From Nitrospirae bacterium RIFCSPHIGHO2_01_FULL_66_17 (GTDB taxonomy: Bacteria; Nitrospirota; Nitrospiria; 2-01-FULL-66-17), in the NCBI GenBank assembly GCA_001803875.1, contig MHEO01000039.1, forward strand, positions 1 to 33,819: 33,819 bases of DNA, given 5' to 3'. This document shows, piece after piece, positions 1 to 33,819 of this stretch. The notes below the pieces were generated by a model. It did not search any database, was not told where the DNA came from, and saw nothing but the letters and a program-made list of their open reading frames with translations. Made by a program: the position numbers and the translations under genes. Every line of letters starts with the position of its first letter. Positions within the stretch are counted from its first letter, which is position 1.

Positions 1-803
1 AGGCGCCGACGCTCCGCCGCCGTCATCCGGGCCAGCGTCGTCTCGATCTCCTCCACGGCGGCGCGCGGCACGACGGTTTCGTGGAGCTTCGCGGCGTCGT
101 ACACCGTCAACTTGAGGTACAGCGCGGCCGCGGTGGTGACCGTGCCGGCGGTGCCGATCAGGGTGCCCGATCCCGTCCCGTCGCGCAGCCGCGCCGCCTT
201 GCCCAGCGCGGCGCGGATTGCGGCGTCCATTTCACGCCGTTCCGCGTCCAGTGGAGGGTCGTGACGCAGACACCGTTCGCTCAGCTTGACGACGCCGAGA
301 TCGAGGCTGATCGCGCGGTCGAACTCGCCGTCACGGATCCGGATGATCTCCGTGCTCCCCCCACCGATGTCGAGGACGAACGCCTCGGTCGCCCTCTGTC
401 GGCGATCGGAGAAGCCGGCCTGCACGCCGAGCCAGGTCCGACGCGCCTCCTCCTCCCCCGAAATGACCTCGACGTCGAAGCCGATTTCGTCCTTCACCCG
501 TCCGAGAAAATCCGCGGCGTTCTCCGCCTCCCGCACCGCGCTCGTCGCCGCGGCCACCACCGCCTCGACCTCGTACCGGTGCACGACGGATCGGAACTCG
601 CGCAGGGATTCCAGCGCCCGTTCCACCGCATCGGGATTCAGTCGTCCCGTCCGGCCCACGCCCTCGCCCAGACGGGGAATGGCCCGCTGGACGAGACGAT
701 GGCGAACGCGCCCGTTGGCCGTGACGTCGGCAATCAAGAGCCGAAACGCATTGGTCCCGAGATCGATGGCCGCAACGAGGGCGGACGCGGCGGGCGGCGT
801 CAC
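1..803 (-). CDS. ppx: Ppx/GppA family exopolyphosphatase (3' end runs off the window)
   Basis: Not in the ORF track because it is truncated. Manual translation from GTG at 803: MTPPAASALVAAIDLGTNAFRLLIADV...RLGEG...AATSAVREAENA...ISGEEEAR...VLDIGGGSTE...LIGTAGTVTT, all Ppx/GppA motifs. Confidence 0.9.
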   Translation of the reverse strand, partial: MTPPAASALVAAIDLGTNAFRLLIADVTANGRVRHRLVQRAIPRLGEGVGRTGRLNPDAVERALESLREFRSVVHRYEVEAVVAAATSAVREAENAADFLGRVKDEIGFDVEVISGEEEARRTWLGVQAGFSDRRQRATEAFVLDIGGGSTEIIRIRDGEFDRAISLDLGVVKLSERCLRHDPPLDAERREMDAAIRAALGKAARLRDGTGSGTLIGTAGTVTTAAALYLKLTVYDAAKLHETVVPRAAVEEIETTLARMTAAERRR

Positions 804-804
804 G

Positions 805-1119
805 TCAGATCCACGAGTGTGCGGCCAGTTCGTCCCGGAGGCGGCGGGCTTCGGCGAGGAGGCTTTCGATCCGCCGGCAGTACTGCTGCGCCTGATCGTC
901 CGCAGGTTCGATCACGCCGCCGGCGTTCAACCGGCCTGCGATGAACCGTCCGAACTCCTCGTAGACCGCGTCCAGCGCCGCGTCGGTCTCGCGAAGGCGC
1001 CAGCGCAATCGGAGGAACCCGGGAAGCGCCGCGCCGCGGCGGCCGGCCGCCCCCAGGCCTCCCGCCACTGCGTACAGCCCGAGCGTTCCATCCTCGCGAA
1101 TTTTCTTCCACACGTCCAT
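805..1119 (-). CDS. Hypothetical helical protein, 104 aa
   Basis: ATG at 1119 follows GAGGTGAGG. The ORF fills the recG-ppx gap and its stop lies 1 nt before the ppx GTG. Confidence 0.65.
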   Translation of the reverse strand: MDVWKKIREDGTLGLYAVAGGLGAAGRRGAALPGFLRLRWRLRETDAALDAVYEEFGRFIAGRLNAGGVIEPADDQAQQYCRRIESLLAEARRLRDELAAHSWI

Positions 1120-1158
1120 CCTCACCTCACGCCTCCGCGCGCCCCGAGGCGCTCCCCG

Positions 1159-3651
1159 TCATCCGATCGTGCCCAGGGCGAGCCGCACGCCCCACGTGCG
1201 GACCACCGCCGCACGGAGCGCCGCGTGGCGCGGGTCGGCGAGCTGCGGATCCCGGCGCACCACGTCGAAAGCCTCGGTCCGGGCCTGCTCCAGGACCCGC
1301 GCATCGCGCACGAGATGGGCCACCTTGAGATCGGGGAGCCCCGACTGCCGGGTGCCCATCAACTCCCCGGGTCCGCGCAGCGCCAGATCCCGTTCGGCGA
1401 TGACGAAGCCGTCCTGAACCGCGACCATCGCCTCCAGTCGCTCGCGGGCGGCGTCCGACACCCGCCCGCCGGACATCAGAATGCAGACCGACGAGTGGCC
1501 GCCCCGGCCGACCCGCCCCCGGAGCTGGTGGAGCTGGGCCAGGCCGTAGCGATCGGCGTGCTCGATCATCATCACGGTCGCGTTCGGCACGTCGATGCCG
1601 ACCTCGACGATCGTCGTCGCCACAAGGACCTGAATGTCGCCGCGCAGGAAATCCCGCATGACGAGATCCTTCTCGGCCCGGTTCAACCGGCCGTGGAGCA
1701 GACCGACGCGCGCGTCGGCAAACACGTCGCGTCGGAGACGGGCGGCCAGCATGACCGCCGACCGCGCGTCGTCCTCGGCCGACCCCTCCACCAGCGGCGC
1801 CACCACGTACGTCTGGCGCCCGGCCCGCAGCTCGCGGAGCACCAGGTCGTTCGCGACGCGTCGCTGGCCTTCGCCGTACCACCTCGTCTCGACGGGTCGC
1901 CGGCCGGCCGGCAGTTCGTCGATCACGGAGATGTCCAGGTCGCCGTACACGCTCAACGCCAGGGTTCGGGGAATGGGCGTGGCGGTCATGATGAGCACAT
2001 CGGGGTGGTAGCCCTTCCCGACCAGGTGCGAGCGCTGGAGCACGCCGAACTTGTGCTGTTCGTCGATCACCGCCAACCCGAACCGGGCGAACCGGACGTC
2101 GGGCTGCACCACCGCGTGGGTACCGACGAGGCAGTCGACCTCCCCGCGCGACAGCCGGTTCAGCACCTCCGACCGCTCCCGTCGCGACAGGTCGCTGGTC
2201 ACCATGGCGACACGGACCCCGAGCTCGCCGAGAACCTTCTGGAGATGGCGGTGGTGTTGCTCGGTCAGCAATTCGGTCGGCGCCATCACGGCCGACTGGT
2301 ACCCGTCGCCCGCCGCCATCCAGATCGCCGCGGCGGCCACCAGGGTCTTGCCGCACCCCACGTCGCCCTGGATGAGCCGGTTCATCGGCCGCGCGGCCGC
2401 CATGTCCGCCAGCACCTCGCCGACGACGCGTCGTTGAGCCCCGGTGGGCTGAAACGGCAGGGACGACCACAGCGTCTCAAGCCGCACAGGGTCGCACCGG
2501 AACACCACACCGTCCCGTTCCCCGAGCGTCCGGCTGCGCCTCATCGCCAACCCGATCTCGAGGAGGAACAGTTCCTCGAACACCAACCGCCGATGGGCGG
2601 GGCTTGCGCCCGCGTTGTACTGCGCGAGATCGGCCTCGGACGGCGGAAAGTGGGCGGACCGGATCGCATCCGGCCGCGGAAGCAGGCTGTGCCGCGTTCG
2701 CACCTCTTCGGGCAGGCACTCCTCGTCGATCCCCGCCGCCGTCGCGAGAACGTGGTCCACGAGCACCCGCAGGGCGCGGGAGTTGAGGCCGCGGGTCTCG
2801 TGGTAGATCGGCGTCAGGCGGCCCGTGTGGAGCGAGCCCGCGTCCCCTGGAGCGAGAATCTCAAACTGGGGATTCTCCATGACGCCCACGGACAGGAGCC
2901 CCTCCAATTTGACCCGACCGCTGCACATGAGCATCTGGCCAGGCGCCAGCCGGCTCCCGAGATAGGACTGGTTGAACCATTTCAGCGCGAGGGTGCCGGT
3001 TGAATCGCCCAGGAGCGCCTGGACAATGCGCAGGGCGCGGCGCGACGTGACGATCGCGTCGACGGACAAGAGCGTACCGCAGACGGTGACGTCCTCGCCC
3101 ACACGGAGTGAGCCGAGGGGGATCGGATGGGCCCGGTCGACGTAACGCCACGGCAACATCCAGAGCAGGTCGCCGATCCGCTCGACGCCGAGACGAGCGA
3201 GCGATGCCGCCTTCCGAGACCCCACGCCGGGAAGATCCTGGATCGAAGCCGCAAGATCGATGTCGATGGGAAGCGGGGCCGGCTTGGCGGGCTCCCCCCG
3301 AACGGCGCCACCCCCTCCACGACGCAAGCCCTCCAAGACGTCACGAACGCGTTGCAGACGGTCTCGGCGGGTCTCGATCGGCAGACCGTCATACCCGTCG
3401 AGGAGACTCTGCAGGCGGCGCAACTGCGGATGGATCGACCGGAGCTCGGGGACGGCGAGGCCGTCGGCAATCCCATGCACCAAAAACGCCCCCAGGTTCC
3501 GGACGACCCCCAGCTTCGCGCCGGCCGCCCGACACGCAAACTCGACGGGCCCCTTCAATCGGTCCACGTACGCCGTCAGGCCGGGCGCCGGCTGGTTCGG
3601 CGCGACGGCGGCCGACCGGTCGGCCCTCGCTTGAACTTTGGGCGGCGTCAT
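1159..3651 (-). CDS. recG: ATP-dependent DNA helicase RecG (N-terminally extended; start uncertain)
   Basis: Wedge domain plus [49 protein letters not shown] and [12 protein letters not shown] motifs. Confidence 0.95.
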
Positions 3652-3659
3652 GCTATGGT
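3631..3659 (+). promoter_or_regulatory. Sigma70-type promoter of rpmB
   Basis: TTGAAC-N17-TATGGT with an extended -10 TG, upstream of the AAAGGAG SD and ATG 3696. Confidence 0.6.
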
Positions 3660-3695
3660 ACGCAAAATGTTGTTCGCTTGAAAGGAGCAAGAGCC

Positions 3696-3887
3696 ATGGC
3701 ACGGGTGTGTGAAATCTGCAGCAAAGGGCGACAGGTGGGATTCAATGTCAGCCACGCCAACAATAAAACCAAGAAGGTCTGGGAGCCGAACCTCCACCAG
3801 ATTCACGGGGTGATCGCCGGCGTCGTCCGGCGCATCAAGGTGTGCACCCGCTGCTTGAGGTCCCAGCGGGTCCAAAAGGCGGTCTGA
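3696..3887 (+). CDS. rpmB: 50S ribosomal protein L28 (Zn-ribbon form)
   Basis: [33 protein letters not shown]...KVCTRCLRS; SD AAAGGAG. Confidence 0.97.
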
Positions 3888-3890
3888 GTC

Positions 3891-4673
3891 TTAGAACGTA
3901 TACGACGCTCCCAGCAACGCCCCGTAGTCGGGGCTGGGGGACGTCAGCCCCGTCACCAGCGAGCTGTCCAGGCTCACCCGTCGGTTGACCCGATACACCA
4001 CACCCAGCAACACCGTGAGCGGGTCCCCCGCGTCCGTGGGATCTCGATTGGTTTCCCCCGCCAGCTCGCTGACCACGGTGATGGCCGGCAAAATTGTCTC
4101 GTATTCGAAGGCGAGCGCGTAGTTGATCACATTGTCATACGCCCGCCCCGGCGCGTTGCCGACGAACGTGTAGCCGAGGTTGAAGTGAACGGTCAGGGGG
4201 AGGAATTCTTTCGTCGCGATCCCCATGAACCCGAGATCCGCCTCCCCCGTACACGCCGGCACCGGTGAGACCGCACCGCTTTCATCGCAACTTGGAAATT
4301 TCACCACCACCTCGCCGGCCAGGGACAAGGGGTTGGCCTCGCGCCCCTTCACGAACAGAATCTTCGGCCGCAGGGTGACGTCTCCCACGCCCTGGGTGCT
4401 CCCCGTCCCGCTCACGAAGACATACGGCGCTTGCACCTTGAAGTTGAGGTTGTTCAGCAGACCGTAGGTCAATTCGGTCATGAGCGTGTAGCGGGTGGCC
4501 TGGGATGAAAACCGCGCCGACTCCACGCCGACATCGAAGCGCGACACCCCGTGGTCAAGCGTCGGCCCTCGCTCGGTCGCGACAAAGGGCCTCGCGGCCT
4601 GGGCCCCGATCGCCGCCGCGAGCACGATGCCGCCCGCCACGGCCCCAATGAGCGGCCTCTTCCCGTTGGTCAT
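3891..4673 (-). CDS. Putative outer-membrane beta-barrel (MetA-pathway/phenol-degradation 'transporter'-like)
   Basis: Signal peptide ending AQA, RPFVATE N-terminal motif, GVGDVTLRPK, alternating beta-strands and a C-terminal aromatic GASYTF. Confidence 0.7.
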   Translation of the reverse strand: MTNGKRPLIGAVAGGIVLAAAIGAQAARPFVATERGPTLDHGVSRFDVGVESARFSSQATRYTLMTELTYGLLNNLNFKVQAPYVFVSGTGSTQGVGDVTLRPKILFVKGREANPLSLAGEVVVKFPSCDESGAVSPVPACTGEADLGFMGIATKEFLPLTVHFNLGYTFVGNAPGRAYDNVINYALAFEYETILPAITVVSELAGETNRDPTDAGDPLTVLLGVVYRVNRRVSLDSSLVTGLTSPSPDYGALLGASYTF

Positions 4674-4681
4674 GGGGCGGG

Positions 4682-4710
4682 ATTGTACGGATTTTCGTTC
4701 CGACGGTCAA
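4682..4710 (-). promoter_or_regulatory. Sigma70-type promoter of the beta-barrel gene
   Basis: TTGACC-N17-TACAAT on the minus strand; the -10 ends 8 nt before ATG 4673. Confidence 0.65.
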
Positions 4711-4817
4711 GGATGGGCTTGAAGTCGACGGACGGCTCGACGTTTTTTCCCCTTCTGCTATCCTTAACCGCGCTTCGGTCCTTGCACCACATTCACTGTC
4801 CTCGAAAGGAGCGCACC

Positions 4818-5228
4818 ATGGAGAAGGCCGTCCGCGAAAACATCAATGTCCTAGTGGTCGACGACGAAGTCGGGCCCCGTGAATCGCTCAAGATGATCCT
4901 GAAACCCTTCTATCACGTGTATACGGCGGAGAACGGAACCGATGCCCTGGCCCTGATGAAGGCAAACAAAATCGACCTCGTCACCCTCGATCTGAAAATG
5001 CCGGGCCTCCACGGCACGGAGGTGTTGCAGGCGATCAAGCGCGACCACCAGGGCACCGAAGTGGTCATCGTGACGGGATTCGGCGGTCTGAAGACCGCGG
5101 TGGACGGCATCCGGTTCGGCGCGTCCGACTATCTCCTCAAACCATTCAACATCACCGAAATGTTGACCACCATCCGACGGGTGCTCGACCGTCGCCCCTC
5201 GACCGCATCCCCGACGGCCGCGGCCTGA
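4818..5228 (+). CDS. Single-domain response regulator (receiver)
   Basis: VLVVDDE, phosphoacceptor LDLKMP, VTG and LLKPF motifs; SD AAAGGAG; no output domain. Confidence 0.9.
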   Translation: MEKAVRENINVLVVDDEVGPRESLKMILKPFYHVYTAENGTDALALMKANKIDLVTLDLKMPGLHGTEVLQAIKRDHQGTEVVIVTGFGGLKTAVDGIRFGASDYLLKPFNITEMLTTIRRVLDRRPSTASPTAAA

Positions 5229-5230
5229 TT

Positions 5231-6979
5231 CTACGCAGGCGGCGACTCGCGCCCTCGCGGCGCCTCGATGGCGTGGGCGTGATCGTGATCGAAGGATCCT
5301 CCCTGAGGCGCCGCAGACACGAGACGGATCATCTCTTCCGCGTGGCGCAGGGCGGTCGACGTCACCGTCTCGCCGGCCAGCATCCTGGCGATCTCGCGCA
5401 CGCGCTCCTTGGGAGCCAACAGGCGCGCGCGGGTCGTGGTCCGGCCGCGCTGGACCGATTTTTCCACCAGGAGATGGGTGTGGGCGCCGCTCGCCACCTG
5501 GGGAAGGTGGGTGACGCACAGGACCTGGCGGTGCGCGGCAATCGCCTGGAGGCGTCGGCCGACGACCTCGGCAACCGCGCCTCCCACCCCGGTGTCCACC
5601 TCGTCGAAAATCAACGTCGGCACCTGATCGATCTGGGCCAGGACGGTCTTCAGCGCGAGCATGAGGCGCGACAGCTCGCCGCCCGACGCGATCTTCTTGA
5701 TCGGCTTGGAGGGCTCCCCCGGGTTGGCGCGAATGCAAAACTCCACGCGATCGCTCCCTCGCGGTCCCAGGGTCCCCGTCTCATCAAGCGCCTCGATCAT
5801 CACGTCGAAACGGGCGGTCATCTTGAGCCGCTCCAGCTCGACATTCACCGCCGTTTCCAAACGCGCCGCGGCCGCAAGCCGTTGGTCGTGTAACCGGGTC
5901 GCGAGCCCGTCCAGGCGGCGCCGCTGCTCGTCCACCCGCTCCGCCAGGTTGAGGCCGGTTTCAGCCTCCGCCTGGAGCGCCGTCAGGGCAGCCCGCTTCG
6001 AGGCCAGCAGTCCGGCGAGATCGTCACCCGAGACGCCGTATTTTCTCCGTAGGCGCTGCAACAATTGCAGGCGCGCCTCGATGCCGTCGAGCCGGCCTTC
6101 GTCCTGGGGAAGCCCCTCCGCGTACCCGCGCAACTGCGCCGCCACGTCCTGCAGCTGAATCAACGCGGCGCGGGCCAGGCCGGCCGCATCGCCCATCCGC
6201 CCGTCCACGCCGGCGAGTTCATCCACCTCGTCGCACGTGGTGCGGATCTCACCCAGCACGCACGCGTCCTGTTGGTGCAAGCGTTCGTACGCCCGGCGTG
6301 CGGTCTCCCGCAGCCGTTCCGCCTGCCCCAGGATCACCCGTTCCCGCTCCAGGGCTTCGTATTCGCCGGGCTGCACACCTGCCGCGGCGAGCTCGTCGAC
6401 TTCGGCCGCGAGTAGTTCCAGGTCGCGAGCCCTCGTGGACTCCCTGGCTCTCGACGCGTCGAGCTCCCGGCGCAGCAAGGACCACCGCGCCCAGGTGTGA
6501 CCATAGTCGGCGATCACGTCGTCGAGCCGCGCGTAGGCGTCCAGCAGCGTGAGGGGGATGTCGGCGCGAAGCAGTGACTGGTGGTCGTGCTGCCCGTGAA
6601 GATCGACCAGACGCTCGGTCACCTGGGCAAGCATACCCACGGTGATCGGCCGTCCGTTGAGGTACACCCGGCCCTTGCCCGCCCTGGTCAACACCCGCTG
6701 GACGACAAGCTCCCCCTCGTGCTCGTACCCCATGGCTCGAAGCTCCGACGCGGCCGGAGCCTCATCCTCGATGGCGAACGCGGCCTCGATGACCGCCTCG
6801 TCCTTGCCGGTCCGGATCAGGTCGGGGGAGCTTCGGCCGCCCAAGATCATCGTCACCGCATCGATGAGGATGGATTTCCCGGCGCCGGTTTCGCCGGTAA
6901 GGACGTTGAGATGGGAACCGAACGTCAGGTGGACCTGATCGATGAGGGCGAAATCCTGGATCCGGAGGTCACGGAGCAT
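5231..6979 (-). CDS. recN: DNA repair protein RecN
   Basis: GETGAGKS, DLHGQHDHQSLL, ASGGELSRLMLAL, IFDEVDTGVGG, VTHLPQVA. Confidence 0.97.
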   Translation of the reverse strand: MLRDLRIQDFALIDQVHLTFGSHLNVLTGETGAGKSILIDAVTMILGGRSSPDLIRTGKDEAVIEAAFAIEDEAPAASELRAMGYEHEGELVVQRVLTRAGKGRVYLNGRPITVGMLAQVTERLVDLHGQHDHQSLLRADIPLTLLDAYARLDDVIADYGHTWARWSLLRRELDASRARESTRARDLELLAAEVDELAAAGVQPGEYEALERERVILGQAERLRETARRAYERLHQQDACVLGEIRTTCDEVDELAGVDGRMGDAAGLARAALIQLQDVAAQLRGYAEGLPQDEGRLDGIEARLQLLQRLRRKYGVSGDDLAGLLASKRAALTALQAEAETGLNLAERVDEQRRRLDGLATRLHDQRLAAAARLETAVNVELERLKMTARFDVMIEALDETGTLGPRGSDRVEFCIRANPGEPSKPIKKIASGGELSRLMLALKTVLAQIDQVPTLIFDEVDTGVGGAVAEVVGRRLQAIAAHRQVLCVTHLPQVASGAHTHLLVEKSVQRGRTTTRARLLAPKERVREIARMLAGETVTSTALRHAEEMIRLVSAAPQGGSFDHDHAHAIEAPRGRESPPA

Positions 6980-7028
6980 TCCTCGCCCCCGCCGTCACGA
7001 GTGGGAGGGGACGCCTCGCACGACGCCC

Positions 7029-7361
7029 CTACGAGACGGCCAGCAATGAATCGATTTTCTCTTTGAACTGTTGCTTGGACGCGGCGCCGACGATCTTCTC
7101 GACCGGCTTCCCATCCCGAAAAAAGATCAGTGTCGGAATACCCATGATCTGGTAGCGGCTGGCCACGTCCGGATTTTCATCCGTGTTCAGCTTGGCGACG
7201 GTCAGCCGACCGGCATACTCGGTCGCCAGCTCCTCGATGGTGGGGGCGATCATCAGGCACGGCCGGCACCACGCCGCCCAAAAATCCACCATGATCAGCC
7301 CCTTCGTCTTTAACACCGCCCCTTCCCACGTGGCAGCGTCGACCTTCAGCGCCTGACCCAT
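7029..7361 (-). CDS. trxA: Thioredoxin (WCRPC active site)
   Basis: MVDFWAAWCRPC, KLNTDENP and GIPTL in a 110-aa protein. Confidence 0.93.
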   Translation of the reverse strand: MGQALKVDAATWEGAVLKTKGLIMVDFWAAWCRPCLMIAPTIEELATEYAGRLTVAKLNTDENPDVASRYQIMGIPTLIFFRDGKPVEKIVGAASKQQFKEKIDSLLAVS

Positions 7362-7388
7362 ACCGTTCCCCCTTGCGATGTGGCCGAA

Positions 7389-7418
7389 ATCCTATCGCAC
7401 CGCGAACGATCCTGTCAA
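7389..7418 (-). promoter_or_regulatory. Possible trxA promoter
   Basis: TTGACA-N18-TAGGAT immediately after the groEL terminator. Confidence 0.45.
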
Positions 7419-7420
7419 CG

Positions 7421-7455
7421 AAAAAGCCGCGGCCCCTCGCGAGAGGGGCCGCGGT
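7421..7455 (-). terminator. Intrinsic terminator of groESL
   Basis: CCGCGGCCCCTC-TCGC-GAGGGGCCGCGG stem followed by CTTTTT on the minus strand. Confidence 0.85.
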
Positions 7456-7478
7456 CACAATCTCTATCTGGGATGATT

Positions 7479-9146
<1,668 letters not shown>

Positions 9147-9203
9147 TCACAGGCCCCGTTTTCACGGGCCGAGAAGCGAAGTCCATTGACGTTTCTGTCC
9201 TCG

Positions 9204-9497
9204 TTACTTTTCTAACACGCCCAGAATGTCTTCCTCTTTGAGGATGAGGTAATCGGTGTCGTCGAACGAGATCTTGCTGCCCGAATATTTATCGAACAGC
9301 ACCTCGTCGCCGACCTTGACTCCCTTCACTTCGCCGCCGATCGCCTCGATCCGACCCCGTTGCGGTTTCTCCTTTGCGGCGTCGGGAATGTACAACCCCC
9401 CACTCGTCCGCTCCTGCTCTTCGGAATAGCTGACGAACACGCGCTCCTTGAGCGGTTTAAAGTTGACCTTCTTTCGGGTTGCCGTCTCCGTTCCCAT
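9204..9497 (-). CDS. groS: Co-chaperonin GroES
   Basis: FKPLKERV, TSGGLYIPDAAKEKP, VKVGDEVLFDKYSG, ILKEEDILG; SD AAGGAGGAG before ATG 9497. Confidence 0.96.
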   Translation of the reverse strand: MGTETATRKKVNFKPLKERVFVSYSEEQERTSGGLYIPDAAKEKPQRGRIEAIGGEVKGVKVGDEVLFDKYSGSKISFDDTDYLILKEEDILGVLEK

Positions 9498-9526
9498 CGG
9501 ATCTCCTCCTTGCTGAACAGGTGGTG

Positions 9527-9553
9527 GTAGCACTCATGGCCGTCGAGTGCTAA
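9527..9553. promoter_or_regulatory. CIRCE element (HrcA operator)
   Basis: GTAGCACTC-N9-GAGTGCTAA, one mismatch from TTAGCACTC-N9-GAGTGCTAA, upstream of groES. Confidence 0.93.
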
Positions 9554-9554
9554 C

Positions 9555-9583
9555 AATATACTGAAGCCATTTTCAAAAATCAA
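9555..9583 (-). promoter_or_regulatory. Sigma70-type promoter of groESL
   Basis: TTGATT-N17-TATATT directly abutting the CIRCE element. Confidence 0.75.
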
Positions 9584-9613
9584 GCACTTTTTTTCTTACC
9601 GTAATTCAACAGG

Positions 9614-10978
9614 TTAGATGCTGTTACCAGCTCCTGCCGCCGGAGCGTCCTGAGGCTTGTTCAAAAAATCTTTAAATACTGCCCAGCTTTTGAGCAGTTC
9701 GATGGCCTTTTGGAGCTGGAGATCCTCATCCGGTCCCACGCGAGGTTCATCCGGAATCGGCGTCAGCTCGGGGGTTTCCTGGGGCGTGGTCGGGGCCGGC
9801 GTGTCGCTTTCATTTTTGAGATGCCGCTCAAGGTCGCGCTCCCGAACCGCGGGGCGCCGAGGCCCCTCCTTGACGGGCGCGATGCGGACCGTGATCGTGG
9901 GATCGATCCCGGTGTTTTGGATCGAACGGCCCTTCGGCGTGTAGTACTTCGCGGTGGTCAGCCGCAGCCCGGACCCATCGCTCAACGGGATGACCGTCTG
10001 GACCGAGCCCTTGCCGAACGTGGTCGTCCCCACCACCACCGCCCGTCCCCAGTCCTGCAGCGCGCCGGCCACGATCTCCGAGGCGCTCGCGCTGCCTTCG
10101 TTGACAAGGACGATCATCGGGAGGTCCAGGATCGGGTGCGCACCGTCCGCCGTGTAGTCTTCGCCCTTGCCCTGGCGACCCTTGATCGACACGACGGCTT
10201 TGCCCTTCGGCAGAAAGAGTTCCGAGACCTCCACCGCGGCGGTCAAGAGCCCGCCCGGGTTATTGCGGAGGTCCAGGACCAGCGACTGCACCTTCTGCGA
10301 ACGAAGCGCGTCCAGCGCCTTGGTCAGATCCTTGCCGCTCTGCTCCTGAAATTGCGTCAACCGCAGGTAGCCGATGCCGTTGTCGAGCATCTTGTGGCGC
10401 ACGCTCTGGATCTTGATGATCTCCCGGACCAGCGACACGTCGAAGGGCGCGGCGCCCCCCTCCCGCTCGACGGTGAGGACAACCTTGGTGCCCTTGGGAC
10501 CGCGCATCTTGTTGACCGCGTCCATCAGGCTCACGTCCTTCGTCGACACCCCGTCGATCTTGACGATCCGGTCGCCGGCCTTGATCCCCGCCCGATCCGC
10601 GGGCGTATCCTCGATCGGGGCAATCACGGTCAGCCGCTCCTCCTTCAAGCCGATCTGGATGCCGAGGCCGCCGAACTCTCCCTTGGTATCAACCTGCATT
10701 TCCTTGTACATCTCAGGCGGCATGAAGGCCGAATGGGGATCGAGGGTGTTCAGCATGCCGCGGATGGCGCCGTAAATGACGTCCCGCGTCGTGGTCTCTT
10801 CCACGTAGTGGCGCTGAACCTGGTTGAGCACCTCGGTGAACGGTCGCAGCTCTTCGTACGTTTCGGCTTGCTCGGCCAGCCCCTTGCTCTCCAGCACCTT
10901 CCCGGACAGCATCCCCGCGAGAAACACCGCCACGATTCCCAGGGAGAGCCAGCCCGAGCGTCTGCGTTGATCGATCAT
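9614..10978 (-). CDS. ctpA: Carboxyl-terminal processing protease (S41A, PDZ)
   Basis: LDPHS, GEFGGLGI, DLRNNPGG, GSASASEIVAGALQD, TFGKGSVQ. ATG overlaps the envC stop (ATGA). Confidence 0.93.
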   Translation of the reverse strand: MIDQRRRSGWLSLGIVAVFLAGMLSGKVLESKGLAEQAETYEELRPFTEVLNQVQRHYVEETTTRDVIYGAIRGMLNTLDPHSAFMPPEMYKEMQVDTKGEFGGLGIQIGLKEERLTVIAPIEDTPADRAGIKAGDRIVKIDGVSTKDVSLMDAVNKMRGPKGTKVVLTVEREGGAAPFDVSLVREIIKIQSVRHKMLDNGIGYLRLTQFQEQSGKDLTKALDALRSQKVQSLVLDLRNNPGGLLTAAVEVSELFLPKGKAVVSIKGRQGKGEDYTADGAHPILDLPMIVLVNEGSASASEIVAGALQDWGRAVVVGTTTFGKGSVQTVIPLSDGSGLRLTTAKYYTPKGRSIQNTGIDPTITVRIAPVKEGPRRPAVRERDLERHLKNESDTPAPTTPQETPELTPIPDEPRVGPDEDLQLQKAIELLKSWAVFKDFLNKPQDAPAAGAGNSI

Positions 10979-12183
10979 TCCCTGCCTCCTTGTTTCACCA
11001 GCCATGCCACCGGATCAAGCGGATCTTCGCCATGGCGCAACTCAAAGTAGATGCGGTCGTCACCCGTCTCGTCGCGGGCCGTGCCGATGACCTGTCCCGC
11101 GCTCACCGCGTCCCCGGGGCGAACCCGGAGCGCATCGGCGTGCGCGTACAGCGACAGGTAGCGCTCCCCGTGGTCGATGATCACGACCATGCCATACCCC
11201 TTGAGGCGGTCTGCGTACGCGATCCGGCCGTCCGCCACCGCCCGAATCGGCGTACCGTCGGCCGCGCGGATTTCGACGCCCTTGCGATCCACATAGGTGT
11301 CGAAGCGCGGATGCTTATGCCGGCCGAACGCGCCCACGATCGCTCCCGACAACGGCCAGAGCAACCGTCCTTTCTCTTGCGCGAACCCCCTTCCGCCCGT
11401 GGGCGGCCGAGAGGCCCGCACCATCTCGCCGATCAATTTCTCGAGGCGACGGGACGCTTCCTCGAGATCCTCAATCGACCGCGTATAGGCGACCTTTTCC
11501 GCCCGGAGCCCGCGGAGGAGGCGCTGCCGCGTCTCCCGCTCCGCGAGGACGGCGTCCAGGGCGTCGCCCTTGTCGCGCCGAAACGCGTCCAACTCCTCCT
11601 TGAGATGTTCCAGCGCCGCGACCTGCACGGTGACGCTCGCCGCCGCCGCCTGCGCGTCGGTCAGCAGGCGGCGATCCCGGTCGAGAATCTTCCGAACGGT
11701 GTCATACCGAATCGTCATATCGGCGGGAGCGGCCGCCAGGATGAAGGACCCGTACGCCGCCGTCCTCCATTTCGCGATCTCACGGAGCCGGATTCGAGCC
11801 CTCCGACGCGTGTCGTCCGCCCGCTGCGTCAAGCCCCCCAGGGTCCGCGTCGCCTCGGCGATTTCAAGATCCTTCTGCGCCGCGCTGAGTTCGGCCAGGC
11901 GCAGGGCGCGGCGATTGATGCCCAGCACGCGCGCCGTCTCTTCAAGCCGCTCGGCCACCGATCGCTCCCGCGAACTGACGAGATCGCGCCGTTTCTTGAT
12001 CCGATCGAGTTCCTGCTGCAACACGGCCAGCTCCTGGCGCTCCTTGGCGATCCGGTCCGCCGGCGAGACCGCCCACGCCGCGTGCGGCGCGGGCCAGAGT
12101 GCGATCACCACGCCCACCGCGAACCCGCCGCACCCCCACCCCCGGTTACGGCGCGAGTTGCCGAACCCGTCGAGCCGCGACAA
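10975..12183 (-). CDS. envC: Murein hydrolase activator EnvC (coiled coil + degenerate M23); start uncertain
   Basis: Signal peptide, long coiled coil, KGRLLWPLSG and YGMVVIIDHG...YFELR; follows ftsEX. Confidence 0.85.
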   Translation of the reverse strand: MSRLDGFGNSRRNRGWGCGGFAVGVVIALWPAPHAAWAVSPADRIAKERQELAVLQQELDRIKKRRDLVSSRERSVAERLEETARVLGINRRALRLAELSAAQKDLEIAEATRTLGGLTQRADDTRRRARIRLREIAKWRTAAYGSFILAAAPADMTIRYDTVRKILDRDRRLLTDAQAAAASVTVQVAALEHLKEELDAFRRDKGDALDAVLAERETRQRLLRGLRAEKVAYTRSIEDLEEASRRLEKLIGEMVRASRPPTGGRGFAQEKGRLLWPLSGAIVGAFGRHKHPRFDTYVDRKGVEIRAADGTPIRAVADGRIAYADRLKGYGMVVIIDHGERYLSLYAHADALRVRPGDAVSAGQVIGTARDETGDDRIYFELRHGEDPLDPVAWLVKQGGRE

Positions 12184-13009
12184 CGCTTCCCGCCCCCCCC
12201 ACGATGGCGCCCAGGCCGATCAAGAGCGGCACGAACTCCATCGGAAACACCAACCGATCGATCCACGCCGCCAGCAGGCCCTCGAAGGTCGAACCCCACC
12301 GCTCGTGGACCGCCAGCCACGCACCGCCCAACACCGCCGACGCGGCGAGCCCCCCCATGGTCCCGATGGCAAGCCCTTCCAGGAGAAACGGCTTGAGGAT
12401 CACGCCATCCGGCGCGCCCAGCAGACGGAGCAGGGAAACTTCCTCTCGGCGCACCCCCAGCGAAATGTGCACCATCACGCCGATGACCACCGCCACCGCC
12501 GCCGCCAGCGCCCCGCCGATCACCGCCCCCACGATCCACACGAGCCGGGCGGCCGCGCTCAGGTCCCGGATCAGCGCCTCCCCGAACCTGACATCCTCGA
12601 CCCCCGCGAGCGTCGCCCAGCGACGCGCCAGAGCCGCCATTCCGCTCGGCGTTTGCGCCGTATCGGCGACCGACACCTCGATCGAGGCGGGAAACGGATT
12701 GTCGCCCAGCCCCTCAAGCGCCGACCGGTCGAGCTGCATGAACCGCAGGAACTCCGCCTCCGCCTCGGCCTGGGTGACCAGATGGTGGGTCCGCACCGCG
12801 GGCTCGGACGCGATGGCCGCGCGAATCGCGTCAATCTCCTCCGGGGCGGCCGCGTCGCGCAGGTACACCACCACCTTCACATCGGCCCGCCACGCGCGCA
12901 TCAGCGTCCACGCGTTCCACGCCGCCAGCCAGCAGCCGCCGGCCAGGGTCAAGACCACGGCGGCCGTCAGGGTCACGCCCGCCGTCGCCGCCCGTTGCCC
13001 CCGGCTCAT
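12146..13009 (-). CDS. ftsX: Cell division permease FtsX
   Basis: TM1, VVVYL periplasmic loop with DNPFPASIEV, RREEVSLLRLLGA...PFLLEG. ATG 13009 overlaps the ftsE stop. Confidence 0.88.
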   Translation of the reverse strand: MSRGQRAATAGVTLTAAVVLTLAGGCWLAAWNAWTLMRAWRADVKVVVYLRDAAAPEEIDAIRAAIASEPAVRTHHLVTQAEAEAEFLRFMQLDRSALEGLGDNPFPASIEVSVADTAQTPSGMAALARRWATLAGVEDVRFGEALIRDLSAAARLVWIVGAVIGGALAAAVAVVIGVMVHISLGVRREEVSLLRLLGAPDGVILKPFLLEGLAIGTMGGLAASAVLGGAWLAVHERWGSTFEGLLAAWIDRLVFPMEFVPLLIGLGAIVGGAGSVVAARRVRQLAP

Positions 13010-13749
13010 GCGCGTTCGGCGACCGGGCCCGCCACGACCACACGGCCGGCCTGTAAGATCACGCGCCGGGCGCCCAGCCGTCCGGCCAGCCCGGGGTCGT
13101 GGGTGGCCACGAGCAGCGTCGCGCCGCGGGCGTGCGTCGCCCGGAGGGTCGAGATCACCTCCCGGGCGGCGACCTCGTCGAGCAGCGCGGTGGGTTCGTC
13201 GGCGAGCACGATCGGGGGCCGCGTCACCAGCGCGCGCGCCAGGCAGACCCGCTGGGTTTCCCCCCCCGACAGTTGCGGAGGATAGGCCGTCCGGCGCCCT
13301 TCCATCCCGACCGCCTTCAACATTTCGTAGACCCGGATGCGCGTGTCGTGAAACGGGGCCTTGACCGCCCTGAGCGCCAGCGCGATGTTGTCGGCCACCG
13401 TCAACGCGGGAAGCAACGGCATCCCCTGGACCATCAGCCCCATCGACCGTCGGACCGCCGCCAGATCGGGCGTCCCGCCCCCGCTGATCTCCGTCCCGTT
13501 CACGAACACCGTCCCGGCGTCGGCGCGCTCCGCTCCGATCATGAGCCGGAAGAGCGTGCTCTTCCCCGCGCCGGTCGGGCCCTCGATCACGACGAGTTCG
13601 CCCCGCGCCACGTGAAAACTGACGCCGCGCAACACGTCGAGACCGGCCTGGAACGATTTCCACACGTCGAGGACCTGGATCGCGACGGGTCCGTTGCCGC
13701 CCGCCCCAGCCCTCGCCGGAGCCTGGGCCGAGACGGTCCGGCGCGACAT
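13006..13749 (-). CDS. ftsE: Cell division ATP-binding protein FtsE
   Basis: GPTGAGKST, LSGGETQRV, LADEPT, VATHD; directly upstream of ftsX. Confidence 0.88.
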   Translation of the reverse strand: MSRRTVSAQAPARAGAGGNGPVAIQVLDVWKSFQAGLDVLRGVSFHVARGELVVIEGPTGAGKSTLFRLMIGAERADAGTVFVNGTEISGGGTPDLAAVRRSMGLMVQGMPLLPALTVADNIALALRAVKAPFHDTRIRVYEMLKAVGMEGRRTAYPPQLSGGETQRVCLARALVTRPPIVLADEPTALLDEVAAREVISTLRATHARGATLLVATHDPGLAGRLGARRVILQAGRVVVAGPVAERA

Positions 13750-14138
13750 CAGGACGGCTTCCCCCGTCGCGACGCCAACTGCTCGTCGATCACCTCGTCC
13801 AGGGTCCGTCGTCCGCGAGGCATGGTCGGGCGCGGCGGAACGGGGGGGACGGGCGGGGCCTCGGGCGCAGCCGCGGACGGCGTCGCCCCGCCGCCGAACT
13901 GGCCGGTCGTCAGACTCTTGATCATCCCCTGGTGCTGCGCCTTCATCATTTCCCGCACCACCTCGGGGTTCGGACCCGCCTGGATCACGTCCGCGTAGGA
14001 CACCTTCTTCGACGAGAGAATGGCGCCTCCCGCGAACAGATGGGTCACGATGACGGGGTTCTGCTGCCCCCCGTCCTCGGTCTGCACGTGGTACATCTTG
14101 CCCCCGTGCTCCACGTCGGTATTGATGCCGCTCAGCAT
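13749..14138 (-). CDS. Conserved-looking hypothetical protein with Pro-rich linker
   Basis: MLSGINTDVEHGGKMYHVQTEDGG globular N-terminus, Pro/Ala linker and TLDEVI tail; SD GGAG before ATG 14138. Confidence 0.7.
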   Translation of the reverse strand: MLSGINTDVEHGGKMYHVQTEDGGQQNPVIVTHLFAGGAILSSKKVSYADVIQAGPNPEVVREMMKAQHQGMIKSLTTGQFGGGATPSAAAPEAPPVPPVPPRPTMPRGRRTLDEVIDEQLASRRGKPS

Positions 14139-14232
14139 GGTTCTCCAGCCACGCACGCCCCGCTTGCCGCGGGGGCGTTACCGTCCGGGGTTCCCGTCCT
14201 CTGCGATCGACACGGACACTCCATCGCTCTCC

Positions 14233-14610
14233 CTACTCGGCGCACGAGGCGTCGAACGCGTTCGTGATGACATCCACCCGTGGCGGGCCCTCCGGCCGCT
14301 CGTCCACCACGACGATGTCAAACCGACACAACGGCTCGCCCAGTCGCCGGCGCGACAGATACTGCTGCGCCAAGCGAACCAGCCGGCGCTGCTTGCGCCG
14401 GTCCACGGCGAAGGCCGGATCGCCGAATTGCGCGCCCCGCCGCGCCTTGACCTCGACGAACACGAGGGTGTCGCCGTCGTACGCCACCACGTCCAGTTCG
14501 CCCCACCGCGAGCGGTAATTGCGCTCCACGATGCGGTAGCCGCGACGCGCGAGCGCCGCCGCCGCGACGGCCTCGCCGTGCGCGCCGAACGCGCCCGTGT
14601 CAGTGGACAC
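14233..14610 (-). CDS. yraN: YraN family (UPF0102) nuclease-like protein
   Basis: GEAVAA...GYRIVERNYRSRWGELDVVA...LVFVEVKAR...RFDIV. Confidence 0.92.
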   Translation of the reverse strand: MSTDTGAFGAHGEAVAAAALARRGYRIVERNYRSRWGELDVVAYDGDTLVFVEVKARRGAQFGDPAFAVDRRKQRRLVRLAQQYLSRRRLGEPLCRFDIVVVDERPEGPPRVDVITNAFDASCAE

Positions 14611-15211
14611 GCGACGCGCCTTCCCCCGGCACCCCGCGAAAGGTCCGACGATGAATCGCGCAGGCGCCGTAACGCGCCAGGCGATCGAGATGGGCCGGCG
14701 TCCCGTAGCCCTTGTGGACGTCGAATCCGTAGCGGGGATAGCGGACGTGGTAGTCGTCCATAAGCCGGTCCCGAACGACCTTGGCGACGATCGACGCGGA
14801 CGCGACGAGGTAACTGAGCCGGTCGCCCCCGATGATCGCCCGCTGGAGCAGGGGGAGGCGCGGCAACGGAACCGCGTCGATTAGAAGGGCATCGGGAGGA
14901 ACGCTCAACCGGGACACGGCCTCCTCCATGGCGCCGATCGTGGCCTGCAGGATGTTGATCCGTTCGATGTCGCGGGCTCCCACGATGCCCACGCCCACCG
15001 CCACCGCCTTCTCGAGTATCCGGTGATACAACTGCTCGCGCTCCGCGGGCGGGATGAGCTTGGAATCCCGCACGCCGTCGATCGGCCGGGTCCAGGGCAG
15101 GATGACCGCCGCCGCAACCACGGGCCCCGCGAGCGGGCCGCGCCCCGCCTCGTCGACGCCCGCAATGCGGACACGGCCGTCGGCCTCAAGCTCCCGTTCA
15201 TGGGTCAGCAT
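14600..15211 (-). CDS. rnhB: Ribonuclease HII
   Basis: AGVDEAGRGPLAGPVVAAAVIL, DSK, ASASIVAKVVRD, HKGYGT, IHRRTF. Confidence 0.95.
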   Translation of the reverse strand: MLTHERELEADGRVRIAGVDEAGRGPLAGPVVAAAVILPWTRPIDGVRDSKLIPPAEREQLYHRILEKAVAVGVGIVGARDIERINILQATIGAMEEAVSRLSVPPDALLIDAVPLPRLPLLQRAIIGGDRLSYLVASASIVAKVVRDRLMDDYHVRYPRYGFDVHKGYGTPAHLDRLARYGACAIHRRTFRGVPGEGASRVH

Positions 15212-15248
15212 CGGCGCACGGCCGACGACCGCTTCCAGGGGAGACCGG

Positions 15249-15674
15249 TCAGGAGACGGGAAGCGTCTCGGCGGCCGGCGCTTCCGCCGGCTCGACCACC
15301 GGCCCGGCGGCCGACCGCGAGAGCCGGCTCTCCGCAGACCGCTCGGCGATACGCGCCGCGCGCCCCTTCTTGGAGCGCAGGTAATAGAGCTTGGCCCGCC
15401 GCACGCGACCGGATCGCACCACCTCGACCTTGTCGACAAACGGGGAATGGATCGGGAAAATCCGTTCCACCCCCACGCCGTAGGAGATCTTTCGCACGAC
15501 GAAGGTTTCGCGGTTGCTTCCGCCCTTTCTCCCAATCACCACGCCTTCGAAGACCTGAATGCGCTCTTTCTCGCCCTCGATCACCTTAACGTGGACCCGA
15601 ACCGTGTCGCCGACCTGGAACGCCGGAGCTTCCGGTTTCAAGAGGCGTTTTTCAATTCGCTGCATCTGACTCAT
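15249..15674 (-). CDS. rplS: 50S ribosomal protein L19
   Basis: [41 protein letters not shown]. Confidence 0.98.
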
Positions 15675-15780
15675 GGCTTCCTCCTATCCAAAGCTTGCCC
15701 CGGCGCACCGCCGGGGGTTCGCCCCGTGATCTTCGATTGGCCGACGCACCGGCTTCCAGATCCGTGACATCACGTCTGAC

Positions 15781-16521
15781 CTACGATGAGACCCGTTCGT
15801 CGAGGGCGTCCAGTCGGCGCCGCTCGTCCTCGCTCACCGCCGCGCGCTCAAGGAGGTCCGGTCGGCGGCGGTGGGTCTCCCGCAGTGCCTGCTCGCGCCG
15901 CCACGCCTTGATCGCGGCGTGATGGCCGGACAACAAGACGTCGGGCACCCGCAGTCCCCGAAACTCCGCGGGGCGCGTGTACTGCGGGTATTCCAAGAGA
16001 GAATCCACGAACGATTCCTCCACGGCCGAGGACGGATCGCCCAGGACGCCCGGCACGAGCCGCGCGGTCGCGTCCAGCATGACGAGGGCCGCCAACTCCC
16101 CTCCGGTGAGGACGTAATCCCCGATCGACACCTCTTCCCACGGGGCGGTCGCGCCGATCCGATCGTCGATGCCCTCGTAGTGCCCGCACAGAAACACCAG
16201 CCGACGGGGATCCCGGCTCCACTCCGCCGCCGCCTCGTGCGAAAAGCGTCGCCCGCGGGGCGACGTCACGATCCAGCGGCGCGGCCCGCCGTCGGCGGTC
16301 AGCGCGTCGATGGCTCGAGCGATGGGCTCCAGCTTCAACACCATGCCGACCCCGCCCCCGTAGGGCGCGTCATCCGCCGTGCGATGCCGGTCGTCGGTGT
16401 AGTCCCGCAGGTCCACCACGCGGACATCGAGCCGCCCCTGCTCCTGCGCGCGAGCGAGGATGCTGGCTCCGATCACCGAGCGGATCATCTCGGGGAACAG
16501 CGTCAGAATGTCACAGCGCAT
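15781..16521 (-). CDS. trmD: tRNA (guanine37-N1)-methyltransferase
   Basis: ILTLFPEM, DDAPYGGGVGM, CGHYEGID, SIGDYVLTGGE, LEYPQYTRP. Confidence 0.97.
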   Translation of the reverse strand: MRCDILTLFPEMIRSVIGASILARAQEQGRLDVRVVDLRDYTDDRHRTADDAPYGGGVGMVLKLEPIARAIDALTADGGPRRWIVTSPRGRRFSHEAAAEWSRDPRRLVFLCGHYEGIDDRIGATAPWEEVSIGDYVLTGGELAALVMLDATARLVPGVLGDPSSAVEESFVDSLLEYPQYTRPAEFRGLRVPDVLLSGHHAAIKAWRREQALRETHRRRPDLLERAAVSEDERRRLDALDERVSS

Positions 16522-17110
16522 CGTCATCCAGCCACCCGTTCGGCGGTCGCACAATGATTCGCCCGCCCGCGAGATCGACGTCCACCACCACGCTCTTCAC
16601 CGAGGCCAGCAACCGCTCGGCGCCATCGGCGTCCAGTACCAGGACATCGTGCGGCCCGGTCGACCACACCTCGCGCACGACGCCCACCCGTTCGCCCGTC
16701 TCGGTCCACGCGACCAGCCCCCTGAGCTGATCGTGATAGTAGGATCCTTCCGGCAACGCCGGGCGCTCGGCCTCGGCGACCGCCAGATACCGCCCGCGCG
16801 CGGCCACCGCCTCATCGATCGACGACCACTCCTTGAAACGGAGGTACACGCCCCCGCGAGGCTCCCCTCGAACCTCCGCCACCGTCACGCGGGCCGGCGG
16901 CTCACCCAGCAACCAGAATGTCGCGCCGACCCGAAAGCGCCCCGAGACGTCGGAGAGCGATTCCACCCGTACCTCACCGCGCAAGCCGTGCGGCTTGACG
17001 ATCCGGGCAACCAGCACCGGCGATTCGGGCGCCGCCTCGGGCGATCGCCCATCCCGACTCGGCATCAGAGCCCGCGGGCGGTGCGATCGAGCATCCGTCA
17101 CCGCCGCCAC
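16511..17110 (-). CDS. rimM: 16S rRNA processing protein RimM (start may be ATG 17065)
   Basis: VARIVKPHGLRGEV, LPEGSYYHDQLRG, TGPHDVL; lies between rpsP and trmD. Confidence 0.93.
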   Translation of the reverse strand: MAAVTDARSHRPRALMPSRDGRSPEAAPESPVLVARIVKPHGLRGEVRVESLSDVSGRFRVGATFWLLGEPPARVTVAEVRGEPRGGVYLRFKEWSSIDEAVAARGRYLAVAEAERPALPEGSYYHDQLRGLVAWTETGERVGVVREVWSTGPHDVLVLDADGAERLLASVKSVVVDVDLAGGRIIVRPPNGWLDDDAL

Positions 17111-17121
17111 GCCCGCCGCGC

Positions 17122-17379
17122 TCAGCCCCCTTGAGGCGCCGCCCCGAGGCCGGCCCGCTTCAAGAGCTGCTTGACGGTCGCCGTCGTCTGGGCGCCCTGC
17201 TTCAACCAGCCCTCCGCCCGGCCCATGTCGAGCCGGACCCCCGATGCGTCGGCCAGGGGGTCATACGTCCCCAGGACCTCGATGAACCGACCGTCACGCG
17301 GCGCGCGCGAATCCGCAACCACGATCCGATAAAACGGCCGCTTGTGCCGACCGCGCCGAGCCAACCGAATCTTCACCAT
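17122..17379 (-). CDS. rpsP: 30S ribosomal protein S16
   Basis: [41 protein letters not shown]. Confidence 0.98.
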
Positions 17380-17422
17380 GTCGTTCGTCCCCTTTCCTTT
17401 CCGTTCCGCTCTTCTCTTCGCC

Positions 17423-18265
17423 TCACACGCCCCACGCCAGCCGGTCGCGAGTCGCTTTCAACAACCCTTCATACCCGTCCTGTGCGACCGTGCCAACCGC
17501 GTGCCGCACCGCGAGCGCCCCTCGAATCCTCCCCGCCGCTCGACTCGCCTCGACCCTGGCCTCGATGCGGCTCATGAGGCTCTCGGCCCCGACCGCGTCC
17601 GTGTCGAGCAGCACCATCGCGAAGGTCTGGTGGTCGTATCGTCCCGCCACGTCGACCTTCCGGAGGGACGCACGGATCGCCTCGCCGACCAGACGGATCA
17701 CCTGATCCGCGTCCGGACCGTCCAGCACCTCCCCCGAGAGGGCGGTCATCACGGCCGCCAGCGCGCGCTGTTGCCGCTGGGCGAGTTTGATCTCCCGCCG
17801 GTAGAGGTCGTCGAAATAGGCGCGGGCGTAAAGCCCCGTCACCCGATCGAGCCGCTCGTGCGCGAGAATCTGCTCCTCGAGCTCGGCCCGATCCGAGACA
17901 TCCCGGATCAAGATGAGCGCCAAGGGCGAGCCGTCGGCGGCCGTCATCGGAATGCACGACGCGGGCACCACCTGCCCCCCCCGGCCTGGGAGATTGACGT
18001 CCAGCGCCTCCCGGCGCTCGCGTCGTTCCAGCGCGGCCGCGCCCGGACACGCCGTCTCGCACAACTCGAACCCCTCCGCGTTCTGACACACCGCTACCTC
18101 GCTGCACACCCGCGTCCCGACCGCGTCGGACGCGGCGCAGGCGGTCAAGCGCTCGGCCGCCGGATTGAGCGCGAGGATCCGCAGCGCCCGATCGATCACC
18201 ATCACGCCGTCCGAGGTGTGCTCGAACAACTCCTTAAAGCGCTCCCGCTCGATCTCAAACGCCAC
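17423..18265 (-). CDS. PAS domain + degenerate GGDEF domain protein
   Basis: GTG 18265 after GGGGAGG. PAS (DGVMVID...NPAAERLT...IRDVS), then DRVTGLY, I-site RKVD, and RYDHQTF in place of RYGG(D/E)EF. Confidence 0.8.
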
Positions 18266-18335
18266 GCGTCGCCTCCCCCACCGGTCCGCCGTCAACGGCA
18301 ACGCCCCACCGCAGGGGCCGTCCGGCGCCGTGCGC

Positions 18336-19667
18336 CTACGCGGAAAATAGGCGGGCGGCAAGCGACCGCCCGCGGGGCCCACCCAAGGCTTTCATCATCT
18401 TCTTGGCCTGCGCGAACTGCTTCATCAGTTGGTTGATCTCTTGAACCGTCGTCCCGCTCCCCCGGGCAATGCGCTTGCGGCGACTCCCGTTGATCACATC
18501 GGGGCGCCGGCGCTCCTCGGCCGTCATCGAGTTCACGATCGCTTCGACCCGCACCAGATCGCGCTCGGCGCCGTTCCCCTCCATGCGCTCGGCGAGCTTG
18601 GCGCCCCCGGGAATCATCGCCACGAGATCCGACAGCGATCCCAATTTCTTGACCTGTTGCACCTGCGCCCTGAACTCGTCGAAGGTGAACGCGTCGGTCC
18701 CCAGCGTCCGCTCCAGCGCCCGGGCGTCGTCCTGCGAGAACGCCTCCCGCGCCCGCTCGACGAGGCTCTCGACGTCGCCCATCCCCAGGATGCGGGACGC
18801 CGCGCGCTCGGGATGAAACGGCTCGAGCGCCGCAAGCGACTCCCCCACCCCCACGTACCGGATCGGCTTGCCGGTCACCGCGCGCATCGACAGGACGGCG
18901 CCCCCGCGGGCATCGCCCTCGGTCTTGGTCAGCACGATCCCGGTCACCCCGACCCGGCGGTCGAACTGCTCGGCGATCGACACCGCCGCTTGTCCGGTCA
19001 TCGCATCAGCCACCAGCAGCACCTCATGGGGCCGCACCGCGTCGCGGATCGCCGCCAGTTCGCCCATCAACTCGTCGTCGATCTGCAGGCGCCCGGCGGT
19101 ATCGAGCACCACCACGTCGATCCCCCCGCGGTCGGCCCTGGCCACGGCCGACCGGCACACCGCCTCCGCGGACCGCTCGTCGGCCGGCACGTGGACCGGC
19201 ACCCCCACCTGCCCGCCGATGACCTCGAGTTGGCGAATCGCGGCGGGGCGCTTTAAGTCGGCGGCCGCCAACAGCACGCGGCGGCCCTCGGCGTGAAACA
19301 CCCGCGCGAGCTTTCCCGCGGTCGTGGTCTTCCCGGCACCCTGCAACCCCACAAGCATCACCACCGTCGGCGGGTTGGGCGCCAACTGCACCGGGCGGTG
19401 AGCCTCTCCGAGCAGCGCGCGCAGTTCCTCCCACACGATGGTGACGACCTGCTGGCCCGGGGTCAGACTGTGCAAGACCTCCTGTGTCAGCGCCCGCGCT
19501 TTGACGGCGTCCAGGAGCGTCTTGACGACCTTGACGTGCACGTCGGCCTCCAGCAGCGCCAGGCGCACGTCGCGGAGCGCCTCCGTCACGGCGGCCTCGT
19601 CGAGGAGACCCCGTCCGCGGAGTCGCTTGAAGATCGACTCAAACTTTGCTGTCAGTCCGTCCCACAC
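18336..19667 (-). CDS. ffh: Signal recognition particle protein Ffh
   Basis: ALLEADV, GLQGAGKTT, DTAGRL, DAMTGQ, GDARGGA, RILGMGD, SRRKRIARGSG. Confidence 0.98.
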   Translation of the reverse strand: MWDGLTAKFESIFKRLRGRGLLDEAAVTEALRDVRLALLEADVHVKVVKTLLDAVKARALTQEVLHSLTPGQQVVTIVWEELRALLGEAHRPVQLAPNPPTVVMLVGLQGAGKTTTAGKLARVFHAEGRRVLLAAADLKRPAAIRQLEVIGGQVGVPVHVPADERSAEAVCRSAVARADRGGIDVVVLDTAGRLQIDDELMGELAAIRDAVRPHEVLLVADAMTGQAAVSIAEQFDRRVGVTGIVLTKTEGDARGGAVLSMRAVTGKPIRYVGVGESLAALEPFHPERAASRILGMGDVESLVERAREAFSQDDARALERTLGTDAFTFDEFRAQVQQVKKLGSLSDLVAMIPGGAKLAERMEGNGAERDLVRVEAIVNSMTAEERRRPDVINGSRRKRIARGSGTTVQEINQLMKQFAQAKKMMKALGGPRGRSLAARLFSA

Positions 19668-19708
19668 CGCCTAATCTCTTCATAGACGCATTTCGGCACA
19701 ACCGACGT

Positions 19709-19737
19709 AGTGTAGAGAAGCCACAACGGAAAGTCAA
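19709..19737 (-). promoter_or_regulatory. Sigma70-type promoter of the ffh-rpsP operon
   Basis: TTGACT-N17-TACACT upstream of ffh. Confidence 0.7.
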
Positions 19738-19791
19738 GAAAATTTCCCTAGACTTTCTCGTGTGTTGCAGCGCAGCCGTCCATCCCACGGG

Positions 19792-21321
19792 TCACCCCAG
19801 ACTTCGGCGGATCTTGGCGGCATCGAGAATGTACTCCCCGAACTCCCTCCCTTCGCGCCAGAGGAGGTACGCGCTCGACACGAGGTTGCGGTGGAGGTAG
19901 TGCTCGGATCGACGAGGCCCCAGCTCTTCGCCGAAATGCACTTCAAGCAGCTTGACGTCGTCCTGAACGGTCGCCCACGCCGTGTCCTGCTTGGCCAGAA
20001 AATTGAGGTTTTCCTTGTTGAGGTACTGTCCCGCCTCGATGAGATCGGCCCGAAAATTCACGTAGATGGACTCCAGGTCGTCGAGCAGTCCCCGCTTTTT
20101 TGCCGCTCGCAACCCGCGTCCCGCCCCGATCAGCTCCGGGGGAACGCCGATCGAGTACAGCGCGGCCGTGAAGCCGATCGCGCGGGGCAACCGAACGCCC
20201 CCTTCGCCGCGCGCGTAGCCGAACAGGCCGAAGTGCAGCATCCGCTCGCGCCGCTGAGGGATGAACCGCGACAGGTCGTTGATCCGATCCGCCAGCGCCT
20301 CCACGGTGACCTTGTATTCGGCCGAGAAGAGCGCGTTGATCTGGCCGCCGCGTCTCACCTGGTCAGCGGTGTACAGCGGGGCGCGATGCTTTCCGAGCGC
20401 GCGATTGAGCACGCCGATCGCGCGCGTCACCTCGCTCAGGGGATAGTCGTACCGGAACGCCGACTGAATCGTCACGGTGCGGACCCCTGGATACTCACGG
20501 AGAAACGCATCCACCCGTCGCGGCGAGAGCCCCCCGCGGAAGGGAAGACAGCCGACACCGATGATGGGAAACACTGGAATCCCGGTTTCGTCCTCGAAGC
20601 GGTAGTACTCCGAGAGCGCAATCTTGGCCGCGATCGTGGCGGGAACGAGACCGTCGTTGAGCGAGGGGGCGGAGCGGGCCACGAACGGCCTCAAATAATC
20701 CGGCGCCGCCCCGTACTCCCGCCGGTGGAGATCCAGATACTCCATCAGGATTTTACGCGATGCGGTGAGGTGGGAGACGCCCTCGATGAGGGGGATCACC
20801 CTCAAATACGTGAACCGCTTTTCCTTGTCGCCGAACGCCTGGTGCTTGAGTGCGGCCACCTGGGAAAACGTCTTCTGAAGGTGGAGTAATTTTTTGGCAT
20901 CGTCGGTCATCGGAAGGATGACCTCGAACACCGGAGGATGCTTAAATCCCAGATCGTGCGCGAGATCTTCGAACGTCAGGATCCCGATGTACGCGCGCGC
21001 CAGGCGGTAGCCCTTTTCCTCCCAGATGTTCGGGAGCCGGAACGTGAGGAACACGTCCCCGCCCAGCGTCTTCTTCTTAAAGAAGTCGTAGTACTTGGAG
21101 AAAAGTTTGTCGACGACCGCCTCGTCGACGTATTTGCCTTCCCAGTCCCACATGTACTCCTGGCATTTGAGATCCCGAAACGCCGAGACGCACTCCTCCA
21201 CCTCCTCCTGCGCCGAAATGAAGGCGTCGCCATTCTTTTTCCACGGGGGGACGCCGGCGTGATCGGGGTGCTGGGTAGCCATCGTCGCCGGAATTTTGCG
21301 GGGTGGCGAACGGCGTGGAAT
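19792..21321 (-). CDS. ppcA: Archaeal-type phosphoenolpyruvate carboxylase (probable ATT start at 21321; first ATG at 21282)
   Basis: KIPATMATQHPD, EYMWDWEGK, TFRLPN, FEVILPMT, IPLIE, LPFRGGL, TIQSAFRYD, GLFGYAR, LPRAIGF and GVPPELIG motifs. Confidence 0.9.
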   Translation of the reverse strand: MPRRSPPRKIPATMATQHPDHAGVPPWKKNGDAFISAQEEVEECVSAFRDLKCQEYMWDWEGKYVDEAVVDKLFSKYYDFFKKKTLGGDVFLTFRLPNIWEEKGYRLARAYIGILTFEDLAHDLGFKHPPVFEVILPMTDDAKKLLHLQKTFSQVAALKHQAFGDKEKRFTYLRVIPLIEGVSHLTASRKILMEYLDLHRREYGAAPDYLRPFVARSAPSLNDGLVPATIAAKIALSEYYRFEDETGIPVFPIIGVGCLPFRGGLSPRRVDAFLREYPGVRTVTIQSAFRYDYPLSEVTRAIGVLNRALGKHRAPLYTADQVRRGGQINALFSAEYKVTVEALADRINDLSRFIPQRRERMLHFGLFGYARGEGGVRLPRAIGFTAALYSIGVPPELIGAGRGLRAAKKRGLLDDLESIYVNFRADLIEAGQYLNKENLNFLAKQDTAWATVQDDVKLLEVHFGEELGPRRSEHYLHRNLVSSAYLLWREGREFGEYILDAAKIRRSLG

Positions 21322-21469
21322 GGGAGATCTCCTGACTCAGGGGCAGCGCGGTTCCGATCAGTCGGTACCGCGCCAGACTACCAGAATCCTTGAACAATCT
21401 CAAACACGACCGGCCTCCATGGGTTGCTCGCCGCGGAGTGCGGTTGGGGTGAGGGGGCGACGATGGATG

Positions 21470-21627
21470 CTAGGAACCTGTCCATGAATGGTCATCTGCG
21501 GCGTTGCCGCTGCGCATCCGCTCCTCACGTACCCACCGCGTACGCTCCGGTGCGGTGCTCACGGCGCCTGGCATCTGACGCATTCCTGAACAGACTCCAA
21601 CGATCGAATACTCGGACAGGTTCCTAG
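21470..21627. mobile_element. MITE-like structured repeat, copy 1
   Basis: Perfect 14-bp terminal inverted repeat CTAGGAACCTGTCC/GGACAGGTTCCTAG; homologous to 27902-28061 in inverted orientation. Confidence 0.8.
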
Positions 21628-21869
21628 GGGTGGTCGGATCGGACGTCGCGGCTCCGAACGCTCGCGACGCGCACGCGCACCGACGGCGGCGCGGGGCTTG
21701 GCGTCAGATGCTTTCTCAGGAGATCGAGGAATTCCTTTTCGGCGAGGAAGATCTCGCGGCACGATGGACAGGCGGTTAAATGCGTCTGGGTCCGCATCGA
21801 ATCCTTCGCGTCCAGCTCCCCGTCTAGATGGGGATGCATCACCTTCCTGATCGCGGAGCAATCGTCCAT
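21624..21869 (-). CDS. Zinc-binding anti-sigma factor (zf-HC2/ZAS, RsrA-like)
   Basis: N-terminal Cys, LDGEL, HLTACPSC (HxxxCxxC); no TM helix; follows an ECF sigma gene. Confidence 0.85.
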   Translation of the reverse strand: MDDCSAIRKVMHPHLDGELDAKDSMRTQTHLTACPSCREIFLAEKEFLDLLRKHLTPSPAPPSVRVRVASVRSRDVRSDHP

Positions 21870-21965
21870 CGGGATCCGGTGCACAGGGTGACAGAATGCG
21901 GTGGGACGATCCCCGTTAACGGACGTCGATCATCATCCCGCTGCGACGAGGGGAACGCCCGCCGC

Positions 21966-22589
21966 TCAGGCCACGGCGTGCTCGGCGTGATGGAGGCGGG
22001 TCTGGCGGGAGGCACCAGCCCAGTAGTCCTTGAGCAATTTCTTCAGAAGATTGCGGCCGCGAGACAACCGCGACATGACCGTGCCGAGCGGACAGCTCAT
22101 GATCTCCGCGATCTCTTTGTAGTCAAATCCTTCGACGTCCTTGAGCAGCACGGCGAGGCGCAGTTTTTCCGGCAGCGCATCCATCGCGCGCTGGAAATCC
22201 TGGCGGAAGACCCCCTTCTCGTGCCGGCCACTCGCCGCCACCAACACATCCTTGGGCGACTCGTACGGATCATCTTCCACCACCTCGAGCTCGGTCAGCG
22301 ACACCTCGCGCGCACGCTGGTGATACCGATTGATGAACAGGTTCTTGGTGATGGTGAACAGCCAGGCTTTGTAATTGGTGATCTGCTCGTACCGGTGGTA
22401 AAACCGGTAGGCTCGCAGGTACGCGTCCTGAACCAAATCGTGCGCATCGTCGCTGTTGCCGGTCAACACGAGGGAAAAACCGTACAGCGAGTCAAGGTAC
22501 TTCAGCGTGATCTCTTCAAACTCGGCTTTTCTGGCTTCTTCCGGTCTCACCAACGTCAGCAGGGCACCGCTTTCCATTGTTTGCTCCAT
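21966..22589 (-). CDS. ECF sigma-70 factor (SigR/SigH-like)
   Basis: DAHDLVQDAYLRAY, TNYKAWLFTI, NLFINRY; region 4 DVEGFDYKEIAEIMSCPLGTVMSRLSRGR. Confidence 0.9.
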   Translation of the reverse strand: MEQTMESGALLTLVRPEEARKAEFEEITLKYLDSLYGFSLVLTGNSDDAHDLVQDAYLRAYRFYHRYEQITNYKAWLFTITKNLFINRYHQRAREVSLTELEVVEDDPYESPKDVLVAASGRHEKGVFRQDFQRAMDALPEKLRLAVLLKDVEGFDYKEIAEIMSCPLGTVMSRLSRGRNLLKKLLKDYWAGASRQTRLHHAEHAVA

Positions 22590-22885
22590 CCGAGGTTGCT
22601 TTCCGGTCCGACCCAAACCACGGGCTGGGAAGTGCACGTACGGTGCCAATAGGTTCCGGTGGGAATTTACCGCGGGAACACGGGGATGGATCTAACGCAG
22701 GGGGAAAAAGTGAGACTCAACTTCCCTTATTCAGACCAAATCTTCATCACTTGAGACGGCCGCGACTGACCGTTATTGATGGAATTGCCCCCTTTCCCTC
22801 TTGAGCGACGAAAGAGTGGCTTGTGGCATTTCTTTCTCGCCAATGGCACCAACGCTATTGAAACTTAAGAAGAAACTTCGCTTGT

Positions 22886-22915
22886 GGACGAACCGGCCAC
22901 CTGGCCGGTTCGTCC
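22886..22915. terminator. Hairpin after nrdJ (possible terminator)
   Basis: 13-bp stem GGACGAACCGGCC-ACCT-GGCCGGTTCGTCC about 35 nt past the nrdJ stop; no immediate U tract. Confidence 0.5.
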
Positions 22916-22948
22916 CCCTAGTCATCTGTGCCCCGGTGGATAAGGTTC

Positions 22949-25294
22949 TTAGCTACAGCGCGAGTACCCACACACGCCGCACTTTTCGCACCCTTCCTCG
23001 AATTTCAGCTCGCACCCGCAGTCCGGACACGGGAATGTCACCTTGCCGGTCCGATGATCCAGCAGCATGGCGAATGGCTTCGCCTGGGGATCCACCGCCG
23101 GGGCCTTGGAAGCAAGGTTTTCGGCGAGGCTTTTGGCGATCGCGTCGGAGCAGGACAGGACGCGGTCGGGGCCGAGGCCGTAGGGCTTATCGCAACGGAT
23201 CCCGATAAGCTGCTTGACGATCGCCTGGGGATCGGCGCCGGCGCGGAGCGCGAGCGAAATTAAGCGGCCGATCGCCTCGTTGAAGGAGCCCTCGCACCCC
23301 CCGGATTTGCCCATCATGTTGAAGACCTCGAACGCGCGGCCGGCCTCGTCTTGGTTGACCGTGACGTAGAGATCGCCGCACGAGGTCTTGGTCCGGCTCG
23401 TGCTGCCCGTGGTCGTTCGCGGCCGCGGCTTCGGCATGATCAGTTGCGTCGTCGGCGCGGGGGGTGGTGCCGAGACCGGCTCCGGCTGAACCGGGGCCGC
23501 CTGCGCCACCTTCGACGACTGGCCGACGTTTAAGACCTGTTCTTCCCGGCTGGCGTCGCGGTACACCGTGATGCCCTTGCACCCCAGGTTGTACGCCATC
23601 AGGTAGGCCTTCTTCACGTCCTCGACCGTCGCGTTGGCCGGCATGTTGATCGTCTTCGACACCGCGCTGTCGGTATGCGCCTGAAAGGCCGCCTGCATCT
23701 TGACGTGCCACTCCGGCGCGATGTCGTGGGAGGTCGCGAACACCCGCTGCCAGTGCGCGGGAACGCAGGCCAGTCCGCGCGCGGAGCCGTGGTTGTCCAG
23801 GATCTGCTGGATGAGATCCTCCCGCCAGAACCCTTCGCGCTTGGCCACCTGGATAAAGTCGTCCAGGACGTAGGGGAGGTGCTCGCCGTCCATCACGTTC
23901 TTGTACCAGATGAGCGAGAACTCGGGTTCACAGCCGCCCGAGGTGTCGGCGATCATCGAGATCGTGCCGGTCGGCGCGACCGTGGTCACGTAGGAATTGC
24001 GCAGCCGGTGGCCTTGTTGCTGGTGCAGCGAACCTTCCCAGTACGCGTAGGGTCCGCGCGCGTCGGCCAGTCGCTTGGACTCGTCGTAGCCGACATCGCG
24101 GAAGAACTTCATCACCCGGCGCCCCATCTCGACGCCCTCCTCCGAGTCATACGGGATACCCAGCTTGAACAGCAGCCGCGCGAAGCCCATGATGCCGAGG
24201 CCGATTTTCCGGTTGGCCTTGGTCACTGCCTCGATCTGGGGAATCGGGTAATTGTTCATGTCGATGACGTCGTCGAGAAAGCGGACGCCGGTCCGGACAC
24301 TCGACTCCAACCTCGCCCAATCGACCTCATACCGCCCGTCGCGCTCGATGACGTGGCGCTCGACGTTGATGCTGCCGAGATTGCACGACTCGTACGGGAG
24401 CAACGGTTGCTCGCCGCACGGATTGGTCGCCTCCATCGCCGCGATGTGGGGGGTCGGGTTCGCGCGGTTGGTCACGTCGATGAAAAAGAGACCGGGTTCG
24501 CCGTTGCGCCACGCCGCCTGGGCGATCGTGTCGAACACCTCGCGGGCGGGCAGGCGCCGGACGACCTCGCCCCGGCGCGGGCTGACCAGATCGTACTCCT
24601 CGCCCCGCTCCACCGCCTCCATGAATCGATCGGTGATCGCGACGCTGATGTTGAAATTCGTGATCTCCTTCGTGTCGGTCTTGCAGGTGATGAATTCCAG
24701 GACGTCGGGGTGATCCACCCGCAGGATGCCCATGTTCGCGCCCCGCCGCGTTCCGCCCTGCTTGACCGCCTCGGTCGCGTGGTTGAACACCTTCATGAAC
24801 GAGACCGGCCCCGACGCGACGCCGCCGGTGGTCCGCACGACGTCGTCCTTCGGCCGAAGCCGGGAAAACGAGAACCCCGTGCCGCCGCCGGTCTTGTGGA
24901 TGATCGCGGCCTGCTTGACCGTCTCGAAGATCTCTTCCATCGAATCGCCGACGGGCAGCACGAAGCACGCGGACAACTGCTGCAACTCGCGTCCCGCGTT
25001 CATCAAGGTGGGGGAGTTGGGCAGAAAGTCCGTCTCGGCCATGAACGCATAAAACGCCTCGGCGGCCCGCTCCACGTCCGCCTCGGTGCCGTAAAGCCGC
25101 TCGGCTTGGGCAATGTTGCGCGCCACGCGCTCGAACAGTTCCTGCGGGGTTTCGGTCACCTGGCCGCGCTCGTCCTTGGCCAGATACCGTTTCTTGAGAA
25201 CCCGCAGGGCGTTAGGTGAGAGCCGCGGGGCCTGGCGTGCGGAACCATTCCGGATCGGCTCACCCGTCACCGCCGTCTGGGCGCCTTCGTTCAT
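22949..25294 (-). CDS. nrdJ: Adenosylcobalamin-dependent (class II) ribonucleotide reductase
   Basis: FLPNSPTLMNAG, QLSACFV, QGGTRRGANM, ATNPCGEQPL, TVAPTGTIS, GITVYRD; C-terminal TSCPD-like domain and CPDC...CGVCGYSRC; SD AAGGAGG. Confidence 0.96.
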   Translation of the reverse strand: MNEGAQTAVTGEPIRNGSARQAPRLSPNALRVLKKRYLAKDERGQVTETPQELFERVARNIAQAERLYGTEADVERAAEAFYAFMAETDFLPNSPTLMNAGRELQQLSACFVLPVGDSMEEIFETVKQAAIIHKTGGGTGFSFSRLRPKDDVVRTTGGVASGPVSFMKVFNHATEAVKQGGTRRGANMGILRVDHPDVLEFITCKTDTKEITNFNISVAITDRFMEAVERGEEYDLVSPRRGEVVRRLPAREVFDTIAQAAWRNGEPGLFFIDVTNRANPTPHIAAMEATNPCGEQPLLPYESCNLGSINVERHVIERDGRYEVDWARLESSVRTGVRFLDDVIDMNNYPIPQIEAVTKANRKIGLGIMGFARLLFKLGIPYDSEEGVEMGRRVMKFFRDVGYDESKRLADARGPYAYWEGSLHQQQGHRLRNSYVTTVAPTGTISMIADTSGGCEPEFSLIWYKNVMDGEHLPYVLDDFIQVAKREGFWREDLIQQILDNHGSARGLACVPAHWQRVFATSHDIAPEWHVKMQAAFQAHTDSAVSKTINMPANATVEDVKKAYLMAYNLGCKGITVYRDASREEQVLNVGQSSKVAQAAPVQPEPVSAPPPAPTTQLIMPKPRPRTTTGSTSRTKTSCGDLYVTVNQDEAGRAFEVFNMMGKSGGCEGSFNEAIGRLISLALRAGADPQAIVKQLIGIRCDKPYGLGPDRVLSCSDAIAKSLAENLASKAPAVDPQAKPFAMLLDHRTGKVTFPCPDCGCELKFEEGCEKCGVCGYSRCS

Positions 25295-25437
25295 ACGAAA
25301 CCCTCCTTGGTGTGGACTTGCTTTATGATTGAAGCGATAAGGTCGGATGACGCATCGATCACGTTCGGGAAAATTTTTCACACCGTGTGAGGTGCTGGAT
25401 TATCTCTCCTCGAGAATCGAGATATCGAGAGCGCCGC

Positions 25438-25467
25438 ATCCTACGCTCGTCACAATGTCCCTGTCAA
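25438..25467 (-). promoter_or_regulatory. Probable nrdJ promoter
   Basis: TTGACA-N18-TAGGAT immediately downstream of the NrdR boxes. Confidence 0.55.
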
Positions 25468-25474
25468 GGGAAAA

Positions 25475-25522
25475 GCACAAGATACGGGGCCATGCAAGTC
25501 ATAAACCAACTAGATGTTGTGG
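25475..25522. promoter_or_regulatory. Tandem NrdR boxes
   Basis: GCACAAGATACGGGGC (25475-25490) and CAACTAGATGTTGTGG (25507-25522) resemble acaCwAtATaTwGtgt, are 32 bp apart, and lie upstream of an RNR gene. Confidence 0.8.
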
Positions 25523-25585
25523 ATATACCTGTGAGTCGGAGGGGATCACATGTGGATCGGCTGTGGACAGCGCGGTTTCAGCGGC

Positions 25586-27382
25586 TCAGGGAAGCGGCGC
25601 CTCCAGAGTCACGAGCAGGCCGTATGAACCCATCGTGCCGGCTCCGGCTGACGGGCCCTTGAGGGACGCGGTGACCCTGGCGTAATAGGGGCCGGGCTGG
25701 GCGTCGAACACGACCGTGGAGGCCAATCGCTCCCCGTTGTTCACTCCCATATCGCGATAGAACGCAGGCAAGGGGACGGCCCGGTTGCACACCCCGAGCT
25801 GGACCGTTTTAGGAATCGCCGCGTCATCGTTCTCCACCTTCACGGTACTCACCACCACGACTGCCCCGGTCGCATTCACTATTTGCAGAAACGTGTCGGC
25901 CCCGTTGCTCAGGTTGAACGTCTCGACCTTCACGGATCGAGGCACATCAACGGTGAACTTCACGTAATCCACATCCCCAGCCGGGTAGAGCGTGTGGCAA
26001 GTCGGAGCCAGGCCGGCGTCCGGAGCGCTCACCATCACATCGTCGGGGCGGCTCTCGTACGCATCCGGCACGAACTCGATTTTCCGCAGCGTCGCCGTGG
26101 TCGCGAAATTCGAAAAGCTCGTCGGACCGAAGAGGTCCTTGAAATAGCCCGCGAAACTTTCCAGCGTGCCCGTCGGCGGTGGCACCGTTCTGAATCGGCT
26201 CATGATCTGCCACACGCGCTGGAGACCTTCCGCGGAGACGTCCCCGCCCTCTCCGTAGCCGTCGAGCAAATCCCAGAGCACTGCCGCCACCGCGATCTCG
26301 CTGGTCGTGTAGGTACCGTAGTCCTCGAGCGGGGTCCCGATGCCGGTGAGCACGGCGGAGTAGGGCTTCTCGATATCGAACGCGTAGCTGAGGCCGCGAT
26401 TCGGACTCCCCGGATCGCCCGCGTAGGTGTTCACCATCACCGGGCTCTCGCGGATCGCAGCCGACAAGAATGTCGCCCACCCCTCGGACCACGCGAGTCG
26501 GATGTCCTGGCTGTTGTCGTTCAGATAGTGCGCGCCGCCGATTTCGGCGGGCTTTGAAAAGCTGTAGGCCATGAAGTGCCCGAACTCGTGGAGGATCACG
26601 TCGTCGTCGTACTCGTCATGATCCCCGTTGTCCGGACCTCCGCCGTCCCCCCCCGAGAGCACGATGAATGCGTCGCCAGTCTGCTCATCGCCGCCAAAAT
26701 ACGTCCCGAAGGTCCCATCCCCGAAGAATGTCCCCGGCCGCCACACGCCATACAATTGTTCGGCGGGCGCCTGCCCGGTCAATGCGACGGCTTTCTCGGC
26801 CCCGGTGGTCAGCACGTCCATGATGTTGAAGGCGCCGGAAAACGGATACGCCACCCCGCCGGAAAGCTGCACCATGAGCGGCAGCGGAAAATCCCGCTTA
26901 TTAACTCCCGGCTTGGACGCGTCGAACGGGTCGCCCGGCCGGCTGTAGAGCTCGACGTTGTCGCTGGTCACGACGATCTTGAACTTCTGGGGATCGGTCC
27001 TCGAGGCGACCCGTGGATAGACGGTGGAAAAGCTCGTCAGCGTGGGGATGTCGGTGCAGTAGGACCCGTTCTTGTCGGTAAACGTGGTCGCGACCACGCT
27101 GCCGTCGACCTCGCGGACGATCTCGACCGCACCGTAGCGAACCGGCTTGATGATCCGTTCGCCGGTCAACCCCTGCGGGCTGTATAAGCGCTTGACGAAG
27201 GTGACCTTCCCGCCGACCACCACGCCCTGCCCCCGGCAGATGAGGTCGCCGATCGGCGTGCCGCCGCCTCCGGAGCCGCACCCCATGAGGCCCGCGAGGC
27301 CGGCGATCGCCGCCGCGCGCGCCAGCCGACGCCGGCGACACGGCAGGTCACGGCTCGTCGCGATATTCGATAACCGATTCAC
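25586..27382 (-). CDS. Lipoprotein zinc metallopeptidase (HExxH) with C-terminal PPC-like beta domain; start uncertain
   Basis: Lipobox LAGLMG-C then GSGGGG; DHDEYDDDVILHEFGH and AWSEGWA (third ligand Glu); C-terminal GDVDYVKF...ADTFLQ...ENDD. Confidence 0.75.
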   Translation of the reverse strand: MNRLSNIATSRDLPCRRRRLARAAAIAGLAGLMGCGSGGGGTPIGDLICRGQGVVVGGKVTFVKRLYSPQGLTGERIIKPVRYGAVEIVREVDGSVVATTFTDKNGSYCTDIPTLTSFSTVYPRVASRTDPQKFKIVVTSDNVELYSRPGDPFDASKPGVNKRDFPLPLMVQLSGGVAYPFSGAFNIMDVLTTGAEKAVALTGQAPAEQLYGVWRPGTFFGDGTFGTYFGGDEQTGDAFIVLSGGDGGGPDNGDHDEYDDDVILHEFGHFMAYSFSKPAEIGGAHYLNDNSQDIRLAWSEGWATFLSAAIRESPVMVNTYAGDPGSPNRGLSYAFDIEKPYSAVLTGIGTPLEDYGTYTTSEIAVAAVLWDLLDGYGEGGDVSAEGLQRVWQIMSRFRTVPPPTGTLESFAGYFKDLFGPTSFSNFATTATLRKIEFVPDAYESRPDDVMVSAPDAGLAPTCHTLYPAGDVDYVKFTVDVPRSVKVETFNLSNGADTFLQIVNATGAVVVVSTVKVENDDAAIPKTVQLGVCNRAVPLPAFYRDMGVNNGERLASTVVFDAQPGPYYARVTASLKGPSAGAGTMGSYGLLVTLEAPLP

Positions 27383-27851
27383 CCGTCTTGGTTTTCTTGG
27401 GGGGGGGAAGGTTGAGTTTGTGCTTGGACGGGTCACCCAGCGGGAGCATGAGCGACCGGGCGTCGCCGAGCGTGGTCCCGTCGGCGAATTTCAGCATCGC
27501 GGCGCCCTGGATGACCGCCGGCGCGGCCTTCCGCGGCCGGATCGTCACCATCAATGTTCGAACATCGCCCGCCCGCGCCGCCCCCTCCCAGGTCGTCGTC
27601 CCCGACACGAGATCCACGCCGTCCGGGAGAGTGATCGACAGCGACAGGCTCGGCGCGTCCACCAGGGGCCTCGCGCGGAGGGTCACGGTCACGTCCGCGT
27701 CCACCGCGACCGGCCCGCCGAAATCGAGCGACACGTCGAGTGGGGCGGCCGGCATCGTCGCCAAGCCGGGTCGGGGACACGAGAGAAACACAAGAACCAG
27801 CGCCGCCATCAAGGGCGCGCGGCTCCGCCCAAAGACCACGTTCATATTCAT
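27348..27851 (-). CDS. Secreted hypothetical protein, predicted beta-sandwich
   Basis: SD GGAGGAG; N-terminal hydrophobic signal; beta-rich ITLPDGVDLVSG...W segment; overlaps the peptidase gene start. Confidence 0.7.
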   Translation of the reverse strand: MNMNVVFGRSRAPLMAALVLVFLSCPRPGLATMPAAPLDVSLDFGGPVAVDADVTVTLRARPLVDAPSLSLSITLPDGVDLVSGTTTWEGAARAGDVRTLMVTIRPRKAAPAVIQGAAMLKFADGTTLGDARSLMLPLGDPSKHKLNLPPPKKTKTGESVIEYRDEP

Positions 27852-27901
27852 CTAGACTCCTCCGTGTGGGGGTTTATTCTGAACCGAACCGGGGGGAACG
27901 G

Positions 27902-28061
27902 CTAGGAACCGGTCTGAACATTCGGCAGTTGGAGCCTGTTCAGGAATGCGCCAGATGCAAGGCGCCGGCGAGCACCCGGACCGGAGCGTACTGTTCCGTA
28001 CGTGAGGACCGGATGCGCAGCCGGCAACGCAGCAGATGGCCATTCATGGACAGGCTTCTAA
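27902..28061. mobile_element. MITE-like structured repeat, copy 2 (inverted relative to copy 1)
   Basis: Ends CTAGGAACCGGTCT...GGACAGGCTTCTAA; aligns end to end with the reverse complement of 21470-21627. Confidence 0.8.
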
Positions 28062-29035
28062 TCGGCCAGCCGCCAGTAGCGTAAGGTGGGCTCCCCGCGG
28101 GAGCGGTCCACGACCGCCAGAACGCCCTTTTTCACGCCGTTGGCCTCGCCTTCCGCGTAGACCGAGAACCACGAGCTGGCCACGGTAATTCGCGGCAGCA
28201 GTTGGCTGACCACGGCCGAGGTCATGCCGGGGACCTTGATCAGATCGCCCTTGGCGGCGAACGGCCGGGCATCGACGATCGTCTCCACCTGCTTGTCGTC
28301 GAGCGGGAACGCGACAGCGCCATCCTGGCCAGGCACCGGCAGTGTCTGCAGCACCACCGGGTCGGCGGTGTTGACGTTGATACTCTCGTCGGATGTGTAG
28401 ACCGTCAAGTACGGGCTGATCGTGCGGTACACCTCGTCGGAGATGCCTTTGACGAGGTGCAACTCGGCCAGGGTGTCCATCCGGCCGTTGCGGCAGCGGT
28501 ACGGCCGATCCAGGCGCTCGTAGTACGCCGACTCCGCGCCGGAGGGCTCCTCGATCTCGTCCCGATCCAGCCAATCCACGATCGCGTCGACCGGCGCGGG
28601 GTCGAGCCCCTTGAGCCGGAACAGGCGTTTGAGCTGCTCGATCTGAAGCGGAACCGAGGGTTTCGTCCCGCTCGGGGTCACCAGCATGTTGACGTTGATC
28701 TTCCCCCCCTCGTCCTGGATCCACGCCGCGACCGTCCCGTCCCCCAGGGGGTAGGGCGGGAGCGGCGTCGCCCAGAGTTCGGTCAAGTCGTCGCGGCCGC
28801 CGTGCCGGACCAGATCGTCCTTCAGGAGCGCCTGCGCGGCGGCGATGCCCGACGTCGCGAGGTGAAACGCCTTCATCCCGTCCCGGAAGTTGCCCGCGGC
28901 CTTCACCATCGTCCGGGTGGATCGGTCGAATTCGAGCACCGCCGTGACGAGCAGCACGAGGACGAGCAACGTGAGCACGAGGGCCATCCCGCGTTCGCCC
29001 GGCCGAGCGGCCCGCCGGTCAGGACGGCTTGTCAT
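28058..29035 (-). CDS. gspK: T2SS minor pseudopilin GspK
   Basis: ERG|MALVLTLLVL, IQDEGGKINVN, AIVDWLD, ELHLVKG, INVNTA. Confidence 0.93.
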   Translation of the reverse strand: MTSRPDRRAARPGERGMALVLTLLVLVLLVTAVLEFDRSTRTMVKAAGNFRDGMKAFHLATSGIAAAQALLKDDLVRHGGRDDLTELWATPLPPYPLGDGTVAAWIQDEGGKINVNMLVTPSGTKPSVPLQIEQLKRLFRLKGLDPAPVDAIVDWLDRDEIEEPSGAESAYYERLDRPYRCRNGRMDTLAELHLVKGISDEVYRTISPYLTVYTSDESINVNTADPVVLQTLPVPGQDGAVAFPLDDKQVETIVDARPFAAKGDLIKVPGMTSAVVSQLLPRITVASSWFSVYAEGEANGVKKGVLAVVDRSRGEPTLRYWRLAD

Positions 29036-29570
29036 AGGTCGAGACCACGAACGACCCGTCGAGCAGTTTCGGATCGGCGTACCGCGTCTTGAGGCGGAGG
29101 GACTTGACCCGGAGCCGCTGGGGCGCGCGATCGAGCGCGGTCAGGTACGCGACGATCTGGGGCAGGGTGACGCTCTCCAACTTGACCTCCGCGCTCAGTT
29201 CGCGATACGGCGGGAGCGTCTGGCTCGGCTGGGGACGAATCGACGTCAGCCGGCCTCGCATCTGCTGAGTCACCGCGGCCTCTTCGAGAAACGAGAGCAG
29301 CGAGAACGCGCCCGGGCGGGCGACCCGGCGGTCCAGCGCCGAGACCCGCTCCGCCGCGTCCTTGTACTGGGCGGCGAGACGCACCACGCGGTCCAAATCC
29401 GCCTGGCGCTGGACGATCACTCGATCCAGCCGCGCGCTCCGAATCAGCAGGGGATCGACCACCAGGCCGTACCCCGCCAGGACCGCCACGGCGACCGCGC
29501 CCAGCCCCAGCACGACGCGCTCGCGCTCGTTCCGCTCGCGCCACCACGCGAGGAGGCGGTCCCGCATCAC
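29019..29570 (-). CDS. gspM: T2SS protein GspM
   Basis: NERERVVL + TM + coiled coil + ferredoxin-like C-terminus; operon position. Confidence 0.8.
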   Translation of the reverse strand: MMRDRLLAWWRERNERERVVLGLGAVAVAVLAGYGLVVDPLLIRSARLDRVIVQRQADLDRVVRLAAQYKDAAERVSALDRRVARPGAFSLLSFLEEAAVTQQMRGRLTSIRPQPSQTLPPYRELSAEVKLESVTLPQIVAYLTALDRAPQRLRVKSLRLKTRYADPKLLDGSFVVSTYDKPS

Positions 29571-31093
29571 ACACCTTCTCTCAGCGTGATGGTCATCAGG
29601 AACCGGACCTTGGACTGGTCGGCGGTCGTCTTGGCGTCACTCACCACGATACGGCCGACAAAGGGCGCCTTCGAGAGCGCGCCCTCGATGCGGTTCACCC
29701 AGTCGAACGACGCGGTCTCCGCCTCGATCCGGACCTTGTCCTGATCGATGGTCAGATCGGACACCGCGATGCCGCTGTCCTTGGGGATCGCGTCGGTCAG
29801 CTTCAACAGGATGTCGAGCGCGCCAACCTCGCCGCCGAGAAACGCCCGCTGTTTGGCGAGCGTGTCGATCGCAGCCTGGAGCTGATCGGGTTCGCTCACG
29901 ATCGTCGTCACTCCGGGGAGCGCGTCCTGAAAGGCCGCGCGCACCCGGTCCTGCACCTCGCGGTACCGGCGCTCCTTCCCGGCGGCTCGCACCCCCAGGT
30001 CGGCGACGCCCGCCGCGAGCACGAGCGCCGCCATGACGCCCGCGATCATCGCGCGCTTGCGCACCCCCGCCCGCTCCCGACCGTACGCGAACTCCCCCCG
30101 GCGGAAGTCGATGCGGCCGCGGTCGCGGGCCAGCCCCGCGAGCGCCAGACCGGCCGCGAGGGCGACCGGCGCGAGCGGCCGCGGCGCACCGCCGATCGGC
30201 ACCGACGGCCACGCGACGAGCTCCAGCCCCAGCGCGTCGGCGAGGAACGCGCCGACCTCCGGAAGATCCGACCAGAGGCCGCTCAGCGCCATCGCCCCGA
30301 CGCGCCGGCCCGAGTCGACCGCGTCGGCGTGCAGGGTGCGCCGCAACTCGTCGACCGCGGTCCGGAGCGCGGGAACCAGGGCGTCCGCCGCGCGAGCGGC
30401 CGAGGCCCGGTCGGCGTCGTCTCTCGCGTGACGGTAGATGGTTGCCTCCCGGAGCGCCTCGGCTTCGATCCCCGACTCGGCCGCCGCGCGCCTCGCCGCC
30501 TCGCCGTCCCAAGGCACGCCCCGCATCGCCCGCAGGCGCCGGCCGTCGAGCAGCGCCACCGAGATCCACCGATCGTCCAGGTGGATCAGCGCCAGGTCGG
30601 GACGGAGCGGCAGCCAGACCTCGGCGGCATGCGCGAGGGCCTCGGCGTCCACGGTCACCACGCGGGGATCGAGCCCCGCGCGAGCCGCCTCCTCCAGCCG
30701 GGCCCGCAAAGTCGTTTTCGGAACGGCCGCCGCCAGGAGGCGCGAGCGCCCCTCCGCCTGAGACACGAGCGACGCCGCGACCACGACCTCGTCGAGCTCG
30801 AACGGCAACTGCCCCTCGAGCTCGGACGGGAGGACGGCGTCGAGCTTCTCCCGCTGGGTGAACGGCAGGGTGACCGCCCGCGCGGATACGGCGTGAACCG
30901 GCACGCCGAGCGCGACCGGTTGCGCCCCCGGCGCCGCTTCCCGCGCGAGCGCCCGCAGCGTCTCGACCGGGCCCTCGGCGCCCTCGGGCACCCGCCGCGT
31001 GACGGCGCGCTCGATCCGAACGCCCTTGAGCCCCCGATTCACCACCGCGAGCGTAAGCGCCCGCGCGCCGATATCGAATCCCGCCCCGCGCAT
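29567..31093 (-). CDS. gspL: T2SS protein GspL (PilM-like cytoplasmic + PilN-like periplasmic)
   Basis: GFDIGA, VTLPF, ELEGQLPF, IDFRRGEF, TM helix and a PilN-like C-terminal domain. Confidence 0.85.
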   Translation of the reverse strand: MRGAGFDIGARALTLAVVNRGLKGVRIERAVTRRVPEGAEGPVETLRALAREAAPGAQPVALGVPVHAVSARAVTLPFTQREKLDAVLPSELEGQLPFELDEVVVAASLVSQAEGRSRLLAAAVPKTTLRARLEEAARAGLDPRVVTVDAEALAHAAEVWLPLRPDLALIHLDDRWISVALLDGRRLRAMRGVPWDGEAARRAAAESGIEAEALREATIYRHARDDADRASAARAADALVPALRTAVDELRRTLHADAVDSGRRVGAMALSGLWSDLPEVGAFLADALGLELVAWPSVPIGGAPRPLAPVALAAGLALAGLARDRGRIDFRRGEFAYGRERAGVRKRAMIAGVMAALVLAAGVADLGVRAAGKERRYREVQDRVRAAFQDALPGVTTIVSEPDQLQAAIDTLAKQRAFLGGEVGALDILLKLTDAIPKDSGIAVSDLTIDQDKVRIEAETASFDWVNRIEGALSKAPFVGRIVVSDAKTTADQSKVRFLMTITLREGV

Positions 31094-31097
31094 CCCG

Positions 31098-32036
31098 CTA
31101 CGAAATCGGTGTCCCGTTGAGTGTCACGTCGGGCCTCCCAAGCCGACCCCCGATATGCACCGTGATCGGACCGCCCTTGGTCCCCGCGAGGGCCAGCAGC
31201 GGCACGCGCGCGGTGGCCCCCGGCGAGGGCGACAGCTTGAGCGTGAGGTTGAGAATGCTCTCGCTCCAAGGCATCCGCACGAGGACCGTGCCCTCGCCCG
31301 AGGCGGTGCCGAGCGCCCCGCCCGCCGCGAAGCGCTGGACCGTCACCGTCCCGCCCTTGAGCGCAACCTGGGCGGCGATCGTGTCGAACTCGATCCCGTT
31401 GATGGGAACGCCCGCCGCCGTCAGCCCGTCGATCCGCAACCCCGTCACCTCCGCCGACCCCGCGCCCTCGCCGCTCCACCAGGCCTCGTTGGTCCACCGG
31501 CAGGTCAGATCGAGCCGCAGCGTGCCCCGCCAGTCGCCCGGGGGAAGAAACGGCAGGCGCGCCAGTTCGAACCCCTGGCCGACCTGGTCCAGCGCGAACC
31601 GCGCGCCCCCCGGCGCCGGGCGCAACACCCACGTCCCGCGCGACCGGCCGCCATACGCCTCCCACGCGATGTCGGCGTCGACCGTCCGCCGCAGCAACGG
31701 CCACAGCGCGAGCCGGACGCGGACCGCATCCACGGTCAGCGCGTTGAACGGCACCAATAAGCGGCCGCGGTCTCCCGCCGGCTCGAACCGCACGCCCCGC
31801 CACCCCACGCCGAGGGGGAAGAGGAACCGGCCGGACTCCACCGTCACCCGGGCGTGCGTGCTCCGCGCGACCCCGGCCACCAAGGCCGCCTGCAGGCGCT
31901 CGTACGGGAACGTCAGGACCAGAAACAGGCCCGCCGCGACCACGGCGTAGAGGGCGTACGCGGCCGCCGACCGCCACGGAACCCGCGCCGAGCCATCCCG
32001 TGCCGGGCTCATCGTGCCGGCCCGCGCGGGCGCCAC
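31098..32036 (-). CDS. gspN: T2SS protein GspN
   Basis: N-terminal TM ending FLVLTFPYERL followed by a beta-rich AsmA-like body; lies between gspJ and gspL. Confidence 0.75.
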   Translation of the reverse strand: MAPARAGTMSPARDGSARVPWRSAAAYALYAVVAAGLFLVLTFPYERLQAALVAGVARSTHARVTVESGRFLFPLGVGWRGVRFEPAGDRGRLLVPFNALTVDAVRVRLALWPLLRRTVDADIAWEAYGGRSRGTWVLRPAPGGARFALDQVGQGFELARLPFLPPGDWRGTLRLDLTCRWTNEAWWSGEGAGSAEVTGLRIDGLTAAGVPINGIEFDTIAAQVALKGGTVTVQRFAAGGALGTASGEGTVLVRMPWSESILNLTLKLSPSPGATARVPLLALAGTKGGPITVHIGGRLGRPDVTLNGTPIS

Positions 32037-32040
32037 GGCC

Positions 32041-32772
32041 TCACCGCGTCCCGGCGAGGGGCAGGGCCACCACCGTCCGGACGCGCTCGGCGGGCGCGCG
32101 GCCGACGCCCGCCAGCCCGACCGTCACCTCGACCGCTCTCGGCAGGCCCTGGCGCGGTTTCGCCTCCCACGCGTCCACCCAGTCGGCGCCTGCGAGGTAT
32201 CGGAGCTTGAACTCCGTTACGCCCTCGGCCATGTCGTCGGTCTGAACGGCCCACGGCGCGTCACTGAGGACGTTGGATCGTTCCTCCCGCACCAGCCGTC
32301 CGGTCGCGCCGTCGGGGTCGGCCTCGACCCGATACTCGATCTGCGACACGTCGGACTCGGGGCGGTCGGCCACGTACCGCCGGTGGGCGAACGTCGTCCA
32401 GACCAGGCGGTCCCGGCGCGTATCCGCCCCGGCGGCCGTGTCGCTCGATCCCTCGAACCGTCCACGCCCGCCGTTGTCGGCAAACCAGTACGCGGCCGAC
32501 AGCTCGTCCACCAGGCGCTCCGTGATGACCTGCACCTGGCGCATCCGCTCGCTGGCCTCCGCGGTGTCGCGCGTCACGTCCACGCTGCGCGCAAACGCGC
32601 CGTACACGAGGGTCATCACGATCGCTAACAGCCCGATCGCCACCACCACTTCGATCAGAGTAAATCCGCGCTGCGCCAAAGGCGCGGCATGAAAATCGCC
32701 CCTTCCTCTCGGATCGCGAAGCAAGCCGCCGCGCGGCTCTAGCGTGACGGTAGATAGTTGCCTCCCGCTCAC
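32041..32772 (-). CDS. gspJ: T2SS minor pseudopilin GspJ
   Basis: G|FTLIEVVVAIGLL, YRVE, WVDAW, LPRAVEV; unusually long 36-aa leader. Confidence 0.9.
   Translation of the reverse strand: MSGRQLSTVTLEPRGGLLRDPRGRGDFHAAPLAQRGFTLIEVVVAIGLLAIVMTLVYGAFARSVDVTRDTAEASERMRQVQVITERLVDELSAAYWFADNGGRGRFEGSSDTAAGADTRRDRLVWTTFAHRRYVADRPESDVSQIEYRVEADPDGATGRLVREERSNVLSDAPWAVQTDDMAEGVTEFKLRYLAGADWVDAWEAKPRQGLPRAVEVTVGLAGVGRAPAERVRTVVALPLAGTR
32660..32727. repeat. Pseudopilin-leader repeat block A, gspJ copy
   Basis: 61/68 nt identical to 33139-33206 by hand alignment. Confidence 0.9.
32738..32767. repeat. Repeat block B, gspJ leader copy
   Basis: 28/30 nt identical to 33258-33287. Confidence 0.88.
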
Positions 32773-33245
32773 GCCCCGCCCCCCGTCTTTGGACGCTGGA
32801 AGACGTAGCTCACCAGATCGACGCGCTCGTTACGGGAGGGTTCGCCCCAGGCCACCATGACGCGCACCTCCCGGACGAGATCGGTCGAGAACAGGCCGGT
32901 GGGGCTCACCTCCTGCCGCCACGTAAACCGCGCGTGCGCGTCGTCGAACCGGCCTTCGCTGGTCCCCAGGTCGGGGAACCCCCCGATGGTCGCGTCGGCC
33001 ATCCGTTGCTGCGCCAGCGCCGTGGCCGCGATGACGGCGCGGGCCTCGTCGTGGAGGACCATGTCCCGGTTGCGGAGGCCGAGTAGCGCGACGAACGCCA
33101 CCGCGATCACGGCGAGCGCCACCATGATTTCGAGCAGGGTAAATCCGCACTGCGCCGACGGCGCAGAATGAAAATCGCCCCTTCCTTGCGGATCGCGAAG
33201 CAAGCCGGCCACCCGCGTCGAGGTTCGCTGCGTCGGAGCCATCAC
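32769..33245 (-). CDS. gspI: T2SS minor pseudopilin GspI
   Basis: G|FTLLEIMVALAVIAVAF, FTWRQEV, VREVRVMVAW; 34-aa leader. Confidence 0.9.
   Translation of the reverse strand: MMAPTQRTSTRVAGLLRDPQGRGDFHSAPSAQCGFTLLEIMVALAVIAVAFVALLGLRNRDMVLHDEARAVIAATALAQQRMADATIGGFPDLGTSEGRFDDAHARFTWRQEVSPTGLFSTDLVREVRVMVAWGEPSRNERVDLVSYVFQRPKTGGGA
33139..33206. repeat. Pseudopilin-leader repeat block A, gspI copy
   Basis: Matches 32660-32727; contains CTGCGCC-GAC-GGCGCAG hairpin. Confidence 0.9.
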
Positions 33246-33819
33246 GAGGCGGTCGTGTCTAGCGTGACGGTAGATCGTGGCCTCCCGTCGACGTAGCCCG
33301 CGACCACCGTCACCCGGCCGGTGATTGGGTTGATCGTGAGGGTGTAGCGCGACGGCCGCTTATTGATGCCGTTCAACCGATCGCCCTCCTCGAGGTGAAT
33401 CGCCGTCCGCGTGACGCCGCCCGACGGGAAGAACTGGGTGAACGCCGTGCCATCCGTCACCAGACCATGATGCGGGGTGGCCACGTCCTCGAAGCGGACC
33501 TCCGCGGGCAGCGCCCGTTTGGGCCCGACCGGCGGCCCCTCTTCGAGGACGCCGCCACGCGACACCAGCGTCGTCACCCAGAACTCGTCGGTGTCCAGAT
33601 CATAATACAGCCGCTGGATCGTGCGGGTCGCGATCGCCTCCTGAACGAGGGCGGCGGCCAGCCCCGCGAGGTCGCGCGACGCCGATCGCGCGTCGCCCCC
33701 GACGACACGCTGCAGGCGCGGCGCGACCAGCATGGCGACCAGGGCGAGGATGAACACCACGATCGTGATCTCGATCAGGGTAAATCCGCACTGCGCCAAC
33801 GGCGCAGACTGCAATCGTC
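33242..33819 (-). CDS. gspH: T2SS minor pseudopilin GspH (start probably beyond the window)
   Basis: G|FTLIEITIVVFILALVAMLVAP, FFPSG, TINPITGRV. Confidence 0.85.
   Translation of the reverse strand, partial: RLQSAPLAQCGFTLIEITIVVFILALVAMLVAPRLQRVVGGDARSASRDLAGLAAALVQEAIATRTIQRLYYDLDTDEFWVTTLVSRGGVLEEGPPVGPKRALPAEVRFEDVATPHHGLVTDGTAFTQFFPSGGVTRTAIHLEEGDRLNGINKRPSRYTLTINPITGRVTVVAGYVDGRPRSTVTLDTTAS
33258..33287. repeat. Repeat block B, copy in the gspH 3' end
   Basis: TCTAGCGTGACGGTAGATCGTGGCCTCCCG; 28/30 nt identical to 32738-32767. Confidence 0.88.
33780..33817. repeat. Pseudopilin-leader repeat block A, gspH copy (partial, window edge)
   Basis: GTAAATCCGCACTGCGCCAACGGCGCAGA is nearly identical to the gspI copy. 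Confidence 0.85.

Follow-up and report, generated by a model that had tools for sequence, protein, structure and literature searches.

A 60-nt two-helix interspersed repeat in the pseudopilin leaders of one Nitrospirota family

Repeats in the gspH, gspI and gspJ genes

The window analyzed here, a stretch of 33,819 nt from contig MHEO01000039.1 of Nitrospirae bacterium RIFCSPHIGHO2_01_FULL_66_17 (genome G000), ends in three type II secretion system (T2SS) pseudopilin genes; these genes and all features described below lie on the minus strand unless stated otherwise. They are gspJ (32041..32772; PF11612 T2SSJ, E = 8e-12; N_methyl at residues 34-57), gspI (32769..33245; PF02501 T2SSI; N_methyl at residues 30-54), and gspH (33242..33819), which is named from its position and has N_methyl as its sole Pfam match. 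PF07963 N_methyl matches GspH, GspI, and GspJ, the methylation motif begins at residues 30-34 in the pseudopilins of 32041-33819, and G↓FTL(I/L)E (the arrow marks the predicted cleavage site) follows each repeat unit, as in class III signal peptides, which combine Gly or Ala at -1 with a Glu at +5 in a hydrophobic stretch and the N-methylation motif. A prepilin peptidase gene (PF01478) was found on contig C50 of the same genome. The GTG start of gspJ (32770..32772) overlaps the gspI stop as GTGA, with ATGA at this place in loci L072 and L092, and the ATG start of gspI (33240..33242) overlaps the gspH stop as TGATG, an arrangement kept in the unit-less allele of L092. Just upstream, gspG has the plain leader MTREHG↓F and no unit.

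The leaders of gspJ and gspI each hold a unit of exactly 60 nt (20 codons) directly 5' of the Gly-Phe codons, at 32668..32727 (peptide GLLRDPRGRGDFHAAPLAQR) and 33147..33206 (peptide GLLRDPQGRGDFHSAPSAQC), respectively, and the gspH leader holds the 3' half of a unit at 33788..33819. The covariance model R1 matches 32660-32727 (E = 3.4e-16), 33139-33206 (E = 5.1e-17), and 33789-33819 (model positions 29-59), and scores for the copies of E = 5e-17 to 3e-16 bear out that the block is more than a chance resemblance. A sequence-only reading of the window had put the identity of the gspJ and gspI blocks at 61/68, and 7 of the 68 positions between 32660-32727 and 33139-33206 indeed differ. Its view that the gspH copy is cut by the window edge was mistaken: the contig continues beyond position 33819, to 54,931 nt, and 25 N inside it interrupt the copy and mask its remainder. 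Leaders of 34-36 aa had been given; the leader ORF of gspJ has 36 aa, and that of gspI 33-34 aa. An assembly artifact is ruled out by the like architecture in 5 other genome assemblies, at 22 of 34 matched metagenome loci, and in Logan contigs from independent runs.

The hairpins described earlier are present on the plus strand as CTGCGCC-AAA-GGCGCGG (32671-32687), CTGCGCC-GAC-GGCGCAG (33150-33166), and CTGCGCC-AAC-GGCGCAG (33791-33807). The inner hairpin of the gspI unit (33150..33166) has a perfect 7-bp stem. That of the gspJ unit (32671..32687) has a 7-bp stem and a 3-nt loop, and its one stem change does pair as T-G on the plus strand, as had been stated, but the genes are on the minus strand, so the mRNA has a C.A mismatch there. 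The suggested outer pairing of ATCCG with CGGAT proved to be one of two nested covarying helices. Its 3' strand is made up of the Gly codon plus the first T of the Phe codon; in gspJ, this is the GGAT of the Gly(-1) Phe(+1) codons GGA TTT (32662..32667), and its partner is the ATCC within ATCCG at plus-strand positions 32710-32714.

A second repeat, a palindromic module of 30 nt, occurs at the same locus. One copy lies in frame in the gspJ leader (32738..32767); it is absent from L072, and contigs of other loci end exactly at 32737/32768. Another copy forms the last gspH codons (33258..33287; GRPRSTVTLD), and GspH of genome G002 ends approximately 10 residues earlier. The core of the module has 63 matches genome-wide in G000, and two slots of MITE-like elements hold the 30-nt module in G000 where other genomes have the 60-nt unit. 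A further copy in gspL (30421-30451) was rejected as a clean 10-codon insertion, given that the linker lengths of orthologues vary.

Distribution, reading frame, and turnover of the unit

R1 matched all six other genomes of the family (f1), with 62 matches in G001, 2 in G002, 27 in G003, 20 in G004, 39 in G005, and 14 in G006, in addition to 10 in G000, and it matched 0 of 54 genomes from 16 other families. With 2-62 model matches per other family genome and two covarying helices, the unit is a dispersed, multi-copy repeat with hairpin potential. A DNA pattern scan of species genomes gave 15 loci; 4 hold true copies, every one in a Nitrospirota MAG, and the remaining 11 have no hairpin. A BLAST comparison of the block with its own 1.4-Mb genome, which had been proposed as a check, found prepilin loci only. 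G000 also has four diverged non-pilin copies, and three further copies on contig C32 precede a second pair of pseudopilin-like genes. Copies at pilin sites, single or in tandem, lie directly 5' of the Gly-Phe codons of T2SS gspG, gspH, gspI, and gspJ and of this second pair, and each of the seven family genomes examined has a unit, or half of one, in one or more gsp pseudopilin genes, a presence that could reflect a retained function. Non-pilin copies lie within MITE-like elements with terminal inverted repeats, in noncoding tandem arrays, and, singly or in tandem, between genes. Specifically, 9 of the 62 matches in G001 (contig C21, with the gsp cluster) and 2 more in L116 (the second pilin pair) are at pilin genes, and none of the 21 loci read outside C21 and L116 is.

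Copies inside prepilin leaders keep the reading frame open. The 74 distinct leader units (mutually related, so that unit counts overstate independence) comprise 72 of 60 nt, 1 of 57 nt, and 1 of 63 nt, all multiples of 3; none has a stop in the pilin frame, while the other two frames have stops in 10/74 and 5/74. In addition, the next unit follows at exactly 60 nt in 35/35 internal leader units. The 16 distinct non-pilin units range from 53 to 62 nt, with 6 that are not a multiple of 3 and 6 with a stop in that frame, and in G001 the non-pilin tandem period is 59, 61, or 62 nt in 7 of 8 cases. Before these counts of 74 and 16 were made, three false hits of the hairpin filter were dropped (G005_C16 minus 2562, G006_C45 minus 2882, and L077 minus 220) and nine units missed by it were added by hand; ferredoxin-like coding hits in G005_C8 and G006_C45 never passed the filter and are outside the counts.

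The leader peptide has a mean net charge of +1.5 and a mean hydropathy of -0.58, and pseudopilin leaders reach ~74-80 aa with units, compared with 6-13 residues without them. Prepilin leaders vary in length and are hydrophilic and cytoplasmic (PMC10191384). Pfam found no family in the 77-aa ORF upstream of Phe(+1) of G004 gspG, whose leader is 73-74 aa from the start. The GAGGTGA Shine-Dalgarno sequence and ATG of gspG are kept upstream of units, and filled and empty alleles alike conserve the ATG/GTG starts that overlap the stop of the gene before. One RNA-library contig spans the gspI-gspJ junction together with the unit, with contaminating DNA as a possible source.

Orthologues carry 0 to 3 units between strains and genomes. 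In near-identical DNA, gspI is empty in L092 (MDPTQRASTRVGG↓F), has a different unit in L072, and in G000 carries the unit of the window; contigs from two other DNA runs leave out exactly 60 nt at this gspI unit, where a different unit, not an empty site, may be present (stretches without contig cover were left out of this comparison). The gspG leader, unit-free in G000, reads MKRED followed by a unit and G↓F in L082 and L102 and has two units in L097, and G002, which belongs to the same genus, has gspH and gspI without a unit. No clean target-site duplication was seen at pilin sites, where the flanking GGN(TT) copies often differ. Units of different genes within one genome are more alike than orthologous units, with genome-specific variants such as GGAACGATTGTCACC, shared by the last units of gspH, gspI, and gspJ in G001, and GGGGCGATTTTCAT in gspI and gspJ of G000.

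Covarying helices and promoter sites

Both helices of the unit covary, with 96.5% of cells paired as against 30-42% in slid controls, and the cells changed on both sides number 59, compared with 11.2 +/- 2.9 in shuffles (0 of 500 shuffles reach 59). Across 72 units, the inner helix columns 41-47/51-57 covary, and the outer helix is 97.5% paired; its pair 15-63 is UA in 40, CG in 16, AU in 4, UG in 4, GC in 1, GU in 1, and other in 6. Compensatory changes are also seen in MITE-embedded copies (e.g., ATCTG/CAGAT), and the two-helix structure belongs to the repeat rather than to the pilin mRNAs. Stem substitutions change residues (S/V/G, A/V/G, Q/H, and D/H/Q), and the peptide is therefore not the conserved thing. 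The pair tables hold ~8 sense-strand G.U cells and ~8 C.A/A.C cells, with no sense-strand bias, so that they are equally compatible with selection at the RNA level and at the DNA level. A search of 32000-33819 against Rfam at E up to 10 gave three matches, all with E > 2 and none on the units, and thus no curated cis-regulatory RNA. A purine-rich GGAAGG/GGAGGG is kept at unit columns 22-27. As a separate observation, the column 15 variants U, C, and A go with GGA, GGG, and GGU.

Outside the pilin genes, copies in G001 adjoin promoter -35 boxes (GGNTTGAC) that resemble the prepilin sequence GGNTTTAC. At one G001 promoter, two units and a partial third lie at its TTGACA, and in G000 and G002 the same promoter has no unit. 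At one promoter site, the inserted array has (G)TTGAC on its flanks; the L126 promoter, whose orthologue in G002 is at a contig end, was left out. TAnnnT at the right spacing was found at 10/20 non-pilin loci (18 in G001 together with L041 of G001 and L044 of G005; L125 was left out) compared with 1% of 1000 control positions. Only 1/20 had it in G003 and G005, most of those copies being MITE modules, and promoter adjacency was consequently rejected as a general rule and is a trait of one lineage. No internal promoter with the prepilin TTTACN as its -35 box was recognized by eye, with no TAnnnT 16-18 nt downstream in gspH, gspI, and gspJ.

The ends of the unit (5' GGNTTG..., 3' ...C-GGN-TT) mimic the cleavage codons GGN TTT AC as well as -35 boxes (GG TTGAC), which are probably another insertion site. 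Of 13 class-III signal-peptide genes found in G000, 9 have no unit, including all type IV pilus pilins, so that sequence mimicry alone is insufficient to explain the choice of genes.

Origin of the unit and its place among known elements

We conclude that the block is probably a 60-nt two-helix interspersed repeat restricted to a single uncultured Nitrospirota family, selfish and recombining, that is tolerated in a leader which the cell removes. Translation of the pilin genes would begin at the native upstream start and read through the units, and only stop-free copies of 57, 60, or 63 nt would survive in leaders. The resulting basic, hydrophilic leader of 20-80 aa would stay cytoplasmic, prepilin peptidase would cut at G↓F, and the mature pseudopilin would be left unchanged, while recombination between units may cause arrays to grow, shrink, vanish, or be overwritten. 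The sequence-only reading had offered, as one of three possibilities, a palindromic mobile repeat with prepilin leaders as its safe haven, and this is strengthened by the non-pilin copies, the relatives with empty alleles, the native starts upstream of the units, and the exclusively in-frame, stop-free state of leader copies. Neither of the two refuting conditions that had been set for it, the lack of other copies with the same long leaders in all relatives and true starts downstream of most of the repeat, turned out to bear against it.

Gene conversion, another of these possibilities, is consistent with the data as a secondary process, in view of the likeness of units within a genome and the replacement of the gspI unit between strains with near-identical flanks. 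As the sole cause, with an ancestral long leader that was duplicated in tandem and homogenized without any mobile element, it would likewise account for the variants common to units of different genes, but it is contradicted by the dozens of copies outside pilin genes, by the clean promoter insertion with empty orthologous sites, and by gspG, which retains its short native leader, MKRED, unaltered upstream of the unit, where no homology is available to drive conversion; we regard this as very unlikely. Very unlikely, too, is that the units are an untranslated 5' leader, with pseudopilins starting at TTG/GTG in or just after the last unit and having a 5-aa leader M-A-Q-x-G. In 26 of 37 last units, among them those of gspJ and gspH in the window, unit codon 17, which lies five codons before Phe, is indeed an in-frame TTG, GTG, or ATG, yet the other 11, including that of gspI in the window (TCG), have no such codon. 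The internal start was rejected because last units are not enriched for it (21 of 35 inner units have it too), and it would leave the frame-preserving lengths (74/74) and the lack of stops (0/74), upstream array units included, unexplained. Moreover, unit-less alleles use the upstream start, and GGAAGG, at ~21 nt from codon 17, is too far away to serve as its Shine-Dalgarno sequence, a spacing of 5-10 nt being usual.

The remaining possibility, a shared cis-regulatory RNA, is disfavored by the fact that the structure is equally conserved upstream of promoters and in MITE-like repeats, where it could not act on pilin mRNA, by the lack of a G.U bias, and by the lack of an Rfam match at E up to 10. 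The same evidence makes it unlikely, in our view, that the unit, whatever its origin, now tunes pseudopilin output, whether by hairpins and a Shine-Dalgarno-like GGAAGG that slow or gate translation or by a leader length that sets the processing rate, with array length adjusting GspG/H/I/J stoichiometry. The occurrence in gsp pseudopilin genes of 7/7 family genomes, the conserved purine-rich motif, the sparing of type IV pilus pilins in G000, and an array length that varies from strain to strain, as would be expected of a tunable element, are in keeping with such a role. Against it, orthologues range from 0 to 3 units, with a given gene empty in some strain, and the start-capable codon of the loop is not enriched in last units.

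As to how the repeat might move, the outer inverted repeat of the unit measures 5 bp. Y1 transposase genes are present in 5/5 genomes tested, and in G000 no unit of either 60 or 30 nt lies within 1.5 kb of any of the three Y1_Tnp genes, so that an association of the RAYT type was not found there. It is conceivable, though quite unlikely, that the unit is a non-autonomous mini-transposon of the single-strand type, which finds its site by pairing of its internal ANCCG, at columns 14-18, with the C-GGN-T of the junction and thereby homes to GGNTT(G/T)AC. Under this reading, the target would be the promoter -35 box together with the look-alike prepilin Gly-Phe-Thr codons, and the unit would amount to a natural element that is directed by a guide and places in-frame cassettes in a secretion signal.

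The closest functional likeness is to the Rickettsia palindromic elements, which are described as a dispersed palindromic family with many copies in frame in coding genes that stay intact, approximately 150 bp long and located in unrelated genes, in parts kept in the mature protein (PMC10969869). Both are dispersed palindromic repeats that add an in-frame peptide, a likeness of function only, whereas the present unit has 60 nt, is often in tandem, and sits at one codon pair (Gly↓Phe) in a segment that would be removed after translation. BOX-type repeats are modular, with a short hairpin-forming module in variable tandem number, and such elements insert into each other. The BOX and other repeats of Streptococcus pneumoniae are intergenic (PMC10969869). 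The unit shares the modular, tandem habit of BOX and differs in that it also occurs in frame within coding DNA. Short hairpin repeats, a GTAG head, and guide-to-target pairing characterize REP/REPIN sequences with RAYT and IS200/IS605 single-strand transposons. The short hairpin repeat, the Y1 transposase genes of these genomes, and the pairing of ANCCG with the junction are reminiscent of that system; unlike it, the unit has no adjacent Y1 gene in G000, no GTAG head was seen, and many copies are intragenic. Long-leader prepilins (type IVb and Streptococcus sanguinis) are class III, with a length-variable, hydrophilic, cytoplasmic leader removed after Gly/Ala (PMC10191384). Their leaders are unique sequence, while here a genome-wide DNA repeat in 0 to 3 units extends T2SS pseudopilin leaders to ~74-80 aa. 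Palindromic amphipathic repeat coding elements are tandem palindromic DNA within coding sequence and encode part of a functional surface protein rather than a cleaved leader (PMC2996958). A literature search of a limited collection brought up no account of repeats within prepilin leaders.

Intragenic selfish repeats are already known and usually depend on the tolerance of the folded protein; here, the cell itself would remove the inserted peptide. For mobile-DNA biology, this is a very small element with a sharp junction common to -35 boxes and with gain and loss at the strain level, and its covarying element-junction pairing hints at site choice. For secretion and pilus biology, the family offers natural alleles with 0-3 leader cassettes in which leader length can be set against targeting or processing by prepilin peptidase. 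In terms of annotation, the long, repetitive N-termini of pilins in these genomes are probably real rather than miscalled starts.

A two-helix repeat in the leaders of gspH, gspI and gspJ

A type II secretion operon on the minus strand fills the final 6 kb of the window; in it, gspH (33242-33817+) is followed by gspI (32769-33245), gspJ (32041-32772), a 312-aa gene (31098-32036) that has no Pfam hit with E <= 0.01 and, judged by its position, may encode a GspN-like component, and then gspL, gspM and gspK. Pfam searches of the operon products returned T2SSI, T2SSJ, T2SSL, T2SSM and T2SSK together with the N-methylation motif. The window makes up the first 33,819 nt of its contig (54,931 nt), which continues directly past the window end with 25 N, an intergenic stretch and gspG, which has an ordinary leader (MTREHG|FTLIE, the bar marking the prepilin peptidase cleavage site). 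Between gspG and gspH, at about 33900-33950 of this contig, lies a C-run/G-run hairpin (CCCCCCC-TTTTGCAAA-GGGGGG, then GGGGGGATTTT), with a similar sequence at about 7085 of contig C41 and a related one at the same place in two other family genomes (G004 and G006); this hairpin could be a further repeat or act as an attenuator downstream of the major pseudopilin gene. The gspH gene also carries 24 extra nt (8 codons, LNGINKRP; window about 33329-33352) relative to a contig of run X2 and to L072 and L092, two metagenome loci whose coding flanks are near-identical to those of the window.

In mRNA sense, the block GGNTTGCTNCGCGATCCG-NNN-GGAAGG...CAT.C-TGCGCC-NNN-GGCGCA-G.GC stands directly 5' of the GGA TTT (Gly|Phe) codons of gspJ, gspI and gspH. 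The sequence-only reading, which had described a hairpin shared by these three leaders, proves correct and can be extended: 61/68 nt are indeed identical between the gspJ and gspI copies, the hairpin loops differ among the three copies as claimed, and the leader ORFs measure 33-36 aa. The lone stem change in gspJ pairs on the plus strand, as had been proposed, but only there, and gives a C.A mismatch in the mRNA. The repeat recurs every 60 nt exactly, a length of 20 codons (G-L-L-R-[DHQ]-P-x-G-x-x-x-[LF]-x-x-A-P-x-A-[QH]-x). Further copies, for which a search had been suggested, exist; BLAST of the block against the 1.4-Mb, 65%-complete own genome (G000) gave matches only on the window's contig and at C32:28525-29084, where a pilin-like gene has 2.3 tandem units in front of it and the next gene a single unit of 63 nt.

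The inner helix joins columns 41-47 to columns 51-57; in 72 distinct leader units of 60 nt it is 95.8% paired, with two-sided changes in 5/7 pairs. Extending the alignment by the next 8 nt brings out a second, outer helix between columns 14-18 (ANCCG) and columns 60-64. The latter begin with a C, run through the Gly codon GGN and end on the first T of what follows, either the Phe codon or the next unit. The outer ATCCG/CGGAT pairing, earlier suggested as able to enclose the hairpin, is real, because it is 97.5% paired and covaries (pair 15-63: UA 40, CG 16, AU 4, UG 4, GC 1, GU 1, other 6), and because both helices together contain 59 cells changed on both sides vs 11.2 +/- 2.9 in shuffles, a value reached in 0/500 shuffles; slid controls of both helices were 30-42% paired. 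Because substitutions in the stems also change the amino acids (Ser/Val/Gly, Ala/Val/Gly, Gln/His, Asp/His/Gln), what is kept is the nucleic-acid structure and not the peptide.

Unit number, starts and coding constraint

Comparison of orthologues revealed alleles without units, namely gspI of L092, gspG of the window's contig, and gspH and gspI of G002, a genome of the same genus. In L092, the gspI leader is MDPTQRASTRVGG|F and begins at the same ATG overlapping the gspH stop, and L072 carries a different unit variant at the same place; the gspJ start is an ATGA overlap in both loci vs GTGA in the window. The gspG leader is MKRED plus one unit and G|F in loci L082 and L102, with two units in L097 and three in G004, and alleles with 0-3 units all share the upstream GAGGTGA Shine-Dalgarno sequence and ATG. 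The unit-free gspH and gspI leaders of G002 measure 19 and 21 aa, and its gspJ holds half a unit only. Among orthologues, unit number ranges over 0-3 in gspG, gspH and gspI and over 0.5-3 in gspJ. The starts kept in filled and empty alleles point to true starts upstream of the units. At the gspI unit, contigs from two independent DNA runs jump exactly 60 nt, where a different unit may lie in place of an empty site. One RNA-library contig covers this unit together with the gspI-gspJ junction and could come from contaminating DNA instead of a transcript. Beside partial units, Ala replaces Gly at -1 in gspJ of G002 (L115 about 1160, QGA|FTLVE) and gspG of G001 (L038, EGA|FTLIE).

The coding constraint on leader copies, and its absence from other copies, is a clear contrast between contexts. 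The 74 distinct leader units (60 nt in 72, 57 nt and 63 nt in one each) are all multiples of three and have no stop in the pilin frame, with stops in the other two frames in 10 and 5; among 16 distinct non-pilin units (53-62 nt), 6 are not multiples of three, 6 have a stop in the pilin frame, and 4 and 1 in the other two; as the units are mutually related, these counts are not independent trials. The unit consensus, read by eye, is open in all three frames. The next unit begins at exactly 60 nt in 35/35 internal leader units, and non-pilin tandem periods in G001 are 59, 61 or 62 nt in 7/8. In every leader array the frame stays open between a start codon preceding the entire array and G|F, the longest leaders reaching 73-74 aa (gspG of G004) and 80 aa (gspH of G005).

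Distribution and copies outside pilin genes

A 23-nt pattern with <=2 mismatches, scanned across 401 genomes of the class, was found in 5/6 other genomes of the family (2-13 matches each), and outside the family mostly as single matches, roughly as often as the reversed pattern used as control. True copies made up 22/34 loci in the metagenome collection and 4/15 in the species-genome collection, the latter all from two Nitrospirota MAGs and the other 11 lacking the hairpin. A covariance model (R1), built from the 72 units with both helices and run on 61 genomes, was positive in 6/6 family genomes (G001 62, G002 2, G003 27, G004 20, G005 39, G006 14) and in 0/54 genomes of 16 other families; the own genome gave 10 matches, including 4 diverged copies away from pilin genes, of which one lies within a MITE-like element.

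Most non-pilin copies in G003, G004 and G005 are modules in two fixed slots of such MITE-like elements, which are ~190 nt long with terminal inverted repeats GGAGCCTGTCCATGAA.../...CTGAACAGGCTCC (e.g. G005 C30 L046, G003 C18 L050, G000 C39:40857). These slots hold the 60-nt unit in the other genomes and a 30-nt palindromic module in G000, and one G004 copy has neither. The 30-nt module (consensus CGCGAGGCAACGATCTAGCGTCACGCTAGA, 17-nt palindrome; 63 matches genome-wide in G000) is found as single copies, as tandem arrays with a 30-nt period (C48, C30, C18) and as the module of ~20 MITE-like copies. On the minus strand of the window, it lies in frame in the gspJ leader (32738-32767; absent from L072), at the gspH 3' end (33258-33287) and inside gspL (30421-30451).

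Many G001 copies (L117-L135) are intergenic, single or paired, and end 3' in GGNTTGAC, which supplies or touches the -35 box of sigma-70-like promoters; TAnnnT follows 16-18 nt downstream in 10/20 non-pilin loci (19 from G001, one from G005) vs 1% of 1000 control positions. The pattern was not seen in G003 or G005 (1/20). At L117, (G)TTGAC stands on both sides of the inserted array, and the orthologous promoters are unit-free in G000 (TTGACA-N18-TAGAAT, C32 ~21090-21130) and G002 (TTGACA-N17-TAAGAT, C318, L158). The resemblance of the GG-N-TTGAC junction to prepilin GGN-TTT-ACN suggests that the unit's choice of site is sequence-directed.

Origin and fate of the units

Among the readings offered earlier, a mobile repeat sheltered in prepilin leaders has to be weighed against the genes that lack it. 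Only 4/13 class-III signal-peptide genes found by regular expression in G000 carry units (gspH, gspI, gspJ and the C32 pilin), a second C32 gene (G|FSYLF) with a unit lying outside the expression's matches; both PilA-like genes and six minor pilin genes are unit-free, which limits the "safe haven" reading. Y1 transposase genes (IS200/RAYT-like) are present in 5/5 genomes tested, and in G000 (C57:321-650, C60:6868-7203, C20:20750-21076) no unit lies beside them and no transposase is linked to the unit. The C20 gene is flanked by its own short direct repeats (GAGGCTCTGGGGTCA...), unrelated to the units. No clean target duplication was seen at the pilin sites. Gene conversion finds a place beside insertion, since genome-specific unit variants common to different genes and the swapped gspI unit show that recombination between units is also at work. 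A regulatory role acquired by the units, in line with the cis-regulatory RNA once proposed, seems improbable; sense-strand G.U cells are about equal in number to C.A/A.C cells, so that RNA and DNA levels of the structure are indistinguishable, and Rfam gave no match to the unit.

A MITE review (PMC10969869) describes in-frame insertion of Rickettsia palindromic elements into numerous genes and presents BOX elements as modular. The 60-nt unit works like the former and, unlike them in that account, is bound to one codon pair, forms tandem arrays of 60 nt and sits in the part removed by cleavage. According to a review of type 4 filaments (PMC10191384), their leader is hydrophilic, lies in the cytoplasm, varies in length and is cleaved after Gly or Ala. 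Our search of the literature available to us found no report of such a repeat in prepilin leaders. We infer that the units would arrive by insertion, be translated and be cleaved off with the leader. Overall, the unit is probably a selfish hairpin repeat specific to this lineage, tolerated in prepilin leaders, where it would be translated and then removed, and shuffled by recombination.
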